A DNA stretch of 64,000 nt. Origin: Eledone cirrhosa. Its lineage: Eukaryota. Below the pieces are notes generated by a model. It saw only the letters and a program-made list of their open reading frames with translations, did no database searches and was not told the origin of the DNA. Position 1 is the first letter of the stretch; the number at the start of each line of letters is the position of its first letter. The translations under genes and the position numbers were made by a program. Positions 1-64,000 of the stretch are shown piece by piece. The stretch spans positions 195,548,001 to 195,612,000 of the forward strand of contig OZ024741.1 in assembly GCA_964016885.1 (NCBI GenBank). The letters run 5' to 3'.

Positions 1-6
1 AACCAC

Positions 7-9
<3 letters not shown>

Positions 10-71
<62 letters not shown>

Positions 72-81
72 TATAGATAGA
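10..81. repeat. (TA)n then (GATA)n microsatellite flanking the 3' end of Tx1 copy 1
   Basis: Direct reading: ta repeat to ~39, then gata repeat to 81. Confidence 0.95.
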
Positions 82-296
82 TTTCTTTATTTACCATAAA
101 GGCATAAAAAGAAGGGACAAATACAAAGGGGGAGTTTACATATAATCGAGTAAAAAGGGTGTAACATGAAAATAATCGAAAATAACCTCAAAAGGGAGGG
201 GACGTGATGGGGGTTGCACACACCCCCGAAAAAGTGTGCAATCCTTTTCCCGGGGAGCACATGGAGAAGGTGCTCCCCTCTCCTTTACTTCTTTAC

Positions 297-3200
297 CTAC
301 AGGATGGTATACAGAGAAGGCCCATTTACACGAGCCATTCTCGCCACTATCACCCACCTTTCATAAAACTGCCTGTGGCCAAGCACCTCTCTCTCCATTC
401 TTATCCTTCTTCCGAAGTGATATCGGAAGAAGTAGACCAGACTATGGCCAGAGAGGAAGTTGCCTGACCTCAGACCTTTCAATCGTGTCCACCAAACAAC
501 CTCTTTCAACATGGCTATTACGCACAGAAAAACCGCCTTTGCTTCCTTTATGAAGAGGGGAGGCGGTTTGATTGTCATCACGGACTCGGCGGTCAATTTA
601 ATCGGCGCCACCCGCGACAGCAGTCGTTCGGCGTAGCCCCACAGATCAGCCACGCCCGGACATTGCACCAATGCGTGCGCAACGGTTTCTTCGTGACGCA
701 CGCATCTAGGGCAAATCTTTTTTGAGGGATCCCTGCCCGGGCGCCCGTGTCTGTAGAGCCTCTCTCGAACGGGTAGAGCCCCCCAGTAGCACTGCCAGGC
801 CAGTGACTTCTGGAAGTTGTCCATTGGTCCTGGGCCGAAAGTCCTACCGAACAGGCTGGCCAGTTCGTCCTTTTCCATGTCCAGCGACTCTCCAAGGGTG
901 TCATCGCCCCTGCTAGCCACCAGCCCTCTATAGAATGATGAGGTGGATTCTCCACCGATGGCCCGGCCCGCTTGCCAGAGAGCCCTGAGCGCCTGGGCAC
1001 ACTCAGTGTGCCAGTCTCCCAGTTTTCCGGATCTTTGCTTGACCCAGGACTGTAGCTCGGTGAGCGAGACGAGTCTCGGAAAGGCTCGTTTCACGAACGG
1101 AGCCCACACCGGTTGACCAGTGAGGAATACCTGTAGGTGCCGTAGCCTTAATGCGTGCCTACGCATCATCAACCACGGCATCCCCAGCCCTCCTTTCGAA
1201 GGTTGTTGGCAGCAGATGGATCTTCTCACCATAGGAGGACGCTTCTTCCAAAGAAATTGGAAGAGCATGCGTTCCATGGTGGTGAGTGTTTCCTTAGGGC
1301 AAGGCACGACAGTCAGGCGGTAGTAAGTGACGGACGCTATGTAAATGTTCGCCACCTCCGCCCGGCCTTTTAGGGACAGCTTACACTTGGCCCATTTCTG
1401 GGTTAGTGCAAACACCTTGTTCGTAACCTCGTTCCAGTTCTTTTCCACCTGGAGGTCCGGTCCAAACCAGACCCCAAGCAACTTTACCGGGCCCTCCGTC
1501 CAGTGTCCGACGACACCGTCAGGAGGCATCGGTCTGCCTCTCCACGTTCCGAGTTGCAGCCCGATGGATTTTTCCCGGTTCAGTTTCGCTCCTGACAACC
1601 TTTCGTACTCCTCCAGTAAGGTACCGATCGCCTCGATCTCCGAGTCGGTTGATACCATTACTGTTACGTCATCGGCGTAGGCCGACACCGCTTTGCTCAA
1701 TCCTGGTTCCAGGGGGATACCCTGCAACAACTCCAACTTCCTCAGTAAAGGCTCGAGAGTCAATACGTACAGAAGGGAGGAGAGAGGGCACCCCTGTCGA
1801 ATGGATCGTGTGATTTCGAACGGCTTCGAAAGGTAGCCGTTCACCTTGATCCTAGAACAGATGTGGTTGCTGTGTAGGGCAGTGATCCAGCCTCTGAAAA
1901 CAGGACCGAACCCAGCCGCCGCTAGCACCGCATCCAGGTAACCATGGTCGACCCTATCGAAGGCCTTAGACTGATCTAAGTTGATCAGGGCCCCACCGAA
2001 GCCGGGTTTGTTGCCAACCCTCTCTATGATGTATCGCATGAGGTGGAGGTTATCGTGAATGGACCTGGATGGGATAGCACATGTCTGCGCATCTCCCACC
2101 AGGCCACCCACGACAAGCGCCAACCTCTTTGCTAACACCTTGGCCAAAATCTTTAACTCTGTGTTTAGCAGGGTTATGGGCCGAAAATTATTTATATTAT
2201 CCCCCTTGTTCTCGTCCTTCCTCACCAGCGTGACTACGCCCTTGGCTACAGAACAAGGAATTCTCCCGTTCTGCTGCCAATTGCAGTAGACCGCTTCGAG
2301 GAGTTCGGAGAAGAAGACCGGCATTGCTAAATAAAGTTCGTAAGGTATACCATCGAGACCTGGAGATTTGCGTCTGCTGCATTGGCTCAGCGCATCTCCG
2401 ATCTCATCAGCCGAGATTGGTCCCTCGCAGGACTCTGCCTCTTCGTTCGAGAGACGCGGCAGGCCGTCGAGGTATGGACCAAAATCCACGCCCCCGCCCG
2501 GACCCTCGCCTCCCCCGAACAATCGGGCAAAGTGTCTTTGAAAGGCCTCGCACATCTGCTTAGGCTCCCGGATCACCCGTCCATCTTCGTCTTGCAACGA
2601 CCGGATGGTGGATCGATTTCCACTCTTAGCTTCTGTCACGCGGGCCCATCCAACGGCTTTGGCCCCCTCATTACCTAGAGCACGTATTTTACTTCGAATG
2701 ACGCAGCCTTCGTGCTTTGCATCGAAAAACTGGTTCAAGGCCGTCCTCGATGCCAGCACTCTGGCCACATCTTCGCTCTTGATTGCCTCTTCTAATTTAC
2801 CTGTTAATTCTTTCTCGTTTCTATTCCTATCGGCAGCTAACATCTTGCTATAACTTATTGATTCTGTTCTAATCTCTCTTTTGAGAGATGCCCACCATCG
2901 GTTGTTGACGATTGCACCCGTCAACCTCTCCTTAACTAATCTGCTAATCCGGTTTCTGTAAGTCTCTTTTGCCGGTAAAGACAAATTAAGTTTCCAGTAA
3001 CCGGGACCCTGTCTATGTGTTTTCTCGAGATTGACCACGCAGGTCACTAATTTGTGATCCGTGTAGCCAACCGTGCGCATTTCTGGACAGCTTAATATGT
3101 CCCTATCCTTACTTCTAACTAAGAATCTATCTAAGTACGATCTAGATTGACCACTGTGGTTTCTCCAAGTCCAGGTAGGCACAGTTGGAAAATCTAGTCG

Positions 3201-3734
3201 ATATCTATCGACCAAGTTAAAACGGTCGAGTAACCCCTTGAGGCTGTTACACCCCCCTCTATTGGGACATGCTCCTGCATAGTCCCAACGTGCATCCAGG
3301 ATGTCATTCCAATCCCCCGCTAGAAGCAGGGAACGCGACGTTTCCAGAAAAGTCTCCAAACGCTGGAAGAAGTCGGGCCGTTCAGCTCCGAAAGGGGAGT
3401 AGACGGCGACCAGTCTCAAGGCCGCACTTTCACTACTGCCAACGTCTAGCACCAACAAACGACCCTCCGGGTCCGAGTGCACAACCTGTACGGCAAGACC
3501 CAGGTGTTTTTGCAGCAGTACGACAACCCCACCCCCACCTCCAGGTTGACAGAGAGATGCATGCACCTCAAAGTCATCGAAGGTGGGGGCCAGCTGCCGC
3601 ACGACGCTGATTCGAGTCTCACAGATAACCATTACATTTATACTACATGACCTGAGGTCATTTAGAAGCTTTGCTTGCTTCCAAGTTGAGCCCAGGCCAC
3701 GTGCATTCAAACATCCTACTCTTAACACATCCAT
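297..3734 (-). CDS. Tx1-type ORF2: APE endonuclease, reverse transcriptase and C-terminal zinc-binding motif (1145 aa)
   Basis: APE motifs LNARGL, CETR, VYSP, GDWN, SYLDRF, TDH; RT motifs PGLDG, FRPITLLN, LDQSKAFD, IRQGCPLS, YADD; CPRC..HALVQC; uninterrupted from ATG. Confidence 0.95.
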   Translation of the reverse strand: MDVLRVGCLNARGLGSTWKQAKLLNDLRSCSINVMVICETRISVVRQLAPTFDDFEVHASLCQPGGGGGVVVLLQKHLGLAVQVVHSDPEGRLLVLDVGSSESAALRLVAVYSPFGAERPDFFQRLETFLETSRSLLLAGDWNDILDARWDYAGACPNRGGCNSLKGLLDRFNLVDRYRLDFPTVPTWTWRNHSGQSRSYLDRFLVRSKDRDILSCPEMRTVGYTDHKLVTCVVNLEKTHRQGPGYWKLNLSLPAKETYRNRISRLVKERLTGAIVNNRWWASLKREIRTESISYSKMLAADRNRNEKELTGKLEEAIKSEDVARVLASRTALNQFFDAKHEGCVIRSKIRALGNEGAKAVGWARVTEAKSGNRSTIRSLQDEDGRVIREPKQMCEAFQRHFARLFGGGEGPGGGVDFGPYLDGLPRLSNEEAESCEGPISADEIGDALSQCSRRKSPGLDGIPYELYLAMPVFFSELLEAVYCNWQQNGRIPCSVAKGVVTLVRKDENKGDNINNFRPITLLNTELKILAKVLAKRLALVVGGLVGDAQTCAIPSRSIHDNLHLMRYIIERVGNKPGFGGALINLDQSKAFDRVDHGYLDAVLAAAGFGPVFRGWITALHSNHICSRIKVNGYLSKPFEITRSIRQGCPLSSLLYVLTLEPLLRKLELLQGIPLEPGLSKAVSAYADDVTVMVSTDSEIEAIGTLLEEYERLSGAKLNREKSIGLQLGTWRGRPMPPDGVVGHWTEGPVKLLGVWFGPDLQVEKNWNEVTNKVFALTQKWAKCKLSLKGRAEVANIYIASVTYYRLTVVPCPKETLTTMERMLFQFLWKKRPPMVRRSICCQQPSKGGLGMPWLMMRRHALRLRHLQVFLTGQPVWAPFVKRAFPRLVSLTELQSWVKQRSGKLGDWHTECAQALRALWQAGRAIGGESTSSFYRGLVASRGDDTLGESLDMEKDELASLFGRTFGPGPMDNFQKSLAWQCYWGALPVRERLYRHGRPGRDPSKKICPRCVRHEETVAHALVQCPGVADLWGYAERLLSRVAPIKLTAESVMTIKPPPLFIKEAKAVFLCVIAMLKEVVWWTRLKGLRSGNFLSGHSLVYFFRYHFGRRIRMEREVLGHRQFYERWVIVARMARVNGPSLYTIL

Positions 3735-3767
3735 GTGGGCGGCAGAGCCAAAGGAGAGTGTAGAAAC

Positions 3768-5702
3768 CTACCTTTCCGGTTCCCGGGGTTCGGGTTGCAC
3801 GACTTCCATGGGGTCGGGGGTGTTGGGTGAAGGGGTGTCTTGTGGTGGTGTGGGGTCGTCAGTGTGTGGTGGGGTTGGGGTGTTTGGAGTTGTGTTGGGG
3901 AGGGGAAGGGGAGGGGGAAAGCTTTTTAGTAGGACGCGGTTTATGGGTTTGACAGAGGGTGGTCCTACGTCCTCCTTAAAATCCTTTTTTAGTTTTTGGT
4001 AGAGGTTCATTGGGATCTTTATTAGTTTTAAATGTGGGTAGTTTTCTGACGAAACAAAGTTTACACCTTCGGTTTGTACCGAAGGATTATTGTATATGAG
4101 CTCATTTAATTTATTATTGTTTCTGTTGATGTAAGTATGGTGTAATGTCTTTTTTTCCGATGGTGTGAGTGATTCGAAGAGGGGAGGGGCAGGTTTGGTT
4201 TTGTTTGTTGCTGGAGGGGTGTTTTCTGTTTTGTTGGATTGTGTTGAGATTTGGGTGGGGGTTGTTTGTCCTTGTGTGTTTTGTACATGTTTTCTTTTTT
4301 TCCTTTTAATCTGTCTGAAGGACTCCGTTTCTTCCTCCGAATTCGTTGGGTTATCTTCAGTGTTGGAGGGAAGAGGTATGTTTGCTGGTAATGTTTCCGT
4401 GTTGGTTTTCTTTGTGGGGGAGATGGATGTCACTATGTTAGACTGTGTTGTGTGTTGTGTCTGCGGTGGTTGTGTTGTTTTATTGAGTGAGAAGTTGGGT
4501 GGGCCTGTATTTTGTTTTGGGGTAATGTGTTGTGACTGTTTGTGTTGTGGTGGTGTTGTGGTTTTACTGAGGGACGGGTTGGGTGGGACTGAGTTTTGTT
4601 GTTTGTTTATCTGTTGTGGTGGTGGTGGTGGAGCTGGTGTTGGTAGCAGGGTTTTCTTTTTGTTGAGTTGGGGACAAGCGGCCTTCAGGTGCCCTCTGCC
4701 TGCACAGATATGGCAGGACGGCCTTCTCCCCTCCACGCTAATGTTTATATACCCGTGGTCCTCTAATAGGATTCTGTCGGGTATTTGGGCGATGCGTTCA
4801 GGCTTCATTTGTACTACCAGCTCTATACCTGTTCCACTGAACGCATTGCCTGTGGTTTTCCCAATGGAAATCACGTTGTCATTCACTGGATCGATGAAGC
4901 CAGCTATGAGCCAGCAGTAGTCCACATCTGGCATCATTGCATCCAGCCATATGCGTTGAGTTCTTTTCCCCATATAAGATGGATAAAAGGTGAAATTTTT
5001 CGAACGAATCGGTGACAAAGCACATTTTTTTGCCGCCGATTCGTTCTTCATGATAATTGCTAGGCTTCCATACAGTCTGTCTTTTCTTATGAAAGTGGTT
5101 TCATTAAGTACTTCTGTGAGTACTGTTTTGATATCTGCTTGAGAAGGCTGTTCAGGTTTTTTTGTACTGTTGTTGATGGTCCGAAACTTGACCGTTCGGC
5201 TTTCAATGTCTTTCGTGAATTCTTGAGGCATTTTTACCGATAAAATACCATTCTCTCCTTCACTTATGTATTGTTTGGCGTCCGTGATCCTTCGTACCAC
5301 ATCTGAAATGTTTTCCGCTATATAAGTCAAAGATTTCTTTGTTTTCTGTGCAAATGAAATCTTGTCGTCTGCTTTGTTTTCTGATATGGTGTTATTTTCA
5401 ACTGTTATTTTTGTGTTTGTTGTGTCTTTGTTTGTGTTATTAGTATTGTCATGCAATTTTTCAAATTTTTTTTTTTCGTTGTTGGAATCCAAGTCCAGAT
5501 TTGTGTTTTCGTCATTTAATTTTTTCGCCGCAGATTCGTCTGTTTTTATTTTAATTTTTCCTTCCTTCTCTATGACGTTAGTTGGGAAGGAAGGGAGGAC
5601 TAAAGCGTGCGAGCTTACAACTCTTACCGCTGTCCCCCCACCACTATTTTCGTTCGCTGCGTTTAACATTTCTGTTAGACGATTGAAATTTTTTTTACAC
5701 AA
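3768..5702 (-). CDS. Tx1-type ORF1 (gag-like nucleic-acid-binding protein); first ATG at 5669
   Basis: Long open frame ending 33 nt before the ORF2 ATG; CHICAGRGHLKAAC = CX2CX4HX4C; Pro/Thr/Gln-rich low-complexity C-half; homologous to copy 5 ORF1 (shared KPINRVLLK.FP). Confidence 0.85.
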   Translation of the reverse strand: MCKKNFNRLTEMLNAANENSGGGTAVRVVSSHALVLPSFPTNVIEKEGKIKIKTDESAAKKLNDENTNLDLDSNNEKKKFEKLHDNTNNTNKDTTNTKITVENNTISENKADDKISFAQKTKKSLTYIAENISDVVRRITDAKQYISEGENGILSVKMPQEFTKDIESRTVKFRTINNSTKKPEQPSQADIKTVLTEVLNETTFIRKDRLYGSLAIIMKNESAAKKCALSPIRSKNFTFYPSYMGKRTQRIWLDAMMPDVDYCWLIAGFIDPVNDNVISIGKTTGNAFSGTGIELVVQMKPERIAQIPDRILLEDHGYINISVEGRRPSCHICAGRGHLKAACPQLNKKKTLLPTPAPPPPPQQINKQQNSVPPNPSLSKTTTPPQHKQSQHITPKQNTGPPNFSLNKTTQPPQTQHTTQSNIVTSISPTKKTNTETLPANIPLPSNTEDNPTNSEEETESFRQIKRKKRKHVQNTQGQTTPTQISTQSNKTENTPPATNKTKPAPPLFESLTPSEKKTLHHTYINRNNNKLNELIYNNPSVQTEGVNFVSSENYPHLKLIKIPMNLYQKLKKDFKEDVGPPSVKPINRVLLKSFPPPLPLPNTTPNTPTPPHTDDPTPPQDTPSPNTPDPMEVVQPEPREPER

Positions 5703-5905
5703 ATTTTTTTAAAACAGGTTTTTCACCTCTAGGAGGGGTAAAGATGAGCTGACCCACCGCCTGACAGTTCAGACGGAGGGTCAAGCTACACAATTGTATC
5801 AAAATTAAGTTTGAACTCACAAAATTTCCTCAATAAATTTGAACAAAACTTCTGTGCGAAGTGAATGACATCCACACTGTAGAACAGACGACAGCTAGAT
5901 TAGGG

Positions 5906-5939
<34 letters not shown>
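5906..5939. repeat. (GATA)n spacer between Tx1 copies 1 and 2
   Basis: Direct reading. Confidence 0.95.
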
Positions 5940-5940
<1 letters not shown>

Positions 5941-7163
5941 TTCTTTATTAGCCACAGGGGCACAAAAGAAGGGGACAAATACAAAGGGGGAAGTTTACAT
6001 ACAATAAAAACGTGTAAAATGTTATCACAGATGGAATTTAAAAGTTAGTCGATTTTCCCCAATAGAGGGAGACAGTTTATATGGGTAACACAGACCCCCG
6101 AAAAAAAATGTGCAACCCTCATCTCCAGGAGTACGAAGAGCTTGTACTCCTTTCCTCTCCTCCTCCTTTTCCTCAACCTACAGGCTGATATAGAGAGAAG
6201 GCCCATTCACTCGGGCCATTCTCGCCACTTTCACCCACCTTTCATAAAACTTACTGGGGTACAGCACCTCTCTCTCCATCCTGATTCTTCTTCTAAAGTG
6301 GTATTTGAAAAAAAGAATCAGTTGTTGGCCGGAGAGAAAGGTGTCTGACCTCAGCCCTTTCAACCTTGTCCACCATACAACCTCTTTCGCCATAGCTATC
6401 ACACAAAGGAAAACCGCCTCTCCTTCGTTTTTGAAGGAGGGTGGCGGTTTGATCATGACAATGGACTCGGTGGTCAACTGGATTGGTCCCACCCGCGACA
6501 ATAGTCGTTCTACATAGCCCCACAGGTCAGTGACGCCCGGGCAGTGTATGAATGCGTGCGCGACGGTTTCTTCGTCTCGCACGCACCTCGGACAGATCTT
6601 TTTTGCAGGGTCCCTGCCCGGGCGCCCATGTCTGTAGAGCTTGTCTCGAACTGGTAGAGCTCCTCGGTAGCACTGCCAGGCCAGGGACTTTTGGAAGTTG
6701 TCCATCGGTCCCGGGCGGAAGGTCCTACCGAACAGACTGGCCAGTTCATCTTCCTCCACGCCTAGAGTTTCACCGAGCGCGTCGTCGCACTTGCTGCGGA
6801 CCAACCCTCTATAGAATGACGAAGTGGAGTCTCCACTGATCGCTGGGTCCGCCTGCCAGAGGGCTGTGAGCGCCTGAGCACATTCGATGTGCCAGTCGCC
6901 CATTTTCCTCGGTCTCTGCTTGACCCAGGACTGCAGCTCGGTCAGCGAGACGAGTCGTGGGAAGGCTCGCCTCACGAACGGGGCCCACACCGGTTGTCCG
7001 GTGAGGAATACGTAGAGATGCCGCAGCCTGAGCGCGTGTTTGCGCATCGTCAACCACGGCATCCCCAGCCCTCCGTTAGAAGGGTGTTGGCAGCAGATGG
7101 ATCTTCTTACCAAAGGAGCCCGCCTCTTCCAAAGGAATCGGAAGAGGGCGCGCTCCATTTTGG
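5940..7163 (-). mobile_element. 5'-truncated Tx1 copy 2 (subfamily B): 3' end of ORF2 and 3' UTR
   Basis: ORF 6178-7158 matches the ORF2 C-terminus; nearly identical to copy 4 until it breaks at ttttgg into (GATA)n. Confidence 0.92.
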
Positions 7164-7196
<33 letters not shown>

Positions 7197-7210
7197 TAGA
7201 TATAGATAGA
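7164..7210. repeat. (GATA)n spacer between Tx1 copies 2 and 3
   Basis: Direct reading. Confidence 0.95.
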
Positions 7211-10200
7211 TTTCTTTATTTACCACAAGGGCGCACAAGAAAAATATAAAAACAAACAATTACAACAATCGAAATCCACAATAGGGGGGGGGGGGACAAA
7301 TGGGTTGTTTAATACCCCGCCGATAGAACAACCCTCAACTCCAGGAGCGTGCTGTGCAAGTGCTCCTTTCTTCCTTTTGCTCTCTTCTTCAACCTACAGG
7401 CTTATAAACAGAGAAGGCCCAATCACTCGGGCCATTTTCGCTTCATTCACCCACTTTTCAGTAAATTTACTGGGGTGCAGTGCCTCTCTCTCCACTCTGA
7501 TTCTCCTTCTAAAGTGATACTTAAAGAAGGGAATCAATTGTTGTCCGGAGAGAAAAGCATCTGTCCTCAGTCCTCTCAATCTCGTCCACCATATAACTTC
7601 TTTCACCATAGCCACCGTACAGAAGAAAACCGCCTCTCTTTCGTTTTTGAAAGAGTCTGGCGGTTTGATCCTTACTATGGACTCGGCAGTCAACTGGATT
7701 TGTCCCATATGCGACAGCAGTTGTTCCGTGTAGTTCCACAGGTCGGTTACAGCCGGGCAGTGTACAATTGCGTGCAGGACTGTTTCAATGTCCTGCGTGC
7801 ATCTTGGACACGTCCTCTTGGAAGGATCTCTGCCGGGGCGTCCGTGCCTGTAGATCTTGTCATGAACAGGTAGAGCTCCTCGGTAGCACTGCCAGGCCAG
7901 GGACCTCTGGAAGTTGTCCATAGGTCCCGGGCGGAAAGCCCTACCAAACAGACTGGTGAGCTCATCGTCGTCGACGCCTAGAGTCTTTCCGAGCACGTCG
8001 TCGCCCTTGTAACGTACAATCCCTCTATATAATATCGAAGTGGAGTCTCCACTGATTCCTGTGCCCGCTTGCCAGAGGACTGTGAACACCTGAACGCATT
8101 CAATGTGCCAGGTGCCCATCGTTTTCGGTCTTTTCTTGACCCAGGACTGCAGCTCCGTCAGCGAGACGAGCTGTGGGAAAGCTTCTCTCACAAACGGTGC
8201 CCACACCGGTTTGGGTCGGTGAGGAATACCTGGAGATGCCGCAGCCTCAGTGCATGTTTGCGCATCATCAGCCACGGCATTCCCAGCCCTCCGTTGGAAG
8301 GGTGCTGACAGCAGACGGATCTCCTCACCAGCGGAACCTGCTTCTTCCACAGAAACTGGAAGAGCCTGCGTTCCATCTTGGCGAGGTGTTCACGGGGACA
8401 AGGCACGACAGTCAAGCGGTAGTAGATGACGGACACTATGAAAGTGTTCGCTACTTCCGCTCGACCTTTCAAAGACAGTTTGCACTCTGTCCACTTCTGG
8501 GTGAGTGCAAACACCTTGGCCGTGACCTCGTTCCAGTTTTTCTCCACCTGGAGGTCTGGACCGAACCAGACCCCGAGCAATTTCACCGGTCCGTCCAGCG
8601 TCCAACGACGCTGTCGGACGTCATCGGTTTGCCTCTCCACGTACCGAGTTGCAAACCGACAGACTTGTCCGGGTTTAGTTTTGCTCCCGTCAGCGTTTCG
8701 TATTCTTTCAGTATGTTGCCGATCACCCCGATTTCCGAGGTGCTCGACACCATTACCGTCACGTCGTCGGCATAAGCCGACGCCGATTTGCGCAGTCCCG
8801 GTTCTAGAGGTATGCCCTGCAACAGCTCCAATTTCCGCAGTAGTGGCTCTAGAGTCAATACATACAGAATGGCGGAGAGAGGGCACCACTGTCGAATGGA
8901 ACGTGTGATTGCAAACGGCTCCAATAAGTAGCCGTTCACCTTGACCCTCGAGCAGATGCTGGTGTGCATCGCCTCGATCCAGCCTCTGAAAACGGGACCG
9001 AAACCGGCCGCCTTGAGAACCGCTTCCAAGTATCGATGGTCGACCCTATCGAATGCCTTAGACTGATCTAAGTTGATCAGAGCCCCACCGAAGCCGGGTT
9101 TACTACCCACCCTCTCTATGATGTATCACATGTGGTTGAGGTTGTCGTGTATGGACCTGGTCGGGATTGCACACGTTTGCGCTTTCCCTACCAGGTTCTC
9201 GACGACAAGCGCCAACCTCGTCGCTAGCACCTTGACCAAAATCTTTAACTCTGTGTTGAGCAGAGTTATGGGCCTGAAGTTGTTAATTTCGTCCCCCTTG
9301 TTCTCGTCTTTCCTGATCAGCGTTACTACGCCCTTGCCTGCAGAACCGGGAATTTTCCCGTTCTGCTGCCAATTGCAGTAGACGGCTTCGAGGTCGCCAG
9401 AGAAAAAGTCCGGCATGCCTATGTAAAACTCATAGGGTAGACCATCTAGACCGGGTGACTTGCGTTTCCCGCAGCGACCCAGAGCGTCCCGTATCTCAGT
9501 GTCCGTGATCGGTCTTTCGCAGAACTCGGCGTCCGTGTTCGAGAGATGCGGCAGGCCGTTGAGGTATGGACTAAAGTCCATTGCTCCGTTCGGCTCACCG
9601 TCGTTCTGCTCAAACAGTCGCGCAAAGTGCTGCTGAAAGGCCGCGCACATTTGCTTGGGGTCAAGTAGCACGCGTCCGTTTTGGTCTTTCAAAGACCGAA
9701 TCGTGGACTTGTTGCCACTTTTCGCCTCCGCCACTCGGGCCCAGCTGACAGCTTTCGCTCCTTCGTTTCCTAGAGCACGTGTTTTGCTTCTGACCACGCA
9801 GCCTTCGTGTTTTGCATCGAAGAACTGGTCCAGTGCCGTTCTCGACGCTAATACTCTAGCCGCGTTGCCACTTCTAAGTGCCTCCTCTACTTTGGCTACT
9901 AGTTCTTTTTCTATTTTGTTTTTCTCTAAGGCTAACTCTCTGCTAAACCCTATCGATTCTATTCTAATTGCTTTCTTGAGGGTGTACCACCATTTATTGT
10001 TGACGATGGCTCCCGTTAACTGTTGCTTGACTAGTCTACTTATCCGTTCACTGTAAACTTTACGTGCCGGCAACGACACGTTCAGCTTCCAGTATCCGGG
10101 TCCTTGTCTGTATGTATTTATCACGGTTGATAAGCAGACGACTAATTTGTGATCTGAATAGGCAACCATGTGCATTCGTGGACAGCTTAACATCTCCTTG

Positions 10201-12638
10201 TCCCTTTCTCTAATGAAGAACCTATCTAAATACGATCTAGATGTCCCACTGCGGTTTGCCCACGTCCACTGTGGTGCAGTCGGGAAATCCAGTCGATACC
10301 TATCGGCCATTTGGAATTGGCCGATTAAAGTTTTGAGGCTGTTTCACACACACACACACACACACCCTCCTCTACTGGGACAAGCTCCCACATACTCCCA
10401 TCGTGCATCTAGGATACCATTCCAGTCCCCCACTAAAAGTAAGGAGCGAGACGTTCCCAGAAAAGACTCTAGACGCTTAAAGAAGTCTGGCCGTGAATGC
10501 GATTGCCCGGTCGGGGCATAAACGGCCACCAGTCTGAAGGCTCTACCTCCAATACTGTTCACGTCTAGGACTACCAGTCTACCCTCCGGGTCCTAGTGTA
10601 CTTGCTGTACTTCGACATCCAGGTTCTTCCGAAACATGACAGCCACTCCCCTCCACCTCCTGGCTGACAGAGAGATGCGTAGATCTCAAAGTCGTCGAAG
10701 ATGGGGGTTAGTTGCTGCCTGTTGTGGATCCTGGACTCGGTGATGGCTATCACATCCATACCGTATGACCTAAGGTCGATTAAAAGTTGGCCCTGTTTCC
10801 AGGGCATCCCTATAAACGCACATTCACGGTTCCAACTCGTAAACCAGCCATGTTGGTGAAGAAGAGTTGGAGAAAAAGGACGAAAGGCGCACTTACTTTT
10901 TCGTTTCCTGGAGATCGGGTTGTTCAATCTCCATTTGGGTGCTGGATGGGCTGTTGGGTGGGGTGGGAAAACATTTTAATAGGACGCGGTTGATGGGTTT
11001 CTGGCAGGGGTTGCCCACGTCCTGTGAACATTTATTTTTCAGGTCATTATAGGCTTCCATAGAAACCCTTATAAGTTTAAGGTGTGGAGACGATTCTACC
11101 TTGACGAATGTTTTGCCCTCCGTCTCCACCTTGGGGTTTTGGGAGATGACCTCCATCAAACTCTTGTTGTTTGTGTTGATGTATGCGTATTGTTGTTTGT
11201 GTTTTTGTTGTGTTGTTTTAGTTTGTTGTTCGTCCGGGAGTTTACTTTTTATGGTGGGTGCTTGTGTTTGGGGTGGTGTTGGTGCTGGTTTTGCTGGTAG
11301 GGGGATGTTTGACTGTGGTGTTGTTTGTGTTGTTGTTTGTGTGTGTAGTTGTGTGTTGGTGTTGGTGATTGGAGTTTTGGGGGTTTTGTGGTGTCTCTAT
11401 TTTTGTTTTTTAGATTTCCGCGGCTCTCCCTCTTCTTCACTTAAAGAAAGAGAAGCAGCTTCATCCGTCGATGAATAATCATCGTCAGGTGTGTGGGGTA
11501 GGGGTATGTTGTGTGGTGGTGGTGTTTCGGTGTGTGTGTTTGTGGTAGCGTTTGATGGAGTGGGATAGGGTGGGGCTGTGTTCTTCAGGGGTGTTGTCTC
11601 TGTTTTTTCTGTTGTTGTTGGTTGTGTGGCTGTTTGTTTTGGTGTAGTTGCTCGTTTCGTCTGTCGTTGTACTGGTAGTGGTGGTGGTTGTTTTGGTGTT
11701 GGTAATAGTGTTTTTTTAATGATGTTGTTGTGGTGTTTTGGGGCGAGTGCCTCGCTTTTAAACAGTACGGAAACACTTCCGTACTGTTTTCCTCGTTGGA
11801 GAAAGTCGGTATTTGCTAGAATTTTCTTGAAAGTAGCTTCTATATATGTTTGATTAACAAATATCGGCTTTCTCGTGGTATTGAATACAGTCCTAAAGAT
11901 CACTGTTATTCGAACTGCGTCTTCTTTTATTTCAAGGGGTGAGTTAATTCTAAACCCACCTTTCTCTTCGAAAGTTACAAATTTTCTCCCTTGCTGGAGC
12001 ATATCTCTTGCATTGGAGATGTCAAGATTTATAAAATCTTGTTTTTTGTTCACTGTTTCAGCGAAAAACATTTTTTTTTGTGTGTGTGGTGTTGCTGTTG
12101 TTGTTGTTGTTTTTATCGTTGTTAGTCTCGGTGTTGGAAATCTCAGTTCCTTGACGAGGTGAAACTTTATGTGTAGATGTATCTGTGGAGTTGTTGATGT
12201 TGACTTTTTCATGTGTATGTATGTTAATGGGTTTAATTCCTGAGTTTTCATTTCTCTCCGCTTCGACGGTAGAAATTGTACAATCTTCAAGTGTCAATAT
12301 TTTTTCCCTTTGTTGACAGTCGTATCTATGGCGACGTCTATAGTAGCAGAAGCAGATATAACGCTAAAATCTGCCTCTTTCTCTCTATTATCTCTGTCGA
12401 CGTTCTCCAGCGTTCCTTTCGTGTTATTCATGTTTTATAGTTGGCAAAATTTAATATTTTAAAACAATTTTAAAATTATATTTTCGCCCCTAAAGGGGCG
12501 AAAAATGCGATTACCTCCCAGCTGACAATTCAGCTTGGGGGTTAATCTACAAAATAATATGTTTTTTCAAACAATTTGTTCTGTTTTTCGTATATAAATT
12601 TACAAAAAATCTTACCGGCGATGTTCCACGCGTCAGGC
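7211..12638 (-). mobile_element. Near full-length, defective Tx1 copy 3 (subfamily C)
   Basis: ORF2 broken into pieces (7394-8350, 8188-8889, 8583-9110, 9126-10310, 10344-10562); (CA)n insertion in the endonuclease; ORF1 frameshifted and internally deleted; 5' UTR hairpins retained. Confidence 0.92.
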
Positions 12639-12675
<37 letters not shown>

Positions 12676-12677
12676 TA
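12639..12677. repeat. (GATA)n spacer between Tx1 copies 3 and 4
   Basis: Direct reading. Confidence 0.95.
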
Positions 12678-15602
12678 TTTCTTTATTAGCCACAGGGGCA
12701 CAAAAGAAGGGGACAAATACAAAGGGGGAAGTTTACATACAATAAAAACGTGTAAAATGTTATCACAGATGGAATTTAAAAGTTAGTCGATTTCCCCAAT
12801 AGAGGAAGACAGTTTATATGGGTAACACATACCCCCGAAAAAAAATGTGCAACCCTCATCTCCAGGAGTACGAAGAGTTTGTACTCCTTTCCTCTCCTCC
12901 TCCTTTTCCTCAACCTACAGGCTGATATAGAGAGAATGCCCATTCACTCGGGCCATTCTCGCCACTTTCACCCACCTTTCATAAAACTTGCTGGGGTACA
13001 GCACCTCTCTCTCCATCCTGATTCTTCTTCCAAAGTGGTATTTGAAAAAAAAGAATCAGTTGTTGGCCGGAGAGAAAGGTGTCTGACCTCAGCCCTTTCA
13101 ACCTTGTCCATCATACAACCTCTTTCGCCATAGCTATCACACAAAGGAAAACCGCCTCTCCTTCGTTTTTGAAGGAGGGTGGCGGTTTGATCATGACAAT
13201 GGACTCGGTGGTCAACTGGATTGGTCCCACCCGCGACAATAGTCGTTCTACATAGCCCCACAGGTCAGTGACGCCCGAGCAGTGTATGAATGCGTGCGCG
13301 ACGGTTTCTTCGTCTCGCACGCACCTCGGACAGATCTTTTTTGCAGGGTCCCTGCCCGGGCGCCCATGTCTGTAGAGCTTGTCTCGAACTGGTAGAGCTC
13401 CTCGGTAGCACTGCTAGGCCAGGGACTTTTGGAAGTTGTCCATCGGTCCCGGGCGGAAGGTCCTACCGAACAGACTGGCCAGTTCATCTTCCTCTACGCC
13501 TAGAGTTTCACCGAGCGCGTCGTCGCACTTGCTGCGGACCAACCCTCTATAGAATGACGAAGTGGCGTCTCCACTGATCGCCGGGTCCGCCTGCCAGAGG
13601 GCTGTGAGCGCCTGAGCACATTCGATGTGCCAGTCGCCCATTTTCCTCGGTCTCTGCTTGACCCAGGACTGCAGCTCGGTCAGCGAGACGAGTTGTGGGA
13701 AGGCTCGCCTCACGAACGGGGCCCACACCGGTTGTCCGGTGAGGAATACGTAGAGATGCCGCTGCCTGAGCGCGTGTTTGCGCATCGACAACCACGGCAT
13801 CCCCAGCCCTCCGTTAGAAGGGTGTTGGCAGCAGATGGATCTTCTCACCAAAGGAGCCCGCCTCTTCCAAAGGAATCGGAAGAGCGCGCGCTCCATTTTG
13901 GCGAGCGTTTTGGCTGGACAAGGCACGACGGTCAAGCGGTAGTAGATGGCGGACGCTATAAAAGTGTTCGCCACCTCCGCTCGACCTTTCAAGGATAGTT
14001 TGCACTCGGCCCACTTCTGGGTGAGTGCAAACACCTTGGCCGTCACTTCGTTCCAGTTCTTCTCCACCTGGAGGTCCGGACCAAACCAGACCCCGAGCAG
14101 CTTTACCGTTCCTTCCGTCCAGCGTCCGACGACGCCATCGGAAGGCATCGGTCTGCCTCTCCACGATCCGAGTTGCAAACCGATGGACTTGTCCCGGTTC
14201 AGCTTCGCTCCTGTGAGACTTTCGTATTCCTTCAGTAAGGTGCCGACTTCCTCGATTTGCGAGGCGCTCGAAACCATTACTGTCACGTCGTCGGCGTAGG
14301 CCGACGCCGCTTTCCGCAGTCCTGGTTCCAGAGGGATGCCCTGCAATAGCTCCAGCTTCCGCAGTAGTGGCTCGAGAGTCAGTACGTACAGAAGGGAGGA
14401 GAGAGGGCATCCCTGTCGAATGGATCGCGTAATATGGAACGGCTCCGAGAGGTAACCGTTCACCTTGACCCTTGAGCAGATGTTGCTGTTGTGCATTGCA
14501 GCAATCCAGCCCCTGAACACGGGTCCGAAGCCTGCCGCCTCGATCACCGCATCCAGGTAACGATGGTCAACCCTATCGAAAGCCTTAGACTGATCCAAGT
14601 TGATCAGGGCCCCACCGAAGCCGGGTTTACACCCTACCCTCTCTATGATGTATCGCATGAGGTGGAGGTTGTCGTGTATGGACCTGGTCGGGATTGCGCA
14701 TGTCTGCGCTTCTCCCACCAGGTTCTCGACGACAAGCGCCAGCCTCTTTGCCAACACCTTGGCCAAAATCTGTAACTCTGTGTTTACCAGAGTTATGGGC
14801 CGGAAGTTGCCTATGTCATCCCCCTTATTCTCATCCTTCCTGACTAATGTGACCACGCCCCCGGTTACAGAACTGGGAATTCTCCCGTTCTGTTTCCAGT
14901 TGCAGTAGACCGCTTCCAGGAGACCGGAGAATAAGTCCGGCATTGCTACGTAAATTTCGTATGGTAGACTGTCGAGACCTGGAGATTTGCGTTTGCCGCA
15001 TTGGCTCAGCGCGTCCCCTATCTCAGCGGCTGAAATCGGCTTTTCGCAGAACTTTGCCTCGCTGTCCGAGAGTCGCGGTAGGCCGTCGAGGTATGGACCG
15101 AAATCCATAGCCCCTTCCGGTGCGCCGCCCCGCCCGAACAGTTGAGCAAAGTGTCGCTGAAAGGCCGCACACATCTGCTTCGGCTCACGTATCCCTCGGG
15201 CCCAGCTAACAGCTTTGGCTCCTTCGTTTCCCAGAGCACATATTTTGCTTCTGACAACGCAGCCCTCGTGCTTTGCGTCGAAGAACTGGTCCAAGGCCGT
15301 TCTCGTTGCTAGCACGCTGGCTACGTTGCCACTTCTAATTGCCTCTTCTACTTTATCTACCAGTTCCTTCTCGGTTCTATTTCTATCTAACGCTAATTCT
15401 TTACTAAAAACTAATGAGTCTAATCTAATTGCCCTCTTGAGAGAGTACCACCATCTGTTGTTGACAATGGCCCTGTCAAGTGCTGTTTAACTAAAGTGCT
15501 AATCCGTCTACTGTAGGCTTTGCTTGTCGGTAACGACAAGTTCAGCTTCCAGTAGCCGGGTCCTTGTCTATGGGTTCTATCAAGGTTGGCCATGCAGGTC
15601 AC

Positions 15603-15604
<2 letters not shown>
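12678..15604 (-). mobile_element. 5'-truncated, defective Tx1 copy 4 (subfamily B)
   Basis: RT-containing ORF 13414-15315 (YADD) with a premature stop and an in-frame deletion (WAR|GIREPK); truncated at the end of the endonuclease (..LVTC) directly into (GATA)n. Confidence 0.92.

Positions 15605-15670
<66 letters not shown>
15605..15670. repeat. (GATA)n spacer between Tx1 copies 4 and 5
   Basis: Direct reading. Confidence 0.95.
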
Positions 15671-15671
<1 letters not shown>

Positions 15672-15904
15672 TTCTTTATTAGCCACAAGGGCGCAACAAG
15701 AAAGGGGACAATACAAAGACATGCCGGGGATTTTACATACAGTCGTGTAAAAAATATAAAAACAAACAATTTCAACAATCGAAATCCCCAATAGGGGGGA
15801 GGCGCCACAAATGGGTTGTTTAATACCCCGTCGGTAGAACAACCCTCAACTCAAGGAGCGTGTTGTGCAAGTGCTCCTTTCTTCCTTTTGCTCTCTTCCT
15901 CAAC

Positions 15905-18900
15905 CTACAGGCTTGTAAACAGAGAAGGCCCAATCACTCGGGCCATTTTCGCTTCATTCACCCACCTTTCAGTAAATTTACTGGGGTGCAGTGCCTCTCT
16001 CTCCACCCTGATTCTCCTTCTAAAGTGATACTTAAAGAATGGAATCAATTGTTGTCCGGAGAGAAAGGCATCTGTCCTCAGTCCTCTCAACCTCGTCCAC
16101 CATATAACTTCTTTCACCATAGCCACCGTACAGAGGAAAACCGCCTCTCTTTCGTTTTTGAAAGAGTCTGGCGGTTTGATCCTTACTATGGACTCGGCAG
16201 TCAACTGTATTTGTCCCATACGCGACAGCAGTTGTTCTGCATAGTTCCACAGGTCGCTTACGCTCGGGCAGTGTACAATTGCGTGCAGAACTGTTTCAAT
16301 GTCCTGCGCACATCTTGGACACGTCCTCTTGGAAGGATCCCTGCCAGGGCGTCCGTGCCTGTAGATCTTGTCACGAACCGGTAGAGCTCCTCGGTAGCAC
16401 TGCCAGGCCAGGGACCTCTGGAAGTTGTCCATAGGTCCCGGGCGGAAAGTCCTACCAAACATACTGGTGAGCTCATCGTCTTCGACGCCCAGAGTCTCTC
16501 CGAGCACGTCGTCGCCCTTGTAACGTACAATCCCTCTATAGAATGTCGAAGTGGAGTCTCTACTGATTGCTGCGCCCGCTTGCCAGAGGACTGTGAGCGC
16601 CTGAGCGCATTCAATGTGCCAGGCGCCCATCGTTTTCGGTCTTTTCTTCACCCAGGACTGCAGCTCCGTTAGCGAGACGAGCTGTGGGAAAGCCTGTCTC
16701 ACAAACGGTGCCCACACCGGTTGGGGGTCGGTGAGGAATACCTGGAGATGCCGCAGCCTCAGCGCATGTTTGCGCATCATCAGCCACGGCATTCCCAGCC
16801 CTCCGTTGGAAGGGTGCTGACAGCAGACGGATCTCCTCACCAGCGGAGCCTGCTTCTTCCACAGAAACTGGAAGAGCATGCGTTTCATCTTGGCGAGGTG
16901 TTCACAGGGACAAGGCACGACAGTCAAGCGGTAGTAGATGACGGACGCTATGAAAGTGTTCGCCACCTCCGCTCGACCTTTCAAGGACAGTTTGCACTCT
17001 GCCCACTTCTGAGTGAGTGCAAACACCTTGGCCGTGACCTCGTTCCAGTTTTTCTCCACCTGGAGGTCTGGACCGAACCAGACCACGAGCAATTTCACCG
17101 GTCCGTCCGTCCAGCGTCCAACGACGCTGTCGGATGTCATCGGTTTGCCTCTCCACGTACCGAGTTGCAAACCGACAGACTTGTCTGGGTTTAGTTTTGC
17201 TCCCGTCAGCGTTTCGTATTCTTTCAGTATGTTGCCGATCACCCCGATTTCCGAGGTGCTCGACACCATTACTGTCACGTCGTCGGCATAAGCCGACGCC
17301 GCTTTGCGCAGTCCCGGTTCTAGGGGGATGCCCTGCAACAGCTCCAATTTCTGCAGTAGTGGCTCTAGAGTCAATACATACAGAATGGAGGAGAGAGGGC
17401 ATCCCTGTCGAATGGAACGCGTGATTGCGAACGGCTCCGATAGGTAGCCGTTCACCATGACCCTCGAGCAGATGCTGGTGTGCATCGCCCCGATCCATCC
17501 TCTGAACACGGGACCGAAACCGGCCGCCTTGAGAACCGCTTCCAAGTATCGATGGTCGACCCTATCGAATGCCTTAGACTGATCCAAGTTGATCAGAGCC
17601 CCACCGAAGCCGGGTTTACTACCCACCCTCTCTATGATGTATCGCATGAGGTGGAGGTTGTCGTGTATGGACCTGGTCGGGATTGCACACATTTGCGCTT
17701 TCCCTACCAGGTTCTCGACGACAAGCGCCAACCTCGTCGCTAGCACCTTGGCCAAAATCTTTAACTCTGTGTTGAGCAGAGTTATGGGCCTGAAGTTGTT
17801 AATTTCGTCCCCCTTGTTCTCGTCTTTCCTGATCAACGTTACTACGCCCTTGCCTGCAGAACTGGGAATTCTCCGGTTCTGCTGCCAATTGCAGTAGACG
17901 GCTTCGAGGACGCCAGAGAAAAAGTCCGGCATGCCTATGTAAAATTCGTAGGGTAGACCATCTAGACCGGGTGACTTGCGTTTCCCGCAGCGGCCCAGAG
18001 CGTCCCGTATCTCAGTGTCCGTGATCGGTCTTTCGCAGAACTCGGCGTCCTTGTTCGAGAGACGCGGCAGGCCGTCGAGGTATGAACTAAAGTCCATTGC
18101 CCCGTTCGGCTCACCGTCGTTCTGCTCAAACAGTCGCGCAAAGTGCCGCTGAAAGGCCGCGCACATTTGCTTGGGGTCAAGTAGCACGCGTCCGTTTTGG
18201 TCTTTCAAAGACCGAATCGTGGACTTGTTGCCACTTTTTGCCTCCGCCACTCGGGCCCAGCTGACAGCTTTCGCTCCTTCGTTTCCTAGAGCACGTGTTT
18301 TGCTTCTGACCACGCAGCCTTCGTGTTTCGCATCGAAGAACTGGTCCAGTGCCGTTCTCGACGCTAACACTCTAGCCGCGTTTCCACTTCTAAGTGCCTC
18401 CTCTACCTTGGCTACTAGTTCTCTTTCTATTCTGTTTTTCTCTAAGGCTAACTCTCTGCTATACCCTATCGATTCTATTCTAATTGCTTTCTTGAGAGAG
18501 TACCACCATCTATTGTTGACGATGGCTCCCGTTAACTGTTGCTTGACTAGTCTACTTATCCGTTCACTGTAAGCTTTACGTGCCGGCAACGACACGTTCA
18601 GCTTCCAGTATCCGGGACCCTGTCTATGTATTCTATCACGGTTGACTAAGCAGACGACTAACTTGTGATCTGAATAGGCAACCATGTGCATTCGTGGACA
18701 GCTTAACATATCTTGTCCCTTTCTCTAATGAAGAACCTATCTAAATACGATCTAGATGTCCCACTGCGGTTTACCCACGTCCACTGTGGTGCAGTCGGGA
18801 AATCCAGTCGATACCTATCGGCCAGTTGGAATTGGCCGATTAAAGTTTTGAGGCTGTTGCACCCCGCTCTACTGGGACATGCTCCCACATAGTCCCATCG

Positions 18901-19334
18901 TGCATCTAGGATACCATTCCAGTCCCCCACTAAAAGTAAGGAGCGAGACGTTCCCAGAAAAGACTCTAGACGCTTAAAGAAGTCTGGCCGTGATTGCGAT
19001 TGCCCGGTCGGGGCATAAACGGCCACCAGTCTGAAGGCTCAACCTCCGATACTGTTCACGTCTAGGACTACCAGTCTACCCTCCGGGTCCAAGTGTACTT
19101 GCTGTACTTCGACGTCATGACAGCCACTCCCCCTCCACCTCCTGGCTGACAGAGAGATGCGTAGATCTCAAAGTCATCGAAGATGGGGGTTAGTTGCTGC
19201 CTGTTGGGGATTCTGGACTCGGTGATGGCTATCACATCCATACTGTGTGACCTAAGGTCGTTTAAAAGTTGGCCCTGTTTCCAGGGCATCCCTAGGCCAC
19301 GCACATTCACGGTTCCAACTCGTAAACCAGCCAT
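15905..19334 (-). pseudogene. Tx1 copy 5 ORF2 with two frameshifts in the APE domain; RT and C-terminus open (934 aa)
   Basis: MAGLRVGTVNVRGL.. start, GDWN, SYLDRF, YSDH, YADD, CPRC..H motifs spread over three ORFs. Confidence 0.88.
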
Positions 19335-19375
19335 GTTGGTGAAGAAAAGTTGGAGAAAAAGGACGAAAGGTGCAC

Positions 19376-21253
19376 TTACTTTTTCGTTTCCTGGAGATCG
19401 GGTTGTTCAATCTCCATTTGGGTGCTGGATGGGGTGTTGGGTGGGGTGGGGAAACCTTTCAACAGGACGCGGTTGATGGGTTTGTGGCAGGGGTTGCCCA
19501 CGTCCTGTGAAAATTTAATTTTCAGGTCTTTATAGGTTTCCATAGAAACCCTTATAAGTTTAAGGTGTGGAGACGATTCTGCCTTGACGAAAGTTTTGCC
19601 CTCCGTCTCCACCTTGGGGTTTTGGGAGATGACCTCCATCAAACTCTTGTTGTTTGTGTTGATGTATGCGTATTGTTGTTTGTGTTTTTGTTGTATTGTT
19701 TTAGTTTGTTGTTCATCTGGGAGTTTTCTTTTTATGGTGGGTGCTTGTGTTTGGGGTGGTGTTGGTGCTGGTTTTGCTGATAGGGGGGTGTTTGACTGTG
19801 GTGTTGTTTGTGTTGTTGTTTGTGTCTGTGGTTGTGTGTTGGTGTTGGTGATTGGAGTTTTGGGGGTTTTGTGGTGTCTCTTTTTTTGTTTTTTGGATTT
19901 CCGCGGTTCTCCCTCTTCTTCACTTAAAGAAGGAGAAGCAGCTTCATCCGTCGATGAATAATCATCGTCAGGTGTGTGGGGTAAGGGTATGTTGTGTGGT
20001 GGTGGTGGTGTTTCGGTATGTGTGTTTGTGGTAGTGTTTGATGGAGTGGGATGGAGTGGGGATGTGTTCTTCAGGGGTGTTGTCTCTGTTTTTTCTGTTG
20101 TTGTTGGTTGAGTGTCTGTTTGTTTTGGTGTGGTTGCTCGTTTCGTCTGTCGTTGTACTTGTGGTTGTGGTGGTGGTTGTTTTGGTGTTGGTGTTGGTAA
20201 TAGCGTTTTTTTTATGATGTTGCTGTTGTGTGTTTGTGGACAAGAGGCTTTTAGGTGAGATGTGCTACCACAGCGAAAGCAGTGAAATTTTCTTCCTTCT
20301 ACCGAAATGTTTATTTTGTTGTTATTATCAATAACGACTCTTTCGGGTATTTTGGAGATTCTCTCCGGTTTCATTTGCAACAGAATCTCCAAATCGGTGC
20401 CCGCCCACCTTTGTCGAATGGATTTTCGTATCGAAAGTATTACGTCTGTCTCTGGCTCTACGAAGCCAGCCAAGATCCACCAGATGTTAATGCTTGGAGG
20501 TATGTTTTTTATTTTTATTTTTTGTGTCCTTTTCCCCATGTGTGTAGGGAAAAAGGTGTATGCTTTTGACACTATTGGTGTCACGGAGTTTTTTGGGGCC
20601 AGTGTCTCGCTTTTAAACAGTACGGAAACACTTCCGTACTGTTTTCCTCGCTGGAGAAAATCGACATTTCCTAGAATCTCCTTGAAAGAATCTTCTATAT
20701 CTGACTGATTAACAAATGTCGGTTTTCTTGACGAATTTGACACAGTCCTAAAAGTGACTGATCGGCGGTTTGTGTCTTCCTTTATTTCAAGGGGTGAGTT
20801 AATTCTAAACCCACCTCGTTCTTCGAAAGTTACAAATTTTCTCCCTTGCTGGAGCATATCTCTTGCGTTGGAGATATCAAGATTTATAAAATCTTGTTTC
20901 TTGTTGACTGTGTCAGCAAAAGACATTTTCTTTTTTTGTGTGATGTTGTTGTTAATAATGATGTTATCGTTGTTGGAAATCTTATGTGTAGATGTATCTG
21001 TAGAGTTGTTGATGTCTTTTTCATGTGTATGTATGTCAATGGGTTTTTTTGCCGTGTTTTCCCGTGTGTTATTGTCATTTTTCTCCGCTTCGGCGGTAGA
21101 AATTGTAACATTTTCAAATGTTGATATATTTTTTTCTTTTGTGACAGTATCTATGGCAACGTCCATAGCAGCAGAAGCAGATATAACGTTAATATCTGCC
21201 TCTTTCTCTCTCTTTTCACTATTAACGTTCTCCAGCGTTCTAGTGTTGCTCAA
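19376..21253 (-). CDS. Tx1 copy 5 ORF1 (625 aa), zinc-knuckle protein
   Basis: CFRCGSTSHLKASC knuckle; open frame. The start is TTG where copy 3 has ATG (aaaacATGaataacac vs aaaacTTGagcaacac). Confidence 0.8.
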   Translation of the reverse strand: MSNTRTLENVNSEKREKEADINVISASAAMDVAIDTVTKEKNISTFENVTISTAEAEKNDNNTRENTAKKPIDIHTHEKDINNSTDTSTHKISNNDNIIINNNITQKKKMSFADTVNKKQDFINLDISNARDMLQQGRKFVTFEERGGFRINSPLEIKEDTNRRSVTFRTVSNSSRKPTFVNQSDIEDSFKEILGNVDFLQRGKQYGSVSVLFKSETLAPKNSVTPIVSKAYTFFPTHMGKRTQKIKIKNIPPSINIWWILAGFVEPETDVILSIRKSIRQRWAGTDLEILLQMKPERISKIPERVVIDNNNKINISVEGRKFHCFRCGSTSHLKASCPQTHNSNIIKKTLLPTPTPKQPPPQPQVQRQTKRATTPKQTDTQPTTTEKTETTPLKNTSPLHPTPSNTTTNTHTETPPPPHNIPLPHTPDDDYSSTDEAASPSLSEEEGEPRKSKKQKKRHHKTPKTPITNTNTQPQTQTTTQTTPQSNTPLSAKPAPTPPQTQAPTIKRKLPDEQQTKTIQQKHKQQYAYINTNNKSLMEVISQNPKVETEGKTFVKAESSPHLKLIRVSMETYKDLKIKFSQDVGNPCHKPINRVLLKGFPTPPNTPSSTQMEIEQPDLQETKK

Positions 21254-21468
21254 GTTTTTTTTACTTTGTAAAATTTGATATTTTAAGACAAACTTTTAAA
21301 TAAAATTTTCGCCCCTACAGGGGCGAAAAATGGGATTACCACCCAGCTGACAATTCAGCTTGGGGGTTAATCTACAAAGTGTTGTATTTTTTTCAAACAA
21401 TTAGATCGGTTTTTTGCATAGAAATTAACAAAAAACTTACCGGCGATATTCCACACGCTAGACAGAAA

Positions 21469-21580
<112 letters not shown>

Positions 21581-22462
21581 TCGTAGTGGACTATTGTATG
21601 CGCCTTGCACTGGAGAAACACCAGGACTCTGGCTTTACTGTAGCACCGGCTCAGAACAGGAGAGTTAAGGCGAAAAAGATATCGGATGCTGAATTTGCCG
21701 ACAACATAGTTTTGGTGACAAATACAGTGAAGGAGGCAGAGGATTTGATGCAGGAGGTTGAGACTGTGTCGATAAGTGTGGGGCTGAGAATGAATGAGAC
21801 TAAAACAAAATATCTAGTAGAGAATGTTGAGAAGCCAGAGGGGATCACTAAGGTAGGCGGGGGGAAGCCGCTAGAATTGGTTGAGGACTTCCTGTATTTG
21901 GGAGCAAAGATTGGGAATACGGAAGATGATGTGGTTGAGAGGAAGAGCAAAGCCTGGGCGGCGTGCCACAGCTTGAGACCGGTGTGGAAGTCGGACCTTC
22001 GTAGAGACCTGAAAATCCGCCTCTTCATTACTTTAGTGGAGTCCGTGCTGCTGTACGGGTCTGAGACTTGGACACTGACCAAGAAACTCACTCAGATGGT
22101 GGATGGGTGCTACACGAGAATGCTGAGGATGGCTCTGAACATTAATCAGTATACACTGAGGATGAAAAACTCAGAGCTGTATGGGAGCCTCCAAAAAGTC
22201 AGCTCAAAAGTGACACAGAGGTGATTGAGGTTAGCTGGACATGCTCACCGACATCCAGAGTTGACATTGCACTCAGTGCTCCTGTGGGAGCACCTACATG
22301 GACACACTGGAAGAGGAAGACCAAGGTTAACATATGTTGATGCCCTAAGGACAGGCACTGGTCTGTTGGAGACGCAGGACATGGCAGCGATAATGAGGGA
22401 CAGAGACCGCTGGGGAGAACTCGTCCGTGGATCTCGGGAATTTTACCCGCCCTAGAATAGAA
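21581..22462 (+). mobile_element. 5'-truncated RTE-type LINE (RT C-half and thumb)
   Basis: EFADN (FADD variant), GLRMNETKTK, FLYLG, ESVLLYGSETW, RLAGH, GRPRLTY; one internal stop; followed by (TA)n. Confidence 0.85.
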
Positions 22463-22467
22463 TATAT

Positions 22468-22543
<76 letters not shown>

Positions 22544-22547
<4 letters not shown>

Positions 22548-22935
22548 TGTATGTATAGTATATTTGGCAATATACCGTCTGTTTAATTAAAAACATTTAG
22601 AAGACCATACGCTATCAGTTTTAAAGTATTGACTATGCCACTTACTCCTTTTCAGTGGAAGAAAGGAGAGAAGCTGGTTGGCGTTCATCAGAGCCACGTA
22701 CTCCCCTGTTTTCGCCGAGAATTATAGAAGATGGATTCTTATAGAATTCCAATAATAATCAGGAGCTGATTATACAGAGTGATTGCCGGTCCAGCAAAAA
22801 TTAGGTATTAGAGTTGGTGCTCTGAAATAGCGATGTATACATGAATGTAAGTATAGTATATTTGGCAATATACCGTATGTTTAATTAAAAACATTTAGAA
22901 GACCATATGCTATCAGTTTTAAAGTAGTGACTATG

Positions 22936-22940
<5 letters not shown>
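22544..22940. repeat. ~100-bp direct repeat (22544-22642 and 22841-22940) bounding a ~400-bp insert within (TA)n
   Basis: atgaatgta.gtatagtatatttggcaatataccgt...gactatg.cact occurs twice, 297 bp apart. Confidence 0.8.
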
Positions 22941-23016
<76 letters not shown>

Positions 23017-23057
23017 ATATATATATACACACACATATGTACATACATATACATATG

Positions 23058-23334
23058 TACATATGGGTTATATCAAACATAAATAATGATGTTCGATTCG
23101 TTTGTAAATAAACGGCCCGATTTGAAGCTGTGCCGTGCCAGTCAGTGACTGATCATCACTTGTCTGTTCAACACTGGCAGAGGTGTACAGTCCTGATGAA
23201 GGGTAATTGTCCCTCAAAGCTAGTGCTGAACAAACAGGTGATGATCGGTCACCGGCACGGCACTACTTTAATCGGGTTGTTTGTTTACAAACGAATCGAA
23301 CATTATTATTAATATTCAATATAACGCATATGTA
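23058..23334 (+). mobile_element. Fold-back element with ~120-bp arms and a degenerate hammerhead core at the tip, related to the 31-kb retrozyme-like repeat
   Basis: Arms aataatgatgttcgattcgtttgtaaataaac.. and ..gtttgtttacaaacgaatcgaacattattatt; centre CTGATGA-aggg..ccct-CAAA; right arm resembles 31190-31300. Confidence 0.75.
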
Positions 23335-23354
23335 TATATATATATATATATATA

Positions 23355-24001
23355 CTAGCAAATGACCCCCGTCCATTGGACGGTGTCAGTTCTTGGTAGG
23401 GCTGCAATGTTAATGGTCAATTTCCGTGTTGTATGTTTAACTTGGAGGATAATTTTACCTGATCAACTCTTTCAATAAAAAAAAATGAGACGGTATTCAA
23501 AAAGAGCAAGTTTTATTTACAGATATGTGTCATTAAAATGTGAACATAGAGAAATGTATCGTTAGCCGTGTCGGTTGAACAATGTGTAATTTTTTTTATT
23601 AATAACCGAAAGACAAACAGTAAATGAGACTGGATGTCAAACCATTTTGGATTGCATGTAAAGGTGATAAAAAGATCAGGACGGCCACAATGGTGGACAT
23701 AGGTCAGAGCATCCTGCATTTTTTCATGCATATAACGGGGGCCTCCAGTGTATGATGATGGGAGAATGACAGAAAGCCCAACATCCGAAGCATTAGCCTG
23801 ATCATTTCGGTTTACTTCGTCACGTAGATTGCTGTATTCTTCTGAACGCAGTTCCTTTTGATGATGTCTTATCCATTGGAGGCGTTCAGTGTCAATCTTA
23901 GCAAATATGTCTACACAGTATTGATTGAGGAGCATCCGTGTTCTATGCAGAATGTTGACGTCGTTTTTGCGAAACATAAGTCTAAATGCATAAAATTCCA
24001 T
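23355..24001 (-). mobile_element. Helitron fragment: part of the Rep domain joined to a canonical 3' end
   Basis: ORF 23513-24001 has YAFRL..QY.VD...ERL..IR.HQKELR..VILPSS.TGGPRYM..DAL..GRPDLFITFTCNPKW. The minus strand ends in a ccgtcca/tggacgg hairpin then CTAG followed by T. Confidence 0.88.
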
Positions 24002-24780
24002 TTATGAAATGGTTTTCCCACATATTTCATTATATTCTACAATGTATTAATTCAGTTTTCTCAGCATATTTTAAGCCTTTCACCTTTTTCTCTATAGCCT
24101 TAAATTTTCGTTCAAACCTTCGTAGATTTTGTAAACAAACTATGACGTCATATGTTTTTCTACGTTTATAAATCATTCTAGCAATTTCCTTTATTTACTT
24201 ATTGATATAAAATAATAATTAAATAGTATACCCCCACATATATAGATTTTTAATAGAAATTTTTAATTTTGACATAGATAGACTATTCTTATTTTTATTT
24301 TTTATTCTATCTTATTTTATTTTATTTTATTTTATTTTAAAAACCTTTTTAAAACCTTTTTTATAATTATTTTAATTTTATTTTATTTTATTTTATTAAT
24401 ACATATTTACACTTCTTAATCCAAGTTTTTAGTATTTAAACCCAATATAAAATAATATACCCAGTTTCTATATTTGAGACCTCTAATATTTGAATACCAT
24501 CTATAATATTCGCACATACACAATTTATTTTTTAGCCGTTATTTACAGCTGTTTTCATTTTGACAGCGTTCCTGATCAAAAGTCTCTCACTCTCTCTTTC
24601 TGTCTTTCTCTCTCTTCCTTCTTTCTTTCCCCTTTTTTCCTCTCTTCTATTCCTTTTCCTTTTTCCTTCTTTCCTTTTCTTCATTTTTCCTATTTTTCTC
24701 TTACTCGTATATTTTTGTCATATGTAGACTGTACACTTTCTTGTTGACAAGTGTTTTTAGGCCTCATATCATGTCACCTT

Positions 24781-24848
24781 ATTTTATCTGATGAGAACAC
24801 AAATTTTGTCCCAGGATCATGTTGTTTTCGAAATGCGCATAATAAAAT
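24781..24848 (+). ncRNA. Type-I hammerhead ribozyme motif (Penelope-like, palindromic stem III)
   Basis: attttat-CTGATGA-(imperfect stem II)-GAAA-tgcgca-TA-ataaaat; perfect 7-bp stem I; ATGCGCAT is self-complementary. Confidence 0.7.
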
Positions 24849-24993
24849 ATATGGAACTTTTTTAACCATCTTTTAATTTCTTCTTTAGCATATACTCCAG
24901 TTCTACCAACTGTTGAGTGCTACTTATCTGATATATGCATAGTTTTATTGTTCTACAATATTACTCACCTTCTACATATATATATATATATGA

Positions 24994-25042
24994 GATTCTA
25001 CAGGACTAGAACTGTTTCATTCTTTAGAAATCATCAGGAATC
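24994..25042 (-). ncRNA. Type-I hammerhead ribozyme motif
   Basis: Minus strand: gattc-CTGATGA-t.ttc.taaa.gaa.t-GAAA-cag.ttctagtc.ctg-TA-gaatc; GUA cleavage triplet. Confidence 0.78.
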
Positions 25043-25171
25043 TGGGTATCAAAAAATAAATAAATAAATAAATAAATAAATAGGAGAACTCCTATTACCC
25101 ACTCTACAACCCTAAGTATTGAGTACTCTGGTGCGTTATGGTCCATCTGGTTCCTTACCACAACTACTTCG

Positions 25172-25246
<75 letters not shown>

Positions 25247-25760
25247 ATTTTTTTCATTCGACTTATAATCCCCCCCCCCCCATACTTTCTACCATACCTT
25301 TAACACATACACACCCACCACTTTCATCCTTTACCCAGATCACTTTTTAACTATATACCCTTATCCAGAACTCATTACAAACACTCACTCTCTACTACAA
25401 CTTTTACACCCCTTTTCTCCCTTACCTCTTCTTAATAATTGTTTTTATTTCATTTCACTTTTACTCCCCCTTGTCCTTACTTACCCACTAGGTTTTTAAG
25501 TGTACTCAGATAAGGTTGTATGTGGGCGCATATGCAGACAGGCTTATGTGTACATAATATACACATGTACACAATATACGTGTTTTTATTATTTATATGT
25601 ATGTGTGTATGTGTGTGTGTATATATGTGTGTGTATGTATAGGGGTGTGTGTGTGTGTGTATATTTACGTATACATGTGTGCGTGTATATATATATATAT
25701 ATATCTTTAAGTCGTTTGGAAGCCTCGACAATGCAAATGGGTAAATCTTCAAGCAAACTT

Positions 25761-25833
<73 letters not shown>

Positions 25834-25856
25834 GGGTAAATGCTTCAAGCAAACTT

Positions 25857-25895
<39 letters not shown>

Positions 25896-25920
25896 GGGTA
25901 AATGCTTCAAGCAAACTTCA

Positions 25921-25983
<63 letters not shown>

Positions 25984-26522
25984 ATAAATATTTATAGAGA
26001 AGTATAAATAAGTAAATAAAATAAAATAAAATAAGATAAATAAATACATACACAAGCACAATAACAACAAGCTCATAAACACACACTAGTCACCCAGCAG
26101 ACACAACACTACACACACTAGTCACACAGCAAACATAACACTATACACACACGCAAACGCATGAGCAAAGAAGACAAAATAAAATAAACAAACAAGCAAA
26201 TAAATAAATAAATATATAGACAGACTGAATAAAAAATGGCGTAGACATACAACACAACAGGAGTAAAAAATATAACACCACTGACGATGTTGCAGATGTG
26301 CAACGAAAGATTTATGTAAATTATGTAAACTATATATATGTGTTTGTGTCTATATTGTATCTGTATTATTTTTGACCGTCGGTCAGTCAATGGCAACATT
26401 GAGGACCGAGTAAGTTAGATCGCAGATATAAAAGACAGCGAGAAGCGAAAACCAACCAAACAGTGAGTGTGTTCTGTTATTAATTCTGGCAATATTACAC
26501 AAATATGACCCTCCCCAAGTAT

Positions 26523-26598
<76 letters not shown>

Positions 26599-26648
26599 TA
26601 ATAAAATAATGAATAAACAAAGAAACAGGTCCTTATATTAAAAAAATT

Positions 26649-26790
26649 CATCATTTTACGATCGTTTCAAGGATATATATGTGTGTTAGAGTTGGTATGC
26701 ATATTCTATAGATCTATGTACAATATTTATACAAACTATCAGAGGGAATATACATACCTACACATATATATGCTGTCTTCAGAAATAATG
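26649..26790 (-). ncRNA. Type-I hammerhead motif with a long stem II, downstream of the Penelope ORF (putative pLTR)
   Basis: Minus strand: cattattt-CTGAAGA-(atatatatgtgt..acacatatatat)-GAAA-cgatcg-TA-aaatgatg; ACGATCGT palindrome. Confidence 0.7.
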
Positions 26791-27493
26791 ATATTTGTTT
26801 ATTGAAAAAAACAAAGATTCAATACAATAGGTCTGTTTGGGAACAGGTTTTGAATTGACCAATAGAGAGATAGTGGGGGTCAAGATAGTAATATAGTAGT
26901 AGAAGAACCTTAAATTATGGGTAGAGGAAGGTAGATTTCAGTTTTGGATGGAAAAGAATATTATGAATGAAGGATTATTTTAGGGAAGAAATAGGTCTTA
27001 TGCTGACCTCAGAAATAATTTTATTTGTTCATTGAATAAAACCAACAAAGATCTAATATATTCTGTCTGTTTGGTAAGAGGTTTAGAATTAACCAATAGA
27101 AAGTTAATAATTGGCCGAATGGTAAAATAGTAGTAATTGAAGCTTATTTTAGGGGTGAAAATAGGTCAGGTGGTCAGTAAATGGTATACAAGCAGTTGCT
27201 GTTATAAAATAGTAATTCCAATACAAATATCTAAGGTGACTAAAGTTTTAAGATAAGAATGTTAGTGCAAAAAATACATCTATGAAAAGAATATAAATTA
27301 ATTTAATTGCTGGGTATATTTATATTGATAAAATTATACTAATACATATAGATATGATAAATAAGAGTTAGATGCAGTTGAAAAGTGCTGTTAAAGATGA
27401 GGGGAAATTTAAAAATAATATATATATATATACTTATATATATATATATATATATACACATATATACACATACACACACACATATACACACAC

Positions 27494-27584
<91 letters not shown>

Positions 27585-27899
27585 CATGCATATATACATA
27601 CATACACATATATATATACACACACATACACACTTACATATACATATAATTATTGGGGGGGGGATTAAATTTATTAGTGAGAGATAATAAATGTATATAG
27701 TTTTCAAGGAACATAGAGTCATAACCTGAAGTTAAAGCATTATATATGTTTACTTAATGGTATCAGTTTTAGAAAATGATATTTGCAAAATTATGTAGTT
27801 CATCAGTAGTAGAATATTAATTATAGGTTAACTAAATTAAAAATAGTTTATATATTAATTTCTAAAGTGTATATTAATTAGGTTTATAATATTTAAAGG

Positions 27900-29369
27900 T
27901 TTTTCTCAGTTTATGATTACACGATATTATTAATTCCTGTCGCTTATTTAATAGGATATCCTTAGATTTCATTATTTAAAAAGGTTCTTGGGAACATAAT
28001 TTACATTCATATCTACTATTTTGAGCACACTCCAGGTCAGGTCATAATCTATATTCCTCTTTCTATAACTATTAATTATTTCAGCTAGAGATGTTGTATT
28101 AGCTAGTGCGGCATTTTTAAAACTATGTTTGTGGGTATTAAATCTTACCTTAAATTTGTTAGAGGTAGCTCCTATATATGAATAAATTGAGTCCTTAGTG
28201 TTAGCTTTACATTTATATACTATGTTATTAACAAGGCAATTTCCTTTTAATGGACAGTTTGCCTTGTTTCTACAGTTACAACTTTTCGTGAATCCTGTAT
28301 CTGAGGAGATATTATGGTTAGTTTGATGTACTGGTGGTATACTCATGGTTTTTTTACATTTATATGCATTATAGGCACTTATATTTTGTTTTATGTTTTT
28401 GGTTGTTGAGTAGGAGAATTTAACCGTTGATCTATTTAAGATTTGATGGTATTTGTGGTTTGGCGGGAAGTTTTTCTCTAGGATATTAAATAATTTTTTA
28501 GGTATATTATCCTTAATTTGTAAATTAAATGGAGCATTATACCAAGTAACTCGTCTATTACGGTTTCGATGTTGTTTATTGTTTTTATAGGATGCATCCT
28601 GATGTTTATTAAGAGAATTATTGTTAATGACCTCACCACACACATTTTTAGTTAGATTTATTGATTTAGGTGTTTTAGCTTGTTTATTAGGAGTTTTATT
28701 ATTAACATTTATTAGATTTGTAGGATGAGTAGTTTTTTGAGAGTTACTATACTGTATATTAGAAGAGTTAGAGAAAGTTGGTTTTATGTTGGTGTTTTGG
28801 GGTATAGTGTGAGTGGCTTTTAGGTGTGTATGTTTCATTTGGTGTTTGTTGGTAATATTAGGTTGTATGTTTGTAGTGTTATTGGTAGAAGGTATATATA
28901 CTAATCTATTTTTGTGGCCACTTCTAGCTAGAGCTTCGTTATAAAAGGTCGCATTTTTATCAAATACATCTTGGTTAGACGAAAGGTTAGAAATTCTAAG
29001 TGAGATATTATATGCAAGGTTTTTAAGGATAGATTTAGGGTGATTAGATTGTGAGTGTATGTAGTGTAAATTTTGGTTGGGTTTATGGTAAGGTTGGTAG
29101 ATACCCGTAGATAAGTCTAATGTTATATCTAGGAAATTAACTACTTTACTTGTGTTTTCAAATGTAATATCTAGACTATAATAGTCTTTAAGGAAAGTTC
29201 TAATAAGCTTTTTATTTTTTTCTATCTCTGAGAGGCTAAGGTTATTGGAAAGAAGAAGACAGTCGTCACGATATAAACCACCTTTAAGGTGGGGAAAGGA
29301 AGCATTTATGTTAAAAAGAAGAAAGAAGCCCACAAGATCAGTAATTTGGGCAGAATCGCTTGAGCCCAT
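27900..29369 (-). mobile_element. 5'-truncated Penelope-like element (RT C-half, linker, GIY-YIG endonuclease)
   Basis: MGS, LYRDD, VNFLDITL, YHKPN, YIHSQSNHP; CNCR..CPLKGNCL..IVYKC..YIGAT..FKVRF..H..SF; frameshift before CKLC..E near 28000. Confidence 0.88.
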
Positions 29370-29509
29370 AGTAATATCGAATAGATTACTATATATATAT
29401 ATATATATATATATATTTAAAGGTTAAACAAGGTTCAATGAATAAATCAAAGAATGAGTGTTACAATAGATTGGAAGCACTCAACAACATTGGTTTTCTG
29501 GAGTTATTA

Positions 29510-29816
29510 ATATTAATTCAAAATATTAACAAAAATAGACATTCGTGTGATCAAGTATATTTTATTATACATATTTCAGAGGTACTGAGCTATCTTCAAC
29601 AGTACGTCCTCATCAGATAAAATAAGATGATGCATGACATACCCTGACATAGTAGCAGTTCATGACTGAATATTAACCATCTACTATGTCATGCATCATC
29701 TTATTTTATCTGATGAGGACGTACTGTTGAAGATAGCTCAGTACCTCTGAAATATGTATAATAAAATATACTTGATCACACGAATGTCTATTTTAGTTAA
29801 TATTTTGAATTAATAT
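29510..29816. repeat. Near-perfect ~130-bp-arm palindrome with a hammerhead motif on each strand (- 29558-29624; + 29702-29768)
   Basis: + copy: tattttat-CTGATGA-ggac.gtactg..cagtac.ctct-GAAA-tatgta-TA-ataaaata; the left arm is its reverse complement. Confidence 0.85.
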
Positions 29817-30719
29817 ATATATATATATGTATATATGTGTGTGTGTATGTGTATGTATATATGTTTTTTAATATGTGTGTATGGGTTTACGTATATGTTT
29901 ATTTGTATGAGTGTGTTGATTTTTTATTGCGTGCGTGTGTGTTCGCGCGTATGTGTACGTATGTACGTGGGTTATGTACCTTTGAGATTAATCTACCCAA
30001 TTTATTGTAGGTTTTTTTGTATGTATATGTATGTGGATGTGTGTGTATCTGTATGTATGTATGTGTATATATGTGTGTGTGTGAGTGTATATATGTATAT
30101 GTATATATGTATGCATATATATATATATGTACATATATGTGTGTGTTTGTATGTGTGTATAGGTATATATATGTATGTGTATGTGTATATATGTATATAT
30201 ATATGTGTATATATATATATGTATATGCATATCGTGTGTATTTGTTTATTTTAAAGTTGTTTTTATTTATTCCCCCCTCCCCTCACACACTCACACCTTT
30301 CGTTGTCATCACGTCCCCTTTTTGACTTTATTTTGTTTCTGATTTTGATTTTTACTTTCTTATATATATATTGTATTTGTTGTTCTTATTTATTTAGTTA
30401 TTCCTGCTTCTAAACTACTTCCCGTATTTGTGTGTACATTTTTGAGTGCATATATATCTGTGTATATGTATGTGTATGTATTTATGTTCCTGTCCATATT
30501 TCTATGTAGACGCAAATACGCTTATGTGAGAAAGTATACGTCTACGTATGCGCGTAGTTGAATGTGTATGTTTATGTTCTGGATATTTATTTTTTTATAT
30601 ATATATTTTTTATATTTCTTTTCGCCTATTTCCTTTTCGCCCGTTTTTTTCAGTCTCACTTTCATATTTCCTAAATTTTGTTTTCAAATCCATATTTAAT
30701 AAAAACACCATGTTATTTA

Positions 30720-30777
30720 TTCATTCTGACGACTGAAGACAGACACATCTGCCTTCAAGAAACCACTGGTAAATGAA
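30720..30777 (+). ncRNA. Type-I hammerhead ribozyme motif
   Basis: ttcatt-CTGACGA-c.tgaag.a.caga.caca.tctg.c.cttca.a-GAAA-cc.act.gg-TA-aatgaa; GUA site. Confidence 0.8.
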
Positions 30778-31127
30778 ATAATTATCTTATGTTGTTTATT
30801 ACATAACTAATAAGCGCTGTAGCCTACATAGAGCACTCTTTTTTCCTGTACCTTTCCGACCTTCCATATGTACATATATATATGTGTGCATGTATGTATA
30901 TATATACATACTCCTGTACGTCTATATACATATATGTATGTACGTATACAATTCTTATATTTAAGTAACAGCCGTACTAAGAGTGAGAAATGAAATTTCG
31001 TTTCATTTTTTCCATTTATCGTTTTCGGTGCGCCCGGCCGATTAACTCACTCGATATGCAAATTAGGCTGTTCAGCCGTTAATATGCATAAGGAAAGTAT
31101 ATACTTTCAGACGTTCAATCATCTGGC

Positions 31128-31184
31128 AGGAAGGTATACGGTGCTGACGATAGCTAATAAGCTTGAAACTAGTACATCGTTCCT
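31128..31184 (+). ncRNA. Minimal type-I hammerhead, unit 1 (predicted cleavage after 31174)
   Basis: aggaa..cggtg-CTGACGA-t.agct.aata.agct.t-GAAA-c.ta.g-TA-catcg.ttcct; stem III ACTAGT is palindromic. Confidence 0.8.
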
Positions 31185-31555
31185 TTGTCAGTGTTGAACA
31201 AAAGGGCAACGATGGTTGCTAAACACTGTACGGCTTAATCCGGGATGTTTGTTTACAAACAAACCGAGCATTATAATAAATGTTCGGTAAATCCATATGT
31301 ACATATATATATGTGTGCATGTATGTATATATATACATACTCCTGTACGTCTGTATACATATATGTATGTACGTATACATTCTTATATTTAAGTAACAGC
31401 CGTACTAAGAGTGAGAAATGAAATTTCGTTTTATTTTTTCCATTTATCGTTTTCGGTGCGCCCGGCCGATTAACTCACTCGATATGCAAATTAGGCTGCT
31501 CAGCCGTTAATAGGCATAAGGAAAGTATATACTTTCAGACGTTCAATCATCTGGC

Positions 31556-31614
31556 AGGAAGGTATATACGGTGCTGACGATAGCTAATAAGCTTGAAACT
31601 AGTACATCGTTCCT
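31556..31614 (+). ncRNA. Minimal type-I hammerhead, unit 2 (predicted cleavage after 31604)
   Basis: Core identical to unit 1. Confidence 0.8.
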
Positions 31615-31814
31615 TTGTCAGTGTTGAACAAAAGGGCAACGATGGTTACTAAACACTGTACGGCTTAATCCGGGATGTTTGTTTACAAACAAACCGAGCA
31701 TTATAATAATTGTTCGGTAAATCCATATGTACATATATATATATGCGCATGTATGTATATATATACATACTCCTGTACGTCTGTATACATATATGTATGT
31801 ACGTATACATTCTT

Positions 31815-31892
<78 letters not shown>

Positions 31893-31929
31893 TGGCTGCC
31901 AACTCGTTTTCGGGTACGGCCACTACTTT

Positions 31930-32482
31930 ATATCCATGTAGGAGAACCCCTACCGATGCGCTGAACAAGTGTGACTTTTTAGTCCAGCCAGCGACTTGAA
32001 AACTCTGGTACAAACACTACACTTGTGACAATTATTGACACATAGTGCTGGGCCCATGGTACCATGTGATGACAAGTGCAGAGAGATCTCCAGATATAAA
32101 GCAATGCCTGTGCCGTGAAGCTTTTATAGTGAGCAAAGGCACTGCACAAAGCCAGTCCCACTCTCTTAACCAAGATGATATTTACCAAAAAGAAGAACAA
32201 GTCAACATCATTGGATACCATCAGAGTTGCAGGTGTTATATCAGAGTTTCCTTCTCCTAAAATTCTGCCTTGACAAAGGCTAAGGGGTCATCTCTCCCAG
32301 TGATTTTGGATGGCCATTGACGTTTAAGAGCTCCTTTGCCCTTTGACAGGTTTTGTTTTTAGTCCTGCAGGATGTCCAAAGTCACCCTCCTCACCAACAA
32401 ACCTTGGTGGGGTTGCCAGTTTAGTCGCCAACGACCCGACCATGAGACAGGTTGTACTGGCATACATGTTACCAGTAGCACC
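31930..32482 (-). mobile_element. Probable RTE-5'UTR-derived non-autonomous repeat or SINE fragment
   Basis: Minus-strand gtcgt..ggcgactaaa and ggagaaggaaactctga motifs, which I recognise from RTE 5' regions; bounded by (TA)n. Confidence 0.4.
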
Positions 32483-33383
32483 AACTATATATATATAACA
32501 GTAAATGTAAATTTTATTCACAGTTGTATAAATAACATTACAAATTGTTCACAATTCTTTCAGAATAGAAGTATAACACAAATATAAACACATATAATAA
32601 ATACAATTAACTATTGCTAGGAACCTCACAAATATAACACTCCAAAATATACGATCGGAGCTAGAAAAAAAAAGAAAGAGTTAAAGCAGGTAGACACACA
32701 CGCACTTGTGTGTGTGAAAGAGAGAGAGAGAGAGAGGGGGGGCGAGAGAGAGAGAGGGGAGAGCGAGACATATGTTGTTTACTTCGTGTCTACCTAAAAC
32801 GCAGGATAGATTAAAGAAAAAATGACCTCAAAATCTTATGGGTGACCACCGTATTCGCTGTTGAATATAATAGCCGAAGATATAGATAACGAAATAAACT
32901 GGAGATAGATTCCTTCAAAATACCAGGTGCGAGGGAGACATCGAGTATAATATACAGCGTCATCACCGGGTAAACTATCGAAAAAGGAAGTAAAATATAA
33001 TGAGTCATAGTATAATAATAGAAACGGAAAACCCTCCTCCTGTAGTCACTGTGGAAAAACCCTCATATGTATATAAATGCATGCTTTTTAAGTTACGCTG
33101 CCAAACCAGAAATGTATAGACATATCAACATGAACATTAGATATATTTTAATAGGTAAGTAGACGCTAATGTTTGTTTTGAACCTTTGACCGGGGACCTA
33201 GGAGCTTTAATGATCCGTAAAGGTAAGGGCAGGGGTACTTAAAGGTATAACGGGGTTTCCGTAAGTTAAGTCAAAAAATTAATATACATACACTATTTGT
33301 CTCTAAGTATAAACATTTCTCTCCTTCGATTATTATTATCGTCAATATTACAACTATGGTCGTGAAAAGGTTGGGAACCACCG

Positions 33384-33830
33384 CTTCACTCGTCACATCG
33401 AGCTAAACGTAATTATTATGCGGGTCCTGACTTGGGTAAATGCCCCCTCAATTCTGGTGCACGCTGGATTGTCGGGAGTAGGTGAGAAGAGACCAGATGG
33501 TCTTACCCTTTATCGCTGGGCAAAAGGGAGACGTTTCATTTGGGATGTCACAATCAGTGACACTTTTACTCCCTCCCCCATCCTGGATGCTGAGGTAAAT
33601 GTGAAGGCCAATGCCTACGTAGCCGAACGGAATAAAATTCTTAAATACTGGCAAACTACTTTTTTCAACCTGTGACGTTCGAGATGTTTGGAGAAGATGG
33701 GCTGTTGACAACTAAGTCCTTGTCATCACTGGCGGCTCGCCTTCCCGAGATAACGTCGATGCCCGGGAGGGTGCTTGGCTGTTCCAGCGTCTTAGCCTCG
33801 CTATCACTCGCGCTAATTCTGTCAGTATGT
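33384..33830 (+). mobile_element. CRE-like non-LTR retrotransposon 3' fragment (restriction-like endonuclease)
   Basis: RH..LN..I....KRPDGLTL..W.KGR..IWDVT..DT..AE..K..KY, continuing after a frameshift in FE.FG..G; PD-(D/E)xK-type motif of CRE/R2-group elements. Confidence 0.75.
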
Positions 33831-34159
33831 TGGCTTACCTCAAAAAGTATTTCAGGGAAGCTCTGGAACCCCTAGTAATGTGTGATCGATTGGTACACTT
33901 AGTGTTGAATTCATATTTTCTTTCGTTTTGATTCTATATTTGTATGTGAAATGTTTTTGTAATTTAGTATTATACATATGTGTATTTACTTTACGCACCT
34001 ATATATAGCTTTATCGTAGACGAAGCCTAGCAACAACCATACAGACCAGCCGAACTCCCACTGTCATCGCCTCCATCTCTCTCGCCTTTTCCATCTCTCC
34101 CGCCCTCTCCATCTCTCCGTATGGTGAGCAAATGGGGTCCCACGTGCTGGCCTCCCCAC

Positions 34160-34390
34160 AGCCTCGGCGGAGAGAATGGAGAAGGCGTCTCCTCGGAGGA
34201 TGGTATGGGAGATGCGCTGGAAGAGCCATTCCAACTCGCGAGCCTCACACCTGCGGCTGGCCAGCTCAGCGCCTATGGTAGTGAGTAGGGAGGTAGCCCT
34301 AGGGCCAAGGACATCAGAAGTCTCCACTGCCAAGGGCACGACTGCGAACCTGTCGGGGAGTGACCGGTACTTAGAGAGTTTCGCCTCCTT
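34160..34390 (-). mobile_element. Second CRE-like C-terminal fragment, convergent with the first
   Basis: EAKLSKYRSL..F..VPLAVET..LGP.A..LL..IG.........WLFQRIS..I.RG.A..IL. Confidence 0.7.
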
Positions 34391-34512
34391 TCATCTATAT
34401 TAATTTTTAAAAAGAGAGAGGTGTTTGTGCTGTACTGTGCCGTTTGCTTTTGTTTTCAGTTTACCTTTTACACACACAAAGGTATTTAAAGAAAATCAAT
34501 TTACTTTCATTT

Positions 34513-34597
<85 letters not shown>

Positions 34598-34685
34598 TTT
34601 AAACACCACCAGGTAATACACACATCTTGGACCATATACATCAAAAGCAAGCGAAAGGGATGGTATGAACATAAATAAATAATAA

Positions 34686-34868
34686 AAATTGTTTCTACTT
34701 TTGGCAGAAGGCCAGCAATTATCACAGTGTATTACTGATACTTTATGTTATCGACCCCGTAAGGATGAAAGGCAAAGTTAACCGCGGCGGGATTTGAACT
34801 CAGATTATAAAGGGGCGTAACTCTATGTTGCAAATCATAGCGTCTGACGCTCTACCGATACTGCCAAA
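34686..34868 (-). mobile_element. tRNA-derived SINE
   Basis: Minus strand: A box tggcagtatcggtaga, B box gagttcaaatcc; homologous to 35544, 45397 and 45938. Confidence 0.75.
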
Positions 34869-35116
34869 TGAATCAAAACATATCAAATATCTTTAGAATT
34901 TTGTGTATCCCAATAAGCAAGCTCAATAGACTTTATCTAGAGCTATAATAACCAAATGATAAGATATATGTATATTTATATATAGAGAGAGAAAGAGCCA
35001 TATATCTTATAAGAAACGCAGTATATTGTATATACAGTATACCAAATACATATTCTTCTATAGATTATGTATTTGGTATATATACAATATACTGTGTTTC
35101 CTATACGATATATGGA

Positions 35117-35200
<84 letters not shown>

Positions 35201-35543
35201 GTATTAAATTAACAATGAAAATAAAAACAACAAAGTCAAGTTACTTTGCCTATTCATATCATTGTTTAACGATCGTTTCGGAGGGTCGATCATATTGGCA
35301 TATTGTCTGATCTATAGCAGTTATACACAGAACTTCTCTATGGATTTCACTGGATTACTCGCCATCGGATTACATTGAGTTCTATCTACGGTACTGACCC
35401 TACCACCAGAGGTAGATCACACTGAAAAAAAAAATATATATATATATATATAAACTATAATAAAGTAAGAAGCGCGGAACTGCGTACGATTTATAATTTT
35501 TTATACCCTTAGTAAAATAAGTTGGATTACTTTGAAGAAATAA

Positions 35544-35730
35544 TTGTTTCTACTATTGGCACAAGGCCAGCAATTACTCAGTACATTACTGGTACTTTAT
35601 TTTATCGACCCCGTAAGGATGAAAGGCAAAGTTAACCACGGCGGGATTTGAACTCAGAATGGCAAGGGCCGTAACTCTATGTGTCAAAGCATGGCGTCCG
35701 ACCCTCTACCGATACTGCCAATTCACCGCC
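35544..35730 (-). mobile_element. tRNA-derived SINE
   Basis: Minus strand: ggcggtgaattggcagtatcggtagagggtcggac..gagttcaaatcc..tttcatcc..gtcgataaaataaagtacc. Confidence 0.8.
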
Positions 35731-35920
35731 CTTTGAATAAATAATGAATGAATATTACATAATTTATCCACTAAATTTCGTGGCTGTTCATTAAATATAT
35801 GTTATTACTTATTTAAAGATTCAATTCTTTAAAATGTTCAATGTCAACACTTCTGGTTAGTGATCGTTTAAATAAATATTCATATATTTCTGTCACTAAT
35901 TTTCTCCTAATGCAGTTTAT

Positions 35921-36262
35921 ATATAATATCGTCTTTTTTTTATGTATCATGGATTACGTTACTGATTAAATAACACAGTCGTCGTTCAATTTCTGTCTAT
36001 ATTGCCAATTACAATTTTATTTGATCATATCTACATGCATATATACTTGCGTATAATATCAATATACACACTACACATGCTCGCAGATATATAATATCGT
36101 CTTTTTTAATGTATCATGGTTTACGTTACTGATTACATAAGAGAGTGTAACACAGTCTTCGTTCAATTTCTGTGTATATTGTCAATTACGATTTTATTTG
36201 ATGAATCATATCTACATGCATATATATTTGTGTATAATATCAATATACACACTACACATGCT
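35921..36262. repeat. Two tandem ~170-bp copies
   Basis: atataatatcgtcttttt..ctacacatgct repeated. Confidence 0.8.
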
Positions 36263-36304
36263 AGCAAAAAACCATTCGAAGGGTGGTTTATCTGCTAGTA
36301 TATA

Positions 36305-36417
36305 TAACGAAGGAAGTGTGGTAAGGAACCAGGGGGACCATAACGCACCAGAGTACTCAATACTTAGGGTAGTGGAGTGGGTAATAGGAAAATGTTCAAG
36401 ACCCCAACCTTGAACAT

Positions 36418-36474
<57 letters not shown>

Positions 36475-37035
36475 AGAGTATTGAAGTTTGCTTGAAGCAT
36501 TGTGTAATAATAAGATTTATTATCTTTTGGTCGTTTTGGAAGCCTCAACAATGCAGATGGGTAATTCTCCGGGTAACAGGATCCGGTGGTTAAGAGAGAG
36601 ATGTTAGGGAATGTAGAATGAGATGTATAGTGTGTATAGGACCGTAAGAAAGAGAGTAAAATAAAAATAATAACACGAGATGTAAGGGAACGTAGAATGA
36701 GATGTATAGTGTGTAGAGGGACGTAGGAAAGAGCGTAAAAATAAAAATAACACGAGATAGGGTTACCTTAGGAGAGATTTAAAATTGTCCCTATATTTCG
36801 GATTCACATCCATCAACTGGGGGGTTTTCCGGGGGAAAAGTTATCTATATAGGAAAATGTTCAAGACCCCCGACAGCAGGGCTCAAGCCACTTCGACGGC
36901 TATTTCTGGACTGAAATAGCCATCGAAACGGTTTGAGCTCTGCCGTGGGGGTCTTGAACATTTTCCTATTACCCACTCTACTACCCAAAGTATTGAGTAC
37001 TCTGGTGCGTTATGGTCCACCTGGTTCCTTCGTTA
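36305..37035. mobile_element. Element with ~95-bp inverted ends (same end family as 25091-25175) and an internal 120-nt hairpin
   Basis: Left taacgaagga..ccataacgcaccagagtactcaatac..aggaaaatgttcaagacccc; reverse complement at 36948-37035. Confidence 0.65.
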
Positions 37036-37296
37036 TATATATATATATATGTTGTGTTAGGTAATTCCGAAGGAAATACAAAGGAAAAAAGAGTGCTCTA
37101 TGTATAGAACAGAGCATATATTATTATTGTCTGGGATCCAGAAACCTTTGGTAATGGAGTAGTTATATTTTATGTTGTTCACTTTCTAATTAAGCAGGGA
37201 AAAGCGGACGTAAAATGATGATGATGATGATGATATATATATATAATTGTTTTTAACAGATTTTCAATCTCATTTCGTATTTTCATTTCATAATCT

Positions 37297-37364
37297 CTCT
37301 ATCTGATGAACGATCTAGACGTATGTTAATATTGTCTAGGGTCCTGAAACCTTTGGTAATGGAG
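37297..37364 (+). ncRNA. Type-I hammerhead ribozyme motif
   Basis: ctctat-CTGATGA-ac.gat.ctagac..gtctag.g.gtc.ct-GAAA-cc.ttt.gg-TA-atggag; 3' tail catagagcactcttttttcct shared with the 30.7- and 62.6-kb copies. Confidence 0.78.
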
Positions 37365-38722
37365 TAATATTGTGTTGTTCACTTTCTAGTTAAATAGCTC
37401 TGTTCTATACATAGAGCACTCTTTTTTCCTTTGCTTTTTCTTTGGAAATAATATATATATATATATATATCATCATCATCATTATCGTTTAACGTCCATC
37501 TTCCATGTTAGCATGGGTTAGACAGTTTTGTTCCATTCGATGCAGGAATGGTCCCTGCCTCGCTCGCACGGAAGCATCTCTGGCAGGTTTTTTTACAGCT
37601 GGATGCCCTTTCTAACACCAACCATATTTATAGTGTGGACTGGAATAGGAGGGGGCGGATGAGGTAGAGGTGTGTGGTGGGGTGTACATTGGGTTAAGAG
37701 GCACCTATTGACTGTAGGTTTGTATGCAATGGCAGTCAGGTCTTCTGTACAACTGCATGGCGCCAAAGGTCTCAATCCAGAGTCATTGTCTTAGAGAGGC
37801 GTATGACACTGGATCGAGACCTTTGGCCCAGTGTCATACACACATATATATATATATGTTGATGAGGTTAAATATCAACTATAATCTCACTTACACACAT
37901 TACACACTCAATAAAGTATGGAATGAACTTTTAAGGAACAAAACCTGTCTCAGAGTGCTTACCAAGTGTATGTTTGGTATATAAAACCTATAGCAAACTG
38001 GCATATACTATACGAGGGTACTCAGTTTCCTGAAACAAGCTGATTTTATGGCCACTTCATTCATCAACCAAATACATGTCACTTGACATGTGTTTTACAT
38101 AATATAAAATGTTTACTTCAAAGTAATAATAATTAACTTGCTTCACTAAATGTTCCATAATTCTAGATTATTTTTGAAATTAAAACAGAAATATTTGAAA
38201 AACCTTGTGTTAAGTTTAGTCCCTGGAGCCCTTTCATCAAGTCTAACTCAACAATCATCTCTTTTGCTCCAGTTAAGTTTAGTCCCTGGAGCCCTTTCAT
38301 CAGGTCTAACTCAGCAATTTTGCTCCATTGATAACCAAGAATTTAGTATTTATTGCTCCACATGTGTCTCAGTTTTTCATATCACAAGAGATGACTAAAA
38401 GGGTTGACATCAGAAAAGGTATCATCCAGCTCTAAAAACCATCCTGGCCATGTGTATTACCATGATATGGTGAGAAAAGGATTAAAACAACTGCCTACCT
38501 CATTTCCAATACTGCATCCCATGGAATATCCAAGCTGGTGACCCTCTTTCTGTCCCTTTTCATTGCCATAGTTCAACTCATTAGTAAAACTTGCTTTCAC
38601 AGAATTATAATTTAAAATATTCTACCACACACACACAAATATATATATATATATACGTTATTCCGGGTTGAATCGGAGGTAACCACAGTAAGTAAGGTAC
38701 TCAATACATAGCAGAGTATAAA

Positions 38723-38848
38723 AGTTTTAATATAGATGAGATTCTACAGGGCTAGAACTGTTTCATTCTTTAGAAATCATCAGGAAGATTCCTGATGATT
38801 TCTAAAGAATGAAACAGTTCTATTCCTGTAGAATCTCATCTATATTAA

Positions 38849-38852
<4 letters not shown>
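38723..38852. repeat. Palindrome with 64-bp arms and back-to-back hammerheads (+ 38787-38835; minus copy has a shortened stem I)
   Basis: ..aaatcatcaggaa-ga-ttcctgatgattt..; same family as the 24994-25042 hammerhead. Confidence 0.85.
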
Positions 38853-38886
<34 letters not shown>

Positions 38887-39360
38887 TCATCATCATAAAT
38901 ATAAATATATATATAGATAGATAGATAGAGTTCGAGAATATTTTCAAGAAATTATTCACTAGATTTTCAGGTCCATTGACATACATCATACCTTTTTTTT
39001 TTCTGTTCCTCAGATTTCTATATTTGGAACATAGAAAATTACAAATCTTAAAAAACATTCATTTTAAATTTTCTTTTAACTTTTATTTATTTAAGTAATA
39101 CGTATTCATTAATCTAGGACTGCAAAGCTGTAACGTATATGCCTCATCTCCACACTAACACATACACATTCCATAAATAATAAAAACATATTTCCACAAG
39201 TAAATATTTAAATTTTAAGAGTTGTAACTCATATGCTCAGTGGTAGGTCACTAATTTCTGAGATTTATTCATTGCTGTCTTATTAAAATTGATGTATTAA
39301 TAAGGTTTACTGATCCTCATAACTAACGTGTGTGTATATCAATCTATTTATATCTATATA

Positions 39361-39660
39361 TCATCATCATCATTGTTTAACGTCCATGTTCCACGCTTGC
39401 ATGGGTTTGGACGGGGGTTTTCCCACTTGAGGCAAGAGTGGTTGTCTTGCTCGCATAGGACTGTCTGGCGGGTTTTCTACAGTTGGATGCCCTTCCTAAC
39501 ACCAACCACATTTACAGTGTGGGACTGGGAGGTTTTTACCGTGTTACCTACACGGTCACATTACAGTGTCGACTGTGTGTTTTTTGTCGTGACACCTACA
39601 CGATCTCATTTGTTTCGGCCTGGATTTTGTGGCACCAACATAACTTTACATTCAAAGGGG
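39361..39660 (-). mobile_element. RTE-family 3' UTR fragment with (ATG)n tail
   Basis: Near-identical to 59400-59690 and 62860-63020. Confidence 0.7.
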
Positions 39661-40863
39661 CGGGAAATCTTGCCAAACAAAAGGGTTGGAAGGACTCTCA
39701 GTTGTATCAAAGACATGACAACCTCTTCTAGAGTATCGCTGGAGTATCGACCGTACATAAAATGCCAGTTTGAGGACTTAATGCATAAGTGGATCTGGTT
39801 TACTATGTGGTATTGCACATTTGGTGTTATACCATGGTCAGTATTCTTCATAAGCAGAGTGTTAACAATAATAAGGAGTAGGGGCAAGGTGTCAAAATAT
39901 CATTTTGATTATTCATGTGTGATGCACATTTCATGATCAATCAGCTTAAGGTACAATCAGTACTGATTGTACCTGACTCTGGAATAAATAGTTCATCAGA
40001 CTCATGGTTTCTTAAATGATGGGTTATTTTTATTTTTATTGTCATCTATACTTTTATTTTTATATTTACATTTATTATTGTTTTATCTCACTCTTTTGAC
40101 TACAATATATTAATCTAGCACATTTCCCTTATTATTTATCTTATTTTATTTTATTTTACTTAATTTAATTTTATTTTATTCTATTCTATTTGGCATTATC
40201 TCTTTCCCACTTTTTCTCCTTTTCTCTTATCTTCCATTCATTATTTTTATCTTCTATCCCTATCTATTATCCTTTACTCTTTATTTTCTATCCTACACTC
40301 TCTTGACCCTCTTCTACTCTTTCCACCATTAAATATGCTTGCTCTTACTCCTCGCCCTCTTCTTCTTCTCCCTGTTTCCTTTTTTCTTTTGTCTTTTCTT
40401 CTCCCTTGTTTCTCTTTTCTTTTTCCTTTTTCCTTTTCTTTTCTATTCTATTCTCCCAACAACCAACCAATCAAAACTACAAACAATATAACACCCAACA
40501 GAATGAGAAATGGTAATTTAACCTCTTCAGTGCCTTAGATGAGATAACTTGTCCTGACAGTTCACAACTTCAAAGCTATGAACTTGTTTACAACAGTTCA
40601 AAAACCTAAATGGAGTTACTAGTTTATAAAAGTGACATTTGTCAATCATTCAGATATGTGTTGTTAATTAATGTTTGTTTTAAAAAATAGTCTGATAAGC
40701 TATTGATTCTAAACACAATCGATACTGATTGTGTCACACATGAATTAATGATGATATTCTGACACAATGTTCCTACTCCTTATTATATATCTATAATACA
40801 CACATTTATATTTATTATGGCTAAGTGGTGAGCCTTTCACTCTAACTACTTGCTGTACTCTAA

Positions 40864-40903
40864 ATGTTTTTGATATTGTTTTTTTTTTTGTTCTTTAAAC
40901 TTT
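40864..40903 (+). CDS. Candidate first coding exon of the galaxin-like gene (signal peptide MFLILFFFLFFKL)
   Basis: ATG..ctt t|GTAAGG; the phase-1 donor matches the next exon and gives a hydrophobic N-terminus. Alternatives exist. Confidence 0.4.
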
Positions 40904-41650
40904 GTAAGGTTGTTAAATCTTATTTATGCCTTATTTATTCTCTGTAAATTTCCTGGGGCTATACAAATTAGGCAATATGAATGGTATAGTTAATTGTTAA
41001 CTAATAATTACCAGTTCTACAAATACATATACCATTATATCCATATTGAAACAAACGTAGAAATGAAGGAATAAATATAAATTCATAAACTTGTTTTTTT
41101 TTCTAATATGTGTGTTTGTGTGTGTGAACTAATGAAAAAAGGTCAGATTTCACTATTTTCTTTTAATGTTGCACGATTACAAATTATGTATTTCTGTGTC
41201 CAGCTTATGTCATCAGACCAGGACACAAGACAATTGGTGATGTCATCAGATGTGATGTCATCAGATTTAGTCAAGTAATCCTTACTGGGTTACAGCAAAA
41301 TATAAACAAAGAATTGATAGAGTGGCCCAACTAGCGAAGTCATCACTACAACAGTGGCTGCCCTGATGTGTTTTGGTCTGATATTAAAAAGAGAAGGACC
41401 AGTTGAGATAAAATAGTTGTGCCATAGTGTTGTTATCAGATGCGAGTTTGACTTTTGTAGTGGGCAGATAGCATGGGAACTAAGCCTTGGATGGATTTTA
41501 AAACTGATGACAAATTATATTTTAAATCTGTATTTGTATAATAAATCGCTATTTGTATATTCAATCTGTATTTGTATATGGAATCTATTAATCTTGATTT
41601 TATACATTAGAAGTTTTAATAATATAGATTTAATTGATTACATTTTTCAG

Positions 41651-41761
41651 TTTTGTTACTTGTGGAGACAATCTTTTCTTCACCAGGAGAAGATATTTTG
41701 AACAATATTCAGTGCGATGGTCATGTATATAATCGTACAACTTATGGTTGTTGTACTCAAG
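41651..41761 (+). CDS. Galaxin-like gene exon 2 (LLLVETIFSSPGEDILNNIQCDGHVYNRTTYGCCTQ)
   Basis: ttttcag| ... |gtatgt; phase 1-1. Confidence 0.8.
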
Positions 41762-43476
41762 GTATGTTTACTGTCTATTATTAAAGGTAGTGAGGGTGGT
41801 GGATTGGCAGATTCATTGGAACATTGGATAGAATGCTTTATAGTATGCTCTGCATTCTGAGTTCAAATCTTGCCGAGGTTAACCTTGCCTTTCATTCTCT
41901 AACTATTGGCCTTTTGGTTATGTTAGAAAGAATTATAGAAGGTAGTGAATTGAGAGAATTATTAGAAAAATGAATAAAATGCTTTGCAATATTTGGTCTT
42001 GCTCTCTCCCGGTCAAGTCCACATTGCCTTTTATCTTTTTGGGTAAATATATAAGTACCAGTCCAGTACTGGAATTGATTCCACACTCCATTTTTCAGTT
42101 GTACCTGCCATATTGGCTTGAGGAAGTGAAATAGAAGTAAATATAAAGCATCAGATTACTTTTAATGTTGTCTGTTTATGACTTTGTTTTACATCATTGT
42201 TTTTTCATCTCTTAATAAAATGAGTAACTGATAAAATGTGTAACAATTATGTACAGGAGTGTGTATTTCAGGTTTCAATCAGGGCAGGCCTGTTGCAAGG
42301 CTTTGGTGCTTAGGGTATTTTCAGAACATTCTAGATGGACATTCTAATTCCCCAGGAATTTTTTGACCAGCTTCTTTCGTTAACTTTTTTTTTAATTTAT
42401 TTTTCTTTGTTTCTGTTTTGAGAACTTCAAGTAATCTATTTTAGGACACTTTTTATATAAATTCTATTTTCTAAATCTGAGAGTCTACTATTGAAAAGTA
42501 AAGAGCGCAGAGCCATCTAGTGCTCCTCCCCTCTTTGGCGATGGGCTTGAAATAAGGATCTCTTTGTGTAATGACTAACACATGTGCATGGTTCAATTCC
42601 TTGCAAGCACCACTATCCACTGGTTTTGAGAAAACACATGGATTACATGTTGCTCAACCCACTCAGCTGGCAAAAATGAGTTGTACCTGTTATTCATATT
42701 GCCAGTTTTGTCACACATTATGTTATGATGAATCTCCCTGAGAATTACGTTATGGGTACACATGTCTGTAGAATGTTCAACCACTTGCATTTTAATTTAA
42801 TGAGCAGCTTGTTCTGTTCATGGAATTAACTGAAACACTCACTGTCGGAACTGACGGATGTCCAACACACACGCACACATACATTTTGGCCTTTGTAGAT
42901 TATTATTTAATGATGATAATGAGACTATTCAATATTTAGTTCTAATTTTCCATTTTTAAGTTCATATCATATCAGAGTTTAGTTTTTCATCAAGAGCCAA
43001 TAAAACAAATACAAATTTTATATTGTTTTCATTTCAATCAACATTACTTTTACCTTGCGATTTTTTAATTTGATGTCAATGTTAAAAATTCAAATATTTT
43101 TAATTTTGCACAGTAGATTAACTTGTAACATCCTGTAATGATTTAGTAAAAAAATATCTAAAAATATATTTGAAAATTCAAATGTTTCTGTCTTTACTAG
43201 TGAATAGATTGTTGTGAAAATCTGCAATGCACTAAAGACTTTAATTTTTAATGTGGTGTAGTTATAGTATTATTTTGTACTTTTCAAGAATGTCTTACTA
43301 ATGCAGTCTCATGTAGTACAGAACATTAAGAGTTAATGCCAAAGCTAAATTTAATACATAGTTTCTACAGCTATTTGTAGATATTTTATTTGTCTTATTC
43401 ATGACAAATGCACACACATTATACAATCTTATTTCATTCTGAGTCATTCAATATTATTGGCATTTTCTTTTTTCAG

Positions 43477-43647
43477 TAAATGGAACTGAATTAGTATATG
43501 AGAGGTCAAAAAAGTTTTGCTGTGACCACAAAGTTTACTTCAAAATTGAAAACTTTGAATGTTGTGAGAAAAGTGAGAAACAGTCTATACAGTATCATGC
43601 TGGAAGACAGTTATGCTGCAATGGAGAATTGGTTGACAAATCACAAG
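43477..43647 (+). CDS. Galaxin-like gene exon 3 (VNGTELVYERSKKFCCDHK..FECCEK..RQLCCNGELVDKSQ)
   Basis: tttcag| ... |gtattt; phase 1-1; three CC doublets. Confidence 0.85.
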
Positions 43648-45063
43648 GTATTTGTACTCATATATTTTATTGATATTATTTTGAATGTAGAAATAAATGC
43701 TTTGTAGCATAGAGTTACGGCCCTTAACGGTCTGAGTTCAAATCCTGCTGAAGTTAGCTTTGCCTTTGTGCTAAATTCAAGCCTCTTATAACCAAGTTTT
43801 GTCTTAAAGGGAAAAGTAGCTTTCAGCTGCTTAGTATCTTGGAGACTGGAATAAGAAATATACAACAGATTTTACACTTGTGATGTATGTGCATTATATG
43901 TGGCACTTTCTTCATAGAGTATGAAGAAATGAATTAAAGCAACAAAGTTTTAAAATGGGAATCTTGAAATTATGCTTACACAAAGTCTATTAATCATCAG
44001 CAGCAACGTTACCTCATAGTGGATACCTAAGCTTCTGAAGTTTTTTTTTTTTATTCATGTCAGTAATTTCAGTTTGCAAGAGATTGGTCAAAGCATTCCT
44101 TGACAGCCAAACATTTTTCTATTGAGATTTCTTCTTTTATGTATTTGTAGCTCTCAAATGATTGTTTTTGTTTATCAGAGTATTATGTTGAGCGATATGT
44201 ACACGTTAATTATTCTTACCTATAATCAGCTTTTTTAAAAATGAATGGCTTGCTTCTGTTATATTTGTTGCTTCTGTTATATTTCTTATCTGGAACATCT
44301 ATAATATTGATTTTTAAAGTCTTGAATCCTTCCAACATCTACATTTAATGTCTTGATCTTACATCCATTTAGGAACATAGGCAGCATTAAAGTTCTATAC
44401 ACTAAGTATTCAGATCTTGAAAATTATCAGGACTAATAAAAATATTCCAACAAATGTTTAGAATTTACTGAATGGAATGTATTATATGAGCAAGATACAG
44501 TTATTGATATGTCTGTATGGCCTGAGGACATGACAACCCATCTAACACATGCAAGCATGGAAAATAGAAGTAAAACAATGATGGTGGTGATAGGATTGCT
44601 ACTTGTTCCTCTCATTAATGATGGGAAAGTGTGTGTATTCACTATATTTATTGTGCATACCATAAGAGCATCATATAAATTGCATGATTGTATTTAAGTT
44701 TTTCCTTAAGGAGTTTTAGTTCAAATGTTCTTGCAATTGACTTTGTTTTAGGCATTCTTCCTGTACAGATGATAAAATAAATACCAGTAAAATACTGAGT
44801 TGATTCAATCAACTTATGCTTAAGATATCAATTTAATCAATGGAACAAACAGAATTATTTCCCTTAACTAAAAGCACTAAACAGTGGAAAGCCTTTATTT
44901 GTAACTTCTTACATATGAGAAGAGAAAATTGAATGCTGTATTATTCCTGCATTTGTCAATTTTACTGCTATCTATTCCATAATAAAACAAACAGCTTCAT
45001 TGACAAATAATTCTATGTTCCTCTTAATTTATTCATATTTTTTATGTTCTTTATTTGTTATAG

Positions 45064-45201
45064 ATATACATGAAGAATGTTGTGGAACTAAAAAATATAA
45101 TCCAAACAATGAAAAGTGCGATAGGAATATAATCCTTTTAATATATGAATCCACTTGCAATGGTTCTAAATATTATTTAAACAAAAATATTTGTTGTAAT
45201 G
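45064..45201 (+). CDS. Galaxin-like gene exon 4 (DIHEECCGTKKYNPNNEKC..KYYLNKNICCN)
   Basis: tag| ... |gtaagt; phase 1-1. Confidence 0.88.
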
Positions 45202-45396
45202 GTAAGTCTTTTTTTTATACCAAAAATTACCCACTTATTCAATTTTATATTTTTCTACAAGTTTCAATTTTTTAAATCAGGAAAAGGGATAGGTAGAAAC
45301 TCCATTGTGACAGTTTTTTATAAGAAAGCAAATAGATTCCACAAATTTTCAAACTTGCCCTATATCTACACAAACTCATCAGTATATATATATATA

Positions 45397-45580
45397 ATTG
45401 TTTCTACTTTAGGCACAAGGCCAGCAATTACCCAGTGCATTACTGGTACTTTATTTTATCGACCCCGTAACGATGAAAGGCAAAGTCAGCCTCAGCGGAA
45501 TTTGAACTCAGATCGTAAAGAGACGTAACTATGCTGGAAAGCATGGCGTCCGACCCTCTACCGATACTGCCAATCCACCG
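45397..45580 (-). mobile_element. tRNA-derived SINE (intronic)
   Basis: Homologous to 35544-35730. Confidence 0.75.
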
Positions 45581-45623
45581 TATATATATATATAATGGTA
45601 CCTTATTATGTGTTGTTGAGTAA

Positions 45624-45836
45624 GGGTGGAATTAACCATGATAATACCTTTATATTGACTAATCGATAGCAGTTATGTAACTCCATATTATTAGCCTTGA
45701 GTAAAGATGTTCATCTCACTGTTATCAGCAGAAACAATTGTTTTTAATGATAACAGTAAGATGGCTAATGATATGGAGTTTCATAACTCCTATTGATTAG
45801 TCAATATAAAAGTATTATCATGGTTAATTCCACTCT
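45624..45836. repeat. Intronic inverted repeat (MITE-like hairpin)
   Basis: gtggaattaaccatgataatac..ctccatattattagcc and ggctaatgatatggag..gtattatcatggttaattccac. Confidence 0.8.
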
Positions 45837-45937
45837 TTGAAATTATCATAAAACAATGGACTAATTAAGCACATTAAGCATTAAGCACAGAACCTCATCT
45901 TTTTTGTTTCATTTAGTTTCATATATATATATGTAAT

Positions 45938-46100
45938 AATTGTTTCTACTTTTGGCACAAGGCCAGCAATTACCTAGTACATAACTGGTACTTTATTTTA
46001 TCGACTCCTTTAAGGATGAAAGACAAAGTTAACCTCGACAGGATTTGAACTCAGACCGTAAAGGGACGTAACTATGCTAGAAAGCATGGCGTCAAACCCT
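45938..46100 (-). mobile_element. tRNA-derived SINE, 5'-truncated (intronic)
   Basis: Homologous to 45397-45580. Confidence 0.7.
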
Positions 46101-46853
46101 CTTGAACCTGTTGAAATGAAGTCATCGGAAGAACCAATGTATCTCCGACTGTTTTCTCACTCACTTAATGCTTTAATTAAGCCAGCATCACTAGGATACC
46201 AACCATAAAGGAAAGCAGATTGCACACTTATATGTTAAGTAGTGAGAGAAACGATTTTGCGTGGGCAGAGAATTTAATTCCAAACTAATGCACTAGTTTC
46301 TCTTACCCCATCTTCTGGTCTATGTTGGACACGCATGCACAGAAATTAGGTAATGCTATTAAACATTATGTAATCAGCTAAGAATAGTTTCCCCAACAGG
46401 GAGTTAGCCTCCTCAGAACAGGTCAAACACCACCTCACTGCATTTGGTGTGGAATGGCCATTACAGTATTCCATGCCACTTTCAGTGTCATGTGACAGTG
46501 AAAGGGAGCTAAACTAGTATTCCCTATTTTTGAGGAACACACTGGTACATTTTTACAAATCGAAAAAAGTAAAGAATGAGCCATGGAAGCACTCGACCAG
46601 GCCTTCAGTAGAGAAAGCAAAGACAAAATTGCAAACAGAATAAAAGGTTCAACTTACAATTTGTTTGTGGGTTATCCTGGGAGATAAAATAATATTGAAA
46701 TGAAGTCACCAGAAGAACACGTGTATTTCCAATCATTTTCTCACTCACTCAATGCTTTAATTAAGCCAGCATAATTAAGATATATATATATAATGAATGC
46801 AACTACCATACTAACATTAATAAATTTTATATGTGAATTTTTGGAAACTTCAG

Positions 46854-46988
46854 GTCATCTTTTTGAAGAAAAAGCCGAAGATGGTATTAAATGTTGTGGT
46901 GAAACATTCATCTATATTGACAAACAAATATGTTGTGATGACCAGCCGCTTACAAAGAAAAAGAATATGAAATGCTGTGGAAAAAAAG
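46854..46988 (+). CDS. Galaxin-like gene exon 5 (GHLFEEKAEDGIKCCGET..QICCDD..MKCCGKK)
   Basis: ttcag| ... |gtagtt; phase 1-1. Confidence 0.88.
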
Positions 46989-47929
46989 GTAGTTATACCA
47001 GTTTTATAAAACTTATATATATAATTTTTATAATTTCATTCTAAACAGGGAAGTAGTATTATTTTTTTTTTATTTGGCTACAATTTACGGGCAATACCAG
47101 CCGGCAGGAGACCTATGGATAGACCCTTAGTAAGATGGTTGGATAACATCAATGGACTTGGCTGGTCTCACTTGGGGATCCAGCCAGATCAATTGTTTCT
47201 GACAGGACCTGCTGGAACGAGTGTTTGAGGACTCTGACTCCATGACCCTCCCAGATATAAGAGGGCAAAGAAGAAAAAGAAGAGGGCTACAATTTTTTAA
47301 AAGATATTTACAGAAAATGTCTGGGCCCAATGTATGGTCATAGGTACTGTCCCTGCTGTACTTTATTAAAGTACACTAGGCTATTTCACTTCCTAATACC
47401 ATATTAAAAATGTGAGATTATATCACATGATGTTAATCTTTCTATACTTGTATGTATATAGAGTAACTATATTACTTAAGAACTTTGGGATTTAGGATGC
47501 TGAATTTACAATCATAACATTGTGGGTTAGATTCCTGGATAGGGTACTGCATTGTGATCTTGAGCAAAACACTTTATTTTATATTGCTATAGTACACTCA
47601 GCTGAGAGTGAGTACCAGCAGTAGCTGGGGAGTTATTCCTGCAATAGACTGGCATCCTATGCAGAGCAAGTCTTGTACTCTCAGTCACTTAACACCAAGG
47701 AAACTGGATATAAGTACCAGCCTGATGAGCCTTCAGCTTAGCAACAGTCTTTAACTAACTAACTTAGGTTTTGGGATAGTATTAAGGTAATTAAATTAAT
47801 TGCATAAATCCTAATTTTAAAGTTGTATGCATCATATCATTGGAAGGCCAATAGAAACTTTATTGTACAGCATTTAAAATTTCAAGGAACTAAAATGTTT
47901 TGATGATTTTTAATGAATTTTGAGCTTAA

Positions 47930-49935
47930 TGTGACCATCACTTAATGTTGCTGAACTTAGGCTGAAGAAGATCAAGAAGTGCAAGAATACCAGACTGAAG
48001 TTCAATATGGACAGGCTGAAGGACCCCACCATTGCCAAGTCCTTCCAAGCAACTGTTGGTGAAAAATTTGCAGCTCTGCAAAGGATGTTGAAATGGTGAC
48101 AGCAAAGTTCAATGTGATGAAGACAGAGACAGAAACGACATCTTAGGGAAACACCACAGGAAAACTCAGCCATGTGTCACAGAAGAAGTTCTTGAATTGT
48201 GTGATACAAAAAGAGAACTAAAATAATCCAAGAATACACCAACTGTAACACCCTCTTACAGAGAGATCAGTAAGAAGATCAGGAAAGGGATGAGAAAAGC
48301 CAAAGAAGAATGGGTAGAGAAGCAAAGGTGGAAGAGTGCCTGAACAGGAACAACAGCAGGTGGGCCTTTCAATTGTGACAGATATCACAAAACAGAGACA
48401 CTCAAGAGTCAGCACCATCCAAGATAACCAAGGAAAGTGTTTCATGGAATAAAATTACATCACTGAGAGATGGACAGAATACTGCTCAGAGTTATATAGC
48501 CATCAGACCCATGGAGACCTCAGTGTGCTTATCAGTCAGGGAACATCAAACAAGGATGACTTCCCAGTCCTGCATGAAGAAGTGGAGACAGCAATAAAAC
48601 TGAAAACTGGAAAAGCAGCTGGTACAGACATTCCAGCAAAACTGATAAAGCATGGAAGAGAAGCAGTGATTGACGCTCTCACCAGAATCTGCAACAAAAT
48701 TTGGCAGACTGGGAAATGACCAACACTGTGGACTTAGTCACTGATTATCACACTCTCCAAGAAAAGCAATCTACAACACTGCCAAAATTATAGAACCATC
48801 AGCCTTATCAGTCACAAAAGCAAAGTGATGCTAAAAGTCATCCTGAACAAGATGAACTCACAAGTTGAGGAAATCATTGCAGAAGAGCAGGCTGGTTTCC
48901 ATTGTGGAAGGAGCACTGTAGAGCAGATTTTCTGTCTGAGAGTCCTATGCGAGAAGTACAGCCATCACCAACAAGATCTTTACCGTGTATTCATTGACTT
49001 CAAGAAAGCCTTCAACAGGGTGTGGCACGATGTGCTGTGGGCAACCATGAAGAAATATAACATGGGACAAAAGATCTTCCACACCATACAACCGCTATAC
49101 ATGAAAGCCTCAAGTGCGGTATTTGTCCAAGGCACAATAGGGGATTGGTGCCACACGTCAGTAGATGTCCGGCAGGGGTGTCTTCTCTCCCTGTTCAAAA
49201 TCTTCTTTGAGTGAATTATGAGTGATACCCTAGATATGGCATGGAGACCAAGCTGATGATAAATACCACAAAGCCAATAGAGAGAAAAATCCCAGTCGTT
49301 GGTCAAGAGCTGGAGAGTGTGGCACAGTTCAAGTATCTTGGTGCTATCATCAGTCGAGAGGGATCCAAGCCAGATATCCTTACAAGGAGTGCTCTAACAG
49401 CCACAACACTTGCTAAGCTGAAACCTCTCTGGAGAGATAAAAACACTACTCTCAGATGCAAACTAAAACTCCTGCATGAGTTGGTCCTATCCAACTTTCT
49501 ATACGCATGTGAGTTATGGACCTTGACCACTGAACCGCAAAGAAAGATCCAAACAGTGGAGATGAGATGCTACAGAAGAATCCTATGAATCTCCCTCTTA
49601 GGACATGTCACAAACGAAGAGGTCCGCTAAAGAATCACCCAGCATGTGAGCTACGTTGAAGATCTGCTGACCACACTAAAGAGGTAGTATGAGCCTGTAA
49701 TAAGATTGGACAGACTCTCCAAGACAATTCTCTAAGGAACAGTGTTGGGAAAGAGAAGGTGGGGCAGACAGAGGAAGTAGTGGACAGACAACATGGCTGA
49801 GTGGACAGGAAAGAACTTTGCCACAACCCAAACACTCGCCCATGACCACTAGAGATGGAGGCATTTTGTGCAGCGTTCAACACTTCAGTGTCCCAACAAC
49901 CCCGAAAAAGCTTAAGGGACCATAATGATGATGAT
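47930..49935 (+). mobile_element. Degenerate RTE-clade LINE in an intron
   Basis: LKTGKAAG.D, NYRTISL, EEQAGF..GRST.EQIF.LR, FIDFKKAF, VRQGCLLS, FKYLG with stops and deletions; (GAT)n tail. Confidence 0.85.
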
Positions 49936-50321
49936 GTGTTAATTACTGTTTTCATATCAAAGTTCAAGGATAATTTATATAGGGATGATGTATAGTTAAT
50001 TGTGATGATTTCATTATATTACTGCGTCGTATTTCAACCAGTCTTGGCAGAATGTAAAATAAAGTCAGCACTGACAGGATTTAAAATCAAATAAATAAAA
50101 TTAAATGTTATATATTTAACTTCAATACTACTTCCAGTGCATTCAGTTTATAATAGAATATATGTAATACACAGGTGAATAGTGAAACTTGACCACTTTT
50201 GCTTCTAATCTTATTCAATACTGCTTACTTTATTTATTCACTTATTTAATTTTCAAAATTACTTTCTTGGTTTCTCTTTTCAAATAGCTGGACTATCTGG
50301 CAGTTGTTTCACATGACTTTC

Positions 50322-50366
<45 letters not shown>

Positions 50367-51085
50367 TAGGGAGGTAGTATTATTTCCAAACTTTGGTTGG
50401 ATTTTTAGAATATATTATAAAATAGATTAGCAGTATCACTAACATAGTGTAATTCATAATAAAGATGTATATGAAGGCATTTACGATGTATTTATGTATG
50501 ATAAACTTATATGTCTCACTGTGAATGTTTTAAGCTGAAATCATGTCACAGATATCACAGTAGCTGTGTGAGAATAGGATTTGTATCCATCATCAGTGAA
50601 GTTTACTCACTTAGTACTGAAATAAAAATAAGCTATACTTTATATACATTTTGTGTATAAAATATCTGCTGGAGATTTTTATCCCTATACTGAGTTTATG
50701 AGATTAGAAATGGAATGAAAGCAGAAGGAAAGTATTCCAAGATAGCATGTTTGAATTATATTTTTGTGCACATTAATTCCTTAATCTAAATAAATTTATT
50801 TAGACACATTTTATATTCCTTGGCAAAAATTGATAGTCATTGTCTTTATTACAAGTTGAATTCTATGACATAACTTTTTGCCTTACTGCACAGAAATTAT
50901 AGACAGTAGACAAATGAGTTAAATAGAATTTTAACTTGCGTATTTGTCTATTATCTCTATTTTATATTTCTTTCTACTCAATCAGATTGCAATGCATCTA
51001 TAGTCATTGCATATGAGAAATTGTGACATAAGTTAAAGATATTCTTTATAATTTTGAAAATATTTCCTATATATATATTTTTCAG

Positions 51086-51154
51086 TAATCAACAATAAGT
51101 CTCATTGTTGTCATGGAAATGAATATGATGCAACATCACACACCTGTGAGGATG
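51086..51154 (+). CDS. Galaxin-like gene exon 6 (VINNKSHCCHGNEYDATSHTCED)
   Basis: ttttcag| ... |gtgagt; phase 1-1. Confidence 0.82.
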
Positions 51155-52189
51155 GTGAGTGTAAAACTTAGCTTTTAATTTCATATTATTTACATTTCTA
51201 TTCCTCAATGACCATTTATTTCTAGGAATGATCATGAAATAAAGATGCTTATCATTTTAGTTTGTAACTAAATTATTAACATATTTTAAAGAAAATGTTT
51301 AAAACAAAATCTGATAACATTTACCTCTTAGATATCTATGTGTTCAATATATTTGACCAATAATACATCAATTGAATTTGTCTTCTATTTTTTAATTAGC
51401 TTGTTATTATATAAATATGTTTTCAGTGTTTATAGTTCAATATAAATTCTAATTGTTTTATTGATTTAAGCTCTAAAGCCTGGGTAGAAGTGTGTGGGGT
51501 TAATAATTTTCCACATTTTTCTGAAAATCTTTTCTCCTTTAAAAAGTTTAAATTTCTATAATTGTTAAGGACCTTTTAGGGACTCAAATTAGGCAGTAAA
51601 AGACTGATCTGTTTAATCTGTCAGTATAGAAAAATACATGTTAAAATATTAATGACGATAATGATGATTACAAATTCCATTAAAGTTGTGTATTAAAAAA
51701 AAACTTCAGCAACCATTGTAAAAGATGGAGTACAAGTGTTCTGAAAGAGTAATTGAACATTAAAGGCATTAGTGAATGTGCATTAAAGAGACAACTCTGC
51801 TGTTATGGGCATGTGATGGACAGTGAATATTAAATAAAAATGAGCTATATGCGACCAGTGGGCAATGCTTGTGGTAGAAAAAGACCAAATACAATATAGG
51901 AAAAAATAGTGAGGTTAGAGTTTAATATGGTGAGCTTCACAGAAACGATGATGAAAAATTGACCAGGAAAAAATTATGATGATGAAGATAATGATGAGAA
52001 GATTTAGTTGTTGAAAGTTAACTCTGACTGCGATGCAAATCAGTTATTGATTAAGTATTTAGTGGTGTGTGTGTGTGCACATGTTTGTGAGAGAGAGAGC
52101 TGTTACAATGTAGATTCTAAGCAATTTAGTTTAGGCTGCATTATAAGGTATATTCTGAAGACCTGATGATGAATAATAACATCAACTGG

Positions 52190-52745
52190 AGAGGAGAGAA
52201 TGGAGTGAAGATGGAAGGCATGAAAATGTTTTGTTACCTTGGAAGCATGTTAAATGGAAATGGTGGATCAGACACGGTGACAGTAGCTAAAGTGAGAATT
52301 GCATGGAAGAAGTTCTAGGAACTGAGTGGCATGTTAATGAGGAGAGGGGTGTCATTGAAATTGTAGGCAAAGGTGTTTCCTGCATGTGTGAGATGTGCCA
52401 TGATTTATGGGAGCAAGACATGGCTACTGAGTGAGGATCAGCAGAAAAGATGACAAAGAATAGAAATGAGAATGATAGTGTATGAGCGGAATATTACTGA
52501 GAGAGAGGAAGACAAACAATGAATTGCAGAAGATGATGAGAATAGAGTCAGTGATTGGATGAGATTGTTGGGTCGTGTGTTGAAGAAAGATGGATGTGAC
52601 TGGATTAGAGGAGTGATGGAAATGAATATAGAAACAAGTGGAGGAAGGGGGAGACAAAGAAAGACACAGCTGGAAATCATGGAGGAGGAAATAAAAGTTG
52701 GTGAAGGCAAATGCAGATGATAGGGCAAACTGGAGAGGCTTTTCA
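52190..52745 (+). mobile_element. Degenerate RTE 3' fragment
   Basis: FCYLGSML..VRIAWKKF.ELSGML..MIYGSKTW. Confidence 0.65.
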
Positions 52746-52856
52746 TTGAATACCTATTTTAACAGAGGAAATTGCCTTAAAATACTTGTTTAGTGTTTGT
52801 TTTCATTTGAAATTTGAAATCTTTAATCAATGTTTATTCAAATTATTCAATTTCAG

Positions 52857-53020
52857 GTCAAATTAAAAAAATCAATCTTTTGAAATGTTTTATAAAACAA
52901 TATAATCCTCAAAAAGAAATATGTTGTGGATATAAGGTTGTAGCTAAGGAACATGATGACCAAGATGGCTGTTGTCAAGGGAATTTAAAACCACCTGTTC
53001 TTATTAATTCAAAAACTCAG
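52857..53020 (+). CDS. Galaxin-like gene exon 7 (GQIKKINLLKC..YNPQKEICCG..DGCCQG..SKTQ)
   Basis: tttcag| ... |gtaagc; phase 1-0. Confidence 0.88.
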
Positions 53021-54098
53021 GTAAGCACTTGATATTTTGTTGATGTAAAATGTCACTATTTTAATATTTCTATAAAAATCATGAACAATATTTAAATGGT
53101 GGAGTATATTCTGACTGAAATCACTGTTATGGAAATAAAGCTCTTAGTGCTTAAGTTTATACTGAATCAAAAGCAAAATTTGTGATATAATAGTTAAATG
53201 GAAGTATTTCTTCAATGTTGCTGTTTAGAAAATTAACTTTCTTAGAGTAATTCCGTCAGGACGCTTGCCATCTCCATGGTTGAGGCCTGTTGGCTCCAGT
53301 TTTGATGGGAAGCCAGCTGCGTCTAGAGTCCTTCTCATTATGTCATTGAGAGCAGCATGTTGGGGGAACCAGCCTGTGCTCTGGTGCCTGATGATGGGTG
53401 CAGGCTCAACTCATCAATGGCATTTGTGTGCCTCCCACATGTGGAGGCACAGGCATTGGGCCACTCTGATGCAAGTGCACTCATCATCAAGAAGGGTACC
53501 AGTTGATGATGAGGGCACCAAATTGAGTCATTTGCCACTATTTGGCTCTGAAGCGGAACGGAGGCAAGCAATGCGATGTTGGTCTAAGCTAGACTTGATC
53601 TGCCTGAAGGTAAACTTGCACATGATGTCATCCCTAGGACATTTGTATATTGGGGGACAGAGAAGCCTTCACTGGTCCTGTTTGCCAGAGCCTGCTCCAG
53701 AGAAGGTTTTAATTTAGATATGAACACTCTAAATTTGAGAGTTTTATCACAGAACCAAACAGGGGGTTTCAGCTGGTTTGGTTGGTATCAAAAGGTTTGA
53801 GAAGGGTAGGTGAAGTCATATGGCTAAATATCTATTGTTTCAAACCTACCCTTAGTATCTTTCTTTCCATTTCCACTTCCTTTGTTGGATTTCTTTGTCT
53901 TAACAATAAACTAAGTGTAAGTGCAATATTTCCTTCACAATTGTATCCCTTAACAACTCACTCTATGTTTTCAGCCATTGTTATCTCCATCAAACACAAA
54001 ATTAAACAACACTTACATTCTCACCCCTTTTCTCTACACCTTAAAATGTATTTAAAATTTTATATTAGATTTCACATATTTGATTTTTTTTACAACAG

Positions 54099-54208
54099 GT
54101 ATGTGTTCGTGGGGAAGTCCAAAGTAAGATTCATTGTAAGTCTGAAGATCCAAAGAAATATACATGCTGTCACAATAAACGTTATAGCATATCAAGTTAT
54201 GACTCAAT
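54099..54208 (+). CDS. Galaxin-like gene exon 8 (VCVRGEVQSKIHCKSEDPKKYTCCHNKRYSISSYDS)
   Basis: acag| ... |gtaagt; phase 0-2. Confidence 0.85.
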
Positions 54209-54639
54209 GTAAGTTTAATTTAGCTATTTAACAGTTGCTAACTGCCTTTTAAAGCAATTTCCAAACATATATTACACTACATATAGCATGTTCAATGTAA
54301 CCATATAATATTGTGGCATACTGTATTTTGTACAATAAATGACTATATTTCATTATGCTACACCTTATTTGATCACAGCTTACATAAGCCATTGATTTAA
54401 CTGCATGTCCAGTTTATTAAACCTCAGTGTTCAATAATCAACCTCTGCCTTCTTAAGCAGAATTGATCAATGATACTCAAAATTAACAACTGCAATAGAT
54501 ATAACACTTCTTGTAAGTATAACACATCATGTTGCATCATACAATATTAGTTTGTAGATAGCTATACCCTTCTAAACAACTTTAAATATAATCATTGCCA
54601 ATATGCCAATATGTGTTAAATATTTCTTGTTAATTGCAG

Positions 54640-55010
54640 GTGCTGTGGAAATATAGCTAAAAAGAAACCAGCTAGAGGCCTTGTTGATAATTGCCAATCT
54701 TCACTTTGTGGCAATAAAATGTATAACAACCGCAATTTCATTTGTTGCGATGAACAGCTATTTGACAGATATAAATATCATTGCAAAAACAAAAAAGTTT
54801 ATAAAATGTTCAATTTTCAAGATGGTCTTTTTAATGAAAAGATACAGACTTGTGGACACTATGCTGTTGTGAAATCCAATAACATCGGTTGCTGTGTAGG
54901 AATGCCTCATAAAAAAGAAATTAAATGTCCATTCATGTGGCGATCTAAAACAAATCAACTGAAATCAAATAATTATCAATTTTGGGATATAATTGAATGC
55001 AGAACAACAA
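54640..55010 (+). CDS. Galaxin-like gene exon 9 (MCCGNIAKKK..LCGNKMYNNRNFICCDE..GCCVG..IECRTT)
   Basis: ttgcag| ... |gtaagt; phase 2-1. Confidence 0.88.
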
Positions 55011-55144
55011 GTAAGTTTTGAATTAATTGAAATACATTTTTTTTTTTGTTTATCATGTTGTGCCATTTATTTTGAAGTAACAAGCTGAATATATAAAACA
55101 TAAATTAAACTAACAATTAATGGGTTGACATTTCATAGTTATTA

Positions 55145-55860
55145 GACAAAGGGAACTATCGTGGCATCAAACTGATGAACCAGATCATGAAAATTACAGA
55201 AAGTCATTGTACAATTGTTTAGGGATTGAATTAATCTAGATGCAGTTTGGATTTGTGCCAGGAAAAAGTACCACAGATACCCTCTTTCTTGTGAGGTAAC
55301 TGCAGGAGAAGTATCTCACTAAAAGCAAACCCCTCTACTTTGTTGACTTGGAGAAAGCTTTCGACAGGGTCTCACATTCTGTAATGTGGTGAGTTCTTAA
55401 GAAACTTGGAGTAGAAGAGTGGCTTGTGAAAGTGGTACAAGCCATGTATAGAGGTGCTGTCAGCAAAGTTAAAATTAATAAGGACAATAGTGAGGAGTTT
55501 GGTGTGCAAGTTGGTGTCCACCAAGGCTCAGTCCTTAGTCCTCTCCTGTTTATTATTGTCCTTCAGGCTATAGCAGAAGAATTTAAAACAAGATGCCCAT
55601 GGGAAATCTTGTACACTGATGATCTAACTTTCTAAGAACATAGGTTTTACTTGTGGTCATTGCACAGGAGCAGTAACATACACTCACAGGAAACAAGTGC
55701 TATCAAATTCTTAGAAGGTTCCGTAGTAGCAGGTGACAGCTTCTGTTACCTGGGTGATCAAATTAGCAGTGGAGGTGAGTGTGCCAAATGTACAGTAGCC
55801 AGAGTGAGAACGAGATGGAAAAAGTTCTGGGAGCTACTACCACTGCTAACTACAACATGA
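55145..55860 (+). mobile_element. Degenerate RTE fragment in an intron
   Basis: NYRGIKL, FVDLEKAFDRV, GVHQGSVLSPLLF, LYTDD, FCYLG. Confidence 0.8.
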
Positions 55861-57691
55861 AAAGATTCAATGGGTCATCATAGACCAAGTCAGTACTGAA
55901 GCAAGGCTACTGACTGCCCAAATTGGCCAGAGGTCTGCATCTTGCTTACGTATAGTCTCACATTCAACTGAGTGCACAGGAGAGGTTTTCAAAAGTGAAG
56001 GGTCCTCCTAACTCTTTGTTTGGGAAGCTTTCAATGGATGGATACTCTTCTTATCACCAACCACTTTACAGCATGTACTGGCTGCATTTATCATGTAAAT
56101 CACTAACACTAGGGAGGTTGTCGTGGTCTTGACACAATTAAAGGGTCTGCCTAAATCTTTGTTTGACAACCTTGTTACAGCCTTCCTATCACCAACTGCT
56201 GAGTTTGCTTCCGTGAGTTTGATTCCTGAACAGGGCAATGCATTATGTCCTTGAGCAAGACACATTATTTAAAATTGCTCTTTCTCCCAGGAGTTGCAAC
56301 TGCTAGACCAATGAAAACATTGATTTCATGGTCCAATTTGATGAGTTTGATGCCACTTGGTAAACAAATGAGGTTGGATCTTGTCCATCAATTGAAAGGA
56401 TAAGTTCCTCGCTGCTGCTTCCAGTTTCTCTCCAGTGCAATACATGAAAGCTCAATGCAAAAACTAAAACTAGGCTTGAACTGATCTGTGCACTTGTTGT
56501 TCATTCTTTGAAAGAGATGCAAGATCTTATTAATATATTATCCATAGCATATCAGGATTTTAGTTTCACCACTAGCCTAACAAAAACTGAAAATGCTCAC
56601 TAGCCTAGATCAAATAAATCCTCTGTTCTGATTTGCACTGGGTAAGAAGGAAAAAATATGGGTGCAAAAAGTGGTTACACATTGAGATTTTATAGTGAAA
56701 AATACTTATGTGACACGAGAGTCACCCACTCTCTAAATGTTTGAAGCTGTTAAACTAACAATAAACAAAAATAAAGCAGGATGGTCAAAGACTACAAAAA
56801 CCACAGGCTTCAAATAAAAGTATTCTTCTCTCGTGTATATTTACATAATCATGTAAATGCAGGTATACATGCACATGCATACATACATACATACACACGC
56901 ACATATATACATACATATATACACACACATGCACATACATACATACATACATGCATACACACATACATACATATATGCATAGATATATATACACACACAC
57001 GTATATAAATGCATACATACACACACATATATATACATATATACACACACATGCACATACATACATACACACATACATATGATGGCTTCAACTCGATTTT
57101 GAATAATGTCATTGCTTGATACTTGAGCATGAGCATCACGGACGTAGCTTTTTAGTGCTGCTAGTGACTTGCCTATGGCCAGATATGTCATGTATTGCAA
57201 AAAATGTCACATATCAAGTGATGCCTTTGCTTGAAGATTTTTTAAGTGAGGAAAGGCTTTGCACAGGGCCAATCTCACTCTCTTAATATTGAAAGCATTT
57301 GCCCAAAAAGAAGAACTGGTATGCATCATTGGATGCAAACAAAGTTGCTGGTTCTATATCAGAGTGACATTCTCCTAGAGAGATGTCTTAATGAAGACTA
57401 GGAGTCTCACTCCACGAAAAAAAAAAAAATGCCCGTGACTCCACTAAGAGGAGATACTTGACATTCTCCACCATAGCCTCATTGCTTGAAGAAGCAAGAG
57501 AAACAATAGAGCAGTTGATTAAACCAACCTCAGTACATTACTGGTAGTTTATTTCATTGGTTGCTGAAAATGAAAGGCAAAGTTAACCATTAGTTTTATG
57601 ATCGCTATTAAGCTTTATAAATGTTGTCATTTGTTTTTAATGTAAGCAAACTGTAAATATTTATTTATATCTTTTCTTTTTATCATTGCAG

Positions 57692-57975
57692 GAATGACTG
57701 GAAATATAATTGATGTCAAACCAATATCTGAGAATAAATTCACAGTACGATTTAAAGTTGATAATGATAATTTTGAAGTCAGAGTACACATTAAAAATCA
57801 AAAAAGTAAAACTAAATTAATGAAGGAAGGCAAAGGAAAAACAATTTATGTATTTTATAAAAAAAAATTGGGATATGATATTATCCTTGGTACTTATGGT
57901 GCCATTTCTTTAGAGAAACATTCTAAAAGTGATAAACTCGAATATAAATGCCCAGAAGTTCAAGAAATTTGGTAA
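57692..57975 (+). CDS. Galaxin-like gene last coding exon (RMTGNIIDVKP..KCPEVQEIW*)
   Basis: ttgcag|; phase 1 matches exon 9; the stop TAA overlaps AATAAA (57974-57979). Confidence 0.78.
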
Positions 57976-59065
57976 TAAATGAGTGTTGTATAAGGAAAAC
58001 AAATGAGGTTTAGATCTCTAACATCAATGAATACTCAGAAAGGATATGAAAAAGTTGAAGCTGTAAAATCAAAATCTTATTTTATATCATTGTTTTATAA
58101 TAGTTCATGATAAAAAACTATTATGAAAAGTATATATAACAAACACCCAATATCACAGCAAGTCATTTGGCAGACTAGCAATATTCAGAAATACATACGT
58201 GTGTGATGTGAAATGTGTATTTTTATTAACCACTACAAATTTGGCTTTTCACAACGTATTTTACCTTGAAGTAAATTGCTTTTATGTTTAGGAACCCAGC
58301 ATATGCAAGTTGCCAGGTTAATTAATATTTGAACACAGATTCAACATGGAAAATGAGAAGAGAGGTGAGAGAACATGAGATGTTGTTATCTCCCTTTGTT
58401 TAGACACCAGTAAATACATAAATATACACATGAGCACATAAACAAACATTCATATGTACACACACACAGACGCACATATTTATACATATATCCATATGTA
58501 AAACACGTGTATATATATATACACACATGCAAATATTTAATGGTGTCTGCATAATAGCCAACATAGTGAAGATATAGTTATATGTAACACAGTAAAATAG
58601 AAGTAGGATCAGGTTGTATATAAGGTTAGTTGTAGTGGTCAATAAGCTAATTCTTCTTTCTTTCTCATTCTAACTATTGTGTATGTGTCAAACGACAAGA
58701 ATAAGATAATGGATTATATGAAGAGATCAATGCTAGTGTAGTGTTAATGAAATAAGGTCAGCATAGCTGCTGAGATAATTAAGGTTTGTTGTAAAGTTCA
58801 ATAAGTGAAAGTTAATCTATAGTGGGAAGGCCTGTGTGGGTGTTAGCTGTGATTTAAGCATGTAGTTTCTTGTGCAAGAGAAATAAAGTATTTCTGCTCA
58901 CATGACGTGTGTCTGCCAAAATGAACAAATAGATGGGTAGACAGATAGGTCAGAGAAGGAAAGATATGGGACACATCTGCTAGATACCAAATCAAAACTA
59001 GAAAGGACAATCAGAAGCAGTCGCAGGTGGAAGTCATACAAGTCAATGTAAAAACGATGATTACA

Positions 59066-59370
59066 GGCATGTGGCAGAATGGTTAGAGAATTGGATTCGC
59101 AGAGTGAAGGCATGTGGCTGAGTGGTTAGAGAATTGGATTCGCAGAGTGAAGGCATGTGGCAGAATGGTTAGAGAATTGGATTCGCAATTGTGAGGTTGT
59201 GAGTTTGATTCCCAGACCGGGCGATGCGTTATGTCCTTGAGCATAACACTTTATTTCACATTGCTCCTTCTGCCTGGAGTTGCAACCGATAGATAGTATT
59301 AGCGATTGGAAAGACCAATGGAAACATTGTTTCCTTGGTCCGATTTGACAAAGCCGATCGTTCCTTTTAT
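59066..59370 (+). mobile_element. tRNA-derived SINE with a triplicated 43-bp head
   Basis: ggcatgtggc..a.tggttagagaattggattcgc at 59066, 59109 and 59152; B box gagtttgattcc; body gtccttgagca..acactttatttcacattgctc. Confidence 0.75.
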
Positions 59371-59377
59371 CTATATA

Positions 59378-60703
59378 TCATCATCATCATCATCATCATC
59401 GTTTAACGTCCATGTTCCACGCTTGCATGGGTTTGGACGGACGTTTTCCCACTTGAGGCAAGAGTGGTTGTCTTGCTCGCATAGGACTGTCTGGCAGGTT
59501 TTCTACGGCTGGATGCCCTTCCTAACACCAACCACATTTACAGTGTGGGTCTGGGAGGTTTTTACCGTGTTGCCTACACGGCCACATTACAGCGTGGACT
59601 GTGTGTTTTTTTGTCGTGACACCTACATGACCTCATTTGTTTCGGCCTGGATGTTGTGGCACCAACATAACTTTACATTGAAAGGGGCGGTGTGGATGGG
59701 GTGGGAGTGGTGGGACGGGGGTGTATTTTGTTAGAGATGCCTACTGACTGTAGTAGGTTTTACTATATATTTAGGTAAGGCGGGTCTTCTCTGTTACTGA
59801 GTACCACCAAAGATCTCGGTCCAGTGACATTGTCTTGGAGAGGTGTAAGTGTGTGAGGTCGGAATTTATCAGGTCGTCCCAGGTTTTTCTGGGTCTGCCT
59901 ACTCCGCGGCTACCGTCTATCTTTATTGCCCTGCACTTTTTTATACAGCTGTGGTCTTTCATGCGCATCATGTGACCATACCAACGTAGCCTTCTCTCGA
60001 GTAAACAACATCTGATCCCTCTTATTTCTAATTTTTCCCTTAGTTCGTTTATGCTTTGCCGTTCACATATATTACTATTACACATCCAGCGGAGCATGCA
60101 AGCTTCGTTCCTCTCTAGTCTGCGTATATCCTCTGCACACAATGCCCAGGTCTCACTGCCATGCAACATTGCTGTTCGTATGCAGGCATCGTACAACCTG
60201 CCTTTCATTTTTAGGGAGGACCCTTTAGCGGCTAATAGTGGTATAAGCTCTCTGAACTTTTTCCATCCAGTTCTGACTCTAGCTACTGTACTTTCAGAGC
60301 ACCCTCCCCCACTGCTGATTTTGTCACCCAGGTAACGGAAGCTGTCCACTATTTCTATAGAACCCTCTGCGCAATTGAAAGAGCTAGTATTATGTGGGCA
60401 CTTGCTGCTACTTACTGCACCAGAGCACCGGACACATGTAAAATCTATGTTCTTAGTTAGCTTACCTGTGATCCCACTACATCTTTTATGCACCCATACT
60501 TTGCATTTGGGACATAAAATGGAGTTTCTACCTACGCCTTTCCTACACACTGAGCATGGCCATTTCCCGGAAGGGACCGGCGCCTTATTTTCTTTCCTAC
60601 AAACTAGAACTTTAGTCTTAGCCAGGTTAATTTTAAGGCCTTTTGATTCTAGGCCATGCTTCCATGTTTGGAATTTCTTCTCTAGCTCGGCCATTGATTC
60701 AGC
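59378..60703 (-). mobile_element. 5'-truncated RTE LINE with an internal PHD-like zinc finger and (ATG)n tail
   Basis: GLKINLAKTK..CSVC..CPKC..VHKRC..CVRC..FRYLG..MLHGSETW..RLRWYGH..GRPRKTW. Confidence 0.85.
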
Positions 60704-61567
60704 TATATATATATATATATAAACAATGATATACAGATATATGCCCTTCTTGACACAAACCATTTTAGTCGCTTCTTATGATAGATATTCAAGGTATCTA
60801 CTCTAAACCAGATTGACAGTGAAAAAATAATATTATTTTAAGAATCCTACAAATATTTACACAGAATTCATCATCATCCTCATCACCATTATTATCACCC
60901 TCACCACCACTGCCACCACCACCACCATCACCACCACCATGATCATCATCATCATGATCATCATGATCATCATCATCGTTTAACACAAAACAAATTTCAA
61001 AATGAAATAAATAATAGCCAAAGAATAATACGTAAGATTCAAAACATTTTACAAATTGATTCCTAAGCGAACTCAGTATATATAATGTGTGTGTGTTATG
61101 AACGGAAATAAGAGTACTCAATACCAAAGCAGAATTTAAATATTCTTTTATTTTGGCTATGTTGTGAGTCTTATATATGTGTGTGTGTGTGTCTGTTTTT
61201 CCTCGCTTACCACTGATATGTCAGCCACAAGAAAGTCAATTACCTGTTCAATTTTCAATTTCATCTTTTTTATCAAATTTCGATTTTTTTTTTTTTTTTT
61301 TTTTTTTTTTTGAATTTTTTGAATTTCTGGTCTTTGGGGATTGATTTTAAATATTTTAAGAAATGTTTGTCAGATTTTGAGATTTATATTGCATTGAATT
61401 TTTCTAAAATAATTTTGTCTTTTTAAAATTATTTTGACAATAATTTGACCTTTATTAATATTTCTAAAATAGTATTTTTAGTCTTTTTCATTTGAATAAA
61501 AGAATTTGAATGTACCAAATATTTCAAGTCTTATATAAATATATATATATATAATTTTATATATATA

Positions 61568-62142
61568 CTAGCAGTGGTACCCGGCGTTACACGGGATAAG
61601 GTATTTTGGAATGCGGGCTGCAAACACAGCTAATCGTGGAAAAACTGCATGCCTGGACAATATGTAAAGAAAATAAACCGAATACTCTGATAGCTGGATA
61701 ATCTTTAAGATTTTACTCGATGAAGCAGGAAAAATGCAGGTTTTCACTTAATGCGGGCCCTAGGGGATCAAGAAATTGAATTTTTTTTATGTGCATAATA
61801 TGCCTTGAAATTTCTGGAAAATCGGCTAGACGTAATGCCTCAAAAAGCCCTAAAAAGCTGAAAAAAATGAAATTTTTCACCTAATGCGGGCCCTAGGCCA
61901 TAAAAAAGTTGGATTTTCTTTGCTCACGGTATGAGGAAGAGACTGACCAATACATAGTTACAATTTCAAGGAAATCGGTCTGAGGTAACGCCTCAAAAAA
62001 ACCCTAAAAACCTGAAAAAAAACGCAGTTTTTCACCTAATGCAGGCCCTAGGGATCAAAAAGTTGAAACATTAGTAATACACATGTAAAGTTTGAAAAAT
62101 GTCGGTTGGGTATTTCTCGAGTTTTAGGGATTTAAACTCACA

Positions 62143-62178
<36 letters not shown>

Positions 62179-62413
62179 GATATTATAAGGGCGCGACGTT
62201 ATATGTATGTATCTAAAAAGAGAAAGACTAAAAATTATAGAGAGAGATCGCTAAATCGCCTAATGCAGTCCCTAGGGCATTGAAAATTTGAAATGTTTTG
62301 CTCAGAACATTCCCTGAAACATAAGTATTACATGTGTAAAGTTTGAAAACAGTCGGTTGGGTGTTTCTCGAGTTTTAGGGATTCAAACTCACACACACAG
62401 ACAGACATCCTCA

Positions 62414-62420
<7 letters not shown>
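61568..62420 (-). mobile_element. Non-autonomous Helitron-like element with internal degenerate repeats
   Basis: Minus-strand end has a cccg..cggg hairpin then CTAG-T; taatgc.g.ccctagg units at 61749, 61882, 62037 and 62261; inserted in (TA)n. Confidence 0.65.
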
Positions 62421-62468
<48 letters not shown>

Positions 62469-62612
62469 ATATATATATATATATATACATATAATTTTAT
62501 ATATATATATGTGTGAATGAAGTAATTCCGTCGGAAAGGTCCAGGAAAAAAGAGTGCTCTATGTAGGTTACAGAGCTTATTAATTATGTAATAAGTAACA
62601 TAAGATAATTAT

Positions 62613-62670
62613 TTCATTTACCAGTGGTTTCTTGAAAGCAAACAAATCTGCTTTCAGTCGTCAGAATGAA
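62613..62670 (-). ncRNA. Type-I hammerhead ribozyme motif (same family as 30720)
   Basis: Minus strand: ttcatt-CTGACGA-c.tgaaagcaga.tttg.tttgctttca.a-GAAA-cc.act.gg-TA-aatgaa. Confidence 0.8.
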
Positions 62671-62799
62671 AAAATCCTAGTGTTTTTATTGAATGTGGAT
62701 TTGAAAACAAAAATATAAGAAATATAAAAGTGAGGCTGAAGAAAGAAGAAAAAAAAAGATAATAAATATATAAGTATATAAACACACGCACACACACAG

Positions 62800-62837
<38 letters not shown>

Positions 62838-63394
62838 TCATCATCATCATCATCATCAACGTTTAACGTCCGTGTTCCACGCTTGCATGGGTTTGGACGG
62901 GGGTAGTCCCACTTGAGGCAAGAGTGATTGTCTTGCTCGCATAGGACTGTCTGGCAGGTTTTCTACAGTTGGATGCCCTTCCTAACACCAACCACATTTA
63001 CAGTGTGGGTCTGGGAGGTTTTTATATATATATATATATGCAAGCGTGGAACATGGACGTTAAACGATGATGATGATGATATATATACAAAAATATACAT
63101 AGACATACACAAAAATACACAAACATATATATATCATCATCATCATCATCATTTCATTTTACGTCCGCTTTTTTCCTGCTTGCAAGGGTGGGACGGGAAC
63201 TGATTCTGGCTTGATTTCTACAGCTGGATGCCCTTCCTAACACCAACCTCATTTACAGTGAGTGCTGGGTGCTTTTTTGCCGTGGCACCTCCGCGACCAC
63301 TTTGCAGTGGAATTATATGGACCCCAGTCCCTATCATCTCATTTCTACAGCTGAGTAAACTGGAGCAATGTGAAATAAAGTGTCTTGCTCAAGG

Positions 63395-63459
<65 letters not shown>

Positions 63460-63669
63460 CATATATATACATATATACATATATACACACATACATACAT
63501 ACATATATATACACACACACACACATAATTATAAAAATAAATAAAAAATAAATAAACAAACATATACACACTCGACCATGCGCATATACTAAAATATATA
63601 TACAAAGACAAAATACATATACAAAAAAAAATACATATACAAAAAAAAATATATATATATATATATTAT

Positions 63670-63835
63670 ATAGGTGCCGAATTGCCAGAGTCATTAGAAC
63701 ATTGGATAGAATGCTTTATGGTATTCGTTCTAGATCTCCGCTCTCGGAGTTCAAATTCCGTCAAGGTCAAGTTTGCCTTTCATTCTTTCAAGGTCGATAA
63801 ATAAAGTACCAGTCTAGTACTGGGGTCAATTCTTC
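63670..63835 (+). mobile_element. tRNA-derived SINE
   Basis: B box gagttcaaattcc; body gcctttcattc..gtcgataaataaagtacc; similar to 41800-41900. Confidence 0.7.
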
Positions 63836-64000
63836 CCCTATATCACTTTCTCATTTCCTCACTTTCTATCTTTCTCTGGAAGAAATCTGCTGTACTCAGG
63901 CCTGGAGAGGGATGGTCTCCGCCAGGCTTAAAATGCCCAAGGAACGCTGTATGTCAATACAGCACCACAACGACTCTATCAGGAGTTATGGGACCATACA

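Follow-up and report, generated by a model that had tools for sequence, protein, structure and literature searches.

A tandem, hammerhead-bearing repeat at a (TA)n tract in a cephalopod-like genome: a likely non-LTR retrozyme

Closest described systems

The non-LTR retrozymes of animals, as described in the text of Cervera & de la Pena (2020, PMC7229834), are non-coding tandem repeats with units of 150–450 bp, a type I hammerhead in each unit and a self-paired monomer. The class is further marked by a GC content below 50%, many genomic copies, the lack of LTR, PBS and PPT and, where a target-site duplication exists, a length of over 4 bp for it. Mussel retrozymes have units of 350–390 bp, and the axolotl has Rtz_353, with the hammerhead HHR_Amex2. 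In the axolotl, cleavage and circle formation are on record for a retrozyme that has a 2-bp stem III and a U·U where stem II begins; an axolotl motif built like that of the unit described below was 22% cut in an hour alone and cut better as a dimer. Closure of the axolotl and mussel monomers by a host ligase was proposed, and the same text names Penelope-like elements as candidate movers of animal retrozymes. A sequence link between retrozymes and Penelope-like elements has been described for Xenopus (Li, Clavereau & Pollet 2026, 10.64898/2026.07.22.740005), in a preprint which states that organisms besides Xenopus were not examined, and in which eight of nine Xenopus dimers showed no cleavage in vitro.

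Penelope-like elements of the Hydra clade, including Hydra-1_Obim and Hydra-2_Ajap (2021, PMC8557442), insert into (TA)n and have 5'-inverted copies. The supplement of that paper gives Hydra-1_Obim as a complete (TA)n-inserting family in O. bimaculoides and contains 26 rows of Hydra hammerheads from 25 families; in these long elements the hammerhead is ca. 100–200 nt away from the 3' end. In octopods (TA)n is also favoured by Naiads, which lack canonical hammerheads and exist as remnants in cephalopods (PMC8557442). Minimal hammerheads in the pseudo-LTRs of Penelope elements (Cervera & de la Pena 2014, PMC4209133) have a palindromic stem III, and opposite-strand pairs of them, 100–700 bp apart, are tied to truncated elements.

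The window analysed here is a stretch of DNA of 64 kb, with positions counted from its first letter. Near its middle is a tandem array (Table 1) that has every sequence-level feature of a non-LTR retrozyme that could be tested and fits the working definition of a retrozyme in 10.64898/2026.07.22.740005; its cleavage and circles are predictions. The retrozyme-like identity proposed in an earlier, sequence-only reading of this stretch is supported by the size of the unit, the type I hammerhead in each full unit, the lack of an ORF, the strong fold and the membership of a multi-copy family. The unit shares with HHR_Amex2 the U·U at the base of stem II and the 2-bp stem III. The array differs from the retrozymes of PMC7229834 in a unit at the long end of the range, a GUA cleavage site, an internal TA-rich hairpin, a (TA)n end with no visible target-site duplication, and inverted copies.

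The likeness to Hydra elements (PMC8557442) lies in (TA)n insertion and 5'-inverted copies and, at the level of the ribozyme, in the U·U, a 4-bp stem II and a cut nucleotide other than C. By our count of the 26 published Hydra rows, 14 have U at both 10.1 and 11.1, as in the unit; 12 rows have A as the cut nucleotide, 10 have U and 4 have C. Hammerheads with this U·U are also found outside the Hydra clade (PMC7229834). Unlike Hydra elements, the array has no ORF, several complete tandem units and, by eye, no Hydra 3' motif, which a neighbouring element (family B) does have; stem III of the unit is also shorter, a 6-nt palindrome as against 3–4 bp in the Hydra hammerheads. The palindromic stem III and the opposite-strand pairs recall the minimal hammerheads of PMC4209133, while the stem sizes of the unit are canonical (stem I of 6 bp with an extension and an internal loop, stem II of 4 bp).

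The kind of element is already known. New here are several marks that point to mobilisation by a Hydra-clade Penelope: the (TA)38 end, the TA hairpin of the unit, head-to-head copies, the U·U in stem II, an adjoining upstream element with a 3' end like that of Hydra elements and, 1.4 kb away, a broken Hydra ORF. A literature search found no report of such an element in cephalopods; most subscription papers were outside its scope, and the supplements of PMC7229834 and of the preprint might list one. The text of PMC7229834 (its supplement being outside the scope) names no cephalopod retrozyme. In a paper on the repeats of O. vulgaris (PMC13282606) the word 'ribozyme' does not occur in the text, and neither of two motifs of the unit occurs in one supplement.

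The array and its hammerheads

Table 1. Features of the array and of related elements in the window
Feature	Position	Strand	Basis
Tandem array, 2.2 units (family A), hairpin-core-hairpin-core-hairpin	30863..31817	+	TRF, alignment
Unit 1, 429 nt	30863..31291	+	alignment
Unit 2, 430 nt	31292..31721	+	alignment
Partial unit 3, 96 nt, solely the TA-rich hairpin module; 3' end of the insertion	31722..31817	+	alignment
Predicted 430-nt monomer between both cut sites	31175..31604	+	fold z −6.5, circular fold
TA-rich hairpin, ca. 25 bp, likely copying start (inferred role)	31295..31376; also 30866–30947, 31725–31806	+	fold −35.9 kcal/mol
(TA)38 microsatellite, likely insertion target	31814..31890	+	TRF; Hydra (TA)n preference
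Type I hammerhead 1; predicted cut after A31174	31138..31180	+	descriptor, folds
Type I hammerhead 2, same core; predicted cut after A31604	31568..31610	+	descriptor, alignment, folds
Family B hammerhead element, Hydra-like at its 3' end and fused there to the array	30645..30860	+	sequence comparison; Hydra-2_Ajap match by eye
Broken Hydra-clade Penelope-like ORF: C-terminal part of RT, CxCX5C linker, start of GIY-YIG	27972..29423	−	homologues, motifs
Diverged family A relative, head-to-head inverted pair between TA tracts	22999..23357	.	alignment, sequence comparison

The array has a period of 430 with 97% matches (TRF), and the two full units differ in nine alignment columns. The longest ATG ORF round the 430-nt circle encodes 58 aa. 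Both results agree with the sequence-only reading, which had described about 2.2 nearly identical units with no convincing ORF. The additional 0.2 unit is exactly the TA-rich hairpin, so the order is hairpin-core-hairpin-core-hairpin-(TA)n. This make-up of the partial unit, the (TA)38 tract, the U·U in stem II and the family B element joined on at 30860 are additions to the sequence-only reading. GC content is 0.32 over 30001–32000. A target-site duplication is not visible in the flanks of the array, where this optional feature would be hidden by the TA tracts, and no LTR layout is apparent at the array. Both units have a C at the equivalent positions 31240 and 31670, where more than 99% of the depth in the largest contig set (X1, below) is T or A. 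This shared private base indicates that the units are sisters, from one template or from one duplication.

The cut-to-cut monomer has a minimum free energy (MFE) of −134.2 kcal/mol, which none of 100 shuffles equalled. When the TA-rich hairpin was left out, z was still −6.2 on the plus strand (again 0 of 100 shuffles) and −4.0 on the minus strand. Three long-range pairings had been proposed for the monomer; all are within 31175–31604 and all form in the MFE structure, but two need correcting. The agccgtac/gtacggct pairing is a long-range helix that, in the monomer from cut to cut, joins sequence from either side of the unit boundary. The ctggcagg/tttgtcag pairing lengthens stem I of the hammerhead, and ccgagcatt/aatgttcgg forms a local hairpin (loop of 6 nt) in unit 1 only, as unit 2 has a mismatch.

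The CTGACGA cores of the hammerheads begin at 31144 and 31574. The A of each GUA follows at 31174 and 31604, which confirms the spacing of 430 nt that had been given for these sites. In hammerhead 1, CUGACGA at 31144 and GAAA at 31165 are joined to a stem I of 6 bp (with an extension, 31123–31191) and a stem III of ACUAGU. Stem I contains one G·U and continues in a further helix beyond an internal loop; stem II has the U·U mismatch at its base, then 4 bp and an AAUA loop. Hammerhead 2 has an insertion of TA at 31563–31564, in the internal loop of stem I. The G·U is the third pair of stem I, and its G31141 reads T in 57% of the X1 depth, with no change of the partner among the variant rows listed.

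A descriptor of type I hammerheads had nine matches in the 64-kb window and none in each of 40 dinucleotide shuffles. There were no Rfam matches at the gathering threshold in the window, and at E ≤ 10 the 94 matches over 28500–33000 included no hammerhead; the highest-ranked were TA-rich miRNA models, with scores that fell far short of the cut-offs. A scan for the hammerhead pattern found nothing in metagenome, genome and viral contigs. A scan for the pattern of the 3' module found two loci, which matched over only 24–25 nt and were judged to be chance.

The active hammerhead fold is not the MFE fold. In models without tertiary contacts it costs 3.3 kcal/mol for ribozyme 1, 3.9–6.3 kcal/mol for ribozyme 2 and ca. 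7 kcal/mol in the circle. Self-cleavage at the GUA sites is predicted from the intact core and would probably be slow. The palindromic ACTAGT of stem III had been thought to let the two ribozymes pair. It is a true palindrome, with a duplex of −6.8 kcal/mol, but the double form costs 15.4 kcal/mol relative to the free ensemble, against 8.8 kcal/mol for both ribozymes folded separately (nearest-neighbour model); pairing is possible, while the folding models favour separate folds.

The repeat family and its neighbours

Reads and contigs were mapped to 30640–31300 (661 nt: family B and unit 1), with the junction of hairpin and core at 30871–30950 masked. In contig set X1, 15,676 of 16,285,364 contigs map to this target, as do 77,025 of the 12,467,656 raw RAD records of X17. 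Two other contig sets, X4 and X5, have 81 and 14 such contigs, possibly from trace host DNA in both. Parts of the unit were found in 15 of 19 listed sequencing runs, none of them recorded as RNA, and four of the 15 were mapped; the labels of other organisms among these may reflect trace host DNA. Summed X1 depth on the unit is 0.8–2.4 million, compared to 5–23 for the eight single contigs shown; the summed depth is not a copy number. These data show that the unit belongs to a highly repeated family.

The family is diverse: 49,499 of the 77,025 X17 reads are 90–95% alike, and subfamilies are visible. The sequence-only reading had called the retrozyme young; this holds for the present copy, with 2% between its units, but not for the family, which is old and has a much more diverged relative at 23 kb. 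The hammerhead core is spared by this variation. Among the 40 variant rows listed of 139, two are inside 31144–31174: the free N7 (C to T) and a loop II base. Depth stays even over the whole unit, and there are contigs across the cut site, which indicates that the copied RNA was uncut or re-joined. Reads and contigs also run from the core into the TA hairpin, with loose ends at 31297.

Ten of the 15 joints listed (of 60) for X17 are opposite-strand joints inside the unit. In seven of these the short side has the length of the stretch up to an AATT read end (30997 or 31064), as expected of a read that runs minus and then plus over a head-to-head inversion, with varied break points. Chimeras of the RAD library could explain some of the inverted joints; the same head-to-head layout is assembled in the window at 23.0, 29.5 and 38.7 kb. 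Molecule ends in X17 and mixed loose ends at 30780, 30994–30998 and 31061–31064 coincide with AATT and were set aside as library artefacts, as was a joint between 30993 and 31064.

In the diverged relative at 23 kb the hammerhead, at 23193, is broken, and both arms stop where the hairpin begins. Between the unit and this relative, 3 of 21 predicted pairs of the 3' module change on both sides, a weak signal from four sequences. The ends seen in the window coincide with the TA hairpin rather than being scattered at permuted positions. A (TA)5 or longer tract is found within 150 nt downstream in all seven independent hammerhead elements of the window, compared to 17% of random positions drawn from 21.6–64 kb; the count of seven omits second arms, ribozyme 1 and an interrupted family B copy.

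The family B copy joined to the 5' end of the array has its core at 30726 and its cut site at 30771. It is 88% like 62744–62530 (−), and there is a further copy at 37290–37440 (+). The other copies run past the point equivalent to 30860 into a short tail and then TA, while in this locus the array begins instead; mapped reads and contigs have loose ends at 30860. By eye, there is a match between the 3' part of family B and the 3' end of the consensus of Hydra-2_Ajap, from a sea cucumber; stem III of B resembles that of Hydra-1_oBim (PMC8557442). The motif common to family B and the Hydra consensus is absent from the family A unit (by eye, against five Hydra 3' ends and part of a sixth in that source). 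The fusion may have arisen by a switch of the cDNA to the RNA of B, or by insertion at the end of B with loss of its tail. Read depth rises ca. 10-fold around the family B hammerhead. At 30600–30655, just 5' of B in both long copies, is a polypyrimidine tract that ends in CAG and resembles a 3' splice site; Penelope elements have 5'-UTR introns.

Mobilisation, rival explanations and other elements

The broken Penelope-like ORF is 1.4 kb from the array. It has lost the N-terminal RT, has a TA tract inside it and has its C-terminal CxH in another frame. Of its 46 homologues, those with a species name are from Argonauta hians and Octopus bimaculoides, and the host is accordingly probably an octopod. 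The homologues carry RWK, DKT, YRDD, CxCX5C, YIG, CxxC and CxH. As these motifs are the features given for the Hydra clade in the part of PMC8557442 drawn on here, the ORF was assigned to that clade; a Naiad identity was rejected, since the nuclease is C-terminal. Pfam did not recognise the ORF, a PDB search with it gave one weak RT match (E 0.013), and a search among longer proteins gave 0 of 4653 candidates. The region 3' of the ORF includes a degenerate hammerhead-like word. An inverted hammerhead pair at 29505–29821 was considered as the pseudo-LTR of the ORF and rejected, as it has no match to this 3' region; the pair is adjacent to the ORF. It is arranged head to head, with 137-nt arms that are 98% alike and an AUA-site hammerhead on each strand, and a related motif is at 24788.

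The broken ORF shows that a candidate partner clade is present in the genome. The array itself has no RT, CxCX5C or GIY-YIG ORF, which rules out an autonomous Hydra element, and within the window the unit has no sequence in common with the 3' region of the ORF. The marks of a Hydra partner are the (TA)38 end, the position of the 23-kb relative between TA tracts, and the inverted, 5'-truncated copies. A Hydra-clade Penelope is probably the mobiliser, a link drawn from these insertion marks and the shape of the ribozyme rather than from common sequence; the Penelope link in Xenopus (10.64898/2026.07.22.740005) was made by sequence.

The array is one copy of an abundant non-coding tandem repeat with a hammerhead motif per full unit and a TA microsatellite at its end. 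It is likely a non-LTR retrozyme, a non-autonomous retroelement; a Hydra-clade Penelope protein probably copies its RNA into (TA)n tracts that have been nicked, and its ribozymes are predicted to release 430-nt monomers able to circularise. Tandem copies would be transcribed, and the multimeric transcripts would cleave themselves, probably slowly, at the GUA sites of the intact cores. As in the proposals for coral, mussel and axolotl, a host ligase might then close the monomer into a circle. The GIY-YIG nuclease would nick (TA)n, and priming would take place at the internal TA hairpin of the element, in which case a free RNA 3' end is not needed. In the text of PMC11167929, the RT of an anole Penelope starts inside its RNA, and such an internal start would allow a circle as template. 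Copying past the cut site more than once would give the 2.2 sister units and, sometimes, an inverted second arm; these products are seen in the sequence, and the route to them is our proposal. The cDNA would end at, or switch to, the tail-less 3' end of the Hydra-derived element B. The chances that the family produces circles are about even, and it is doubtful that this locus does.

The sequence-only reading had also taken the partial third unit to fit reverse transcription around a circle. It does fit, but partial tandems copied from linear RNA, as with Penelope-like elements, account for it equally well. The unit could be a detached pseudo-LTR or 3' region of an autonomous Penelope-like element not seen in the window, its 2.2 copies a partial tandem from linear, uncut RNA, with no circle. 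Penelope-like elements regularly leave partial tandems and inverted, 5'-truncated copies (PMC8557442), retrozymes and pseudo-LTRs are related in Xenopus (10.64898/2026.07.22.740005), and family B in the window resembles such a 3' end; for the anole Penelope, uncut RNA was the main template in vitro, with no reads ending at the cut site in the data of PMC11167929. We consider this origin unlikely, as the depth does not fall towards the 5' side of the unit, the two complete sister units follow each other head to tail without an intervening ORF, and the agccgtac/gtacggct helix closes across the unit boundary; Hydra hammerheads, moreover, are near the 3' end of long elements (PMC8557442).

The private base shared by both units would also result if a SINE-like monomer had inserted and later been duplicated as DNA, by unequal crossover or slippage at the TA hairpin, leaving a second ribozyme that is incidental and a locus that releases nothing. 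The array starts and ends in the TA-rich hairpin, a natural site of slippage; ribozyme 2 contains a TA slip, and local amplification is discussed in 10.64898/2026.07.22.740005. This explanation is very unlikely, as it leaves the head-to-head inversions with varied break points and the conserved core across a large family unexplained and speaks only to how this copy became a dimer. The lack of an Rfam hammerhead and an active fold that is not the MFE are what would be expected of an inert satellite with hammerhead-like words by chance, an idea made hardly credible by the descriptor counts in real and shuffled sequence, the sparing of the core and the fold that remains strong outside the TA hairpin.

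A retrozyme moved by a Hydra-clade Penelope would bear on two questions, what enzyme mobilises animal retrozymes and whether it copies the circle. The family names the Hydra clade as a candidate, (TA)n as the target and the TA hairpin as a possible priming site, and the assay with purified protein in use for the anole Penelope (PMC11167929) could test circular against linear template directly. A more specific and tentative version, which we regard as somewhat improbable, is an abundant octopod circular-RNA element that uses its own TA hairpin as internal priming site for rolling reverse transcription by a Hydra-clade Penelope protein, with the fusion to B made in one RT reaction that switched between circle and partner RNA; if true, this switch would name the enzyme that moves an animal retrozyme. 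The array also suggests that ribozyme repeats form a large class, apparently without annotation, in a cephalopod-like genome.

The window contains several other elements. A fourth family of hammerheads is found at 38723–38852 and 24984–25043; here stem III is longer, and stem II has a U·U at its base. The copy at 38.7 kb is an inverted pair adjoining (TA)n. The first third of the window (1–21580) is a cluster of L1/Tx1-like retrotransposons (EN, RT, zf-RVT) with one open frame of 1156 aa. Tracts of (GATA)n at 40, 5906, 7165, 12640, 15605 and 21477 are between these elements, which are likely a microsatellite-targeting LINE. An N-terminal fragment of a Helitron helicase (PF14214, E 1.6e-35) at 23513–24001 (−) ends near the 23-kb relative. 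LINE-like fragments that we take, by eye, to be of RTE type are at 59771–60775 (−), which carries a PHD finger, 21574–22224 (+) and 48738–49214 (+). A dispersed repeat is found at 32091–32259, just downstream of the (TA)38, and again at 57208–57377, with 75% similarity over 171 nt.
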